DNA of 51,521 nucleotides from positions 1-51,521 of the forward strand of contig PSLI01000011.1 in assembly GCA_040289515.1 (NCBI GenBank), read 5' to 3'. The notes under the pieces were generated by a model. It made no database searches and had not been told where the DNA came from. It saw only the letters and a program-made list of their open reading frames with translations. Of the stretch, positions 1 to 51,521 are shown piece after piece (positions within the stretch are counted from its first letter, which is position 1; each line of letters begins with the position of its first letter). The position numbers and the translations under genes are program-made. Source of the stretch: Candidatus Sysuimicrobiota bacterium (GTDB taxonomy: Bacteria; Sysuimicrobiota; Sysuimicrobiia; Sysuimicrobiales; Sysuimicrobiaceae).

Positions 1-206
1 GGCAGCTCCTCGGCCGGGATGCCGCAGCCGTCGTCCGTCACGCGGATGAGCGCGATGCCGCCCCCCTCGACCTGGACGGTGATACGGGTGGCGCCCGCGT
101 CGAGGGCATTCTCCACCAGCTCCTTGACCACCGAGGCGGGGCGCTCCACCACCTCACCGGCGGCGATCCGGGCCGCCACGGCCGGTGCCAGTACGCGGAT
201 GGGCAC
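1..206 (-). CDS. mutL: DNA mismatch repair protein MutL, N-terminus (runs off window)
   Basis: Manual translation of the minus strand gives [44 protein letters not shown]...DDGCGI (GHKL ATPase motifs); GGAGGTGA RBS precedes GTG at 206; follows mutS. Confidence 0.93.
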
Positions 207-256
207 GTCGCTCACCTCCGCGCCCAGTGTACCAAGGCGGACCCGGCACGGCGGGC

Positions 257-2803
257 TCACGCCCGTCGGGCCCGCTCGCGCAGCTCGTATAGGCGGGTGA
301 TCGCCTCCAGCGGCGTCATAGCGTCCACGTCGAGGGCCGCGATCTCGTCCAGGAGCGGGTGACGCACGGCAAATAGCGGCAGTTGCTGCGGCGGTCCGCC
401 CCGCCTCCGCCCGGCGGCACTGGACGACCGTCCTCCCGCCTCCAGCTCCGCCAGCAGCTCGGCGGCGCGGTGCACCACCGCCCTCGGCAGGCCGGCGAGC
501 TGGGCGACGTGGATGCCGTAGGACCGGTCCGCCCCGCCCGGTACAATGCGGCGCAAGAACACCACCTGCCCATCCTGCTCCGCCACCGTCACCGTGTAGT
601 TGCGCACGCGCGGCAGCTGCTCGGCCAGGGCCGTCAGCTCGTGGTAGTGGGTGGCGAACAGCGTGCGAGGCCGGCCGTGGGCCCACAGATACTCCACCAC
701 CGCCCACGCGATGCTGAGCCCGTCGTAGGTGGCCGTGCCCCGGCCCACCTCGTCCAGGATCACCAGGCTGCGTTCGGTGGCGTTGTGCAGGATGTTGGCA
801 ACCTCCTGCATCTCCACCAGGAAGGTGCTGCGGCCCCCGGCCAGGTCGTCCGCGGCGCCCACCCGGGTGAACACCCGGTCCACGAGACCCACCCGGGCCG
901 CGCGGGCGGGAACAAAACAGCCCGCCTGCGCCAGGATCGCCAGCAGGGCGTTCTGCCGCAGATAGGTGGACTTGCCCGCGAAGTTGGGGCCGGTGACCAC
1001 CGCGATGCGGCGCCGCTGGTCCAACCGAAGGTCGTTGGGCACGAAGGGCTCGTCCCGAAGCCGTTCCACCACCGGGTGACGCCCCGCCTGCACCTCCAGC
1101 ACCGGCTCGTCCACCACGTGGGGCCGCACGTAGCCGTACGCCTGCGAGACCTCCGCGAAGGAGCCCAGCACGTCCAGGCTGGCCACCGCGGCCGCGGTGG
1201 CCAGGAGGGTGGGGCCGCGCGCGGCCACCCGATCCTGCAGGGCGCAAAACAGCTCGTATTCCCGTTCCTTCTGCCGCTCCTCCGCGTGCAGGATGAAGGC
1301 CTCGCGTTCTTTCATCTCCGGGGTGACGTAGCGTTCCGCGCCCACCAGGGTCTGCCGGCGCTCGTAGTCCGGGGGGACCCGGTCCCGGTGCGCGCGCGTG
1401 ACCTCGATGTAGTACCCGAACACCTTGTTGTAGCCCACGCGCAGGCTCCTGATGCCGGTCCGCTCCCGCTCCTGGGATTCCAGGTCGCGGATCCACCGCT
1501 TGGCCTCCGATGCGGCGCGGCGCAGGCCGTCCAGCTCCGCGTCGTAGCCTTCCCGCACGAACCCGCCGTCCCGGGGGTTGGCGGGCGGGTCCTCCACCAG
1601 GGCCCTGTCCAGCTCGTCGCGCAGGTCCTCGTGCGGGTCCAGCTGACCGGCAAGCTCCCGCAGCAGGTCGCTGTGCAGGCTTGAAGCCAGCTGCTTCAAG
1701 TCCGCCACCGCCGCCAGACTTCGCGCGAGGGCCACCAGGTCCCGGGGCGTGGCAACGCCGCTTCCGCATCTGCCCACCAGTCGCTCCAGGTCCGCCACCC
1801 GGGCCAGGCAGTCCTGCAGGGCCTGCCGGCTGGTGGCCACCAGCTCCTCCACCGCGTCTAGCCGCGCCTGGATGCGGGAGGGGTCCTGTAGGGGCGCCAG
1901 GATCCACCGCCGCAGCAGCCGGCCGCCCATGGCGGTACGGGTGCGGTCCAGCACCCCCACCAGGGTGGCTTTGCGGTCGTTGCCCACCAGGGGGTGCAGC
2001 AGCTCCAGACTGCGCACCGTACCGGGATCCAGCAGCATCGTCTCGTGCGGCCGGTACACCTGCAGGCGGTGCAGGTGCCGCAGCCCGCTGCGCTGCGTCT
2101 TGCGCAGGTACTGCATCAGTGCCCCCGCAGCCGCGGTCCCAAGGGGCACCTCCCCGCAGCCGAAGCCCTCCAGGGACACCACCTGGAACTGCTCGCACAG
2201 GACCCGCACCGCTTCCTGCAGGTCAAACCGCCATGGTTCGTACGGCGTGCGGGCGGCGGTGACCGACTCCGGGAGCGCCGCGTTCTCCGGGTACAGCACC
2301 TCGCGTACCGAAAGCCGCTCCAGCTCCTGCAGCGCCTCCGCGGGCGGCAGCTCCGTGACCCGAAACTCCCCCGTGGAGAGGTCCGCCACCGCCACGCCCC
2401 ACCGGTCGGCCGTAGGTTTCAGCGCGGCCACGTACACGTTCTCCCGGGGCGGCACCAAAGCCTCGGAGGTCACGGTCCCGGGTGTTACCACCCGCGCCAC
2501 CTCGCGGCGCACCAGGCCCTTGGCCCGTTTGGGGTCCTCCACCTGCTCGCAGATGGCCACCCGGAAACCTACCTCCAGCAGCCGGCCCAGGTATGACTCC
2601 AGGGCCTGGTGGGGAATCCCGCACATGGGCACGCGCCGGTCCTTGGCCACCGGACGGGAGGTGAGGGTGATGTCCAGCACCCGCGCGGCCACCTCCGCGT
2701 CCTCGCCGAACAGTTCGTAGAAGTCGCCCAGGCGGAACAGCAGCAGGGTGCCGGGGTAGGCCCGCTTCAGGGCCAGGTACTGCCGCATCATGGGGGTGTC
2801 CAT
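257..2803 (-). CDS. mutS: DNA mismatch repair protein MutS
   Basis: MDTPMMRQY...GDFYELF N-terminus, Walker [37 protein letters not shown]. Confidence 0.97.
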
Positions 2804-2824
2804 CGGGTAAGGTGTTCTCGGGCC

Positions 2825-3781
2825 GTGCACCCGACTCCTGGTACCAACAAGATCCCCCTCGTGGTGGTGGTGGGTCCCACCGCGGTGGGCAAGTCCACAG
2901 CAGCGGTGGAGCTGGCGGAGCGCCTGGGCGGGGAGGTGGTGTGCGCGGACTCCCGCACGGTTTACCGGGGGATGGACATCGGCACGGCCAAGCCCACCCC
3001 GGCCATGCGCGCGCGGGTCCCGCACCACCTGCTGGACGTGGTGGACCCCACGGAGGTGTTCACCGTGTGGGAGTTCCAGCGCCTGGCAAGCGAGGCCATC
3101 GCGCAGATCCGCGCCCGGGGCCGGGTTCCCCTGCTGGTGGGCGGCACCGGGCTGTACGTGCGGGCCGTGGTGGACGGCCTCGTGATCCCCCAGGTACCGC
3201 CGGACTGGGCGGCCCGCCGCCTGTGGGAGGAGGAAGAACGCCAGCAGCCCGGGGTGCTGTACCGGCGCCTCAGGGAACTGGACCCGCAGGCGGCCGCGCG
3301 CATCCTGCCGCAGAACCTGCGCCGGGTGATCCGGGCTCTGGAGGTGGTGGTGCACACGGGGCGGCCCTTCAGCGAGCAGGCCCGCCGGGAGGAGGGGGAG
3401 CTGGCGGTGCAGCTGGGGCTGGTGGTGGATCGGATGAGGCTGCACGAGCGGATCCGGCGCCGCATCCAGGAGCAGTTGCAGGCCGGTCTGGTGGAGGAGG
3501 TGCGGGGATTGGTGGCACGGGGGGTGGACCCCTCCAAACCCGCGATGCAGGGCCTAGGCTACAAGGAGCTGATCCCGTACATACGGGGCGAAGTGAGCCT
3601 AGAGCAGGCCATCCGGCAGCTGGAGCGCAACACCCGCCGCTACGCCAAGCGGCAGTGGACGTGGTTGCGGGCGGACCCCAGGATCCGCTGGGTGAACGTG
3701 GAGGACTGGCCGCCGCAGGTGGTAGCGGCGCGGCTGCTGGAGATCCTGCGGACCGAGGGGTTTCGCCTTGGGCTATCCTAG
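2825..3781 (+). CDS. miaA: tRNA dimethylallyltransferase
   Basis: GPTAVGKS, DSRTVYRGMDIGTAKP, GGTGLY, TRRYAKRQ motifs; start approximate. Confidence 0.96.
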   Translation: MHPTPGTNKIPLVVVVGPTAVGKSTAAVELAERLGGEVVCADSRTVYRGMDIGTAKPTPAMRARVPHHLLDVVDPTEVFTVWEFQRLASEAIAQIRARGRVPLLVGGTGLYVRAVVDGLVIPQVPPDWAARRLWEEEERQQPGVLYRRLRELDPQAAARILPQNLRRVIRALEVVVHTGRPFSEQARREEGELAVQLGLVVDRMRLHERIRRRIQEQLQAGLVEEVRGLVARGVDPSKPAMQGLGYKELIPYIRGEVSLEQAIRQLERNTRRYAKRQWTWLRADPRIRWVNVEDWPPQVVAARLLEILRTEGFRLGLS

Positions 3782-3808
3782 GGCTGCGGGGAGCTTGAGG
3801 AGGCTTTG

Positions 3809-4984
3809 ATGGAGCACCGGACGCGACAAGTGGAGTCGGCGCGGCTGCAGCGGGTGCCGCCGTACCTGTTCGCGGACCTGGACCGGCGTACGGAAGAGCT
3901 GCAGCGACGCGGTGTGGACGTGATCAGCCTGGCGGTGGGGGACCCGGACCTGCCCACGCCCGAGCACGTGGTGGAAGCCATGCGGCAGGCGGTGGCGGAC
4001 CCGGACACGCACCGCTATCCACCGTACGCGGGCACGGCCACCTTCCGGGCCGCGGTGGCGGACTGGTACGGGAGGCGGTTCGGGGTGCGGCTGGACCCAG
4101 ATTGTCAGGTGCTGGCCCTGATCGGCTCCAAGGAGGGCATCGCGCACCTGCCGTGGGCGGTGCTGAACCCAGGGGACGTGGCTCTGGTCCCCGACCCCGG
4201 CTACCCAGTATACCGGGTGGCCACCCTGCTTGCGGACGGCGTGCCCCACCCGCTGCCGTTGCGACCCCACGCCGGCTTTCTGCCGGACCTCACGGAGGTG
4301 GCCACGGAGGTGGCCAAGCGGGCGCGCCTAATGTTCCTCAACTATCCCAACAACCCCACCGCGGCCACCGCGGAGGTGGAGTTTTTCGCGGAGGTGGTGC
4401 GCTTCGCGCGGGAGTTCGACCTCGTGGTGGTCCACGACAACTCCTACTCCGAGATCGCCTACGACGGGTACCGGCCACCGTCTTTTTTGCAGGCTCCCGG
4501 CGCGCTGGAGGTGGGGGTGGAGTACCACTCTCTGTCCAAAACCTACTGCATGACCGGCTGGCGGCTGGGGTGGGTGTGCGGCAACGCGGAGGTGGTGGGC
4601 GCCCTCGCGAAGCTGAAGACGAACCTGGACAGCGGGGTGTTCGTGGCGGTCCAGCGGGCGGGGGAGACGGCCCTGCGGGGTCCGCAGGATCCCGTGCGGC
4701 AGCGGGTGGCCGCGTTCCAGGCGCGGCGGGACCTGCTGGTGGACGGCCTGCAGGAGGCGGGCTGGCGGCTGAGCCGGCCCAGGGCCACCTTTTACGTTTG
4801 GGCGGAAGTACCCGAGGGGTTCGACTCGGTGACCTTCGCGCAGCATGTGCTGGAGCGAACGGCGGTGGTGGTGACCCCCGGTGTGGGGTATGGGCAGGTG
4901 GGCGATCGGTTCGTGCGGATGTCCTTCACGACCTCGGACGATCGGCTGAGGGAGGCGGTGGACCGCCTGCGGCGGATCCGGTGA
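3809..4984 (+). CDS. dapL: LL-diaminopimelate aminotransferase (class I/II PLP enzyme)
   Basis: PPYLFA, GDPDLPTP, LIGSKEGIAH, NYPNNPT, HSLSKTYCMTGWRLG, KTNLDSG. Confidence 0.8.
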   Translation: MEHRTRQVESARLQRVPPYLFADLDRRTEELQRRGVDVISLAVGDPDLPTPEHVVEAMRQAVADPDTHRYPPYAGTATFRAAVADWYGRRFGVRLDPDCQVLALIGSKEGIAHLPWAVLNPGDVALVPDPGYPVYRVATLLADGVPHPLPLRPHAGFLPDLTEVATEVAKRARLMFLNYPNNPTAATAEVEFFAEVVRFAREFDLVVVHDNSYSEIAYDGYRPPSFLQAPGALEVGVEYHSLSKTYCMTGWRLGWVCGNAEVVGALAKLKTNLDSGVFVAVQRAGETALRGPQDPVRQRVAAFQARRDLLVDGLQEAGWRLSRPRATFYVWAEVPEGFDSVTFAQHVLERTAVVVTPGVGYGQVGDRFVRMSFTTSDDRLREAVDRLRRIR

Positions 4985-4988
4985 GCTG

Positions 4989-6767
4989 GTGCGGCTGCCG
5001 TTCCTCGTAGGGAACACCCACCGGCTGTCGAAGACCGCGCGACAGCTGGCCGTGGCGCTGCGGGGCCGGTCGTTTGCAGGGGAGTCGGTGTGTGACCCGG
5101 AGCTGGCTCGGCGCCTGGCGCAGCTGGCCCACACGGCGCGCCGGGAGGCGGGGGTACTGATGTCGCGCAGCGGCCACTGTGCCCACGTGCTGCTCGGGCG
5201 CAACTGGCCGGGCCTGGAGGGAACCCTGCAGAGGCGGCGGGAAGGTCGGCCGTGCGGGCTGCGCCTGGTGCTTGTGTACGACCAGCCCGACGGATACCCC
5301 GCAGACGCGGACCTGGAGCTTCTGGAGCACGCCCGCCTGGATCTGCTGGTAACCCTCGGCCACCGCCGCGGCGAGGTGACAGAGGCTTGGGTGGCCAGCG
5401 CCGCGGGACGCTCCTGCCAGCTGGAAGGGCCCTTCGACTTGGACACCCTGCCGCACCTGAGGGCTCTGGACCGGATCCGGGCCGCAGAGCCCGTCTGGCG
5501 CACCTCGCCTGCCGACTCGCAACGGCCCGAGCGGGCGGTGCTGGTGGGGTTGGTGGTGCCGGAGCGCGAGGGCTACTCAGACCCCGAGTCCCTGGAGGAG
5601 TTGCGCCGCTTGGCGGAGACCGCGGGTGCGGAGGTGGTGGACGTCCTCACCCAGGAGCGACCGAGGCCGGACCCCGCCACCCTCATCGGCTCTGGCAAGG
5701 TGGCGGAGCTGCGGGGCCTGGTAGAGCGGGAGGCCGCGGACCTGGTGGTGTTCGACGAGGAGCTGTCCCCTGCCCAGCAGCGCAACTTGGAGGAGGAACT
5801 GGGTATCAAGGTGCTGGACCGGACGGCCTTGGTGCTGGACATCTTCGCGCGCCGGGCCCGAACCCGGGAAGGCCGCCTGCAGGTGGAGCTGGCGCAGATG
5901 ACGTACCTGTTGCCCCGCCTCGTGGGCAAGGGCGTGCTGCTTTCCCGGCTGGGCGGCGGCATCGGAACCCGCGGGCCCGGGGAGACGCAGCTGGAGACGG
6001 ACCGCCGTCGTGTGCGGCGGCGCATCGACGAGCTGCGGGCGCGAATCGAGGAGGTGGCGCGGGCCCGCAGAACCCAGCGGCGCGCCCGCCAGCAGGCAGA
6101 CGTGTCCGTGGTGGCCCTGGTGGGCTATACCAACGCGGGCAAGTCCACCCTCCTCAACGCCCTGACGGGTGCGCGGGTGTTCGTGGAGGACAAGCTGTTC
6201 GCCACGCTGGACCCCACCGCGCGCCGCACACGGCTTCCGGACGGCCGACCCGTGGTGCTGGTGGACACCGTGGGGTTTTTGCGGAAGCTGCCCACGCAGC
6301 TTGTGGCGGCGTTCCGCGCCACCCTGGAGGAGGTGACCGAGGCGGACGTGTTGGTCCACGTGGTGGACGTTTCGCACCCCGCCTGGGAGCGGCAGCGCCG
6401 GGCAGTAGAAGAGCTGCTGGAGGAGCTGGGTGCGGACGGGGTGCCCACCGTTCTGGCCCTCAACAAGACCGACCGCCTGCCCCCGAAGCGCGTGGCCCAG
6501 CTGGTAACGTACACCGGCGGGGTGCCCATCAGCGCGCTGCGGCGCACCGGTCTGGAAGACCTTTTGCGACGGGTTGCGGAGGCGCTACCCGGCTGGCCCC
6601 GCACGCAACTGCGGATCCCGTACGCGCACGTCCGCGTGTTGGCGGAGCTGCGGCGGTGGGGCCATGTCCTGCGGGAAGAGTACCTGCCCGACGCGGTGCA
6701 CGTGGAGGCGGAGCTGCCCCAGGCCCTGCTGAGCCGCCTGGCAGCGTGGGCAGCCCCCGGCCCGTAG
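4989..6767 (+). CDS. hflX: GTPase HflX with long N-terminal extension
   Basis: GGGIGTRGPGETQLETDRR, GYTNAGKST, LFATLDPT, DTVGF, NKTD. Confidence 0.95.
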   Translation: MRLPFLVGNTHRLSKTARQLAVALRGRSFAGESVCDPELARRLAQLAHTARREAGVLMSRSGHCAHVLLGRNWPGLEGTLQRRREGRPCGLRLVLVYDQPDGYPADADLELLEHARLDLLVTLGHRRGEVTEAWVASAAGRSCQLEGPFDLDTLPHLRALDRIRAAEPVWRTSPADSQRPERAVLVGLVVPEREGYSDPESLEELRRLAETAGAEVVDVLTQERPRPDPATLIGSGKVAELRGLVEREAADLVVFDEELSPAQQRNLEEELGIKVLDRTALVLDIFARRARTREGRLQVELAQMTYLLPRLVGKGVLLSRLGGGIGTRGPGETQLETDRRRVRRRIDELRARIEEVARARRTQRRARQQADVSVVALVGYTNAGKSTLLNALTGARVFVEDKLFATLDPTARRTRLPDGRPVVLVDTVGFLRKLPTQLVAAFRATLEEVTEADVLVHVVDVSHPAWERQRRAVEELLEELGADGVPTVLALNKTDRLPPKRVAQLVTYTGGVPISALRRTGLEDLLRRVAEALPGWPRTQLRIPYAHVRVLAELRRWGHVLREEYLPDAVHVEAELPQALLSRLAAWAAPGP

Positions 6768-6810
6768 GAGGGCGGGCACCGGTGGCGTATCCTTGCTTGG
6801 AGGGATTGGG

Positions 6811-7269
6811 ATGCCGCAGGTGGAGGTGCAAACGTTCGTGCGCGCGCCCGCCGAGCATGTGTACGCCCTGGCGAAGGACGTGGAGCGGTTCCCGGAGTTC
6901 ATGCCGGATGTGGAGAGCCTCCGGGTGGTGCAGCGGGAGGGCAACCGCACGGTGACCGCGTGGGTAGGCCGCATCCAGGGCCGGCGGGTCGCGTGGGTGG
7001 AGGACGACGAGTGGGACGACGCGCGGCGGGTGTGCACGTTTCGGCAGCGGGAGGGGGACTTCGACAGGTTTGAGGGCACGTGGAGCTTCGAGCCGGTCCC
7101 CGGGGGCTGCTCGGTGCGCCTGGTGCTGGACTACGAGCTGCGGATCCCCCTCGTGGGGCCCATGTTGAGCAACCTGGTGCGGCAGCTCGTTCGCAAGAAC
7201 GCGGAGGGGATGCTAGAAGCCCTGCGCCGCCGCGCGGAGGAAACCGCCGGCGGCTCGGGGGGAAGCTAG
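6811..7269 (+). CDS. SRPBCC/START-fold (cyclase/dehydrase family) protein
   Basis: VYALAKDVERFPEFMPDV...GDFDRFEGTWSF pattern; GGAGG RBS before ATG 6811. Confidence 0.8.
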   Translation: MPQVEVQTFVRAPAEHVYALAKDVERFPEFMPDVESLRVVQREGNRTVTAWVGRIQGRRVAWVEDDEWDDARRVCTFRQREGDFDRFEGTWSFEPVPGGCSVRLVLDYELRIPLVGPMLSNLVRQLVRKNAEGMLEALRRRAEETAGGSGGS

Positions 7270-7330
7270 GGGGGTAAACCGATAGGATGATAGGATAGCG
7301 GAGGGTGAACACGCGGAGCGGAGGTGACCC

Positions 7331-7477
7331 ATGGCTGAACTACTGTACGCGCAGGTGCGGGCGTGGCTACGCCGTTGGCTGGGCGACCGCTCCGGCCAGG
7401 CAGAGCTGCTGGTAGTGCTGCTGCTGGCCTTCCTCATCTGGGTGCTGGCCACAAACCGCCGGGTGGTGGTCCAGTAG
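7331..7477 (+). CDS. 48-aa single-TM micro-protein with prepilin-like (GQ) leader
   Basis: GGAGGTGA RBS; MAELLYAQVRAWLRRWLGDRSGQAELLVVLLLAFLIWVLATNRRVVVQ*; CTG/GTG codon use like host genes; absent from the ORF track. Confidence 0.75.
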   Translation: MAELLYAQVRAWLRRWLGDRSGQAELLVVLLLAFLIWVLATNRRVVVQ

Positions 7478-7574
7478 CTTCCCCAGCGGGAGCGTAAGCG
7501 TGCCCGGCCGCGGGGAGCCCGACTGCTCAAGCGGGCTCCCGGAGACCGTGAAGGGTTAATTCCGCAGGGCCGTA

Positions 7575-7601
7575 GACCCCTCCGGGCCGGAGGGGTTGTT
7601 T
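7575..7601 (+). terminator. Intrinsic terminator-like hairpin
   Basis: ACCCCTCC-gggcc-GGAGGGGT stem followed by TGTTT. Confidence 0.6.
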
Positions 7602-7619
7602 CGTGTCGTGGAGGTGCAG

Positions 7620-8732
7620 GTGGAGGCAATTCCCATCGCGCGCCCGCTGATCACGGAGGAGGACCGCCGGAGGGTCCTGGAGGTCCTGTCCTCCGGTCAG
7701 CTGAGCTGCGGAGAATGGGTGGAGCGCTTCGAGGCGGCCTTTGCGGCGTACCTGGGGGTCCCGCACGCGGTGGCCACGTCCTCGGGGACCGCGGCGCTAG
7801 AGGTGGTGCTGGAGGCACTGGGTGTGGGTCCGGGCGACGAGGTGGTGGTACCGGCCTTCACTTTCGCGGCCACCGCCAACGCGGTGGTGCACCGGGGCGC
7901 GCGGCCGGTATTCGCGGACATCGATCCCGTCACCTTCAACGTGGACCCCCAATCCGTGGAGGACCTGTTGCGCAAGCACCCGCGAGTGCGGGGCGTGGTG
8001 GTGGTGCACCTGTACGGCCTGCCGGCCGCCCTGGACGCCCTGGTGCAGCTGGCGGACCGCCACGGCGTGTGGTTGGTGGAGGACGCGGCGCAGGCCCATG
8101 GAGCGGCCTTCGGGGGCAGGCGGGTGGGCAGCTTCGGCATGGCGGGCGTGTTCAGCTTCTACCCCACCAAGAACATGACCACGGGGGAAGGTGGGATGGT
8201 GGTCACCCAGGACCCCCAGCTGGCCCGCCGGGTACGGCTGCTGGTGCACCAGGGGCAGCTGGACCCGTACCGCTACGAGCTGGTGGGTCACAACTACCGG
8301 ATGACCAACCTGGCCGCGGCTTTGGGGCTGGGTCAGCTGGAGCACCTGGAGGAGCGGAACGCGGCCCGCAGGCGCAACGCTTCGCTGCTCACGGCGGCGC
8401 TGCAGGGCCTGCCGGGGATCACACCGCCTGCGGAGCCGGCCGACTGTCGGCATGTGTACCACCAGTATACGGTTCGCGCCAGGCGCCGGGACGCGCTGAG
8501 CCGCCACCTGCAAACGTGGAGGGTGCAGACCCGGGTGTACTACCCGGAGCCGGTTCCCCATACCGAACCGTATCGCCGCATGGGGTACGCCCCGGGCGCG
8601 TGGCCGCAGGCGGAGCGGGCCAGCCGTGAGGTCCTGTCCCTGCCCGTCCACCCCGCCCTGCGGGAGGAGCAGCTGCAGCACGTGGCCCGCGCGGTGCAGG
8701 AGTTCGCGCAGGAGGTGGTGAGAGCACCGTGA
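7620..8732 (+). CDS. DegT/DnrJ/EryC1/StrS family sugar aminotransferase
   Basis: SSGTAAL, VHLYG, EDAAQAHGA, FSFYPTKNMTTGEGG, GHNYRM. Confidence 0.93.
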   Translation: MEAIPIARPLITEEDRRRVLEVLSSGQLSCGEWVERFEAAFAAYLGVPHAVATSSGTAALEVVLEALGVGPGDEVVVPAFTFAATANAVVHRGARPVFADIDPVTFNVDPQSVEDLLRKHPRVRGVVVVHLYGLPAALDALVQLADRHGVWLVEDAAQAHGAAFGGRRVGSFGMAGVFSFYPTKNMTTGEGGMVVTQDPQLARRVRLLVHQGQLDPYRYELVGHNYRMTNLAAALGLGQLEHLEERNAARRRNASLLTAALQGLPGITPPAEPADCRHVYHQYTVRARRRDALSRHLQTWRVQTRVYYPEPVPHTEPYRRMGYAPGAWPQAERASREVLSLPVHPALREEQLQHVARAVQEFAQEVVRAP

Positions 8733-9679
8733 GGCCGGAGGCGGTGCGGGTGGGCGTGGTGGGGTTGGGCAAGTGGGGACGCCACCACGTCCGCATCTAC
8801 CACCAGCTGCCGGAGGCGCACCTCGCCGCGGTGGTGTCTCCCAATCCGCAGGAGGTGGCGGAGTTCAGCGCCCGCTACCGGGTCCCCGGTTACCTGGACC
8901 ACCGGGACCTGGTGGGCAAGGTGGACGCGGTGAGCGTGGTGGCCCCCACGGTGCACCACTACGCTATCGCGCGGGACCTGCTGGAGGCGGGGGTGCACGT
9001 GCTGGTGGAAAAGCCCATTACCGCCCGGGTGGAGGAGGCCCGGCAGCTGGTGGCCCTCGCGCGGTCGCGAGGGCGGGTGCTGCTGGTGGGCCACGTGGAG
9101 CGCTTCAAACCCTCCGTGGAGGAGCTGCTGCAGCGGGCCAGTAGCCCGCTGTTCGTCCAGGCCCGCCGCATGCGTCCCTACCAGCCGGGCCGAGCCACGG
9201 ACGTGGGTGTGGTGATGGACCTCATGATCCACGACATCGACATTGTGTTGTCCCTCACGGGGTCGCACGTGGCACAGGTCACGGGGGTCGGTGCGCGGCT
9301 GTACGACGGGGACGAGGACCTGGCGGTGGCGCACCTGGTGCTGCAGGACGGGTGCGTGGCGGCTCTGGTGGCCAGCCGGGTGTCCCCGCACAAGGCTGCG
9401 GAGATCGAGGTGACGACCGCGGAAGGGTGTGTGTACCTGAACTACCTGCGGGAGCACATGGCAATCCGGTCCGGCTGCGGGCGCTGGGAGTTGCCGGTGC
9501 GGCACGAGGAACCCCTGCGGGCGGAGCTGCGGCACTTCCTGGCCTGCGTGCGGGGCGAGACCACCCCGCGGGTGCCCGGCGAGGCGGGGCTGGAGGCCCT
9601 GGAGGTGGCGCAGCGCATCCTGAGCGGCATGACCGTGGTGACCCCACGCCTGCGGGCCCCGGCCACCGCGCAAGCGTGA
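8729..9679 (+). CDS. Gfo/Idh/MocA family oxidoreductase (WbpB/GnnA-like)
   Basis: GVVGLGKWG, HVLVEKP, GHVERF, DLMIHDID; GTGA overlap with upstream gene. Confidence 0.9.
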   Translation: MRPEAVRVGVVGLGKWGRHHVRIYHQLPEAHLAAVVSPNPQEVAEFSARYRVPGYLDHRDLVGKVDAVSVVAPTVHHYAIARDLLEAGVHVLVEKPITARVEEARQLVALARSRGRVLLVGHVERFKPSVEELLQRASSPLFVQARRMRPYQPGRATDVGVVMDLMIHDIDIVLSLTGSHVAQVTGVGARLYDGDEDLAVAHLVLQDGCVAALVASRVSPHKAAEIEVTTAEGCVYLNYLREHMAIRSGCGRWELPVRHEEPLRAELRHFLACVRGETTPRVPGEAGLEALEVAQRILSGMTVVTPRLRAPATAQA

Positions 9680-9686
9680 GGTGCCC

Positions 9687-9911
9687 TCACACGCCCACGC
9701 AGCACGCCACCTGCACCACCCCGTGGATGCAGCGCAGCCGTTCCACCAGGGCGGGAATTTCCCGGGTACTCTGCGTGCGCACGACCACCACCACGTCGTA
9801 GGGGCCGAGGGTGGGGTAAACCTCGTGCACCCCGGGAATCATCCGTGCCTCGCGAGCCACCTGTGCGGGCGTGTTCCCGTCCAGGGTCAGCAGCAGGAAG
9901 GCCGCGTTCAC
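9687..9911 (-). CDS. Stand-alone Lrp/AsnC ligand-binding domain protein
   Basis: VNAAFLLLT...IPGVHEVYPTLGPYDVVVVV...IHGV; GTGA coupling to regulator stop. Confidence 0.75.
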   Translation of the reverse strand: MNAAFLLLTLDGNTPAQVAREARMIPGVHEVYPTLGPYDVVVVVRTQSTREIPALVERLRCIHGVVQVACCVGV

Positions 9912-11341
9912 CGAAGGCTCCCCACGGGCTGCTCCAAAAGCACCTGCGCCAGCACCTGTGCGCCCGACGCCACCTCCTCCACCGTGAGGCCTCCGTAAGC
10001 CAGCAGCCAGCCCCGCCGGTCCGGCTGGCCCAGGTAAAAAGGCCGCAGGGGGCTTACCCGCACGCCCCGCCGGCGCGCGGCCTCCGCCAGCTGCTGCTCG
10101 TCCAAGAAGGGGGCGAGCTCCAGGAAGGCGTGCAGCCCCGCTTCCATCCCGCGCAGCTGCGCTACCGCGGACGCCCGATGAAGCGCGTTCTGCAAAGCGC
10201 TGCGTCGCTCCGCATATTGCCTGCGTACCCGGCGCACATGCCGGTCGAAGTCGCCGCTGCCAAGAAATGCCGCCAGCGCGCGCTGCACGGGCCAGGGCAC
10301 CCGGTCCCCGGACCGTTCCCGAAGCCGTACCAGGCGCTCCCGAAGCCACCGCGGTGCCACCACGTACCCCACCCGGAGGCCGGGGGCCAGCACCTTGGAG
10401 AACGTCCCTACGTACACCACCCGGCCCTTCCGGTCCATCCCCGCCAGCGCGGGAAGCGGCGGGCCGTCGAACCGCAGCTCGCTGTCGTAATCGTCCTCCA
10501 CCACCAGCCGGTCATGGCGCGCCGCCCAGTCCAGCAGGGCTACCCGCCGCGCCACGGACATCCGCACGCCCAAGGGGTACTGGTGGGACGGGGTCACGTA
10601 CACCAGGAGGGGCCGCTCGCCCAGCTCGAACGGGCGCAGGCCATCCTCGTCCACGCGCACGGGCAGCAGCAACGCGCCGCGGTCCTCCAGGGTCCTGCGC
10701 GCGGCCGGGTAGCCCGGCTCCTCTACCGCTACCGGGTCCTGATGCCTGAGCAGCGCCTGCGCCACTAGCTCCAGGGCCCTCACGCCGCCCGCGGTCACCA
10801 CCACGTCCGCGGGGCTGCACCGTACGCCCCGGGCACGGCGCAGGTAGTCGACGATGGCCTCCCGAAGCTCCGGGTCCCCTTCCACGGGCCCAGCGTCCCT
10901 CGGCGGGCTCTGCCGAGCCACCGCCCGCCACATGCGGGCCCAGCTGCGCCAGCTGAGGGGCTCCACCACCTGTCGGCCCAGGGTGAAGTCCACCCTGCAG
11001 CCGTCTGGGTCTGGCCCACCTTCAAGGGCCTGCAGAGAAGCCAGCCACCGGGGAGGGGGGGAATGCAGGACCTCTCCGGCCGCAGGTAGTTCGGGAAGCC
11101 CCGAGGCCACATAAGTGCCGGAGCCACGCCGGCCGTCCAGGTACCCCTCCGCCGCGAGCTCCTCGTACACGGTGGTAACCAACGTGCGCGAGCAGCCCAG
11201 GGACTCCGCCAGGGCGCGCGTGGACGGCAGCCGCGTTCCAGGCCTGATGCGGCCTTGCAGGATGGCCTCCCGCAGCTGGTGGGCCAGTTCCCTGGCCCTG
11301 GGCCTTTCGCGAAGGTGCACGCTCAGCTCCACAAGTGGCAC
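9908..11341 (-). CDS. pdxR: MocR/GabR family regulator (GntR HTH + PLP aminotransferase domain), PdxR-like
   Basis: RLPSTRALA HTH, EGYL..RRGSGTYV, TPSHQYPLG, EDDYDSE, GTFSKVLAPGLR; divergent from pdxST operon. Confidence 0.88.
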   Translation of the reverse strand: MPLVELSVHLRERPRARELAHQLREAILQGRIRPGTRLPSTRALAESLGCSRTLVTTVYEELAAEGYLDGRRGSGTYVASGLPELPAAGEVLHSPPPRWLASLQALEGGPDPDGCRVDFTLGRQVVEPLSWRSWARMWRAVARQSPPRDAGPVEGDPELREAIVDYLRRARGVRCSPADVVVTAGGVRALELVAQALLRHQDPVAVEEPGYPAARRTLEDRGALLLPVRVDEDGLRPFELGERPLLVYVTPSHQYPLGVRMSVARRVALLDWAARHDRLVVEDDYDSELRFDGPPLPALAGMDRKGRVVYVGTFSKVLAPGLRVGYVVAPRWLRERLVRLRERSGDRVPWPVQRALAAFLGSGDFDRHVRRVRRQYAERRSALQNALHRASAVAQLRGMEAGLHAFLELAPFLDEQQLAEAARRRGVRVSPLRPFYLGQPDRRGWLLAYGGLTVEEVASGAQVLAQVLLEQPVGSLR

Positions 11342-11390
11342 GAATATTTTGCGCAAAAGTGGACGTTTTCGCAAGCCACTTGGTGGTCTA
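11333..11390. promoter_or_regulatory. Putative PdxR operator array
   Basis: AAGTGGCA, AAAGTGGAC, TGGTGGTCTA (GTGG cores at 11335, 11359, 11383) plus inverted CCACTT 11376-11381 and palindrome TTTTGCGCAAAA. Confidence 0.7.
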
Positions 11391-11410
11391 ACCTGGCCCG
11401 GTAGCGGGAG

Positions 11411-11935
11411 GTGGGAGGTTTGAGGACCCGGGACCTGACGGCAGGCGCCTTGGCGACCGCGCTGGTGGCAGCGACCACCATGGTGATCCGCATCCCGGTG
11501 CCGGCTACCCAGGGTTACATCAACCTGGGTGAGACGGCCGTCTATCTGGCCGCTCTGCTCCTCGGTCCGGTGCACGGGCTGGTGGCAGGTGGCGTGGGAT
11601 CCGCCCTCGCGGACCTGTGGGGCGGCTACGCGCAGTTCGCGCCCTTCACCCTGGTGATCAAGGGGGTGGAGGGCTGGCTCGCTGGCTACCTGTTCTGGAG
11701 GGTGTTGGGAGGGGCTGGGTTCCTCCAGGGAGGGTGGGCGGTCCGGGCTGCGGTTGCGTGTGGGGCTGCCGGCGCGTGGATGGTGGGGGGCTACTACGTG
11801 GCGGAGGCGTTCTTGTTGGGCTTGGGCCCAGCTGCGGCCGCGGAGGTTCCCGGCAACGTGTTCCAGGTGCTGGCAGGGGTCTTGGTGGCCCTGGCGGGGG
11901 CTTCGCTGCTGCGCGGCGTGGTGGCACCCCGGTGA
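11411..11935 (+). CDS. ECF transporter S component, probably vitamin B6 (PdxU2/HmpT-like)
   Basis: IPVPATQGYINLGE, GGVGSALADL, APFTLVIKG, EVPGNVFQ; hydrophobic; operon context. Confidence 0.85.
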   Translation: MGGLRTRDLTAGALATALVAATTMVIRIPVPATQGYINLGETAVYLAALLLGPVHGLVAGGVGSALADLWGGYAQFAPFTLVIKGVEGWLAGYLFWRVLGGAGFLQGGWAVRAAVACGAAGAWMVGGYYVAEAFLLGLGPAAAAEVPGNVFQVLAGVLVALAGASLLRGVVAPR

Positions 11936-12933
11936 TGCGGGTGGGGAAAGTCCCGCCTGAGCTGCTGGAGCGGTTGGTGTACCCGCACCTGGGGCGCCGA
12001 CCGGATGTTCTCGTGCGGGCCCAGGTGGGTGAGGACTGCGCGGTGTTGGACTTCGGGGAGTGGGTGTGCGTGCTGACCACCGATCCCATCACGGGCGCGG
12101 GGCGCCACCTGGGCCGGATCGCGGTGTACGTGGCCACCAACGACCTGGCAGCCACCGGTGCGGAGCCGGTGGCGCTGCTGATGAACGTGCTCTTGCGGGA
12201 GGGGGCAGGCGAAGAAGAGCTGCGGGAGCTCATGGAGGAGGCGGGAAGCGCCGCCGGGGAGCTCGGCGCGGAGATCGTGGGGGGCCACACGGAGGTGACC
12301 GGGGGGCTGGACAGGACGCTGGTGGTGACCACCGCGGTGGGCCGGGCCCGGCGCGGGGAGTTCGTGACCAGCTCCGGAGCCCGGCCGGGGGACAGCCTGG
12401 TGCTCACCAAGGCCGCGGCCCTGGAAGGCACTGCCATTTTGGCGTCGGACTTCGAGGCGTACCTGGCGCGGCACCTGGGCGACGGAGTGGTGCGGCGGGC
12501 CCAGGCCTTTTTGCGCGAGATGAGCGTGGTGCGCGACGGGCGGGCCGCGGTGCGCGCGGGGGCGCGGGCCATGCACGACGCCACCGAGGGTGGCATCCTG
12601 GCCGCGGCGGTGGAGATGGCCGCCGCATCGGGAGTGGGCGTGGAGCTGTACGTGGATTGCGTCCCGGTGCGCCCTGAAACGGAGGCCATCTGCTCCCTGG
12701 TGGGTGTGGACCCTCTCGGCCTCGTTAGCAGTGGAGCCTTGCTGGTGGCCACCCCGACACCGGACCGCACGGTGGCGGCCCTGCAGGGGGCCGGGATTCC
12801 TGCCACGGTGGTGGGTCGGTTCGTGGAGAACGGACGGTGGAAGGTGCTGGGCTGCCGGAGGGAGCCCCTGGAGATGTACCCCGCGGACGAGCTGTGGAGG
12901 GCGCTAGAGCGCCTGCGGCAGCTTGGCGCGTAG
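11935..12933 (+). CDS. AIR synthase-related (PurM/ThiL/HypE/SelD fold) protein
   Basis: GEDCAV, TTDPIT, NDLAATGAEP, IVGGHTE, AMHDATEGG, DPLGLVSSG. Confidence 0.88.
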   Translation: MRVGKVPPELLERLVYPHLGRRPDVLVRAQVGEDCAVLDFGEWVCVLTTDPITGAGRHLGRIAVYVATNDLAATGAEPVALLMNVLLREGAGEEELRELMEEAGSAAGELGAEIVGGHTEVTGGLDRTLVVTTAVGRARRGEFVTSSGARPGDSLVLTKAAALEGTAILASDFEAYLARHLGDGVVRRAQAFLREMSVVRDGRAAVRAGARAMHDATEGGILAAAVEMAAASGVGVELYVDCVPVRPETEAICSLVGVDPLGLVSSGALLVATPTPDRTVAALQGAGIPATVVGRFVENGRWKVLGCRREPLEMYPADELWRALERLRQLGA

Positions 12934-12946
12934 GAGGTGAGGTGCC

Positions 12947-13831
12947 GTGCGACAGACGGGGACGGAACACATCAAGCGGGGTTTGGCGCAGATGCTGAAG
13001 GGTGGGGTCATCATGGACGTCACCACGCCCGAGCAGGCCCGCATCGCGGAGGACGCGGGAGCGGTGGCCGTCATGGCCCTGGAACGGGTCCCCGCGGACA
13101 TCCGCGCGGAGGGCGGGGTGGCTCGCATGGCGGATCCCGCGCGCATCAAGGCCATCATGGCGGCGGTAACCATCCCCGTCATGGCCAAGGTCCGCATCGG
13201 GCACTTCGTGGAGGCGCAGGTGCTGGAGGCGATCGGAGTGGACTTCATCGACGAAAGTGAGGTCCTCACCCCGGCGGACGAGCAGCACCACATCGACAAG
13301 CGGCGCTTTCGTGTGCCCTTCGTGTGCGGGGCTCGGGACCTGGGGGAAGCCCTGCGCCGCATCGGCGAGGGGGCCGCCATGATCCGCACGAAGGGTGAGG
13401 CCGGCACCGGCAACGTGGTGGAGGCCGTGCGGCACGTGCGTCAGATCACGGACGAGATCCGCCGGCTGCAGGCCCTCCCGGAGGAGGAGCTGATGGCAGC
13501 TGCCCGGGACCTGCGGGCTCCCTACGAGCTGGTGCGGGAGGTGCGGCAGCTGGGGCGGCTGCCCGTGGTGAACTTCGCCGCGGGTGGCATCGCCACCCCG
13601 GCGGACGCGGCGCTGATGATGCAGCTGGGGTGCGACGGGGTGTTCGTGGGATCCGGGATCTTCAAGTCCGAGGACCCCGCTCGGCGGGCGCGCGCCATCG
13701 TAGACGCGGTGGCCCACTACGAAGACCCCCAACGCGTGGCACGGGCGTGCGAGGGGCTGGGGGAGCCCATGCGGGGGCTGGACGTACGGCGGCTGCAGCC
13801 CGCAGAGCTGCTGCAGACCCGGGGCACCTGA
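12947..13831 (+). CDS. pdxS: PLP synthase lyase subunit
   Basis: [48 protein letters not shown]. Confidence 0.98.
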
Positions 13832-13842
13832 GGAGGAATCCC

Positions 13843-14418
13843 GTGCGGGTGGGTGTTCTAGCGCTGCAGGGAGACTGCTCCGAGCACGCGGAGGTGCTGC
13901 AGCGAATCGGGGTGCAGGTGGTCCCCGTGCGCACCCCTGAGGCGCTGGAGGGGTTGCGCGGGCTGGTCCTCCCGGGCGGGGAGAGCACGACTCTGGGGGC
14001 CTTGATGACCCGCTGCGGCTTGCATGAGGCCATCCGGGAGCGGGTCCGGGAGGGCATGGCGCTGTTTGGGACGTGCGCGGGATTGATCCTCATGGCCCGC
14101 CGCGCCTCGGGAGGCGAAGTGCCCCTGCTGGGATTGCTGGACGTGGCGGTGGAGCGCAACGCGTACGGGCGGCAGCGGGAAAGCTTCGAGGACGACCTGT
14201 GCTGCCCCGCGGTGGAGTCGAACCCCTTCCGCGTGGCCTTCATCCGGGCCCCCGTGATCACGTGGGTGGGTGCGGGCGTGGAGGTGTTGGCCCGGCACGA
14301 GGGGTTGCCCGTGCTGGTCCGCCAGGGACGCCTGCTGGGCACCACCTTCCACCCGGAGATCACCGGCTACACCGGTGTGCACCGCTACTTTTGCGAACTG
14401 TGCGCCAGGGCGGGTTGA
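13843..14418 (+). CDS. pdxT: PLP synthase glutaminase subunit
   Basis: GVLALQG, PGGESTT, GTCAGLI, RNAYGRQRESF, FIRAP, FHPE. Confidence 0.97.
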   Translation: MRVGVLALQGDCSEHAEVLQRIGVQVVPVRTPEALEGLRGLVLPGGESTTLGALMTRCGLHEAIRERVREGMALFGTCAGLILMARRASGGEVPLLGLLDVAVERNAYGRQRESFEDDLCCPAVESNPFRVAFIRAPVITWVGAGVEVLARHEGLPVLVRQGRLLGTTFHPEITGYTGVHRYFCELCARAG

Positions 14419-14443
14419 CACGCCCGGGAGGATGCGATAATTA
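14415..14443 (+). promoter_or_regulatory. Sigma70-type promoter of thiamine operon
   Basis: TTGACA 14415-14420 and TGnGATAAT(TA) 14433-14443 upstream of riboswitch. Confidence 0.6.
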
Positions 14444-14482
14444 GGGAGAGCGGCCGCCGCCGCGACAACTGAACAAGCTGTA

Positions 14483-14592
14483 GCCCTGGGGGAGCTCGGA
14501 AGAGCCGGGCTGAGAGTGCGGCCGGTCCCGTGCAGGCCAATGCCGCAGACCCCAAAGACCCGATCCAGGTAATGCTGGCGTGGGGAAGTGGC
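14483..14592 (+). promoter_or_regulatory. TPP riboswitch
   Basis: GGGGG...GCTGAGA...GACCC...GACCCGATCCAGGTAATGCTGGCGTGGGGAAG matches THI-box consensus; precedes thiamine genes. Confidence 0.93.
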
Positions 14593-14604
14593 GAGTCCAC
14601 GGAA

Positions 14605-14640
14605 GCCGCCAGGTCCTGCTCGGGCCTGGCGGTCGTGTTT
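14605..14640 (+). terminator. Riboswitch expression-platform hairpin (attenuator)
   Basis: GCCGCCAGGTCC-tgctc-GGGCCTGGCGGT followed by CGTGTTT, directly before tenA RBS. Confidence 0.6.
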
Positions 14641-14650
14641 GGAGGTGGCC

Positions 14651-15271
14651 GTGAGCCTTTCGCAGGAGCTGTGGGGCAGCCACCGGGAGCTGGCGCACAG
14701 GTGTCTGGAGCATCCCTTCGTGCAGGGCATCGCTTCTGGGCAGCTGCCCCTGGACCGGTTCCGGTTCTACGTGGAGCAGGACGCGTACTTCCTAGACGCC
14801 TTCGCCCGGGCCTACGCGCTGTTGCTGGCCAAGGTCCCCGACCGGCAAGGTTTTTTGGAGCTGAAAAAACTGTTCGACGGCGCCGTGGACGAGCTGCGGC
14901 TGCACCGATCCTACGCGGAGCGATGGGGTGTGAACCTGCAGCCGGCGCCCGCGCCCGCCACCCGTGCGTACACGGACTTCCTGCTGCGGGTCGCAGCTCT
15001 CGAACCGCCCGGTCACGGGCTGGCAGCGCAGGCACCGTGCATGCGGTTGTACGCGTACCTCGGTTCGGAGCTGCGGGCATATCTGCGGCCGGAAAGCCCG
15101 TACGCGGAGTGGGTGCACACCTACGCCAGCGAGGACTTCCACCGCCTGGCCCAGACCCTGGAGCACCTCCTGGACCGCTACGGCGGGGATCCCCGGCGTA
15201 TCCGGGAACTGTACGGCCGCGCCATGGAGCTGGAGTACGAGTTCTTTGACGCCGCGTGGAGGTCAGGTTGA
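14651..15271 (+). CDS. tenA: TenA family thiaminase II (Cys-type)
   Basis: HPFVQGI, FYVEQDAYFL, APCMRLY catalytic Cys, YAEWVHTY, ELEYEFF. Confidence 0.9.
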   Translation: MSLSQELWGSHRELAHRCLEHPFVQGIASGQLPLDRFRFYVEQDAYFLDAFARAYALLLAKVPDRQGFLELKKLFDGAVDELRLHRSYAERWGVNLQPAPAPATRAYTDFLLRVAALEPPGHGLAAQAPCMRLYAYLGSELRAYLRPESPYAEWVHTYASEDFHRLAQTLEHLLDRYGGDPRRIRELYGRAMELEYEFFDAAWRSG

Positions 15272-15891
15272 GCAGCGAGGCGCTGCGGGCGGCGCACAGG
15301 CAGCTGTGGGAGCAAGCCACCCGGCACCCCTTCCTGGACGGGGTGCGGGACGGGACTCTGCCGGAGCCCAGCTTCCAGCGGTGGCTGGTGCAGGACTACC
15401 ACTTCGTCCGCGGCCTGCTGCGGGCGCAGGCGGCCTTCCTGGCCGCGGCACCGCGATCTGACCAGAGGGTGCTGGCCTCGGGGCTTGTGGCCCTGGTGGA
15501 CGAGCTGGATTGGTTCGAGGACCACGCGCGCCGACGTGGTTTAACCCTGGACGTCCCCGTGCACTCCACCTGCCAGGAGTACGTGGACTTCCTCCTGGCC
15601 CTGCGCGAACGGCCGTACCCGGTGCAGATCACGGCCCTGTGGGCGTGCGAGCAGGCTTACCTGGACGCTTGGACGGGCGCGTGGCCGGGCGCGGAGGCGG
15701 ACCGGGAGTTCGTGCACCGCTGGACGCAGCCGGGCTTCGCGGAGTACGTAGCCGCCCTGCAGGCAGCCGCACAGCGAGCGCTGGCCACCGCAGGCCTTGC
15801 GGAGCTGCAGGCGGCGGAGGATGCCTTTTGCCGTGTGGCGGAGCTGGAGCGGCGCTTCTGGGCGATGACGTGGGAAGGAGGCGAAAGATGA
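15268..15891 (+). CDS. TenA family protein (TenA_E-like)
   Basis: ATRHPFL, WLVQDYHFV, DELDWF, WACEQAYLDAW, LERRFWAM; start could be 15256. Confidence 0.85.
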   Translation: MSSEALRAAHRQLWEQATRHPFLDGVRDGTLPEPSFQRWLVQDYHFVRGLLRAQAAFLAAAPRSDQRVLASGLVALVDELDWFEDHARRRGLTLDVPVHSTCQEYVDFLLALRERPYPVQITALWACEQAYLDAWTGAWPGAEADREFVHRWTQPGFAEYVAALQAAAQRALATAGLAELQAAEDAFCRVAELERRFWAMTWEGGER

Positions 15892-16379
15892 CGCGCAAGC
15901 TGGTCCTGGCCGCGGTGTTCGCCGCAGTTCCCGTGATTCTTTCCTTCGTACCGGGCTCCATTCCCGTGGCGGGCGCGAAGCTGCTGCCCTGGCAGCACAT
16001 GGCCAACGCGGTGGCGGGTGTGGTCGTGGGGCCCTGGTACGCCGCCCTGGCAGCCACGCTGGCCGCGGTGCTGCGGAACCTGTTCGGGGTGGGGACCCTT
16101 CTGGCCTTCCCCGGTGGGATTCCCGGCGCCCTGGTGGTGGGTCTGGCGTACCGCCTGTGGCCGCGGAGCTGGGTGGTGCTGCTGGAGCCGGTGGGCACGG
16201 GTCCTGTTGGTGCCACCCTTGGCAGCCTGCTGGTAGCCCCCGTGTTCCTGGGGAAGGCCATTCCCCTCGCCACGCTCCTGCCCCTGTTTTTGGCCAGCAG
16301 CGTACCCGGAGCGGTGCTGGGCTGGGTGGTGCTGCAGGCCCTGGTGCGAGCACGGGTTGTGCCGGAGGTGACGGCATGA
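15888..16379 (+). CDS. thiW: ECF thiazole transporter S component
   Basis: PWQHMANAVAGVVVGPWY, GTLLAFPGGIPGA, EPVGTG. Confidence 0.88.
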   Translation: MTRKLVLAAVFAAVPVILSFVPGSIPVAGAKLLPWQHMANAVAGVVVGPWYAALAATLAAVLRNLFGVGTLLAFPGGIPGALVVGLAYRLWPRSWVVLLEPVGTGPVGATLGSLLVAPVFLGKAIPLATLLPLFLASSVPGAVLGWVVLQALVRARVVPEVTA

Positions 16380-17734
16380 GCGCGCAGGTCCGGGAGGCCG
16401 CGGTCACGACGGAGTGGGGGGTCGAGCCGATCCCCTCGGAGCGCCGGCCCCTCGCGGGTGCGGAGGTGTTCGTCCTCTGGTTCAACCTGGGGGTGAGCCT
16501 GCTGCTGCTGGTGGCGGGTGCGCTGCTCGTGCCCGGCCTGGGTCTGCGGGACGCCTTGCTAGCCACCGCGGTCGGCGTGGTGGTGGGCAACCTGCTGCTG
16601 GGTGTGGCCGCGTGGATCGGGGCGGAGGTGGGAGCGCCCAGCATGGTACTCCTGCGGGCACCTTTGGGGATCCGGGGCTCGGTGGTACCCACCGCCCTCA
16701 ACGTCCTGCAGAACGTGGGGTGGGGAGCCTTCGAGATCCTCATCATCGCCACCAGCGCGGACGCCATCACGCGGCGGCTGGTCGGGTCGTCCAACTATGT
16801 GGCGTGGGTGGCGGTGTTCGGCTTGTTCACGACCCTGATGGCGATAGGCGGTCCCATTGTGGTGGTGCGGCGGTGGCTGCGGCGCTACGCCCTGTGGTTC
16901 GTGCTGGCCTCCACCGTCTACCTGACCTGGTATGTCCTCACCCGTCTGGACCTCGCAGCCCTGTGGAACCGCCCGGGGACCGGGGAGCTGTCCTTCTGGC
17001 TGGGTGTGGACCTGGTGGTGGCCATGCCCGTGTCGTGGATCCCCCTGGCCGCGGACTACACCCGGTTTGCGGTCAGGCCGCACGCCGCCTTCTGGGGAAC
17101 CGCGGCGGGCTACGCGCTGAGCAACTTTTGGTTCTACGCCCTGGGCGTGCTGTTTATGCTGGCGCTGCGGGCTGAGGACCTGGTGGCCGCGGTGCTGGCC
17201 ATCCCCGCAGGGGCCGTGGCCCTGGCCATCCTCCTCGCGGACGAGACCGACGAAGCCTTCGCCAACATCTACAGCACCTCGGTGTCGCTGCAGAACCTGT
17301 GGCCCCGGGCGGACCGCAAGCAACTGGCGGTGGCCTCGGGTGCGGTGTGCTCCGTGCTGGCGGCCACGGTGCCCCTGACCCAGTACGAGTCCTTCCTGTT
17401 CCTCATCGGGGCGTTTTTCGTTCCCCTGTTCGGCGTGCTGGCCGCAGACTACTTCGCGGTGCGGCGGCGCCAGCTGGACCCGGAGGAGCTGTACGGACCC
17501 GGGGCGCGTCCCGTTCGCTGGAAGGGGTTCGCGCCGTGGTTGGTGGGCTTCTTCGTTTACCAGTGGATCGTGCCGACGGACATCCCCGGGTGGAAGGAGA
17601 TGCTGGCGGCCCTGTTCGGTTCCGTGGGGCTGCCCTTCCCCCTGAGTGCCCACGTCCCGTGGCTGGGCGGCTCGCTGCCCAGCCTGGCGGCGAGCTTCGT
17701 CCTGTACACCCTGCTGGCGGGGAGGAGGCGGTGA
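16376..17734 (+). CDS. cytX: NCS1 family hydroxymethylpyrimidine permease
   Basis: LNVLQNVGW, AMPVSWIPLAADYTRF, many TM helices; TPP regulon. Confidence 0.82.
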   Translation: MSAQVREAAVTTEWGVEPIPSERRPLAGAEVFVLWFNLGVSLLLLVAGALLVPGLGLRDALLATAVGVVVGNLLLGVAAWIGAEVGAPSMVLLRAPLGIRGSVVPTALNVLQNVGWGAFEILIIATSADAITRRLVGSSNYVAWVAVFGLFTTLMAIGGPIVVVRRWLRRYALWFVLASTVYLTWYVLTRLDLAALWNRPGTGELSFWLGVDLVVAMPVSWIPLAADYTRFAVRPHAAFWGTAAGYALSNFWFYALGVLFMLALRAEDLVAAVLAIPAGAVALAILLADETDEAFANIYSTSVSLQNLWPRADRKQLAVASGAVCSVLAATVPLTQYESFLFLIGAFFVPLFGVLAADYFAVRRRQLDPEELYGPGARPVRWKGFAPWLVGFFVYQWIVPTDIPGWKEMLAALFGSVGLPFPLSAHVPWLGGSLPSLAASFVLYTLLAGRRR

Positions 17735-18552
17735 AACCGGGGCGGCTCCTGGAACGGGTGAGGGCCGTCCGCCCTGTGGTGCACCACCTGACGAACTTCG
17801 TGACCGCCAACGACGTGGCGAACGTGACCCTCGCCACGGGTGCCGTGCCCGTCATGGCCCACGCGGCCGAGGAGGTAGCGGAGGTGGTGGACCAGGCTTC
17901 CTGCGTGGTGCTGAACCTGGGCACGCCCACCCCAAGCCGGTTGCAGGTCATGCGGGAGGCCGGGCGCCGAGCCAACGCACGCGGTGTGCCCGTGGTGATG
18001 GACCCGGTGGGCGTGGGGCTGAGCCGGTTTCGCGCGGAGGCTGTTGCGGGTATCCTGCAGGAGGTCCGAACCTCCGCGGTGCGGGCCAACCTGGCGGAGA
18101 TGGCGCACTTGGCCGGAGCGGAGGGGCTCCTGCGGGGGGTTGAGTCCGCGGGTGCGGGTGCCGCTCCCGAAGACGCGGCACGGCGCGTGGCGCGCCGGTA
18201 CCGGTTGGTGGCCGCAGTCACCGGGCCTCAGGACTGGGTCACAGACGGGGCGCGCCTCGTGCGGGTGGACAACGGACACCCGCTGCTGCAGCGCATCACG
18301 GGTGGGGGCTGCATGGCCACCGCGGTGGTGGCCTGCTTTATGGCGGTGGCGGAGGACCTGTTGGAGGCCTCCGTGGCGGCGCTGGCGTACTTCGGGTACG
18401 CCGCGGAGCTGGCCGCCGCGCAGGCCACCGGAGGCGGCAGCTTCCGCGCCCTGCTGCTGGATCAGCTGGCACAGATGCGCCCGGAGGACCTGGAGCAGGG
18501 GGCGCGGGTACGGGAAGTCTCCTCCCCGGCCACGGGAGGTTCAGGAGACTGA
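17731..18552 (+). CDS. thiM: Hydroxyethylthiazole kinase
   Basis: PVVHHLTNFVT, NLGT, DPVGVG, ITGGGC. Confidence 0.95.
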   Translation: MKPGRLLERVRAVRPVVHHLTNFVTANDVANVTLATGAVPVMAHAAEEVAEVVDQASCVVLNLGTPTPSRLQVMREAGRRANARGVPVVMDPVGVGLSRFRAEAVAGILQEVRTSAVRANLAEMAHLAGAEGLLRGVESAGAGAAPEDAARRVARRYRLVAAVTGPQDWVTDGARLVRVDNGHPLLQRITGGGCMATAVVACFMAVAEDLLEASVAALAYFGYAAELAAAQATGGGSFRALLLDQLAQMRPEDLEQGARVREVSSPATGGSGD

Positions 18553-18553
18553 G

Positions 18554-19204
18554 GTGCAGCTGGACCTGCGGGTGTACGTGATCACCGACCGTTCCTTCCG
18601 GGGCCGCACGCACGAGCAAGTGGCCCGGGCAGCGCTCCGAGGTGGTGCCACCGCGGTGCAGCTGCGGGACAAGCAGGCCACGGGGCGCGAGCTGCTGCAG
18701 TGGGCCCGGCAGTTGCGGGACCTGACCCGAGCCGCGGGGGTGCTGTTTTTGGTCAACGACCGGGTGGACGTGGCCCTGGCCGTGCACGCAGATGGCGTCC
18801 ACGTGGGCCAGGAGGACGTGCCGGTGGCGGACGCGCGGCAGTTGATGGGCCCTGGGCGGGTGGTGGGCGCCTCCGCTGGTAACGTGGAGGAGGCGCTGCA
18901 GGCCGAACAGGCGAGTGCGGACTACCTGGGAGTGGGCCCGGTGTTTCCCACCGCTACCAAACCCGACGCGGGGGAAGCCATCGGGGTAGACGGCCTGCGG
19001 AGGATCGTGCAGGCAGTACGGCTCCCGGTGGTGGCCATCGGCGGCATCACCGCCGACAACGCGGGGCAGGCCATCCGCGCAGGTGCCGTGGGCGTGGCGG
19101 TGATCTCCGCGGTGGCAGCCGCGGACGACATGGTGGCCGCCACCCGACAGCTGCGGGAAGCAGTGGACGCGGCACTGCGGGAACGAGGAGGTGCGTGGGC
19201 GTGA
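18554..19204 (+). CDS. thiE: Thiamine phosphate synthase
   Basis: QLRDK, VNDRVDVA, GVHVGQED, GPVFPTATK, VAIGGI. Confidence 0.96.
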   Translation: MQLDLRVYVITDRSFRGRTHEQVARAALRGGATAVQLRDKQATGRELLQWARQLRDLTRAAGVLFLVNDRVDVALAVHADGVHVGQEDVPVADARQLMGPGRVVGASAGNVEEALQAEQASADYLGVGPVFPTATKPDAGEAIGVDGLRRIVQAVRLPVVAIGGITADNAGQAIRAGAVGVAVISAVAAADDMVAATRQLREAVDAALRERGGAWA

Positions 19205-20022
19205 GCATTCCCAGGGCACTGACCATCGCAGGTTCGGACTCCGGGGGTGGGGCCGGCATCCAGGCGGACCTGAAGACCTTTTCCGCCCTCGGGGTGTTCG
19301 GGATGAGCGCGGTCACCGCGCTCACAGCGCAGAACACCACGGGCGTGTATGCGGTCCACGAGGTGCCGCCCGAGGTGGTGGCCCGGCAAATCGACGTGGT
19401 GGTGGAGGACATCGGGGTGGACGCGGCCAAGACGGGGATGCTGAGCAGCGTGCCCATCATCGAGGCGGTGGCGGATCGGGTTCGGCGGCACCGGTTGCAG
19501 CAGCTGGTGGTGGATCCCGTGATGGTGGCCAAAAGCGGGGCGCCGCTGCTTCGCCCGGAGGCCCAACACACCCTGCGGACCCAGCTGGTACCCCTGGCCC
19601 TCGTGATCACCCCCAACCTGCCGGAGGCGGAAGTACTGCTGGGCCGCCCGATCCCGGACCGGTCCGCCCTGCAGGAAGCCGCCCGCGCTCTGCTGGACCT
19701 GGGTCCGCGTGCGGTCCTCCTAAAAGGGGGACACCTTCCGGGCGAGCCCGTGGACCTGTTCTACGACGGGGAACAACTCGAGGAGCTGCGTGCGGAGCGC
19801 GTGCCCACGCGCCATACCCACGGTACGGGCTGCGTGTTGTCTGCCGCCATCACCGCGTACCTGAGCCTGGGGATGCCCCTGCGGGAGGCGGTGCGGGGCG
19901 GTAAACGGTTCGTGACGGAAGCCATCCGGTTCGGGTTGCCCCTGGGCCGGGGCGTTGGCCCCTGCAACCCCCTGTTCCAATGGATACGACCGGACCAGGG
20001 CACCCCTGGAGGTGGCACGTGA
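19201..20022 (+). CDS. thiD: HMP/HMP-P kinase
   Basis: LTIAGSDSGGGAGIQADLKTF, DPVMVAKSG, THGTGC. Confidence 0.96.
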   Translation: MSIPRALTIAGSDSGGGAGIQADLKTFSALGVFGMSAVTALTAQNTTGVYAVHEVPPEVVARQIDVVVEDIGVDAAKTGMLSSVPIIEAVADRVRRHRLQQLVVDPVMVAKSGAPLLRPEAQHTLRTQLVPLALVITPNLPEAEVLLGRPIPDRSALQEAARALLDLGPRAVLLKGGHLPGEPVDLFYDGEQLEELRAERVPTRHTHGTGCVLSAAITAYLSLGMPLREAVRGGKRFVTEAIRFGLPLGRGVGPCNPLFQWIRPDQGTPGGGT

Positions 20023-20525
20023 TTCCCGGCCGGACCCGTCAGCTGGCGGAGTCCGGCATTGCCATCGCGCTGGCCGCGGCCCTGGGCCTGGTCAAGGTGT
20101 ACCAGCTACCCCAGGGCGGCTCTATCACCGCCGGCAGCATGGTGCCTCTCTTCTACCTTAGCCTCCGCCGGGGCCCGCGCACGGGTACGGCGGCGGGCGC
20201 GTTGCTGGGCCTGCTGAACTTCGTGCTGGAACCCGTCTTCGTTCATCCCGTGCAGTTCCTGCTGGATTACCCGGTGGCCTTCGGTGCCCTGGGGCTTGCG
20301 GGCTTCTTCCCCCGCACGCCCTGGCTGGGTGTGGTGGTGGGCGGAGCGGCCCGGTTCGTGTCTCACTTCCTCAGCGGGGTGGTGTTCTTCGCGCAGTACG
20401 CTCCGCGCGGGACCAGCCCTGCCTTGTACTCCGCCGTGTACAACGGCTCCTACATGCTGCCGGAGGTGGTGGTGAGCGTTCTGCTGACACTGCTGGTGCT
20501 GCGAGCCCTCCCGCGGGAGGGGTAG
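20019..20525 (+). CDS. thiT: ECF thiamine transporter S component
   Basis: LPQGGSIT, HPVQFLLDY, HFLSGVVFF, YSAVYNGSY. Confidence 0.92.
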   Translation: MIPGRTRQLAESGIAIALAAALGLVKVYQLPQGGSITAGSMVPLFYLSLRRGPRTGTAAGALLGLLNFVLEPVFVHPVQFLLDYPVAFGALGLAGFFPRTPWLGVVVGGAARFVSHFLSGVVFFAQYAPRGTSPALYSAVYNGSYMLPEVVVSVLLTLLVLRALPREG

Positions 20526-20574
20526 CGCGGCCCACAGACCCGGCTTTTTGCGACGCACACGGGTGCAGGTTACC

Positions 20575-21246
20575 ATGCCTTCCGTGGGACTGCGGCAGCC
20601 CTATGCGGCCATCGTGGCCGGCGGCCGCGGCCCCCTGCCGGGCCGCTTTCGGACCGCAAAGCTCGTGGTGTGCGCGGACGGCGGGGCCTCCCGTGCTTAC
20701 CGGGCCGGTTGGACCCCTCACGTGGTGGTGGGCGACTGGGACTCCCTGGATCCGAAGCTGACGGATTGGCTGGTCCAGGTTGGCGCCGAGCGGATCCGCT
20801 ACCCCGCGGACAAGGACAAGACGGACGCGGAGCTGGCGGTGGACGTGGTGGCGGACCGCGGGTTCCGCACCGCGTACTTGCTGGGCGGCCTGGGTAAGCG
20901 GGTGGACCACGAGTTGGCCAACCTGCTGCTGCCCCATTACGCTGCGGAGCGCGGGGTGGACCTGCGGGTGGTGGCCGGGGGGACTGTGGTGCAGCTGGTG
21001 CGGGGCCGGGTACAGCTGGACGCCCGGGGGGGCGACTGGGTCTCCTTGTTCTCCCTTTGCCCCCAAAGCGTGGGAATCTACACGGGCGGGCTGCGGTTTG
21101 CCTTGGTGGACGGTACGCTCAAATTCGGAAGCACCTTGGGTGTGAGCAACGAGGTCACCGAGGAGCCCGCCTGGGTGGAGGTCCAGCAGGGGGAGCTGCT
21201 GGCGGTCCGGGTGCGTCAGCTCCGTGCGCGGCCGAAGGGAGGTTGA
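20575..21246 (+). CDS. thiN: Thiamine pyrophosphokinase
   Basis: CADGGA, VGDWDSL, DKDKTDAELA, GKRVDHELAN, LGVSNE. Confidence 0.93.
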   Translation: MPSVGLRQPYAAIVAGGRGPLPGRFRTAKLVVCADGGASRAYRAGWTPHVVVGDWDSLDPKLTDWLVQVGAERIRYPADKDKTDAELAVDVVADRGFRTAYLLGGLGKRVDHELANLLLPHYAAERGVDLRVVAGGTVVQLVRGRVQLDARGGDWVSLFSLCPQSVGIYTGGLRFALVDGTLKFGSTLGVSNEVTEEPAWVEVQQGELLAVRVRQLRARPKGG

Positions 21247-21251
21247 ACGCG

Positions 21252-22139
21252 GTGGAGACACTGGTACGGGCCATGGGTGGGGAGGGCATTTTGGCCTTCG
21301 CCTGCGTGACCACCCACCTGGTGGAGGAGGCACGCCGACGGCACGCAGCCGCGCCCACGGCGGCCGCGGCCCTGGGCCGCGCCCTGACCGCCTCCAGCCT
21401 GTTGAGCGCCACCCTGGAGGGTCCCCAGAAGGTCACCCTGCGGATCCTGGGAGACGGGCCCCTCGGGGGCATCGTCACAGAGTCCACTGCGGGCGGTGAC
21501 GTGCGGGGCTACGCGCAGAACCCGGCGGTGCACCTCCCCCTGTCCAGCCGGCGGAAGCTGGACGTGGGCACCGCGGTGGGGCGCGGTACGTTGCACGTGA
21601 CCAAGGACCTGGGGTTGCGGTGGCCGTACCATGGCAGCGCACCCCTGGTGTCCGGCGAGATCGCGGAGGACCTGGCCTACTACCTGGCGCAGTCCGAACA
21701 GGTTCCCTCCGTGGTGTCCCTGGGCGTCCTGGTGGAACCCGACGGGCGGGTTTCGGCCGCCGGGGGATTTATCATCCAGGTGATGCCGGGGGTGGATCCC
21801 TCCGTTCGGGACTACCTGGAGGCGCACGTGCAGGAGCTGCCTCCCGTGACCCAGTTGGTGCGGCAGGGCCTCTCCTCCGCGGATCTCGCCCGCGCGGCCC
21901 TGGGCCAGCTGGGCGCGCGGATCCTGGAGGAGCGGCCGGTGCGGTACCGGTGCACGTGCTCAAAAGAACGGGTGGAGAGCGTGCTGACCCTGCTGGGTGC
22001 GGAGGAGGTACGGGCGCTGCTGGTAGACGGGCAGGCGCAGGTGCGGTGCCGGTTCTGCGGGCAGGTGTACGTGCTGGACCGTCAGGCCCTGCAGGAGCTG
22101 CTGCGCCACCTGAGGGAAAGCCCGCCTTCGGTAGCGTGA
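21252..22139 (+). CDS. hslO: Hsp33 redox chaperone
   Basis: ALGRALT, SGEIAEDL.YY..SEQVPS, CTC...CRFC zinc motif. Confidence 0.95.
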   Translation: METLVRAMGGEGILAFACVTTHLVEEARRRHAAAPTAAAALGRALTASSLLSATLEGPQKVTLRILGDGPLGGIVTESTAGGDVRGYAQNPAVHLPLSSRRKLDVGTAVGRGTLHVTKDLGLRWPYHGSAPLVSGEIAEDLAYYLAQSEQVPSVVSLGVLVEPDGRVSAAGGFIIQVMPGVDPSVRDYLEAHVQELPPVTQLVRQGLSSADLARAALGQLGARILEERPVRYRCTCSKERVESVLTLLGAEEVRALLVDGQAQVRCRFCGQVYVLDRQALQELLRHLRESPPSVA

Positions 22140-22173
22140 CGTGGCGGCCAGCGCCTGCGGTGCGGAGAACTGA

Positions 22174-22365
22174 CTAGACCGCCCGCCGCACGCGCCCGGA
22201 TTTCAGGCACGCGGTGCATACCCGTACCCGGCGGGGCACGCCGTCCATCACGGCCCGCACCCGCTGCAGGTTGGGCAGAAACCGCCGCTTGCTGTGCTTG
22301 TTGCTGAAGGAGATGCTGTGCCCCGCGTGGGGCCCCTTACCGCAGATCTCGCAGGTCCTCGCCAT
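22174..22365 (-). CDS. rpmB: 50S ribosomal protein L28
   Basis: [12 protein letters not shown]...KRRFLPNLQ...CTACLKS. Confidence 0.97.
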
Positions 22366-22400
22366 GTTCGGTCACCGTCCGGTGCGTGCGCTGCCGATAG

Positions 22401-22429
22401 ATTCTAACACGTCACGCGCGGGCCCGCAA
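22401..22429 (-). promoter_or_regulatory. Putative rpmB promoter
   Basis: Minus strand TTGCGG-17 nt-TAGAAT with TG extended -10. Confidence 0.55.
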
Positions 22430-22470
22430 ACGCCAGGAAACCCGCCGCGGGGGTCGAACAGGCATACCGG

Positions 22471-24552
22471 ATGCGCACGCGAGGGGCAGACGTGTTGCAG
22501 CAGCCCGTGCAGTATGTGCGGGGCATAGGCCCGCGGCTGGCTCAGGCCTTCGCGCGGCTGGGGATCCACACCGTGGAGGACCTTTTGTACCACACCCCGC
22601 GCCGGTACGAGGACCGCAGCCGGTTCGCCACCCTGTACGAGGCGCCCCACGACGCCTTCTGCACCTTCCGGGTGAAGGTGGTGCGCCTGCGGGAGCCGCC
22701 CCTGCGCGGGGGCAAGAAGCTCACCGAGGTCACCGTCACCGACGGCACGGCGCTGGCCGTGGCCAAGTTCTGGGGACGCCGCCACCTGGACAAGGTTCTA
22801 GCTCCGAGTACGGAGGTCGTCCTGTGGGGGCGGGTGCGGCGGGAGCGGGGCCAGATCGAGATCGAAGCACCGGAGTTTGAGCGCGCCGCGCAGGAGGAGG
22901 CTCTCCACACGGGCCGTGTGGTGCCCGTACACCCGGCCACAGAGCAGCTGTCCCCGCGGCTGGTGCGCCGGGCAGTGCACGCGGCCCTGGAGGCGTTCGC
23001 CGCCCGCATCCCAGAACCCCTCCCGGGGCCCGTACGGGCCCGGTATGGACTGCTGTCCACCCCGGAGGCCCTGTGGCGGGTGCACTTTCCCGAGACCCAG
23101 GAGGAGGGTGAGCGGGCACGCAGGACCCTGGCCTTCACGGAGTTTCTGGAGCTGGAGCTGGCGCTGCTGCTGCGCCGACGCGGGGTGGTCACGGCCACCA
23201 AGCCCCACCGCTACCGGGAGGACGGGGGCCTGCTGGACGCCTTCGTGGCTAGCCTCCCGTTCCCCCTCACGGGCGCGCAGCGCCGGGTGATCGAGCAGAT
23301 CCGGCGGGAGCTGTACTCCCCCCACCCCATGAACCGGCTGCTGCAGGGCGACGTGGGTTCCGGCAAGACCGTGGTGGCCGCGGCCGCGGTGGTGGTGTGC
23401 GCGGGCGGCGGGCATCAGGCGGCCGTGATGGCACCCACGGAGATCCTAGCGGAGCAGCACTATCTCACCTTCCGCCGGTTCCTGGAGCCGGTGGGCGTAC
23501 GGGTGGTGCTCCTCACGGGCGGGATGCGCAGGGCGCAGCGCGACGCGGTGCTGGCGGAGCTGAGCCGGGGCGAGGCGGACCTGGTGGTGGGCACCCACGC
23601 ACTCCTGCAGGAGGACGTGGTTTTCGACCGGCTGGCCCTTGTGGTGGTGGACGAGCAGCACAAGTTCGGGGTGGCGCAGCGGGCGGCCCTGCGGGCCAAG
23701 GGCCACGAACCCGACGTGCTGGTGATGACCGCGACGCCCATCCCCCGGACCTTGGCCCTGACCCTGTACGGCGACCTGGACGTGTCCGTCCTGGACGAGC
23801 TGCCCCCGGGCCGCCACCCCGTGCGGACGTACCACCGGTTCCCCGAATCGCGCGACCGGGTATACGCCTTCGTCCGGCGGGAGGTGGAGGCGGGCCGTCA
23901 GGCATACGTGGTGTGCCCCCTGGTGGACGAGTCGGACAAGCTGGACGCCTCCGCGGCGGTGGAACTGTACGAGGGACTCCGGACCCGGGTGTTCTCCGAT
24001 CTGCGGGTGGGCCTTCTACACGGGCGCATGCCGGTGGCGGAGAAGGACGCAGTGATGGAGGCCTTCCGACAGGGGCAGATCCAGGTGCTGGTGGCGACCC
24101 CGGTGGTGGAGGTGGGCGTAGACGTGCCCAACGCCACGGTGATGGTGGTAGAGGACGCGGACCGCTTCGGGCTGGCCCAGCTGCACCAGCTTCGGGGCCG
24201 GGTGGGCCGCTCCTCGCATCGCTCGTACTGTATCCTGATCTCGGCGCTGCCTACGGAGGAGGCGCGGCGCCGCATCCAGGCGCTGGTGGAGACCCACGAC
24301 GGCTTCCGCATCGCGCAAGTGGACCTGGAGCTGCGGGGCCCGGGGGAGTTCTTCGGGACGCGGCAGCACGGAGTGCCGGACTTCCGGGTGGCGGACCCCA
24401 TCCAGGACGTAGCCCTGCTGGAGCGGGCCCGACAGGCCGCGGAGGAGATTCTGGCCCAGGACCCCCGGCTGGAGTGGCCCGAACACCGGGTCGTGCGCGA
24501 GCGGCTGCTGCGGCGGTACGCGGAATCGGGGGCCTACCTGACGGTGGGCTAG
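22471..24552 (+). CDS. recG: ATP-dependent DNA helicase RecG
   Basis: RLLQGDVGSGKT, DEQHKFGV, MTATPIPRTL, QLHQLRGRVGR, RGPGEFFG. Confidence 0.97.
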   Translation: MRTRGADVLQQPVQYVRGIGPRLAQAFARLGIHTVEDLLYHTPRRYEDRSRFATLYEAPHDAFCTFRVKVVRLREPPLRGGKKLTEVTVTDGTALAVAKFWGRRHLDKVLAPSTEVVLWGRVRRERGQIEIEAPEFERAAQEEALHTGRVVPVHPATEQLSPRLVRRAVHAALEAFAARIPEPLPGPVRARYGLLSTPEALWRVHFPETQEEGERARRTLAFTEFLELELALLLRRRGVVTATKPHRYREDGGLLDAFVASLPFPLTGAQRRVIEQIRRELYSPHPMNRLLQGDVGSGKTVVAAAAVVVCAGGGHQAAVMAPTEILAEQHYLTFRRFLEPVGVRVVLLTGGMRRAQRDAVLAELSRGEADLVVGTHALLQEDVVFDRLALVVVDEQHKFGVAQRAALRAKGHEPDVLVMTATPIPRTLALTLYGDLDVSVLDELPPGRHPVRTYHRFPESRDRVYAFVRREVEAGRQAYVVCPLVDESDKLDASAAVELYEGLRTRVFSDLRVGLLHGRMPVAEKDAVMEAFRQGQIQVLVATPVVEVGVDVPNATVMVVEDADRFGLAQLHQLRGRVGRSSHRSYCILISALPTEEARRRIQALVETHDGFRIAQVDLELRGPGEFFGTRQHGVPDFRVADPIQDVALLERARQAAEEILAQDPRLEWPEHRVVRERLLRRYAESGAYLTVG

Positions 24553-24576
24553 AGTCGGCTAGGGAGGTGCGGTACC

Positions 24577-25137
24577 GTGCGGGTGGCTGCGGGGGAGGCC
24601 AAGGGTAAGCGGCTACGGGTGCCGCGAGGCGTGCACGCCCGCCCCACCCAGGATCGGGTGCGGGAGGCCATCTTCAACGCCCTGGGGTCGCGGGTGGTGG
24701 ACGCGGAGGTGCTGGACCTGTTCGCGGGCGTGGGAACCCTGGGCATTGAGGCGCTGAGCCGCGGCGCCCGCCGGGCGGTGTTCGTGGAGCTCGAAGCCCG
24801 CACCGCCGCAGCCCTGCGGGCCAACCTGCAGGCCGCAGGCCTGCAGGACCGCGCGGAGGTTTGGCGCGCGGACGCCCTGCGGGCCCTGCGCCAGCTCCAG
24901 CAGCGGGGCGACTGCTTCGACCTGGTGTTCCTGGACCCCCCGTACCGCAGCAGCTGGCTTGCGCGCGCGCTGCGGGCCCTGGCCGAAAGCCCGGTCCTGC
25001 ACCACGAGGGACTCGTGGTGGCGGAGGGGGCCCGGGGCGAGCCGCTGGACGGCCACGGACTGGAGGTGGTGTGGCACCGCACGTACGGCGACACCTCCGT
25101 GGGGTTCCTGCGGCGCGCGGAAGGGGGGACACGGTGA
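24577..25137 (+). CDS. rsmD: 16S rRNA m2G966 methyltransferase
   Basis: RPTQDRVREAIFN, DLFAGVG, EALSRGA, DPPY. Confidence 0.95.
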   Translation: MRVAAGEAKGKRLRVPRGVHARPTQDRVREAIFNALGSRVVDAEVLDLFAGVGTLGIEALSRGARRAVFVELEARTAAALRANLQAAGLQDRAEVWRADALRALRQLQQRGDCFDLVFLDPPYRSSWLARALRALAESPVLHHEGLVVAEGARGEPLDGHGLEVVWHRTYGDTSVGFLRRAEGGTR

Positions 25138-25613
25138 CGGTGGCCGTCTACCCGGGGACCTTTGACCCGGTGCATAACGGGCACCTGGACGTGATCCGCC
25201 GCGCGCGGGCGCTGTTCGCCCGCGTGGTGGTGGGGGTGGCGCAGGAGTCGGGCAAGGAACCCCTGTTCACCGTGGAGGAGCGCGTGGAGATGCTGCGGGA
25301 GGCTGTGGCCGACCTGGAGGGCGTGGAGGTGCACAGCTTCGACGGCCTCACGGTGCACTTCGCGCGCCGCTGCGGCGCCGCGGCCATCGTGAAGGGGGTC
25401 CGGGTGGGCGACCTGGAGTACGAGCTCCGCATGGCCCACGTGAACCGCCGCCTGGCTCCGGAGGTGGAGACGGTCTTCCTGCCCACCAGCCCCGAGTACG
25501 GGTTTGTGAGCTCCACCCTCATCAAGGAGGTGGCACGCCTGGGTGGAACGGTGGACGGTCTGGTCCCCCCCGGGGTAGGGGAGCGCCTGCGGCGGCGGTT
25601 CCACGGGGAGTAG
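25134..25613 (+). CDS. coaD: Phosphopantetheine adenylyltransferase
   Basis: YPGTFDPVHNGHLD, SSTLIKEVA. Confidence 0.96.
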   Translation: MTVAVYPGTFDPVHNGHLDVIRRARALFARVVVGVAQESGKEPLFTVEERVEMLREAVADLEGVEVHSFDGLTVHFARRCGAAAIVKGVRVGDLEYELRMAHVNRRLAPEVETVFLPTSPEYGFVSSTLIKEVARLGGTVDGLVPPGVGERLRRRFHGE

Positions 25614-25616
25614 GCC

Positions 25617-26072
25617 ATGGACAGCGTGTTCGAGCTGCTGGACCGGCTAGAAGCCCTTGTCAGCCAGGCCAGCACCGTCCCGTGGACCGACAAGCGGATC
25701 GTGGACGAGCGGGAGTTCCGCAGCCTGCTGGAGATGCTGCGGGCTCGCCTTCCCACAGAGCTGGCGGAAGCCCACCAGATGCGCAGCGCCGCGGAGCAGG
25801 TGCTGCAGCGGGCGCAGGAGCAGGCCCGGCGGATCGTGACGGAGGCCCAGGAGGAGCTGGCGCACCGGGTGGACGATCACGAGGTGGTGCGGCACGCCCG
25901 CCGCAAGGCGGAGGACATCCTGGAGCGGGCACGGCAGGAGGCGGAACAGACCCGCCGGGGCGCGGACGAGTACGCTCGCCAGGTGCTGGACGACCTGGAG
26001 CAGGGCGTGATGCGGGTCCTGCTGAGCATCCGCAAGGGCAAGGAACTCCTGGACCGGCGGGAGGAGGGATAG
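25617..26072 (+). CDS. Conserved coiled-coil protein typical of the coaD-yceD interval
   Basis: LLDRLEALV..A..VPWT, repeated A++A++I helices, GADEYA motif. Confidence 0.75.
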   Translation: MDSVFELLDRLEALVSQASTVPWTDKRIVDEREFRSLLEMLRARLPTELAEAHQMRSAAEQVLQRAQEQARRIVTEAQEELAHRVDDHEVVRHARRKAEDILERARQEAEQTRRGADEYARQVLDDLEQGVMRVLLSIRKGKELLDRREEG

Positions 26073-26170
26073 CGCTGCCTCTGTGGGGTTCGCCGGCTCT
26101 ACGTCAATAAGTGGGGTGGGGCGAGGAGCCGAGCCAGACCCATACTTTTCAGCCTAGAGCCGGATTCGCC

Positions 26171-26199
26171 TTGACTTGCCGCACGCGGCGACCTATCAT
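26171..26199 (+). promoter_or_regulatory. Sigma70 promoter of yceD-rpmF-plsX-fab operon
   Basis: TTGACT-17 nt-TATCAT. Confidence 0.75.
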
Positions 26200-26241
26200 G
26201 ACCGGGGTGCGCGCCCGGGTGTCCGGGCGCGCGGTGCTGTT

Positions 26242-26754
26242 ATGAAGGTTTCCGCACAGGAGGTTCGTTCCAGCCCCGGAGGTCGGCTCCGCCTGCAGCT
26301 GGATGTGCCGGTCTCCTCGGGGGCGGAGGAGGTGCTTTTCGTGGTTCCCGTGCGGGGCGAGGTGGAGCTGCGGGCGGTCGGTAACCGGCTGCGGCTGGTG
26401 GGCCAGTTCCGCACGGAGGCGGAGCTAGCCTGCGGCCGCTGCCTGCGGAACTTCCGCCGGGAGCTGTGCGCCACGGTGGACGAGTGGTACGACCCGGACC
26501 TGCCCCTGGCGGAGGAGGTGCCCGTGGAGGACGGCGTCCTTGTCCTGCCCCTCTCGGAGCCCGAAGTGGACGTGACGGAGGTGGCGCGCCAGCACCTGCT
26601 CCTCGCCTGCCCCCTGGTGGCCCTGTGCCGGCCGGACTGCGCGGGTCTGTGCACGGAGTGCGGCGCGGATCGCAACACCACCCCCTGCGACTGCGCCGCG
26701 CGCCGGCCGGACCCCCGCTGGCAGGTGCTCCAGAACGTCCTGGGAGGTCCTTGA
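26242..26754 (+). CDS. yceD: DUF177/YceD family protein
   Basis: CGRCL, LCRPDCAGLCTECG, CDC, DPRW; upstream of rpmF. Confidence 0.92.
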   Translation: MKVSAQEVRSSPGGRLRLQLDVPVSSGAEEVLFVVPVRGEVELRAVGNRLRLVGQFRTEAELACGRCLRNFRRELCATVDEWYDPDLPLAEEVPVEDGVLVLPLSEPEVDVTEVARQHLLLACPLVALCRPDCAGLCTECGADRNTTPCDCAARRPDPRWQVLQNVLGGP

Positions 26755-26945
26755 TGAGCCGCTCGAGAAGGCACTCGCACATGCGGGTGGCCCGTCGTCG
26801 TGCCCTACAGAAGGTGGCGGTACCGCATCTGGTGCCGTGTCCCAAGTGCAAGACCCCCCGCCTACCTCACCACCTTTGCCCGACCTGCGGCACGTACGGG
26901 GGCCGCCAGGTGGTGCCGGTGGAGGAGGAACGTCGGTCCTCCTAG
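26754..26945 (+). CDS. rpmF: 50S ribosomal protein L32
   Basis: CPKC...PHHLCPTCGTYGGRQV; synteny between yceD and plsX. Confidence 0.92.
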   Translation: MSRSRRHSHMRVARRRALQKVAVPHLVPCPKCKTPRLPHHLCPTCGTYGGRQVVPVEEERRSS

Positions 26946-26987
26946 GGCTGTGGGGGAGCCGGAGTTGGCAGGCTTGGGACAAGCGCC

Positions 26988-27998
26988 GTGCGCGTGGCGG
27001 TAGACGCCATGGGGGGAGACCACGCGCCCGCCGAGGTGGTGGCCGCTGCGGAACGCCTCGGGGTGGAAATCCTCCTCGTGGGGCCCGACGACGTGGTGCG
27101 GGAGCAGCTGCGGCGCCATCGCGCACCGGCCCAGGGCCTGCGGGTGGTGCACGCTTCCCAGCACGTGGGCATGGAGGAGTCCCCCACCGCTGCCCTGCGG
27201 CGCAAGCCTGACAACTCCATCACGAAGGGTCTGGAACTGGTGCGGTCCGGCCAGGCGGACGCTTTCTTCAGCGCGGGCAACACGGGCGCGGTCATGGCCG
27301 CGGCGCTGCTCACCCTGGGCCGCATCTCCGAGGTGGACCGCCCTGCCATCGCCGCGGTTCTGCCCACCCTCCGGGGCCGCCTGGTGGCTCTGGACGTGGG
27401 GGCCAACGTGGACTGCCGACCCCGACACCTGCTGCAGTTCGCCCTCATGGGCAGCGTGTACGCGGAACGGGTGCTGGCCATCCCATCCCCCCGCGTGGGT
27501 CTGCTGAGCAACGGTGAGGAGGCGGGGAAGGGCAACGAACTGGTGGTGCAAACCGCGGAGCTGCTGCGGGCCACCGACCTGAACTTCGTGGGGAACGTGG
27601 AAGGCCGGCAGGTGTTCTTCGGGGCGTGCGACGTGCTCGTGTGCGACGGATTCGTGGGCAACGTGGTGCTCAAGCTGGGTGAAGGGATGGCCCAGGGGCT
27701 TTTTCAGATCATCCGGGAGGAGGTGCGGCGGTCGTTGCGGGCAAAACTGGCGGTGTGGCTTTTGCGCCCCCGGCTGCGGGCCCTGCGCAGGCGGATCGAC
27801 TACGCGGAGTACGGCGGAGCGCCGTTGCTGGGCGTCCGGGGGGTGGTGGTAATCGGGCACGGGGCGTCCAACGCCCACGCGGTGTATAACGCCCTGCGGG
27901 TGGCCCAGGAGGCGGTCCGTCAGCGCCTGCCGGAGATCATCCAGCAGGAGACGTTGCGTCTGGCCTCCTCCCCCGCGGCGGACGCGGCGTCCACCTGA
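26988..27998 (+). CDS. plsX: Phosphate acyltransferase PlsX
   Basis: DAMGGDHAP, SAGNTGA, DVGAN, DGFVGNV.LK, YGGAPLLG. Confidence 0.97.
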   Translation: MRVAVDAMGGDHAPAEVVAAAERLGVEILLVGPDDVVREQLRRHRAPAQGLRVVHASQHVGMEESPTAALRRKPDNSITKGLELVRSGQADAFFSAGNTGAVMAAALLTLGRISEVDRPAIAAVLPTLRGRLVALDVGANVDCRPRHLLQFALMGSVYAERVLAIPSPRVGLLSNGEEAGKGNELVVQTAELLRATDLNFVGNVEGRQVFFGACDVLVCDGFVGNVVLKLGEGMAQGLFQIIREEVRRSLRAKLAVWLLRPRLRALRRRIDYAEYGGAPLLGVRGVVVIGHGASNAHAVYNALRVAQEAVRQRLPEIIQQETLRLASSPAADAAST

Positions 27999-28020
27999 GG
28001 CGAACACCACGGGAGGGACC

Positions 28021-29013
28021 ATGGGCTTGCATCGGTCAAGCAGAATCGCGGGACTGGGGCGGTACGTCCCCCGCACGGTACTCACCAACGGGGATCTGGA
28101 GCGTATGGTGGACACCACCGACGAGTGGATCACGGTTCGCACGGGCATCCGGGAGCGCCGGGTGGCCTCCCCGGAGGAGGCCACCAGCGACCTGGCCCTG
28201 GAGGCGGCCCGGGAGGCCCTGGAGCAGGCGGAGGTGGATCCCGCGGACCTGGACCTAATCCTGGTGGGCACCGCCAGCCCCGACATGATCTTCCCCGCCA
28301 CCGCCTGCCTGGTGCAGGAGCGCCTGGGTGCGAAGCGCGCGGGGGCGGTGGACGTCTCCGTTGCGTGCAGCAGCTTCGTGTACGCCCTGGGTCTCGCCCA
28401 CGGACAGATCACCGCGGGTCTGGCGGAGCGGGTGCTGGTGATCGGTGCCGACACCCTCTCCCGTATCACCAACTGGAGCGACCGGACCACCTGCGTGCTG
28501 TTCGGGGACTCCGCGGGAGCCGCGGTGGTGGTCCCCTCCGACGGCTCCCGGGGGCTGCTGTCCTTCTGGCTGGGGGCAGACGGCGGGGGCGGCTCCCTGC
28601 TCAGCCTGCCCGCGGGCGGCAGCCGCCTGCCGGCCTCGTGGGAGACCGTGGAACGAGGGCAGCACTACCTTCACATGAACGGGCCGGAGGTGTTCAAGTT
28701 CGCCAGCCGCATTCTGCCTCGGGCCATCGAGGAAGCCTGCCAGCGGGCGGGCGTGTCCGTGAACGAGGTGGACCTGTTTATCCCCCACCAGGCGAACCTG
28801 CGGATCATTCAGGCCGCCGCGGATCGCCTGGGCCAGCCCCTGGAGAAGTTCTACGTGAATGTTCACAAGTATGGGAACACCTCCTCCGCCTCCGTGCCCG
28901 TGGCCCTGTACGAGGCCGTGGAGGAGGGGCGCGTGAAGCCGGGCGACCTGGTGGTTCTGGTGGCTTTCGGGGCCGGGCTCACGTGGGCCTCCTGCGCCCT
29001 GTGTTGGGGGTAG
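28021..29013 (+). CDS. fabH: 3-oxoacyl-ACP synthase III
   Basis: DEWITVRTGI, ACSSF, PHQANLRI, YGNTSSAS. Confidence 0.96.
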   Translation: MGLHRSSRIAGLGRYVPRTVLTNGDLERMVDTTDEWITVRTGIRERRVASPEEATSDLALEAAREALEQAEVDPADLDLILVGTASPDMIFPATACLVQERLGAKRAGAVDVSVACSSFVYALGLAHGQITAGLAERVLVIGADTLSRITNWSDRTTCVLFGDSAGAAVVVPSDGSRGLLSFWLGADGGGGSLLSLPAGGSRLPASWETVERGQHYLHMNGPEVFKFASRILPRAIEEACQRAGVSVNEVDLFIPHQANLRIIQAAADRLGQPLEKFYVNVHKYGNTSSASVPVALYEAVEEGRVKPGDLVVLVAFGAGLTWASCALCWG

Positions 29014-29015
29014 CC

Positions 29016-29960
29016 GTGGGGATAGCGTACGTGTTCCCCGGGCAGGGCGCCCAGTACGTGGGCATGGGGGTGGATCTGGCGGAGGCCTTCCCCCGGGTCC
29101 GTGCCCTGTTTGAGTGGGCGTCCTCGGTGCTGGGCCTGGACCTGCTGGAGCTGTGCCGCCGAGGACCCGAGGAGGCCTTACAGCGGACGGAGAACACCCA
29201 GCCCGCCATCCTGGTGACCAGCCTCGCGTGCCTGGAGGCCGTGCGGGGCCACATCCCGGAGCCCGTGCGGGTAGCTGGTCTCAGCCTGGGGGAGTACACG
29301 GCTCTGGTGTGCGCGGGCAGCCTGGAGTTTGAGGACGCGGTGTGGCTGGTGCGCCAGCGGGGGCTGTTCATGCAGCAGGCCACGAAGGGCCGGGACACAG
29401 CCATGGCCGCGGTGCTGGGCCTTTCCGCCGCGACCGTGGAGGAGCTCTGCCGGCAGGCATCCGCCCTCGGCGTGTGCGAGGCCAGCAACTACAACGCTCC
29501 CGACCAGGTGGTACTGGGCGGGGACCGGGCCGCGGTGGAGGACGCGATCCACCGTGCGAAGGCCGCGGGTGCCAGGAAGGCGGTGCTGCTGGCGGTTTCC
29601 GCCCCCTTCCACACCAGCCTCATGCGGCCCGCCGCGGAGCGGCTGCGCGAGGCCCTGGAGGCGGTTTCCGTCAGGGACGCTCGGATCCCCGTGGTGACCA
29701 ACGTGACCGCGCAACCCGTGCAGCAAGCCGCGGACATCCGTCGGCTTTTGGTGGAGCAGGTAGCCAACCCGGTCCGGTGGGCGCAGTCCGTGGAGCGGAT
29801 GGCCGCAGACGGGGTGGATACCTTCGTGGAGCTGGGACCCGGATCGGTGCTGTCGGGCCTGGTGAAGCGCTGCGTGCGAGGTGCCAGCACCTTCCATGTG
29901 GAGGACCGGACCTCCCTGCAGAAGACCTTGGCGGCCCTGGGCAGCGTCCGGGAGGCGTGA
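29016..29960 (+). CDS. fabD: Malonyl-CoA:ACP transacylase
   Basis: FPGQGAQ, GLSLGEY, VSAPFHT, PVRW. Confidence 0.96.
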   Translation: MGIAYVFPGQGAQYVGMGVDLAEAFPRVRALFEWASSVLGLDLLELCRRGPEEALQRTENTQPAILVTSLACLEAVRGHIPEPVRVAGLSLGEYTALVCAGSLEFEDAVWLVRQRGLFMQQATKGRDTAMAAVLGLSAATVEELCRQASALGVCEASNYNAPDQVVLGGDRAAVEDAIHRAKAAGARKAVLLAVSAPFHTSLMRPAAERLREALEAVSVRDARIPVVTNVTAQPVQQAADIRRLLVEQVANPVRWAQSVERMAADGVDTFVELGPGSVLSGLVKRCVRGASTFHVEDRTSLQKTLAALGSVREA

Positions 29961-30721
29961 CGGCTGTGGTGGGGGTGGACCTGCGCGGGAAGGTGGCCTT
30001 GGTGACGGGCGGCTCGGGCGCCATCGGGGGCACCATCTGCGAGGCTCTGGCACGCGCGGGGGCCTCGGTGGCGGTGCACTACGGGGCCAACCGGGATGCC
30101 GCGGTGCGGGTAGCGGACCGCATCCGCAGCGAGGGGGGCCGAGCGGTGGTGGTGGGAGGGGACGTGGCCTCCGAGGAGGACGTGGAGCGTTTCTTCCGGG
30201 AGGTCCGGGAGCAGCTGGGCCGGGTGGAGATCCTGGTGAACAACGCGGGGACCCTCCGCGACGGGCTGGTGGTGCGCATGCGGCTGGAGGACTGGCGCCG
30301 GGTGCTGGACACAAACCTCACCGGCACCTTCCTGTGCACCCGGGAGGCACTCCGGGACATGCTGCGGGCCCGGTGGGGCCGGATCGTGAACGTGACCTCC
30401 GTGGTGGGACTCGTGGGCAACGCGGGACAGGCCAACTACGTGGCCGCGAAGGCGGGCATCGTGGGCTTCACCAAAGCGGTGGCCCGGGAAGTGGCCTCCC
30501 GCAACATCACGGTGAACGCCGTCGCCCCTGGCTACGTGCACAGCCGCATGACGGAGGCCCTGGAGGAGGACCAGCGGCGCTGGCTCACCGCGCAGATCCC
30601 CCTGGGCCGCACGGGGCTGCCCGAGGAGATCGCCCCCGCGGTGGTGTTCCTGTGCAGCGACCAGGCGGCGTACATCACGGGCCAGGTCTTGAACGTGGAC
30701 GGTGGTATGGTAATGAAGTAG
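29957..30721 (+). CDS. fabG: 3-oxoacyl-ACP reductase
   Basis: TGGSGAIG, NNAG, GNAGQANYVAAKAG, VDGGM. Confidence 0.95.
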   Translation: MTAVVGVDLRGKVALVTGGSGAIGGTICEALARAGASVAVHYGANRDAAVRVADRIRSEGGRAVVVGGDVASEEDVERFFREVREQLGRVEILVNNAGTLRDGLVVRMRLEDWRRVLDTNLTGTFLCTREALRDMLRARWGRIVNVTSVVGLVGNAGQANYVAAKAGIVGFTKAVAREVASRNITVNAVAPGYVHSRMTEALEEDQRRWLTAQIPLGRTGLPEEIAPAVVFLCSDQAAYITGQVLNVDGGMVMK

Positions 30722-30754
30722 GGGAAACCCAGCGGGTACGGCGAGGAGGCGGAG

Positions 30755-31006
30755 ATGGCGTCAACGTTCGAGCGGGTGAAGGCCATCGTGGTGGAGCAGC
30801 TGGGCGTGGAAGAGAACGAGGTCACGGAGAACGCCTCCTTCGTGGAGGACCTGGGGGCCGATTCTCTGGACGTGGTGGAACTGGTCATGGCTCTGGAGGA
30901 GGAGTTTGGCATCCAGATCCCGGAGGAGGAGGCCGAGAAGATCCAGACGGTGGGGCAGGCGGTGCAGTACATCGAGGAGCACCTGCAGGCCGCCAAAGAG
31001 GGTTAG
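30755..31006 (+). CDS. acpP: Acyl carrier protein
   Basis: [20 protein letters not shown]. Confidence 0.98.
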
Positions 31007-31019
31007 CTCGCACGCGCGG

Positions 31020-32282
31020 GTGTCCCCCTTGAACCAGGCGAAGCGGCGGGTCGCGGTCACCGGCGTGGGGGTGGTCACCCCCATCGGCATCGGGAAGGAG
31101 GCCTTCTGGAACGCACTGCTGCAGGGCCGCAGCGGTGTCCGGCGGATCCAGTCCTTCGACCCCTCCCCTTTTCCCACCCAGATCGCCGCAGAGGTGCTGG
31201 ACTTCGACCCCTTGCAGTACATGGACCGGAAGGAGGCGCGGCGCAACGACCGGTTCGTGCAGTTCGCCATCGCGGCCACCCGCATGGCCCTGGAGGACGC
31301 GGACTTCCGCATCACCCCCACCAACCGGGACCGGGTGGGGGTGGTGCTGGGTTCGGGGATCGGGGGGGCCCACACGTGGGAGGAGCAGCACCGGGTGCTG
31401 CTGGAGCGGGGCCCGGATCGCGTGAGCCCCTTCTTCATCCCCATGCTCATCAGCAACATGGCGGCGGGCATGGTCAGCATCCTGTTCGGGGCCCGCGGCC
31501 CCAACACCTCCGTGGTGACCGCCTGCGCGACGGGCGGCCACTGCATCGGGGACGCCTTCAAGATCATCCAGAGGGGCGACGCGGACGCCATGATCGCGGG
31601 CGGCACGGAGGCCGCCGTCACTGCCCTGTCCATCGCGGGGTTCTGCTCCATGCGGGCCATGTCCACTCGCAACGACGCTCCGGAGAAGGCGGTGCGCCCC
31701 TTCGACCGCGACCGGGACGGGTTCGTGATGGGGGAGGGGGCCGGCGTGGTGCTGCTGGAGGAGCTGGAGAGTGCCCGCGCCCGCGGGGTCCGCATCTACT
31801 GCGAACTAGTGGGCTACGGGATGAGCGCGGACGCCTACCACATCACCCAGCCGGATCCCGAGGGGGAGGGGGCGGCCCAGTGCATGTCCCGCTGCTTACA
31901 GGACGCGGGCCTGAGGCCGGAGGAGGTGGACTACATCAACGCCCACGGGACCAGCACGCCCTACAACGACAAGTTCGAGACCCTGGCCATCAAGCGCGTT
32001 TTCGGGGAGCACGCGTACCGCCTGGCCGTGAGCTCCACCAAGTCGATGACGGGCCACCTGCTGGGGGCCGCGGGCGGGGTGGAACTCATCGCCTCCGCGC
32101 TCAGCGTGTATCACCAGGTTCTGCCACCCACCATCAACTACGAGAACCCTGACCCTGACTGCGACCTGGACTACGTGCCGAACCGAGCCCGCCCCGCCCC
32201 GGTACGGGTCGCTCTGTCCAACGCCTTTGGGTTCGGAGGCCACAACTGCACCCTCGCGGTTCGGAGGGTGGGGGCCGCCTAG
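31020..32282 (+). CDS. fabF: 3-oxoacyl-ACP synthase II
   Basis: [36 protein letters not shown]; start approximate. Confidence 0.97.
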
Positions 32283-32361
32283 GGGCATGCGTGGGCTGCT
32301 GCCGAGTCCAAGGGGAGCCGCGCGCCGTAGGCGCGTGGCCCGGGTGGGGTAGCCTTCCAGC

Positions 32362-33126
32362 ATGGGCGTGGACACAGGACCCCTGACCGCCGCGGAAGAC
32401 CTGGACCGCGAGCGGGCGCATCGACTGCGGGAGCTGGAGGCACGGCTGGAGGTGCGCTTCCGGGACCTGCACTTGCTAAACCTGGCCCTCACCCACGGAT
32501 CCTACGCCCACGAGGAGGGCGGCCAACGCCTGGGCACCTACGAACGGCTGGAGTTCCTGGGAGACGCCGTGCTGAACCTGGTGGTGAGCGACCACCTGTA
32601 CCGCCGATTCCCCGACCACAGCGAGGGAGACCTGGCCCGCCTGCGGGCGCGGCTGGTGAACGAACCCACCCTGGCCCGTATCGCCCGACAGCTGGAGCTG
32701 GGGTCGTACATCCTCCTGGGGCGTGGGGAGGAGCGGGGCGGGGGCCGGGAACGGGCCAGCATGCTGGCGGACGTGCTGGAGGCCGTGGTGGGCGCTGTGT
32801 ACCTGGACTCCGGCTTCGGGGTGGCCCATGCTATGGTCAGCCGGTGGTACGCAGACCGGCTGGAGGATCTGGACACGGTCCCCGTGGACTTCAAAAGCCA
32901 GCTGCAGGAGTACGTGCAGCAGCGCGAACGGAAGCTGCCCCGGTACCGGATCACCGGCACCGAGGGACCGGATCACGCCAAGGCCTTCGTGGCGGTGGTG
33001 GAGGTGGGCAGCCGGGTGTTGGGAGAAGGACGGGGCCGGACGAAGAAGGAAGCCGAGCAGGCCGCGGCCGCGGAAGCCCTGGTCCGCCTGGGGCTGTTGG
33101 CGGCGCGACCGCGGGCTTCCCGCTAG
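32362..33126 (+). CDS. rnc: Ribonuclease III
   Basis: ERLEFLGDAVL signature, C-terminal dsRBD (KSQLQE...KKEAEQ). Confidence 0.97.
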   Translation: MGVDTGPLTAAEDLDRERAHRLRELEARLEVRFRDLHLLNLALTHGSYAHEEGGQRLGTYERLEFLGDAVLNLVVSDHLYRRFPDHSEGDLARLRARLVNEPTLARIARQLELGSYILLGRGEERGGGRERASMLADVLEAVVGAVYLDSGFGVAHAMVSRWYADRLEDLDTVPVDFKSQLQEYVQQRERKLPRYRITGTEGPDHAKAFVAVVEVGSRVLGEGRGRTKKEAEQAAAAEALVRLGLLAARPRASR

Positions 33127-33130
33127 GAGG

Positions 33131-33622
33131 GTGGCCTTGGAACGGCTGTGGGCGCCCTGGCGGCTGGCCTACATCAAAGGGCCGGAACCGGAGGGGTGCA
33201 TCTTTTGCATCAAGTCCGCGCAGGACCGGGACGAAGAGAACCTCATCGTGTGGCGGGGTGGCTTCGCCTTCGTGATGCTGAACCGCTACCCGTACAACAG
33301 CGGGCACGTGATGGCGGTCCCCGAGCGGCATACGGGGCAGCTGGAAGACCTCGGCCCCGCGGAGGTGCAGGACCTGTGGGAGGCCGTGCGGCGGTCCGTG
33401 CGGGTGCTGCGTCGGGCTCTGGGCGCTCAGGCGTTCAACATCGGTATGAACCTGGGAAGAGCCGCGGGGGCAGGCATCGAGGACCACCTGCACATCCACG
33501 TGGTGCCCCGTTGGGCGGGTGATACCAACTTCATGCCGGTGCTGGCGGACGTGAAGGTGATCCCCCAGCACCTGCAAGACACCTACCGGCAGCTACGGGA
33601 TGCCTTCTGCGAGGAACCCTGA
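33131..33622 (+). CDS. HIT family hydrolase (Ap4A phosphorylase-like)
   Basis: LWAPWR, CIFC, NRYPYNSGH, HLHIHVVPRW.GD.NF. Confidence 0.92.
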   Translation: MALERLWAPWRLAYIKGPEPEGCIFCIKSAQDRDEENLIVWRGGFAFVMLNRYPYNSGHVMAVPERHTGQLEDLGPAEVQDLWEAVRRSVRVLRRALGAQAFNIGMNLGRAAGAGIEDHLHIHVVPRWAGDTNFMPVLADVKVIPQHLQDTYRQLRDAFCEEP

Positions 33623-33627
33623 CCACC

Positions 33628-34917
33628 GTGCCCGCTACCCTCCCGCGGAAGGTGCGAAGGGCGTGGCTGGCCTCCGGCATCGTAGCGCTGGCGGCCTGCC
33701 TGCAAACCGCCACGTGGGCCACACCCGCTGAGGACGTGGGAGCCCGCGCCTGGTCCCACGTGCAAGCCCTTGCGGGCCTGGGTCCGCGGGTGGCTGGGAC
33801 GGTGGCGGAGAAGCGTGCGGTGGAGTACGTAGCCGGCCACCTCCGGTCGCTGGGCTACCGCGCGGAGGTGGTGGAGTTCCCCTTCCCGTACTTCGAGACC
33901 CGGCAGGTGGCCCTGGAGGTCAGCCGCCCCGTGCGGTGGCCACTTTTGGCCCGGGCCCTGGTTTTCTCCCCGTCCACGGGCGGTCCGCTGGTGGCATCTT
34001 TGGCGGTGGCGAACCGGGGGCTCGAGGGGGACTTCCAGCGTGTGGACGTTCGGGGCAAGGTGGCCCTGGTGGAGCGGGGCGCGGCTACCTTCCTGCAGAA
34101 GGCGGAGAACGCGGCCCGCGCCGGTGCCCGGGCGGTGGTGGTCTACAATCACGAACCCGGGCTGGTGGTGGGAACCCTCACCCGGCCCTCCACCATCCCC
34201 GCGGTGACTATCTCCCGTGAGGACGGCCTGCGGCTACGGTCCTTGGCCGAGCGGGAGACGGTGGTGGTGTCCCTGGTGGTGGACACGGTGCTGGAGACCC
34301 GGACGTCGTGGAACGTGGTGGGCCTGCCGCCCGGGCGTGCCCCGGCCCGGGTGTTGCTGGGCGCCCACGTGGACTCCGTGGAAGGTAGCCCGGGCGCCAA
34401 CGACAACGCCAGCGGCGTTGCCGCGGTTCTGGAGGCTGGACGGTTGCTGGCGCGGCGTCCCGGGCCTAGGACGGTGGCGGTGGCCGCCTTCGGCGCCGAG
34501 GAGGGCGGGCTGTTCGGGTCGGCTGCTCACGCCCGCAGCAGTCAAAAACTGTTTGCCATGCTGAACCTGGACATGGTCGGCGTCGGGTCGCGGCTGCTGG
34601 TGGGCCAGTCGGGTAGCGATACGCGCGTGGTGGAAGCCGTGCTTCAGGCTGCCCGCCGACTTGGAGTGCACGTGGAGCCCAGGCGCATGGGTGGCAGCGA
34701 CCACGTGTCCTTCGAGCGGGAGGGCATTCCCGCGGCCATGCTGCACCGTCCGGACGACCCCCACTACCACTCCCCGCAGGACACCGCGGGCAGAGTCCGG
34801 CCGGACCTTTTAGCAGAGGTGGTCCACGTAGCCACGGAGGCAGCTCGTCAGCCGACCCTGGCGGCTTCCCCCGTGCGGCGGGAAGGGGTGCCGTCCCGAC
34901 CGCCTGGTCGGCTATAA
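33628..34917 (+). CDS. Secreted M28 aminopeptidase with PA domain
   Basis: Signal-like N-terminus, GKVALVERG (PA), GAHVDSV, GANDNASG, AEEGGL, NLDM, SDH, YHS. Confidence 0.9.
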   Translation: MPATLPRKVRRAWLASGIVALAACLQTATWATPAEDVGARAWSHVQALAGLGPRVAGTVAEKRAVEYVAGHLRSLGYRAEVVEFPFPYFETRQVALEVSRPVRWPLLARALVFSPSTGGPLVASLAVANRGLEGDFQRVDVRGKVALVERGAATFLQKAENAARAGARAVVVYNHEPGLVVGTLTRPSTIPAVTISREDGLRLRSLAERETVVVSLVVDTVLETRTSWNVVGLPPGRAPARVLLGAHVDSVEGSPGANDNASGVAAVLEAGRLLARRPGPRTVAVAAFGAEEGGLFGSAAHARSSQKLFAMLNLDMVGVGSRLLVGQSGSDTRVVEAVLQAARRLGVHVEPRRMGGSDHVSFEREGIPAAMLHRPDDPHYHSPQDTAGRVRPDLLAEVVHVATEAARQPTLAASPVRREGVPSRPPGRL

Positions 34918-34961
34918 TGTCCGTGGCCGACCGACCGGTCGAGCCGAGGGGAGGGAGCGGG

Positions 34962-36170
34962 GTGCTCGTTCAGGACGACCTGCTGGCACCGGAGGTGCTA
35001 CGCGACCCCTACACCTACTTCGCCCGGCTGCGGCAGGAAGCCCCGGTGCACTGGAACGACCGCTGGGGCGGTTGGTTGGTGACGCGGTACGAGGACGTGG
35101 TGCGGGCCTTCCGCGACCCCGAGCGGCTGTCGAGCGACCGCATGGCGCACTTCCAGCGGGAACTCACCCCGCACGACCGCGAGCGGCTTCACGTCCTCAT
35201 CCAGTACTTCTCCCGCTGGTTGGTGTTCACGGATCCCCCGTACCACACTCGGGTTCGGATGCTGGTGAACAAGGCCTTCACCCCCACCAGCGTGGAACGC
35301 CTGCGACCCCGGGTGCGGCAGATCGTGCACGACCTCCTGGCCGCGGCGGCCCGCAGGCGGCACATGGAGTTCGTGCGGGAGTTCGCCTTCCACCTGCCCG
35401 TGATCGTCATCTCGGAGTACCTCGGGGTTCCGCCGGAGGACCGGGAGGCGGTGAAGGAGTGGTCCGACGAGACATCCCGCATCTTCTTCATCCGGGCGGA
35501 CGACCCGGACCGCCGCGAGCGGTCCCAAGCGGGTCTGATCCGGCTGCTGGAGTACTTCGAACCCCTGATCCACGACCGGCGGAGAAACCCCCGGGATGAT
35601 TTGATCTCCGCCCTGGTACAGGCGGAGGAGCGTGGGGACCTGCTGAGCCACGACGAACTGCTGGCCACCTGCACCGTGCTTTTGTTCGCCGGCCACGAGA
35701 CCACCACCAACCTGCTGGCCAACGGCCTGCTGGCCCTGCTCCGCCACCGGGACCAGTGGGAGATGCTGCGTCAGGACCCCTCTTTGACCCGTTCCGCCAC
35801 AGAAGAACTGCTGCGCTACGACGGGCCGGTCAAGGCCACTTTCCGGTGGGCGAGGGTAGACGTGGAGCTAGGCGGGAAGACCCTCCGCGCGGGCGACCGC
35901 ATGCTGTTGGTCCTGGCTTCCGCCAACCGGGACCCGGAGAAGTTTCCCGAGCCCGACCGGGTGGACATCACCCGCAACCCCAACCCCCACGTGGCCTTCG
36001 GACACGGCATCCACGTGTGCCTGGGAGCCCCTCTGGCGCGCGTGGAGGCGCAGGAAGCGTTCGCAGCCTTGGTGCAACACTTCCCCCACCTGCGCCTGGC
36101 CCGGGAGGACCTCGAGTACCATCCCACCATCGTGTCCCGGGCCCTCGTGGAGCTGCCCGTGGAGTGGTGA
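34962..36170 (+). CDS. Cytochrome P450
   Basis: DPPYHTR, AGHETT I-helix, EELLR, FGHGIHVCLG heme motif; GTG 34962 has RBS, TATAAT at 34913. Confidence 0.96.
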   Translation: MLVQDDLLAPEVLRDPYTYFARLRQEAPVHWNDRWGGWLVTRYEDVVRAFRDPERLSSDRMAHFQRELTPHDRERLHVLIQYFSRWLVFTDPPYHTRVRMLVNKAFTPTSVERLRPRVRQIVHDLLAAAARRRHMEFVREFAFHLPVIVISEYLGVPPEDREAVKEWSDETSRIFFIRADDPDRRERSQAGLIRLLEYFEPLIHDRRRNPRDDLISALVQAEERGDLLSHDELLATCTVLLFAGHETTTNLLANGLLALLRHRDQWEMLRQDPSLTRSATEELLRYDGPVKATFRWARVDVELGGKTLRAGDRMLLVLASANRDPEKFPEPDRVDITRNPNPHVAFGHGIHVCLGAPLARVEAQEAFAALVQHFPHLRLAREDLEYHPTIVSRALVELPVEW

Positions 36171-36394
36171 CCGTGCGCCGACTGCGCATCGAGGTGGACC
36201 TCCACCGCTGCGTGGGCAGCAGCATCTGCGTGCTCACCGCGCCGCGCACCTTCACCCTGAACACCCATGGACAGTCTTCCGTAGTGGACCCCGAGGGCGA
36301 CCCCCTGGAGGTGGTCCTGGAGGCCGCGGAGGGCTGCCCCACCATGGCCATCACGGTGTTCGACGCGGACACGGGCGAGCAGCTGTTTCCCTGA
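36167..36394 (+). CDS. Ferredoxin (3Fe-4S type, P450 partner)
   Basis: CVGSSIC...CPTMAI; GTGA overlap with P450. Confidence 0.9.
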   Translation: MTVRRLRIEVDLHRCVGSSICVLTAPRTFTLNTHGQSSVVDPEGDPLEVVLEAAEGCPTMAITVFDADTGEQLFP

Positions 36395-36425
36395 CTGCCA
36401 GGCGGCATGCTACGCTGGCCGCGGG

Positions 36426-36819
36426 ATGCCCGAGCGGAGCCGGGACTGGATGGAGCAGGCGGAGCGGGACCTGGCCAGAACCCGCCTGCAGATGGCAGGC
36501 GGGTTCTGGGAGTGGGCGTGTTTTGCCAGCCACCAGGCGGCGGAAAAGGGCCTCCAGGCCGTGTACCTGCGGCGGGGCGGGGAGGCGTGGGGCCACGCCC
36601 TCGGGGGCCTGGTGGAGGGCCTCCGCGGACGGGTGGAACTTCCGGAGGTAGGGCGTTGCGCGGAGCAGCTAGACCGCTTTTACGTGCCCACGCAGTACCC
36701 CAATGCCTGGCCGGAGGGGGAGTCCGGGCGGCCACTTCAAGCGGGAGGACGCAGAGGGTGCGGTCCGTTGTGCGCAAACGATCCTACGGTTGTGTCACCG
36801 TCTTCTGGCTGGATCGTGA
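36426..36819 (+). pseudogene. HEPN domain protein, frameshifted (+1 G)
   Basis: WMEQAERDL...ACFASHQAAEK...WGH...YP; removing one G at 36716-36720 restores HFKREDAEGAVRCAQTIL...GS*. Confidence 0.8.
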
Positions 36820-37132
36820 GGAGGCTTTGCGGCGGCTGGGGGAGGCCGCCGTCGGGCTGCTGGCGGATCGGCCTGAGGTGCGGGCGGTGTACCTGTTCGG
36901 CTCCCGGGCGGCCGACCGCGCGGTGCTCGGAAGCGACGCGGACGTCCTCCTGATCCTGTCCCACGCGGAAGGTCGCTGGTTCGAGCGCGCGGATCCGTAC
37001 CGGCGGTACTTCCAGGGGGTGGGACTGCCGCTGGAGCTGTTTTGCTACACGGTGGAAGAAGCACAGCAGACGCCCCTGGCCCGCCGGGCGCTCCGCCAGG
37101 GCCTCCTTTTGCCGCCGCGCCACGCCCTGTGA
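36770..37132 (+). CDS. Minimal nucleotidyltransferase (MNT)
   Basis: VYLFGSRA...SDADVL motif; overlaps HEPN 3' end. Confidence 0.88.
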   Translation: MRKRSYGCVTVFWLDREEALRRLGEAAVGLLADRPEVRAVYLFGSRAADRAVLGSDADVLLILSHAEGRWFERADPYRRYFQGVGLPLELFCYTVEEAQQTPLARRALRQGLLLPPRHAL

Positions 37133-37171
37133 CCGGCGTGGGCCCGGTGCCGGAATTCCACGGCCCTGGAA

Positions 37172-37193
37172 AATACCCTACTAAGTATGGTAT
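37172..37193 (+). promoter_or_regulatory. CsoR/CstR-family operator overlapping extended -10
   Basis: AATACCCTACTAAGTATGGTA; matching copy at 38931-38952 on minus strand. Confidence 0.7.
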
Positions 37194-37231
37194 GCTCCGC
37201 GTCGAAGGCAAGCAAACACGGGAGGTGGACC

Positions 37232-37441
37232 GTGCGGGCGTGCAACACGGGAACCGTAGACCGGGTGGTGCGGGTGGTGGTGGGCTTGATCGCCTTGGCC
37301 TTGGGGTTGCGGCAGGGCCCTTCCGCAGCGGCCTACGTGCTGTATGCGGTGGCCCTGGTGGGTCTGGGGACGGGCCTGGTGGGGTGGTGCCCCCTGTGGG
37401 CTCTACTGGGGATCAACACGTGCGGCCGCGCCCGCACCTGA
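37232..37441 (+). CDS. DUF2892 (YgaP-like) membrane protein
   Basis: CNTGTVDR..R...TGLVGWCPLWALLGINTC. Confidence 0.88.
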   Translation: MRACNTGTVDRVVRVVVGLIALALGLRQGPSAAAYVLYAVALVGLGTGLVGWCPLWALLGINTCGRART

Positions 37442-37460
37442 AGCTCTTTGGAGGCCTGCC

Positions 37461-37931
37461 GTGTCCGAGGTCATGACGGCCCGTGTGTCGCTGAAGCCGG
37501 AGGGAGGGTACCGCTTCCGCGTGGAGATGGACCGGCCCGAGTGGGGCTTGGTGGTGGACGAGCCACCACCCCTCGGGGAAGGAGCGGGGCCCAACCCCGC
37601 GCGGCTGGTAGCCACTGCCCTGGGCCACTGCTTGGCCAGCAGCCTGCGGTACTGCCTGGAGCGGGCGCGGGTGGCCGCGCAGATCTCGGCCCAGGTGGAC
37701 GTGGAGATCCGGCGCAACGACCGCGGTCGCTGGCGCATCACGGGGGCGCAGGCGCAGCTGGACCTGTCCGGCGCGGACGCCGCGCCGCGGGGCCCACTGG
37801 ACCGATGCCTCCAGCTGTTCGAGGACTTCTGCATCGTCACCGCCAGCGTCCGACAGGGCATCCCCGTGGACGTGCGCGTGCGGGTAGACGGCCAGCTCGT
37901 GGAACGCACGGGGACGGGACGAGCCGGCTAG
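37461..37931 (+). CDS. OsmC family protein
   Basis: DEPPPLGEGAGPNP, GHCLASSL, FEDFCIVTASVRQG. Confidence 0.9.
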   Translation: MSEVMTARVSLKPEGGYRFRVEMDRPEWGLVVDEPPPLGEGAGPNPARLVATALGHCLASSLRYCLERARVAAQISAQVDVEIRRNDRGRWRITGAQAQLDLSGADAAPRGPLDRCLQLFEDFCIVTASVRQGIPVDVRVRVDGQLVERTGTGRAG

Positions 37932-38221
37932 CGCAGCATCAGCAGGGACCGCTGCAGCTTGCGCAAAGCCCCCTGGGCTTGCGGCTTCCCCGCCAGCTCC
38001 AGCCGTACGCATTGTTCCAGCCCAGCGGCGATGAGGTCCATGGCCACCCGGTCCAGGGCGGCCCGGGTAGCGGCCACCTGCTGGGCTACCTCCGCGCAGT
38101 CCCGGCCCTCCTCCAGCATGCGCTGGAGCCCGCGCACCTGCCCCTCAATGCGGCGCAGACGGGCGAGCAGAGAGGCCTTTACCTCCTCACGGACCCTCAG
38201 ACCGGCCACCGCGGGCCTCAC
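37928..38221 (-). CDS. CsoR/RcnR/CstR family transcriptional repressor
   Basis: LARLRRIEGQVRGLQRM...C..V.QQVAA.RAAL...LEQC. Confidence 0.92.
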   Translation of the reverse strand: MRPAVAGLRVREEVKASLLARLRRIEGQVRGLQRMLEEGRDCAEVAQQVAATRAALDRVAMDLIAAGLEQCVRLELAGKPQAQGALRKLQRSLLMLR

Positions 38222-38916
38222 TCCCCCGTTCGGACCGCGGGCCGTGCGGCCCCCGCGGCCTCCAGGACGTGTTGGAGGAACACTTCCTCGGGATGCGCAC
38301 CCTCGAAGCCGTACACCTCGTTGAGGACCACCTTGGGCACACCCACCACCCCGTAGCGGTCCGCCAGGGCGGGAAACTCCATGGCCTCCACCACGTCCGC
38401 CCGCACCCGTTCGGACTCCTGGGCCATGGCGTGGGCCAGCCGCGCCACCCGCGGGCAGTACGGACAGGTGGGGGTCACGAACACCCGGATGTGCACGTCC
38501 TGTGGCAAATCCGCGAGCGCCCGCCGGGTCTCCGGCTTCAGGCCACTGTCTTTTCGCGAGGCGGCTACGATGCCCTCCACCAGGACCGCGAACTCCAGTC
38601 CGGAGGGGATCCCGTAGTAACGCGCGCGGGCCCGTCCGTCCTCTCCCAGGAGGATGGCGGGCACGCCCTCTACCCCGGCCGCCCGGGCCTCCTCCGCGTC
38701 CGTGACGATGCTGCGCACCCGCAGCTTGAGCCGAGGGTCCAGGGCCACCACTTCCTCCAGCAGCTGCTGGGTTACCTCGCAGGTCTCGCAGTTCGCCCCG
38801 GGTAGCGCGAGGCCCGCGCGGGAGGTGGTGAACAGGCTAAGGGTAACCTCTCCCACCAGCTCCTGCTGGAACTTTCGGCGCAACACCTCCTGGTCCTGGG
38901 GCCGCAGCAGCGCCAT
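38218..38916 (-). CDS. Protein disulfide oxidoreductase (double thioredoxin fold, PDO)
   Basis: CETC and CPYC motifs, YYGIPSG.EF, VGVP. Confidence 0.92.
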   Translation of the reverse strand: MALLRPQDQEVLRRKFQQELVGEVTLSLFTTSRAGLALPGANCETCEVTQQLLEEVVALDPRLKLRVRSIVTDAEEARAAGVEGVPAILLGEDGRARARYYGIPSGLEFAVLVEGIVAASRKDSGLKPETRRALADLPQDVHIRVFVTPTCPYCPRVARLAHAMAQESERVRADVVEAMEFPALADRYGVVGVPKVVLNEVYGFEGAHPEEVFLQHVLEAAGAARPAVRTGE

Positions 38917-38930
38917 GGCACCCCTCCTTC

Positions 38931-38952
38931 GTACGGTACTCTGTAGGGTATT
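38931..38952 (-). promoter_or_regulatory. Second CsoR/CstR-family operator
   Basis: Minus strand AATACCCTACAGAGTACCGTAC just upstream of PDO RBS. Confidence 0.7.
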
Positions 38953-39139
38953 CTCGGGTGCCGCCGCCGGACGGTCAAATCCCCGGGCCGGTGGGTTTGT
39001 GTAGACTCTCTGACGTGCGGAGGCCGGTCAAAGCCCGGCCTCCGGGGGTGTTCCCGTGGCGGACGAAGTGCCGCGGGGAAAGGGAGGCTGCCGTCGAAAC
39101 AGGGGACGAAGCCACCACGCGCCCTCTGCAAGCTCGGAG

Positions 39140-39635
39140 GTGGATCTGGCGAAGCAGGCGGTGCGTGAACGGGTTTGGCGCCTGCTGGAAGGGCACGGGG
39201 TTGTGCGGTTTCCGGGGGCCTGGGGCCGCATCCCGAATTTCCAGGGGGCTGAGGCGGCGGCACGGCATCTGGCCGCCACCCGGGAATGGCAAAGGGCGCG
39301 GGTCCTGAAAGGAAACCCGGACTGCCCGCAGCTGCCGGTCCGAGCACGGGCCTTGGAGGAAGGCAAGACGGTGTACATGGCCGTCCCCCGCCTTCAAAGC
39401 CCGCAGCCCTTCCTGCGCCTGGACCCGCGGGTTCTGCGGGTGCCTCCGCAGCAGGCGGCCTCCATCCGTGGCGCGTTCCGCTACGGCGAACCCGTCGGGG
39501 CGGACCAGTTCGCACGTGGACCTCGTGGTGTGCGGGAGCGTGGCGGTCAACCCTGTGGGGGCGCGGGTGGGCAAGGGTGGTGGGTACTCGGACCTCGGCC
39601 CGGGTGGCGTGGAATCAGCGGAGCCCGTTCATTAA
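39140..39635 (+). pseudogene. 5-formyltetrahydrofolate cyclo-ligase family (MTHFSD-like), frameshifted and truncated
   Basis: K..VRERVW, GRIPNF.GA, NPDCPQ, YMAVPRL; shift near 39510 to VDLVVCGSVAV..GARVGKGGGYSDL, after which homology is lost. Confidence 0.82.
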
Positions 39636-39648
39636 ACGGCCCTGGCCC

Positions 39649-39688
39649 GGGGATTGTCCCGGGGGGACTGTCCCCCGGGGAAAGTCCC
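39649..39688. repeat. Three palindrome-like GGGGAnnGTCCC units at 14-bp period
   Basis: GGGGATTGTCCC (39649), GGGGACTGTCCC (39663), GGGGAAAGTCCC (39677). Confidence 0.75.
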
Positions 39689-39740
39689 AGCAGGGGGGAG
39701 TGGATTCGGTAGCGAAGTTCTCCGGTGGAGGTGCAGCGAC

Positions 39741-41213
39741 GTGGACGAGCTCGTGGCTCGGGTGCTGAACGCCGCGGAGCTGGCAGGCGCCTCCTACGCG
39801 GACGTGCGGGTGGTGGAGACCAGGCACCAGGCCCTGCTGGTCCGGAACGGTTTGGTGGATGGAGTCAGCTGGTCGGAGGACGTGGGCTTCGGGGTGCGGG
39901 TGGTGGCGGAAGGTGCGTGGGGCTTCGCGGCTAGCTGCCGGATGGAGCCACAGGAGGCCGAACGGGTGGTGCACCTGGCGGTGGACATCGCCCGCGCCAG
40001 CGCCCTGGCCAAACAGGAGGACGTGGACCTGGGCGAACCGGTGGTGCAGCACGGCACCTACCGGACACCTGTGCAGGTGGATCCCTTCGCGGTACCGGTG
40101 GAGGCCAAGCTGGAGCTGCTCTTGCGTGCGGACCATGAGATGCGACGCGTACGGGGCGTGACCACCACGGAGGCGGAGCTGGTCTTCCTCCGGCAGCGCA
40201 AGACCTTCGCCAGTACGGAAGGCAGCTACCTCACCCAGGAGATCGTGGAGTCGGGGTGCGGGATCGCCTCCACCGCAGTCCGCGACGGGGAGGTGCAGCG
40301 GCGCTCGTACCCCAACTCCGTGGGTCGGCATCAGCAAACGCGGGGCTGGGAGTTCGTCGTGGAGCAGGACCTGGTGGGCCATGCGGCCCGCATCGCAGAG
40401 GAAGCCGTGGCCTTGCTGACCGCGGACCCTTGCCCGGAGGAGGTCACCACCCTCATTTTGGGGGGCAGCCAAGTGGCTTTGCAGGTTCACGAATCGTGCG
40501 GGCACGCCGTGGAGCTGGACCGGGTCTTGGGGGCCGAGGCGGCCTTCGCGGGAACCTCTTTTCTGACCCCGGACCTGCTGGGCCGTTTCCGGTACGGGTC
40601 CGAGGTGGTGAACATCACCGCGGACGCCACCCTGCCCGGGGGGCTCGGCACGTTCGCGTGGGACGACGAGGGAGTGCCCGCGCAACGGGTGGACCTCGTG
40701 CGGGAAGGCCTGTTCGTGGGCTACCTCACCGACCGGCAGACGGCACGGAGTCTGGCGCGCCTGGTGGGGAACTCGCCCCACGGAACGGGGCGGTCCGGAG
40801 GGATGGCGCGGTCCGCAGGGTGGAACCGGATTCCCATGGTGCGCATGACCAATGTGAACCTGCTGCCCGGCAGTTGGAAGTTGACGGATCTCATCGCGGA
40901 CACGGATCGGGGGATCTTCATGGACACCAACCGCTCGTGGAGCATCGACGACCGCCGGCTGAACTTCCAGTTCGGCTGCGAGATCGCCTGGGAGATCCGC
41001 CACGGCCAGCTCCGCAGGATGCTGCGGAACCCTCTCTACACCGGCATCACGCCGGAGTTCTGGAGGGCCTGCGACGCGGTGTGCGACGCGGACCACTGGG
41101 TGGTGTGGGGGACTCCCAACTGCGGCAAGGGCGAGCCCCTGCAGGTGGCGCATACGGGGCATGGTGCCGCACCCGCCCGGTTCCGGAACGTCCGAGTGTT
41201 GGGGAAGCGCTGA
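39741..41213 (+). CDS. tldD: TldD family metalloprotease
   Basis: YADVR, WGFA, HESCGH (HExxGH), DDEGV, RMTN, CGKGEP. Confidence 0.93.
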   Translation: MDELVARVLNAAELAGASYADVRVVETRHQALLVRNGLVDGVSWSEDVGFGVRVVAEGAWGFAASCRMEPQEAERVVHLAVDIARASALAKQEDVDLGEPVVQHGTYRTPVQVDPFAVPVEAKLELLLRADHEMRRVRGVTTTEAELVFLRQRKTFASTEGSYLTQEIVESGCGIASTAVRDGEVQRRSYPNSVGRHQQTRGWEFVVEQDLVGHAARIAEEAVALLTADPCPEEVTTLILGGSQVALQVHESCGHAVELDRVLGAEAAFAGTSFLTPDLLGRFRYGSEVVNITADATLPGGLGTFAWDDEGVPAQRVDLVREGLFVGYLTDRQTARSLARLVGNSPHGTGRSGGMARSAGWNRIPMVRMTNVNLLPGSWKLTDLIADTDRGIFMDTNRSWSIDDRRLNFQFGCEIAWEIRHGQLRRMLRNPLYTGITPEFWRACDAVCDADHWVVWGTPNCGKGEPLQVAHTGHGAAPARFRNVRVLGKR

Positions 41214-41214
41214 C

Positions 41215-42564
41215 GTGCTGGGCGAGGCCCGGACCCGGGAGCTAGCGGCAGACGCCCTGCGGCGATCTGTCGGGGGGCAGGCGGAGGTGGTGCTGCTGTC
41301 ATGGGAGGGTGCCCTCACACGGTTTGCCAACAACACCATCCATCAGAACGTGGCGGAGCGCGGCGCCCAGGTGCTGGTGCGGGTGGCGGTGGGTCGGCGG
41401 GTGGGTGCCGCGGTCACCAACCGCTTGGATCGGGAGGGTGTGGAGCGTGCCGTGGACCAGGCTGAAGCTGCCGCCCGCGTGGCTCCCGGGACCGCGGAGT
41501 TCCCGGGATTCCCGGAACCTCGGCCCGCGCCGCGGGTGGGCAGCCTGGACGACAGGGTGGCAGGGGCCTCTCCCGCCTGGCGGGCGCGCCAGGTACAGGC
41601 GTTCCTGCGGGAGGTGGAGGCGGAGGGGGCCTCCGCTGCGGGCGCTCTGGAGACGGGGGTACAGGAAGTCGCCGTTGTGAACTCCCAGGGCGTCTTCTGC
41701 TACCACGCGGGCACCCGGTGGCACTTCCGCACGGTGGTGCACGTGGACGGCGCTTCCGGGTACGCGGAGCGGACGGGCTGGCGCCTGGATCACTTCGACG
41801 CGGCCACGGTGGGACATCCCGCGGTGGACGGGGCCAAGAGGGCGCGGCACCCGCGGCCGGTGCAGCCGGGCACCTATTCCGTGGTGTTGGCACCGTACGC
41901 GGTGCAGGACGTGGTGAGCTGGTTGGCGTACGCGGGGGCCGGCGCGCAGGCGATGCAGGAGGGCCGCAGCTGGATGAACGGTCGCCTTGGCCTGCGGGCG
42001 CTGTCGGAACAGGTTACCCTGTGGGACGACGGTTGCGATCCACAGGGGATCCCCATGCCCTTTGACTTCGAGGGAGTGCCCAGGCAGAGGGTGGTGATCG
42101 TAGAGCGCGGGGTGCCGCGCACCCCGGTATACGACACGCTGACGGCCGCACGGGAGGGGAAAGCATCCACCGGGCACGCGCTACCGCGGGCGTGGCCGGA
42201 GACCACCCGCGTGGGCCCAGTCCCCGCCCACTTGTTCCTGGCGGCGGGGGACGCCACGGTGGAGGAGCTGGTGCGCGGGGTGTCGCATGGCCTGTACATC
42301 ACGCGGTTCTGGTACACGCGCTTGGTGCACCCACGGGACTGCGTGGTTACCGGGATGACCCGCGACGGGGTGTTCTGGATCGAGGGCGGAGAGCTCACCT
42401 ACCCGGTGCGGAATCTGCGGTTCACTCAGGGCTACGTGCAGGCGCTAGGCTCCGTGCTCCGGGTGGGTGCGGAGACCAGCTTGCTGGGCGACCGTTTCGG
42501 AGCCGTCCGCGTCCCCGCCCTGTCCGTGGCGCAGTTCACCTTCACGGGGGTGACCGAGTTCTAG
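41215..42564 (+). CDS. TldE/PmbA family protein
   Basis: TRFANN.IHQN, FDFEGVP, STGHA, TGMTRDG; lacks HExxH; follows tldD. Confidence 0.9.
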   Translation: MLGEARTRELAADALRRSVGGQAEVVLLSWEGALTRFANNTIHQNVAERGAQVLVRVAVGRRVGAAVTNRLDREGVERAVDQAEAAARVAPGTAEFPGFPEPRPAPRVGSLDDRVAGASPAWRARQVQAFLREVEAEGASAAGALETGVQEVAVVNSQGVFCYHAGTRWHFRTVVHVDGASGYAERTGWRLDHFDAATVGHPAVDGAKRARHPRPVQPGTYSVVLAPYAVQDVVSWLAYAGAGAQAMQEGRSWMNGRLGLRALSEQVTLWDDGCDPQGIPMPFDFEGVPRQRVVIVERGVPRTPVYDTLTAAREGKASTGHALPRAWPETTRVGPVPAHLFLAAGDATVEELVRGVSHGLYITRFWYTRLVHPRDCVVTGMTRDGVFWIEGGELTYPVRNLRFTQGYVQALGSVLRVGAETSLLGDRFGAVRVPALSVAQFTFTGVTEF

Positions 42565-42583
42565 CTGGTCTCCTCGGTGCCGT

Positions 42584-42611
42584 TGGTACCTGGAACTGGT
42601 GCCAGGTACCA
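42584..42611. repeat. REP-like palindrome (left)
   Basis: TGGTACCTGG-aactggtg-CCAGGTACCA perfect 10-bp stem. Confidence 0.75.
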
Positions 42612-42639
42612 GAGCGTTCACCCCACACAACCGTTCGGC

Positions 42640-43049
42640 CTGCCTATGCCCTGCTCCCCAACCACGTGCACCTGCTGTGCCGCCGGGGTCTGGTCGCGCT
42701 GGCCAAGGTCATGCACGACGTGCAGCGCCGGTTTGCGCTGCACCACAACCGCCAGCTGGGACTTCGCGGCCACGTGTTCCAGGACCGGTATCACGCCAAG
42801 CTGTGCCGGGAAGAAGGGTACCTGTGGGCGGCGGTGCGGTACATCCACAACAACCCCGTGCAGGCAGGGCTGTGCGACCACCCGGGGGACTACCCGTGGA
42901 CCAGCTACCACGCGTACGCCCTGGGGCGGTGGGACCTGGTGAACCGGGAGGAAGCAGAGTTGCTCTGCCCCGCAGAAGCGGTCGTGGACCTGCCGCCCGG
43001 GCAGAAGGCGTACAAGTCGGCTGGAGGGGGATCCCGGGTGGCGCCGTAG
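42640..43049 (+). mobile_element. REP-associated tyrosine transposase (RAYT/Y1) remnant, 5'-truncated
   Basis: AYALLPNHVHLL (HUH), GHVFQDRY, RYIHNNPVQAG, YPWTSY; no start or N-terminal segment. Confidence 0.85.
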
Positions 43050-43115
43050 GGGGTGAGCGCTGCGACCGGACCTGACCACACGTCGGCTCTTCCTGAGCTG
43101 CTGAGCTGCCGCCTG

Positions 43116-43156
43116 CTGGTACCTGGCACCGGCACCAGGTACGGGTTCCAGGTACC
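43116..43156. repeat. REP-like palindrome (right), inverted relative to left copy
   Basis: CTGGTACCTGGCACC-ggcaccaggtacgg-GTTCCAGGTACC matches reverse complement of left element with an internal expansion. Confidence 0.75.
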
Positions 43157-43208
43157 GCGCGGCGGCCGGTGGTAGCGTGGTAGCATAGACGCTGGGAGGC
43201 AGGCTGCC

Positions 43209-43619
43209 GTGCCGGAGAGGATCCGCATCCTCATCGCGAAGCCGGGACTGGACGGCCACGACCGGGGTGCCAAGGTGGTGGCCCGCGCCCTGCGGGATGC
43301 GGGCTTCGAGGTGATCTACACGGGCCTGCACCAGACCCCGGAGATGATCGCGACGGCGGCGGTGCAGGAGGACGTGGACGCCATCGGCCTGTCGATTCTC
43401 TCCGGCGCCCACATGGCCCTGTTCCCCCGCATCCTGGAGCTGCTCCGGGAACGGGGCGCGGAGGACGTGGTGGTGTTCGCAGGGGGTGTCATCCCCGACG
43501 ACGACATCCCGGCCCTGAAGGCCATGGGGATCCGGGAGGTGTTCACCCCCGGTACGCCCTTCGCGCAGATCGTGGAGTGGGTGCGTCAGAACGTGAAGCC
43601 CCGGGAGGTCCCCGCCTAG
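43209..43619 (+). CDS. Cobalamin-binding small subunit of acyl-CoA mutase
   Basis: [10 protein letters not shown] (DxHxxG), [18 protein letters not shown]. Confidence 0.93.
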
Positions 43620-43623
43620 CCCG

Positions 43624-44026
43624 TCAGTCCCCCGCGGGGGCTGGCTCCGCAGGTCGAGCCGCTAACTGGTCCGCGAAGAACCGCGGGCCAGCACACCCTG
43701 GCCCAGAGGTACTGGTACGCCCGTCAGATACAGGGGTACCATCGGCTGAACTGGCCGATGTCGAAGGCAAGCACCCCTGTCCCTGGGTTCCAAGGTGTTG
43801 ACGATGGAGACCTCCCAGGCAGCCGTGCGGACCCCGGGAACAGCAGAATCTCCCCGTCCCGCGTCTGGAACACGTGCTTGAGGCCGTCCGTCACCTCCTG
43901 CAGCAGCGCGGGCATCTCGGGGCAGCGGTGGTCCGGGATGGGTCGGTCCATGGCCCGCAGGACGCGATCCGGCAGGTTGGTGGGGCCGGGGATCTGCAAA
44001 AAGTGGCGTCCGGGTAGGTCCTTCAT
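43624..44026 (-). pseudogene. Serine/alanine-glyoxylate aminotransferase (class V) remnant with large internal deletion
   Basis: GRHFLQIPGPTNLPDRVLRAM...DHR; compensating frameshifts around GTAAWEVSIVNTL; jumps after GQFS to C-terminal-like GVPVPLGQGV. Confidence 0.8.
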
Positions 44027-44132
44027 GATGTCCCGCAACGTGGTGGTTTGCACCGGTACGAATCGCCTAGAATATGCACGTGGGCGGGCTGTCAAGCGCC
44101 CTGGAGCCAGCAGAGCCAACAGGAGAAAAGCC

Positions 44133-45464
44133 ATGGACGGCCGCGAGGAGATCGTGACGCTGGACCGACAGCACCTGATCCACCCCCAGCACTTCGCCGC
44201 GGACCACGCGGACCCTTTGGTGTTGGTGGAGGGATGCGGGGCAGTGTTGAAGGACGCGGATGGCCGGGAGTTTCTGGACGGGCTCGCGTGCCTGTGGAAC
44301 GTGAACGTAGGGCACGGAAGGGCCGAACTTGCCGAAGCCGCAGCCGAGCAGATGCGGACCCTCGCGTACGCCACCGCGTACGTAGGCTACACGAACCCGC
44401 CCGCGGCCCGCCTCGCGCAGCGTTTGGTTCAGCTCGGTTACCCCAACATGTCCGCGGTGTACTTCACCACCTCCGGGGCCGAGTCCAACGAGAGCGCCTT
44501 CAAGATCGCCCGCTACTACTGGAAGCGGCGGGGCAAGCCGGGCAAGGTGAAGATCGTCAGCCGGATCCACGCCTACCACGGGGTCACCCTGGGTGCCCTG
44601 AGCGCCACGGGGATTCCCGCGTTTCAAAGGATGTTCACGCCCCTGGTACCAGAGTTCGTCCATGTGCCGCCTTCCTACCCGTACCGGCAGACGGAGGATC
44701 CGGTGGAGGCCCTGGAGCAGACCCTTCTGCGGGAGGGCCCGGAGACGGTGGCGGCCTTTATCGCGGAACCCGTGATCGGCTCCGGCGGGTTGATTCCCCC
44801 GGCGCCCGACTACTTCCCACGGGTCCGCCAGGTGTGCAACCGGTACGAAGTGCTGTTCATCGCCGACGAGATCATCACGGGGTTCGGACGGACCGGCAAG
44901 TGGTTTGCCCTGGAGCACTGGGGGGTGCGCCCGGACCTGATGACCTTCGCAAAGGGGGTGACCAGCGCCTACCTGCCCCTGGGCGGGGTGATGATCTCAC
45001 GGGAGATCCACCAGACCATCCTGGAGGCCCCCGCAGCAGAGCGGTTCATGCACGCGGCCACGTACTCCGCCCACCCCACCTGCTGCGCGGTGGCCCTGCG
45101 CAACCTGGACATCCTGGAGCGGGAGAACCTGATCGAACGTGCCGCCCGGCTGGGCACGCGGTTGTTGGAAGGCCTGCAGAGCCTGAAAGAGCTGCCCGTG
45201 GTGGGGGACGTGCGGGGGTTGGGGCTCCTGTGCGGGGTGGAGCTGGTGGAGGATCGGGCCACCAAGGCACCCGCCCTGGGGCTGGGGGCCCGGGTGCTGG
45301 CGGAAGCCCGCAAGCGGGGACTCGTGACCCGCATGCGCGTGGGACAGGGCGGTGAGCACCCCATCGGCGACACCATCCTCCTGGCCCCGCCCCTGGTGGT
45401 GATGGAGGAGCAGGTAGATCGGATGGTGGCCATCCTGCGCAACAGCATCGCCGCGTGTTTGTAG
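44133..45464 (+). CDS. Class III (omega-amine) aminotransferase
   Basis: LWNVNVGHGR, SGAESNE, YHG.T, AFIAEPV, DEIITGFGRTG, AKGVTSAY.PLG. Confidence 0.94.
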   Translation: MDGREEIVTLDRQHLIHPQHFAADHADPLVLVEGCGAVLKDADGREFLDGLACLWNVNVGHGRAELAEAAAEQMRTLAYATAYVGYTNPPAARLAQRLVQLGYPNMSAVYFTTSGAESNESAFKIARYYWKRRGKPGKVKIVSRIHAYHGVTLGALSATGIPAFQRMFTPLVPEFVHVPPSYPYRQTEDPVEALEQTLLREGPETVAAFIAEPVIGSGGLIPPAPDYFPRVRQVCNRYEVLFIADEIITGFGRTGKWFALEHWGVRPDLMTFAKGVTSAYLPLGGVMISREIHQTILEAPAAERFMHAATYSAHPTCCAVALRNLDILERENLIERAARLGTRLLEGLQSLKELPVVGDVRGLGLLCGVELVEDRATKAPALGLGARVLAEARKRGLVTRMRVGQGGEHPIGDTILLAPPLVVMEEQVDRMVAILRNSIAACL

Positions 45465-45486
45465 GCGGAAGACAACCGCGCCATCC

Positions 45487-45515
45487 TTGACGTAGCCGGC
45501 AGGCGCGGATACGCT
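45487..45515 (+). promoter_or_regulatory. Sigma70-type promoter
   Basis: TTGACG-17 nt-TACGCT. Confidence 0.55.
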
Positions 45516-45535
45516 AGCGGGCAGGGGGTGGGGTG

Positions 45536-47090
45536 GTGCAACGGACGTCGCCGGGTGTGTGGTCCCACGAAACGTGGACGGCCTGGCCGCCGCACCGGTT
45601 CCCGCTCACCCCCTTGAGCTTTCTGTACCGAAGCCTGCACGCGTTTCCGCAGGAGCTGGCCTTGGTGGATGGCTCCCGCCGGACCTCGTACGGGGAGTTC
45701 TCGGCCCGGGTCTTCCGACTGGCGAGCGCTTTGCGCCGGTGGGGCCTTCAGCCCGGGGACCGCGTGGCGATCCTCTGCCGCAACGCTCAGGAGGTTCTGG
45801 AGGCGCACTTCGGGGTCCCCCAGGCAGGCGGTGTGCTGGTCCCCATCAACGTGCGGCTGTCGCCCCACGAGGTGAGTTGCATCGTGGACCACTCGGGGGT
45901 GAAGTTCCTGCTGGCCGAGCGGGCCCTGGGGGAACTCGCGGCGGCTCCTTGCCGGACCTTGGACTCAGCTCCTTTGGTGCTGTGGGTTGACCTGGGTCCG
46001 CGCCACGGGACGGTAAGCCCGCAGGTTCCCGGGGGACTGGCAGCTGTTGCCTACGAGGCGCTCCTGTCGGAGGGCAGCCCGGACCCGTTCCCGGCCCCCC
46101 TCGCGGAGGAGGAAGAGATCCTCCGCATCAACGACACCAGCGGTACCACGGGTGGGCCCAAAGGGGTGATGGTGACCCACCGGGGCTGCACCCTCCATCC
46201 CCTCGGCGAGGTGATCGAAGCAGGTCTGGGGCCAGGCAGCCGGTACCTCTGGACGCTGCCCATGTTCCACTGCAACGGTTGGAACTTCCCCTACGCGGTG
46301 ACGGCAGTGGGGGCCACCCACTTGCCGCGTCCCCTCACCATCCTGACAGCGGCTAGCCCGCCTGCCCCCGCTGTCCTGGAAGCCGTGGAAGCCATGGGGG
46401 CCCGGGGGGTGCACGTCTACGGCCTCACCGAAACGTACGGTCCGCACACCGTCTGCGTCCGGAAGCCCGACTGGGAAGCACTTCCCCCTGAAGAGCGAGC
46501 ACGGCGGCTGGCTCGCCAGGGCGTCGGCTACGTGCATGCACCCGAGCTCAGGGTGGTGGACGAGCACATGCAGGACGTCCCGCCCGACGGCCAAACCGCG
46601 GGAGAGGTGGTGATGCGGGGCAATAACGTCCTGCGCGGGTACTACCGGGATCCCGGGGCAACCGCTGAAGCCTTCCGGGGTAGGTGGTTCCACTCTGGAG
46701 ACCTGGCGGTGGTTCACCCGGACGGCTACATCGAGCTGCGGGATCGGAAGAAGGACATCATCCTCTCGGGCGGTGAGAACGTCTCCAGCATCGAGGTGGA
46801 GCGGGTCCTGTACGACCACCCGGCGGTGCTGGAGGTGGCGGTGGTAGGCGTCCCGGATCCCCAGTGGGGCGAGGTACCCAAAGCGTACGTGGTCCTGCGG
46901 CCGGAACACGGAGCCACCGAGGAGGAGCTGGTGACCTTCTGCCGACAGCGGCTGGCGCACTTCAAGTGCCCCAAGCGGGGGTTGTGGCGGAGCTGCCCAA
47001 GACGTCCACGGGGAAGATCCAGAAGTTTGTCCTTCGGGCGCGCGACTGGGCCGGGCGCGACAAGCGCATCGGCGGAAAGGAGAAGAAGGG
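45536..47090 (+). pseudogene. Acyl-CoA synthetase with internal deletion and 3' frameshift
   Basis: PLTPLSFL, TSGTTG.PKG, PMFHCNGW, YGLTETYGP, GWFHSGD, SGGEN; segment missing after GATH; LPKTSTGKIQKF lies in another frame after about 46980. Confidence 0.8.
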
Positions 47091-47903
47091 ATGCAGTTGC
47101 AGGATGCGGGGTACCGCACGGTGCGGTTCGAGACGGATGGACCGGTGGCCTACGTGACCATGAACCGGCCGGAGAAGCGCAACGCCCTTTCCGTGGAGCA
47201 CATGCAGGAGCTCACCGACTGCTTCCGGCGCATCGGGGAGCGGCAGGACCTGTCGGTGGCGATCCTGCGGGGCGCGGGGCCGGCCTTCTGCGCGGGTCAC
47301 GACCTGGCGGAGCTGGTGGGCCGGGGCATCGCGTTCTACCGCCACGTATTCCGGGTCTGCACCCGCATGATGGACACGCTGCAGCAGATTCCCCAGCCGG
47401 TCATCGCGCAGGTCCACGGCATGGCCACCGCCGCGGGCTGCCAGCTGGTGGCCACCTGCGACCTGGCAGTGGCCAGCACCGAGGCGCGGTTCGCCACGCC
47501 GGGAGTGCGCATCGGCCTGTTCTGCTCCACCCCCATGGTGGCCGTGAGCCGGAACCTCCCTCGCAAGAAGGTTCTGGAGATGCTGCTCACGGGAGAACCC
47601 CTGTCCGCGGAGGAAGCTCTGCGGTACGGCCTGGTGAACCGCGTGGTGCCGCCGGACCGCCTGGAGGAGGAGACCCGGCAGCTCGCCCTCCGCATCGCCT
47701 CTGCCAGCGCGCCCGTGGTGGGGTTGGGCAAGCAAGCCTTCTACCGGCAGCTGGAGATGCCCCAGGACCAGGCGTACGCGTACGCGCAGGAGGTGATGTC
47801 CCTCAACGCCCTACACCCTGACGCCACGGAGGGCATCTGCGCCTTTTTGGACAAGCGAACTCCCCGGTGGCGCGGCTGGGAGGGACCCCAGGTCGCGGAG
47901 TAG
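47091..47903 (+). CDS. Enoyl-CoA hydratase/isomerase family (ECHDC3-like)
   Basis: NRPEKRNALS, FCAGHDL, ATAAGCQLVATCDL, PGVRIGLFCSTP. Confidence 0.93.
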   Translation: MQLQDAGYRTVRFETDGPVAYVTMNRPEKRNALSVEHMQELTDCFRRIGERQDLSVAILRGAGPAFCAGHDLAELVGRGIAFYRHVFRVCTRMMDTLQQIPQPVIAQVHGMATAAGCQLVATCDLAVASTEARFATPGVRIGLFCSTPMVAVSRNLPRKKVLEMLLTGEPLSAEEALRYGLVNRVVPPDRLEEETRQLALRIASASAPVVGLGKQAFYRQLEMPQDQAYAYAQEVMSLNALHPDATEGICAFLDKRTPRWRGWEGPQVAE

Positions 47904-47963
47904 CAGGGAGGTCGCGGGCGCTGTCGAATTCTAGCGCGTAGACGCCTTCCAGGAGGGTGCGCC

Positions 47964-48851
47964 ATGAACTGGGGACCGGTTCTGACCGCCATGGCTACCC
48001 CATTCCGCCAGGACGGTGCGGTGGACCACGACCGGGCCGCGGAGCTGGCCCTCCGTCTGGTGGACAGCGGCTCCACGGGGATCGTGGTCGCGGGCACCAC
48101 GGGGGAGTCACCCACCTTATCCGACGAGGAGAAGCTGCAGCTGCTCCGGGTGGTGAAGGAGGCCGTGGACGGACGGGCCGCGGTGCTGGCAGGTACCGGT
48201 ACGTACGACACCGCCCACTCCGTGCACCTGAGCCAGCAGGCGCAGCGGTTCGGTGCCGATGGCCTGCTGGTGGTGGTCCCGTACTACAACCGGCCCACCC
48301 AGGAGGGCCTCTACCGGCACTTCCGGACGGTAGCGGAGAGCACCGACCTGCCGGTCCTTATGTACAACATCCCGGGCCGGACAGGTACCAACATGCTGCC
48401 GGAGACCGTGGCGCGCCTGAGCGAGGTGCGGAACATCGCGGGCATCAAGGAGGCCTCCGGCAGCCTGGACCAGGTGTCGGAGATCCGGCGGCGCACGCCC
48501 GAGCACTTCCTCATCTACAGCGGGGACGACAGCCTGACCTTGCCGTACCTGAGCGTGGGGGCGGTGGGGGTCGTGAGCGTGGCCTCCCACCTGGTGGGCA
48601 AGGAGATCGCGGAGATGATCGCTCACTTCCAGGCTGGGCGCGTGGACCAGGCGCGGCGGATCCACCTGCGCCTGTTCCCCCTGTTCCGCGCCCTGTTCGT
48701 GGCGCCCAACCCCGTGCCCCTGAAGGCGGCCCTGGAGATGGCGGGGTTCCCCGTGGGCAAGCCGCGCCTGCCCCTGGTGGAGGCCACGGAGAAGGAGCGG
48801 GAGCAAATCGCTTCCGCCATGCGGGAGGCCATGGGGGTCCCCGCGGGCTGA
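47964..48851 (+). CDS. dapA: 4-hydroxy-tetrahydrodipicolinate synthase
   Basis: GTTGESPTL, PYYNRP, YNIPGRT, IKEASG, SGDD, NPVPLK. Confidence 0.96.
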   Translation: MNWGPVLTAMATPFRQDGAVDHDRAAELALRLVDSGSTGIVVAGTTGESPTLSDEEKLQLLRVVKEAVDGRAAVLAGTGTYDTAHSVHLSQQAQRFGADGLLVVVPYYNRPTQEGLYRHFRTVAESTDLPVLMYNIPGRTGTNMLPETVARLSEVRNIAGIKEASGSLDQVSEIRRRTPEHFLIYSGDDSLTLPYLSVGAVGVVSVASHLVGKEIAEMIAHFQAGRVDQARRIHLRLFPLFRALFVAPNPVPLKAALEMAGFPVGKPRLPLVEATEKEREQIASAMREAMGVPAG

Positions 48852-48871
48852 AGGCGTCCTCGTACGAAGCC

Positions 48872-50176
48872 GTGGCAAAGGGCCGCCGACCCCCTGGCCA
48901 CCTACCTCTCCGTGTGGTGCCCCTGGGAGGGCTGGGGGAGATCGGCAAGAACTGCAACTGCGTTCCAGTACCGGGAGGACGTGGTCCTGGTGGACGCGGG
49001 CGTGATGTTCCCCGAGGAGGAACTGTACGGCGTGGACCTGGTGATCCCGGACTGCGGCTTTCTGCGCCGCTCCGGTAGGAAGCTCCTGGGGGTCCTCCTT
49101 CACGTGGGTGGCCTCTCCTTACCTCCTGCGGGAATTCGGGGTTCCCGTGTACGGGACGCCGCTCACTTTAGGCCGGGTGCGCCACAAGGTGCGTGACGGC
49201 ACCTTCCAGGGGGTGCGGCCGCGGCAGCGGGTGCGGCTGGGTCCCTTTGAGGTGGAGTGGGTGCGGGTTGCCCACAGCGTGCCCGACAGCTGCAGTGTGG
49301 TGGTGCGCACCCCCGGGGGGGGACCGTGGTGGTGAGCGGCGACTGCAAATTCGACCAGACGCCCACCGACGGCAGACCCACGGATGTGGCGCGGCTGGCG
49401 GAGCTCGGGCAGGAGGGAGTGCTGGCTCTGCTCCTGGACAGCACCAACGTGGAACGGCCCGGCATCACACCCTCCGAGCGGGTGGTGGGGGAGCGGTTCC
49501 AGCACCTGTTTGCGGAGGCTCCCGGCCGCGTCTTGGTCACCACCTTCACCAGCAACGTCCACCGCCTGCAGCAGGCCTTTGACAAGGTTTTGCGGGAGGT
49601 GCGGTTGAAGCGGGGCGACACCGTGGTCTTTCGCGCCAGCCCCATCCCCGGCAACGAGGCCCTGGTGGCGCGCACCATCAACCACCTTTTCAAACACGGG
49701 GCGGACGTGGTGTACGGGCCCGCCTCCGGGGCCCACGTGTCCGACACGCATCCCAGGAGGAGCTGCGCCTGATGATCCACCTTCTGCGGCCCCGGTACGT
49801 GGTGCCGGTACACGGCGAGTACCGGCACCTGGTACTGAACGCCCGGGGGGGAGACGTGGGCACGGTGGTGCTGCGGGACCGGCAGCACCTGGCGCGGGAC
49901 GGGGTCCCTATTGCCCTGGTGGCCCTGGACCGCCACACGGGCCGGCTGCTGCAGGAGCCGGAGGTACTCTCGCGGGGCTTCGTGTACCAGAAGGGCGCGG
50001 AGGAGCTCCTGGAGGCGATCCGGGGACGCGTCCGGCAGGCGGTGGAGCGCGGCCGCCGTCAGGGCCAGACGGAGTCCGGCGCGGTGCGGGCTGAAATTCG
50101 CGACCAGGTGTCGCGGTTCGTATATCAGCGCACCGGCCGGCAGCCCATGGTCCTGCCCCTCCTCGTCGAGGTGTAA
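48872..50176 (+). pseudogene. rnj: Ribonuclease J, multiply frameshifted and deleted
   Basis: PLGGLGEIGKN, DAGVMFP, HSVPD, GD.KFDQTP, DSTN, PIPGNE, PVHGEYRHL, RDRQHL pieces spread over several frames; HxHxDH motif missing. Confidence 0.88.
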
Positions 50177-50247
50177 ACAGCGCAGGAACAAGACCCGGCA
50201 TCGGCGAACTGCCTTTCGCAGACACGAAGCGGACGACGGAGGAACCG

Positions 50248-51057
50248 ATGCCGCAGACGTGGAAGCTGGTCGTGCTGGGCATCGTCCAGGGCCTCACGGA
50301 GTTCCTGCCCGTCAGCAGCTCTGCCCACCTGGTGTTCGCTGAGGCCCTGCTGGGTCTTTCGCGCCCGGGCGTGCTGCTGGAGGCGCTGGTCCACCTGGGG
50401 ACCGTGGGCGCAGTGCTGGCGCTCTTCGGCCGCGACCTGGGGCGGGTGCTGGGCACCTGGGTTCGCCAGCCCCTGGTGGCTGAAGGCGCGGGCCGCGTGG
50501 TGTGGCTGTTGGCGTGCACCACGGCTGTCACGGGTGCCGTGGGATTCACCTTCCGCGAGCCCCTGGAGGCCAGCTTCTCCTCCGTGCGGTGGACATCCCT
50601 GCAGCTGGTGCTCACGGGGTTCGCCCTCTGGGGGGTGCGGGAGCGCGGAAGGCGGTCGGCGGAGGAGTTGACGTGGCTGGATGCGGGGTGGATCGGACTG
50701 GCGCAGGCGGTTGCCATCGTGCCGGGGATCTCCCGGTCGGGCTTGACCATCGCGGCGGGCCTGTGGCGGGGGCTTGCCCGGGAGGAGGCAGCCCGGTACT
50801 CCTTTCTGGCCTCCGTGCCGGCAATCCTCGGCGCCGCGGGCTACTCGGTGTGGAAGGACTGGCAAACCGCTGCCCAACTGGGCTACGGCGCAGCAGACTT
50901 GGCCGCGGCGTTCTTTGCGTCGTTGCTGTTCGGGGTGGTGGCCATCGTGTGGCTTGTGAGCTGGCTACGACAGGGGCGGTTGCGGGCATTCGCGTACTAC
51001 TGCTGGGCCGTGGGCGGGGCGGTGTTCGTGGGCAGCTGGTGTGGGGGCGTGCGGTGA
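50248..51057 (+). CDS. uppP: Undecaprenyl-diphosphate phosphatase
   Basis: GIVQGLTEFLPVSSSAHL, PGISRSG.TI, AARYSFL. Confidence 0.95.
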   Translation: MPQTWKLVVLGIVQGLTEFLPVSSSAHLVFAEALLGLSRPGVLLEALVHLGTVGAVLALFGRDLGRVLGTWVRQPLVAEGAGRVVWLLACTTAVTGAVGFTFREPLEASFSSVRWTSLQLVLTGFALWGVRERGRRSAEELTWLDAGWIGLAQAVAIVPGISRSGLTIAAGLWRGLAREEAARYSFLASVPAILGAAGYSVWKDWQTAAQLGYGAADLAAAFFASLLFGVVAIVWLVSWLRQGRLRAFAYYCWAVGGAVFVGSWCGGVR

Positions 51058-51521
51058 GACGCAGGGCTTACGCCGGGAAGACGGCGTCGCGAACGCGACC
51101 ACGACGCCGGGGGGCTGCAGGCCGGGCGCTGCGGCTGGCAGGTGCCCTCTGCCTGGTGCTGTCGGTGCTGGCAGCCCTTAGTCTTCTGCCGGGGGCGGAG
51201 GGGTTGGTCCCGCGCCACCTACGGGCCGCGCAGCGGTTTGTCCTGGGCAATCATGCGTGGCTGCTCCCCGTGCTCCTGGCGCTGGCCGCGCTGGTGCTGC
51301 TGGCGGTGGAGCGGCCGCGGCTGACGCGACGCCTCGTAGGCCTGCTGGTGCTCGCGGGGGCACTGGCGGTGGGCGAGCACGCGCGGTTGGGCGGGGATTG
51401 GGCGCAGGGGCTGGCGGGCGAGGGTGGCGGGGTCGTGGGGGGCGCACAGGCCTGGCTGTGGAAGCGCCTGGTGGGATCCTGGGGTCCGCCCGGGGGTGCG
51501 GCAATTATGGTCGCGGTGGGG
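51054..51521 (+). CDS. ftsK: FtsK/SpoIIIE translocase N-terminal membrane region (partial)
   Basis: Open frame from GTG 51054 with basic N-terminus, several TM helices and GGGVVG motif; dapA-rnj-ftsK synteny; ATPase domain not in window. Confidence 0.65.
   Translation, partial: MRRRAYAGKTASRTRPRRRGAAGRALRLAGALCLVLSVLAALSLLPGAEGLVPRHLRAAQRFVLGNHAWLLPVLLALAALVLLAVERPRLTRRLVGLLVLAGALAVGEHARLGGDWAQGLAGEGGGVVGGAQAWLWKRLVGSWGPPGGAAIMVAVG

Follow-up and report, generated by a model that had tools for sequence, protein, structure and literature searches.

The protein P0001, encoded in a window of 51,521 nucleotides (the whole stretch of DNA that was analysed), is probably a B6-vitamer 5'-kinase that stands in for the ribokinase-fold PdxK, to which it is not homologous. 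We give this reading a probability of roughly 0.72. The family of P0001 fills the hole left by PdxK and travels with a B6-type transporter, and it provides a named, cloneable candidate for the missing B6 salvage kinase. If true, this would be the first alcohol-kinase chemistry, and thus a new reaction type, in the PurM superfamily; to our knowledge no PurM-family enzyme is known to phosphorylate a plain alcohol, which counts against the reading. Our literature search returned no paper that links the family to B6; the gene could be listed in the regulon tables that supplement PMC5320631, or in the supplement of PMC9997740, both outside the scope of this search.

The locus and its predicted control

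The features of the locus are collected in Table 1. The arrangement described in the earlier note holds: an AIR-synthase-related gene follows a B6-type ECF S-component, sits directly before pdxS-pdxT and faces a divergent MocR/PdxR regulator, with the PdxR, PdxS and PdxT models all above their cut-offs. The claimed translational coupling is seen as a TGATG, in which the TGA that ends the S-component (11933-11935) runs into the ATG that opens the gene for the 332-aa protein. Only the start coordinates had to be slightly revised, the S-component probably beginning at TTG 11420, judging from the starts of its homologues, and PdxR at GTG 11332, where homologues place an ATG.

Table 1. Features of the B6 locus and of the adjoining thiamine-salvage cluster
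Feature	Position	Strand	Evidence
PdxR, MocR-family PLP-sensing regulator	9908..11332	-	NF052282 438 bits, cut-off 320
Predicted PdxR operator, three boxes, two direct and one inverted	11333..11381		
ECF S-component, PdxU2/HmpT type	11420..11935	+	PF07155 118 bits; longest ORF from 11411
P0001, PurM/HypE/SelD/ThiL-fold orphan enzyme, 332 aa, candidate B6-vitamer kinase	11935..12933	+	AIRS + AIRS_C
pdxS, PLP synthase lyase subunit	12947..13831	+	NF003215 525 bits, cut-off 395
pdxT, PLP synthase glutaminase subunit	13843..14418	+	TIGR03800 208 bits, cut-off 106
TPP riboswitch at the head of the adjoining thiamine-salvage cluster, separate control	14478..14603	+	RF00059 59.7 bits, gathering 54.3
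tenA, tenA, thiW, cytX-like permease, thiM, thiE, thiD, thiT, thiamine pyrophosphokinase	14651..21246	+	Pfam, NCBIfam

The predicted operator consists of AAGTGG at 11333-38 and 11357-62 and an inverted CCACTT at 11376-81, the TGG/CCA cores of which are conserved across 11 aligned intergenic regions from the host family. A pair of direct boxes with a single inverted box forms the most frequent MocR motif, as PMC5320631 describes. Together with the PdxR equivalog and the divergon layout these boxes point to a predicted PdxR regulon. Directly after pdxT lies the TPP riboswitch with a full thiamine-salvage cluster that includes thiD, which the earlier note did not mention.

As had been noted, the operon hosts no pdxK. 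In the host genome (96.7% complete) a search with PF08543 returned only thiD and a weak thiM match, with no PdxK, and no pdxH was found. The genome carries a single EcfT module. The only significant solved relative of the S-component is L. brevis HmpT/PdxU2 (4HZU_S, E 6e-14), with which it shares four of six pocket residues: E41, Y128, N149 and Q152 correspond to E41, Y120, N140 and Q143 of HmpT, while H84 and Q87 are replaced by K and E. HmpT transports pyridoxamine, although it was originally believed to be an HMP transporter (PMC4860826).

Fold and family of P0001

The two-domain AIRS + AIRS_C fold places P0001 in the PurM/PurL/HypE/SelD/ThiL superfamily. Its predicted structure (pLDDT 97) was compared with solved structures using Foldseek, giving TM-scores of 0.79 for HypE, 0.72-0.76 for SelD and the archaeal SelD-like family (SelD 0.73) and 0.70-0.71 for ThiL, at identities of 18-25%. 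Four aspartates, D34, D50, D70 and D215, align with the metal/ATP-site Asp residues of SelD, HypE and ThiL and are conserved in essentially all of 205 family members, and P0001 matches 47 of the 47 family-conserved columns. We found no solved structure of this subfamily, the best sequence match among solved proteins being HypE (E 3e-24), and the ESM Atlas search returned only clusters named after AIR synthase.

Judged by sequence, P0001 stays under every NCBIfam cut-off and belongs to a widespread unnamed family that lies outside the HypE, SelD and ThiL equivalogs. The family has at least 4615 sequences, which are labelled as AIR synthase, HypE or thiamine-phosphate kinase; the database misnomers 'HypE' and 'hydrogenase maturation factor' trace to HypE being the best profile, and NCBI names members 'AIR synthase family protein'. 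The CDD entry cd06061 ('PurM-like1') is presumably the same unnamed family. In the sources that we searched no function is attached to either of these names. A search for longer forms identified one HAD-phosphatase fusion; fusions to Ham1 and LMWPc among 12 long representatives look like fused neighbours and were excluded from the evidence.

HypE is both the best fold match and the best profile, yet at 118 bits P0001 falls below the HypE cut-off of 252 (TIGR02124), and it has no C-terminal PRIC cysteine, the HypE motif that is present in L417. The SelD score is 95 bits (cut-off 125, TIGR00476). P0001 has Lys5 but no Cys/Sec, which the SelD family requires three residues before the Lys (PMC4210487). 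ThiL reaches 92 bits (cut-off 184, TIGR01379) at about 22% identity; the two proteins have the fold and metal-site aspartates in common. Aligned with the ThiL of locus L043, however, P0001 lacks the HF, GGEDF and C-terminal WDHF stretches and, unlike ThiL, has Lys5, GGHTE, E164 and H214. PurM and PurL can be set aside (21 against 236 and 35 against 526 bits, NCBIfam equivalogs), and the three other AIRS domains of the host sit together on contig C43, where the layout reads as purL and purM. True HypE co-occurs with the family in genome G041, true SelD in genomes G041 and G044, and true ThiL also co-occurs with a family member. There is no Pfam match to PF08543 or PF00294, so P0001 is at most an analogue of PdxK, PdxY and PdxK2.

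Distribution and gene neighbourhoods

The anti-correlation with PdxK that the earlier note proposed is found in Clostridia. In 180 genomes (G144 was left out) the family occurs in 60 and PdxK in 107, with both in 9 against 35.7 expected; for intact clade A copies only, the two meet in 7 genomes against 33.9 expected. G114 was taken out of the intact set because it has clade B alone, and G135 and G212 because their copies are degenerate; the unfiltered set is all 60 copies, and intactness was inspected for 20 of the 63 clostridial matches. The two degenerate copies seen have lost D50, D70 and E218, and both of these genomes have PdxK. The 7 of 180 genomes with an intact enzyme and PdxK count against a kinase.

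The exclusion is still present on an RpoB tree, which covers 148 of the 180 genomes (32 were omitted: those with the weakest or unlisted RpoB matches, and G069, whose RpoB was mis-extracted). Among 13 independent pairs PdxK went the opposite way in 8.0 and the same way in 0.1, for a median p of 0.0078 in the sign test. Against the kinase reading, PdxK was no different in 4.9, about half of the pairs, and p reached up to 0.07 across pairings; the test was also run with all 60 copies beside the intact-only set. On the same pairs neither pdxS (5.4 opposite, 3.4 same, p 0.73) nor ThiD (0.8 and 1.5, p 1) co-varied with the family in Clostridia. The family is found with neither pdxS nor PdxK in 34 clostridial genomes, 20 of which are also without ThiD. 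For the 118 Clostridia with thiamine pyrophosphokinase and without pdxS, a filter chosen post hoc, only 3 have neither kinase against 24.8 expected.

A complement to pdxS appears in 101 archaea from the phylum of G043, where the family occurs in 61 of the 62 genomes without pdxS versus 19 of the 39 with it, and just one has neither (12.9 expected); these counts are raw, ignoring kinship, and the 61 matches are family-level, only part of them typed as clade A. About 85 of these archaea have ThiD, and 14 have neither pdxS nor any full-length ThiD/PdxK match. In both groups the de novo route was judged by pdxS alone, and absences were counted in the assemblies as they stand, whatever their completeness. 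In the host order the family is present in 15 of 17 genomes without pdxS, and the five genomes tested are without pdxJ and PdxK, four of them without ThiD too. ThiD-family enzymes can phosphorylate B6, according to PMC5320631. Such moonlighting counts against a new kinase, as does the host itself, which has pdxST and ThiD and therefore needs none.

The neighbourhood survey also bears out the expected link to PdxU2/HmpT-type S-components, in bacteria and archaea. An S-component lies directly upstream of the family gene in 21 of 30 loci from the host order. Of 160 other loci, 24 have one next to the gene, 21 of these upstream and 3 convergent, and 136 have none; among the best 30 archaeal loci 14 have one. 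Across the family tree the trait changes 14 times, within clades of bacteria as well as of archaea, and 19 aligned S-component neighbours form a single PdxU2-like group. In lactic acid bacteria the PdxU2-type transporter adjoins PdxK/PdxK2, with adjacent gene numbers (PMC6593275 Table S2). The expected co-occurrence with pdxST stood only in the host's own family, to which the pdxST/pdxR linkage is limited; pdxS flanks 0 of the 160 loci elsewhere. The 'complete module' of sensing, import, salvage and synthesis is therefore a local arrangement and not a general layout. In Lachnospiraceae loci, the downstream genes that tblastn matched to 'PdxR' encode class I aminotransferases instead of regulators.

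Could P0001 instead have an unrelated, ATP-dependent housekeeping function, with B6 neighbours as local accidents and a profile set by lineage and ecology? Most clostridial copies do sit among diverse housekeeping genes (VanW-like, Lrp with an aminotransferase, iscS-thiI, glyA, ligA, dnaX), pdxST adjacency is confined to a single family, and kin are not independent. We nevertheless consider this unlikely, since the transporter gene turns up next to the family again and again, in either orientation and in both domains, the PdxK exclusion persists in independent pairs with null controls, and the archaea show the complement to pdxS.

A kinase of the thiamine pathway (ThiL-, ThiM- or ThiD-like, or a thiamine kinase), with the S-component carrying the pyrimidine precursor HMP, is very improbable. 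It would draw on the ThiL fold, the lack of another ThiL in the host, the adjoining thiamine cluster, the former view of HmpT and the place of clade B beside thiamine genes; in the host order, moreover, the family gene is often found just before thiT-TPK or thiW-thiM. On the family tree, however, all 9 thiamine-adjacent loci belong to clade B, in which no PdxU2-adjacent locus lies. True thiL, thiM and thiD adjoin a clade A gene in L043, and thiL and thiD in L040. All 60 family-positive Clostridia have thiamine pyrophosphokinase, family presence is not linked to ThiD presence, and the PdxK exclusion and the complement to pdxS would be left unexplained. The earlier note had named neighbourhoods dominated by hydrogenase, purine or thiamine genes as refuting B6 salvage; this pattern was not seen for the main clade, and hyp genes are absent from the recurrent neighbours of the family.

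Proposed reaction and wider meaning

As a B6-vitamer kinase, P0001 would phosphorylate the 5'-hydroxyl of pyridoxamine and/or pyridoxal, imported by the S-component with the single EcfT module. Like ThiL, it probably forms a homodimer that binds Mg-ATP at its interface, and it would pass the gamma-phosphate of ATP in line to the 5'-OH. The model for this chemistry is ThiL (3C9T, 5CC8), which phosphorylates a small vitamin derivative by in-line transfer (PMC6416309), although the acceptor is a phosphate in ThiL and would be an alcohol here. The resulting PLP could be used directly, and PMP would enter via aminotransferase turnover; since no pdxH was found, pyridoxine is the vitamer least likely to be of use as a substrate. 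In the host family the S-component and P0001 would be under PdxR together with pdxST, and low PLP would therefore induce uptake, salvage and synthesis together. PdxK/PdxY (COG2240) and PdxK2/ThiD2 have the same reaction as that proposed here, and are alike in their pairing with PdxU/PdxU2 and control by PdxR; they differ in their ribokinase fold, without homology to P0001, and in a nearly mutually exclusive distribution.

The same transporter linkage and distribution would also suit B6 salvage by something other than a plain vitamer kinase, be it an enzyme that acts on a B6 derivative (e.g. an acylated or oxidised one) or precursor through amide activation as in PurM and HypE, or one that phosphorylates in two steps as SelD does. 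HypE and SelD rank above ThiL as nearest folds, P0001 has the N-terminal Lys, the four Asp and the motifs GGH[TS] and LTK in common with SelD and archaeal SelD-like proteins, and the HAD-phosphatase fusion exists. Such a role is improbable all the same: the PdxK exclusion is most simply explained by both enzymes making the same phosphorylated vitamer, the catalytic Cys/Sec of SelD is absent, and no recurrent partner enzyme that could supply or finish another B6 route appears in 160 + 50 loci. A SelD-like route (ATP to AMP and Pi via the conserved Lys5) is a less likely variant of the kinase chemistry.

More broadly, the family may be a second group of alcohol kinases for vitamin salvage that has gone unrecognised, with clade A as the missing B6 kinase and clade B as the missing thiazole/thiamine kinase; we hold this joint reading tentatively, at a little under even odds. 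If true, clade A would be the missing B6 kinase of about one third of Clostridia, including gut Roseburia, as well as that of the host order and of most archaea without pdxST in the sampled phylum, where it would be the sole PLP route. Clade B, often with GGHTG, would replace ThiM beside thiE/ThiN/ThiT. A B6 kinase in this family would close a recognised gap in B6 supply for many gut bacteria and archaea, many of the latter salvaging B6 (62 of the 101 sampled are without pdxS), and vitamin cross-feeding models for gut Clostridia would need correction. For example, Roseburia hominis, strain A2-183 of which was published as a B6 auxotroph without PdxK, has a family member (WP_278898674.1).

Proposed function and operon

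We propose that P0001, a PurM-fold enzyme, is a candidate kinase for the 5'-OH of B6 vitamers, with a probability of roughly 0.7, given its fold, conserved ATP/metal site, gene coupling and the distribution of its family. PdxU2-EcfAA'T would import pyridoxamine or pyridoxal, and PMP would be recycled to PLP by aminotransferases, which is established chemistry. By analogy with ThiL (PMC6416309, in part), in-line transfer of the gamma-phosphate to the vitamer's 5'-OH would take place where the two subunits of a P0001 dimer meet, and PdxR would activate the operon when PLP is low (excerpt of PMC5320631). The reaction and the fold are both known, and the pairing of the two would be new if the kinase reading is true. 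To our knowledge there is no precedent for an alcohol acceptor in the PurM fold. We found no paper tying the P0001 family to B6 in the literature searched, largely without subscription papers. A yet-unidentified B6 kinase is expected (passages of PMC9997740 and PMC6593275). The proposal is directly testable.

The operon is arranged as the earlier note described: the stop codon of the ECF S-component overlaps the start of the P0001 gene (332 aa, AIRS/AIRS_C), pdxS and then pdxT follow, and the facing regulator passes the PdxR equivalog cut-off. The note's remark that the operon lacks pdxK also extends to the genome, where we found no PdxK, pdxH, ThiL, HypE or SelD at 96.7% completeness; there is one EcfT. 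Judged by the names of homologues, the host falls near Armatimonadota. The short intergenic region carries two direct and one inverted AAGTGG boxes with cores conserved across 11 aligned host-family genomes, the commonest layout of MocR operators in the part of PMC5320631 used. A small putative Lrp/AsnC ligand-binding-like ORF directly behind pdxR stays near the P0001-family gene across the host order, even without pdxR. A TPP riboswitch and thiamine-salvage cluster with thiD lie 3' of pdxT; in this ThiL-less genome the cluster does not account for the TMP phosphatase step.

The sole significant solved relative of the S-component is HmpT/PdxU2, with 4 of 6 named pocket residues identical; mass spectrometry and simulation identify HmpT as a transporter of pyridoxamine (PMC4860826, in part). 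The 19 aligned S-component neighbours of P0001-family genes form one PdxU2-like group. At loci L035, L036, L045, L117, L135, L146, L148 and L167 the PdxU2-like S-components carry an inter-helix insertion of ~40-90 residues that probably adds membrane segments.

Features of the window and of surveyed loci
Feature	Sequence	Positions	Strand
Lrp/AsnC-like ORF	window	9684-9911	-
S-component (probable start)	window	11420-11935	+
TGATG overlap	window	11933-11937	
P0001	window	11935-12933	+
TPP-riboswitch cluster: two tenA paralogues, thiW, cytX-like, thiT (uptake), thiM-thiE-thiD, TPK	window	14478-21246	
Clade B member	L346	3962-5002	
Clade B member	L347	3989-5008	
Clade B member	L349	4037-5056	
Clade B members	L396-L398, L402-L407, L410-L414		
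Degenerate copy	L348	4009-4980	
Degenerate copy	L354	4045-5022	

Identity of P0001

P0001 scores below the cut-off of every curated PurM-superfamily model, and we rejected it as HypE, SelD or ThiL (scores/cut-offs 118/252, 95/125 and 92/184). Its predicted model (pLDDT 97) resembles these three at TM 0.65-0.79 and 18-25% identity. In alignment with reference genes, the metal-site aspartates of the superfamily are retained and an N-terminal lysine is shared with SelD (motif as in part of PMC4210487), but the SelD Cys/Sec, the C-terminal cysteine of HypE and the ThiL signature stretches are absent. P0001 matches all 47 columns that are at least 90% conserved among 205 family members. The family-specific conserved residues H118, E120, E164, S197, H214, E218, S266 and D318 are, from sequence, candidates for the acceptor pocket.

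True ThiL coexists with a P0001-family gene at L040 and L043, as do true SelD and HypE in the clostridial genome G041. The family is single-copy in 39/41 host-order genomes (two contig-split copies). Fusions add an N-terminal HAD phosphatase (P0272), a C-terminal Ham1 (P0207) or a C-terminal LMW phosphatase domain (P0186). Two degenerate copies lack D50, D70 and E218 in genomes that have PdxK; they may reflect either decay following redundancy or a pseudo-enzyme.

Gene neighbourhoods and the thiamine-linked clade

The neighbourhood survey proposed in the earlier note bore out only one of the two linkages: the PdxU2-type S-component recurs, while pdxR and pdxST adjoin the gene in the host family only. 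Among 160 loci (the best 80 of ~600 candidates in each of a genome and a metagenome scan), pdxS was near none and an S-component partner was present in 24. This partner also occurs at 21/30 host-order loci and, upstream or convergent, at 14 of the 30 archaeal loci with the highest scores; on the family tree its adjacency changes 14 times, in scattered places. The clustering with hydrogenase or purine genes that the note named as contrary was not seen, with no hyp or pur genes among annotated recurrent neighbours. Clostridial copies mostly have lineage-specific housekeeping neighbours. A function unrelated to B6 is improbable.

That P0001 is a thiamine kinase is kept in view by clade B (17 members, SH-aLRT 99 in a quick tree), which contains all 9 loci adjoining thiD-thiE, thiE, ThiN, ThiDN, cytX or thiT. 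However, none of the PdxU2-adjoining loci belongs to it, and the thiamine signal is thereby set apart from the main clade. In other host-order families thiT-TPK or thiW-thiM-thiE-thiL-thiD lies downstream, so these functions already have their own genes there. We regard a thiamine kinase as very unlikely. Clade B often has GGHTG in place of GGHTE, and full-length ThiM is found in 1/10 genomes with its thiamine-adjacent loci. It is a candidate alternative thiazole or thiamine kinase, likely with a job like that of the main clade, and its linkage supports phosphorylation of hydroxyalkyl heterocycles as the family trade.

Distribution in Clostridia, archaea and the host order

The B6-related genes scored in the clostridial and archaeal genomes were pdxS, PdxK and ThiD. 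Among 180 Clostridia drawn evenly from the class, the P0001 family occurs in 60 and COG2240-type PdxK in 107, together in 9 against 35.7 expected. Leaving aside one genome with a clade B member alone and two with degenerate copies, 7 have both, 50 the family only, 100 PdxK only and 23 neither. An RpoB tree covering 148 of the 180 genomes upholds the anti-correlation with pdxK anticipated earlier: in 13 independent pairs differing in the family, PdxK was opposite in 8.0 and concordant in 0.1 (median p 0.0078, range 0.004-0.07), or 7.7 against 0.0 of 14 pairs unfiltered, with pdxS and ThiD controls null. Against the kinase reading, half of these pairs are uninformative, the 7 genomes retain PdxK as well as the P0001-family enzyme, and the host, like most of the archaea, has ThiD, which can phosphorylate B6. 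Some other B6-salvage chemistry is an unlikely role for P0001.

The family is present without pdxS or PdxK in 34 clostridial genomes, 20 of them also without ThiD. Among 118 with thiamine pyrophosphokinase (TPK) and without pdxS, a filter picked after the data were seen, the family and PdxK are both absent in 3 against 24.8 expected. All four (pdxS, PdxK, ThiD and the family) are missing from 16 Clostridia; 14 of these, mostly small, also lack TPK (G064, G093, G099, G113, G123, G129, G133, G150, G156, G177, G182, G202, G206 and G230) and may import phosphorylated cofactors.

Roseburia hominis encodes a member (strain not matched); the species is listed with a B6 transporter and without PdxK and PdxST in the portion of PMC6593275 used (Table S2, columns assigned by position), and pdxU2 without pdxST is also given in part of PMC7478625. 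In the host order, the family occurs in 15/17 pdxS-less genomes, and neither pdxJ nor PdxK was found in the five tested.

The 101 archaeal genomes (G231-G330 and G043) come from a phylum recorded as Bathyarchaeota, which we take to be Thermoproteota in GTDB. The family is present in 80 and pdxS in 39; 61 of the 62 pdxS-less genomes have the family (hits not all typed by clade), 14 of the pdxS-less having no full-length ThiD or PdxK match. By simple count, only G245 has neither, against 12.9 expected. These 62 lack pdxS despite the description of archaea as using the PdxST route only (excerpt of PMC9997740).
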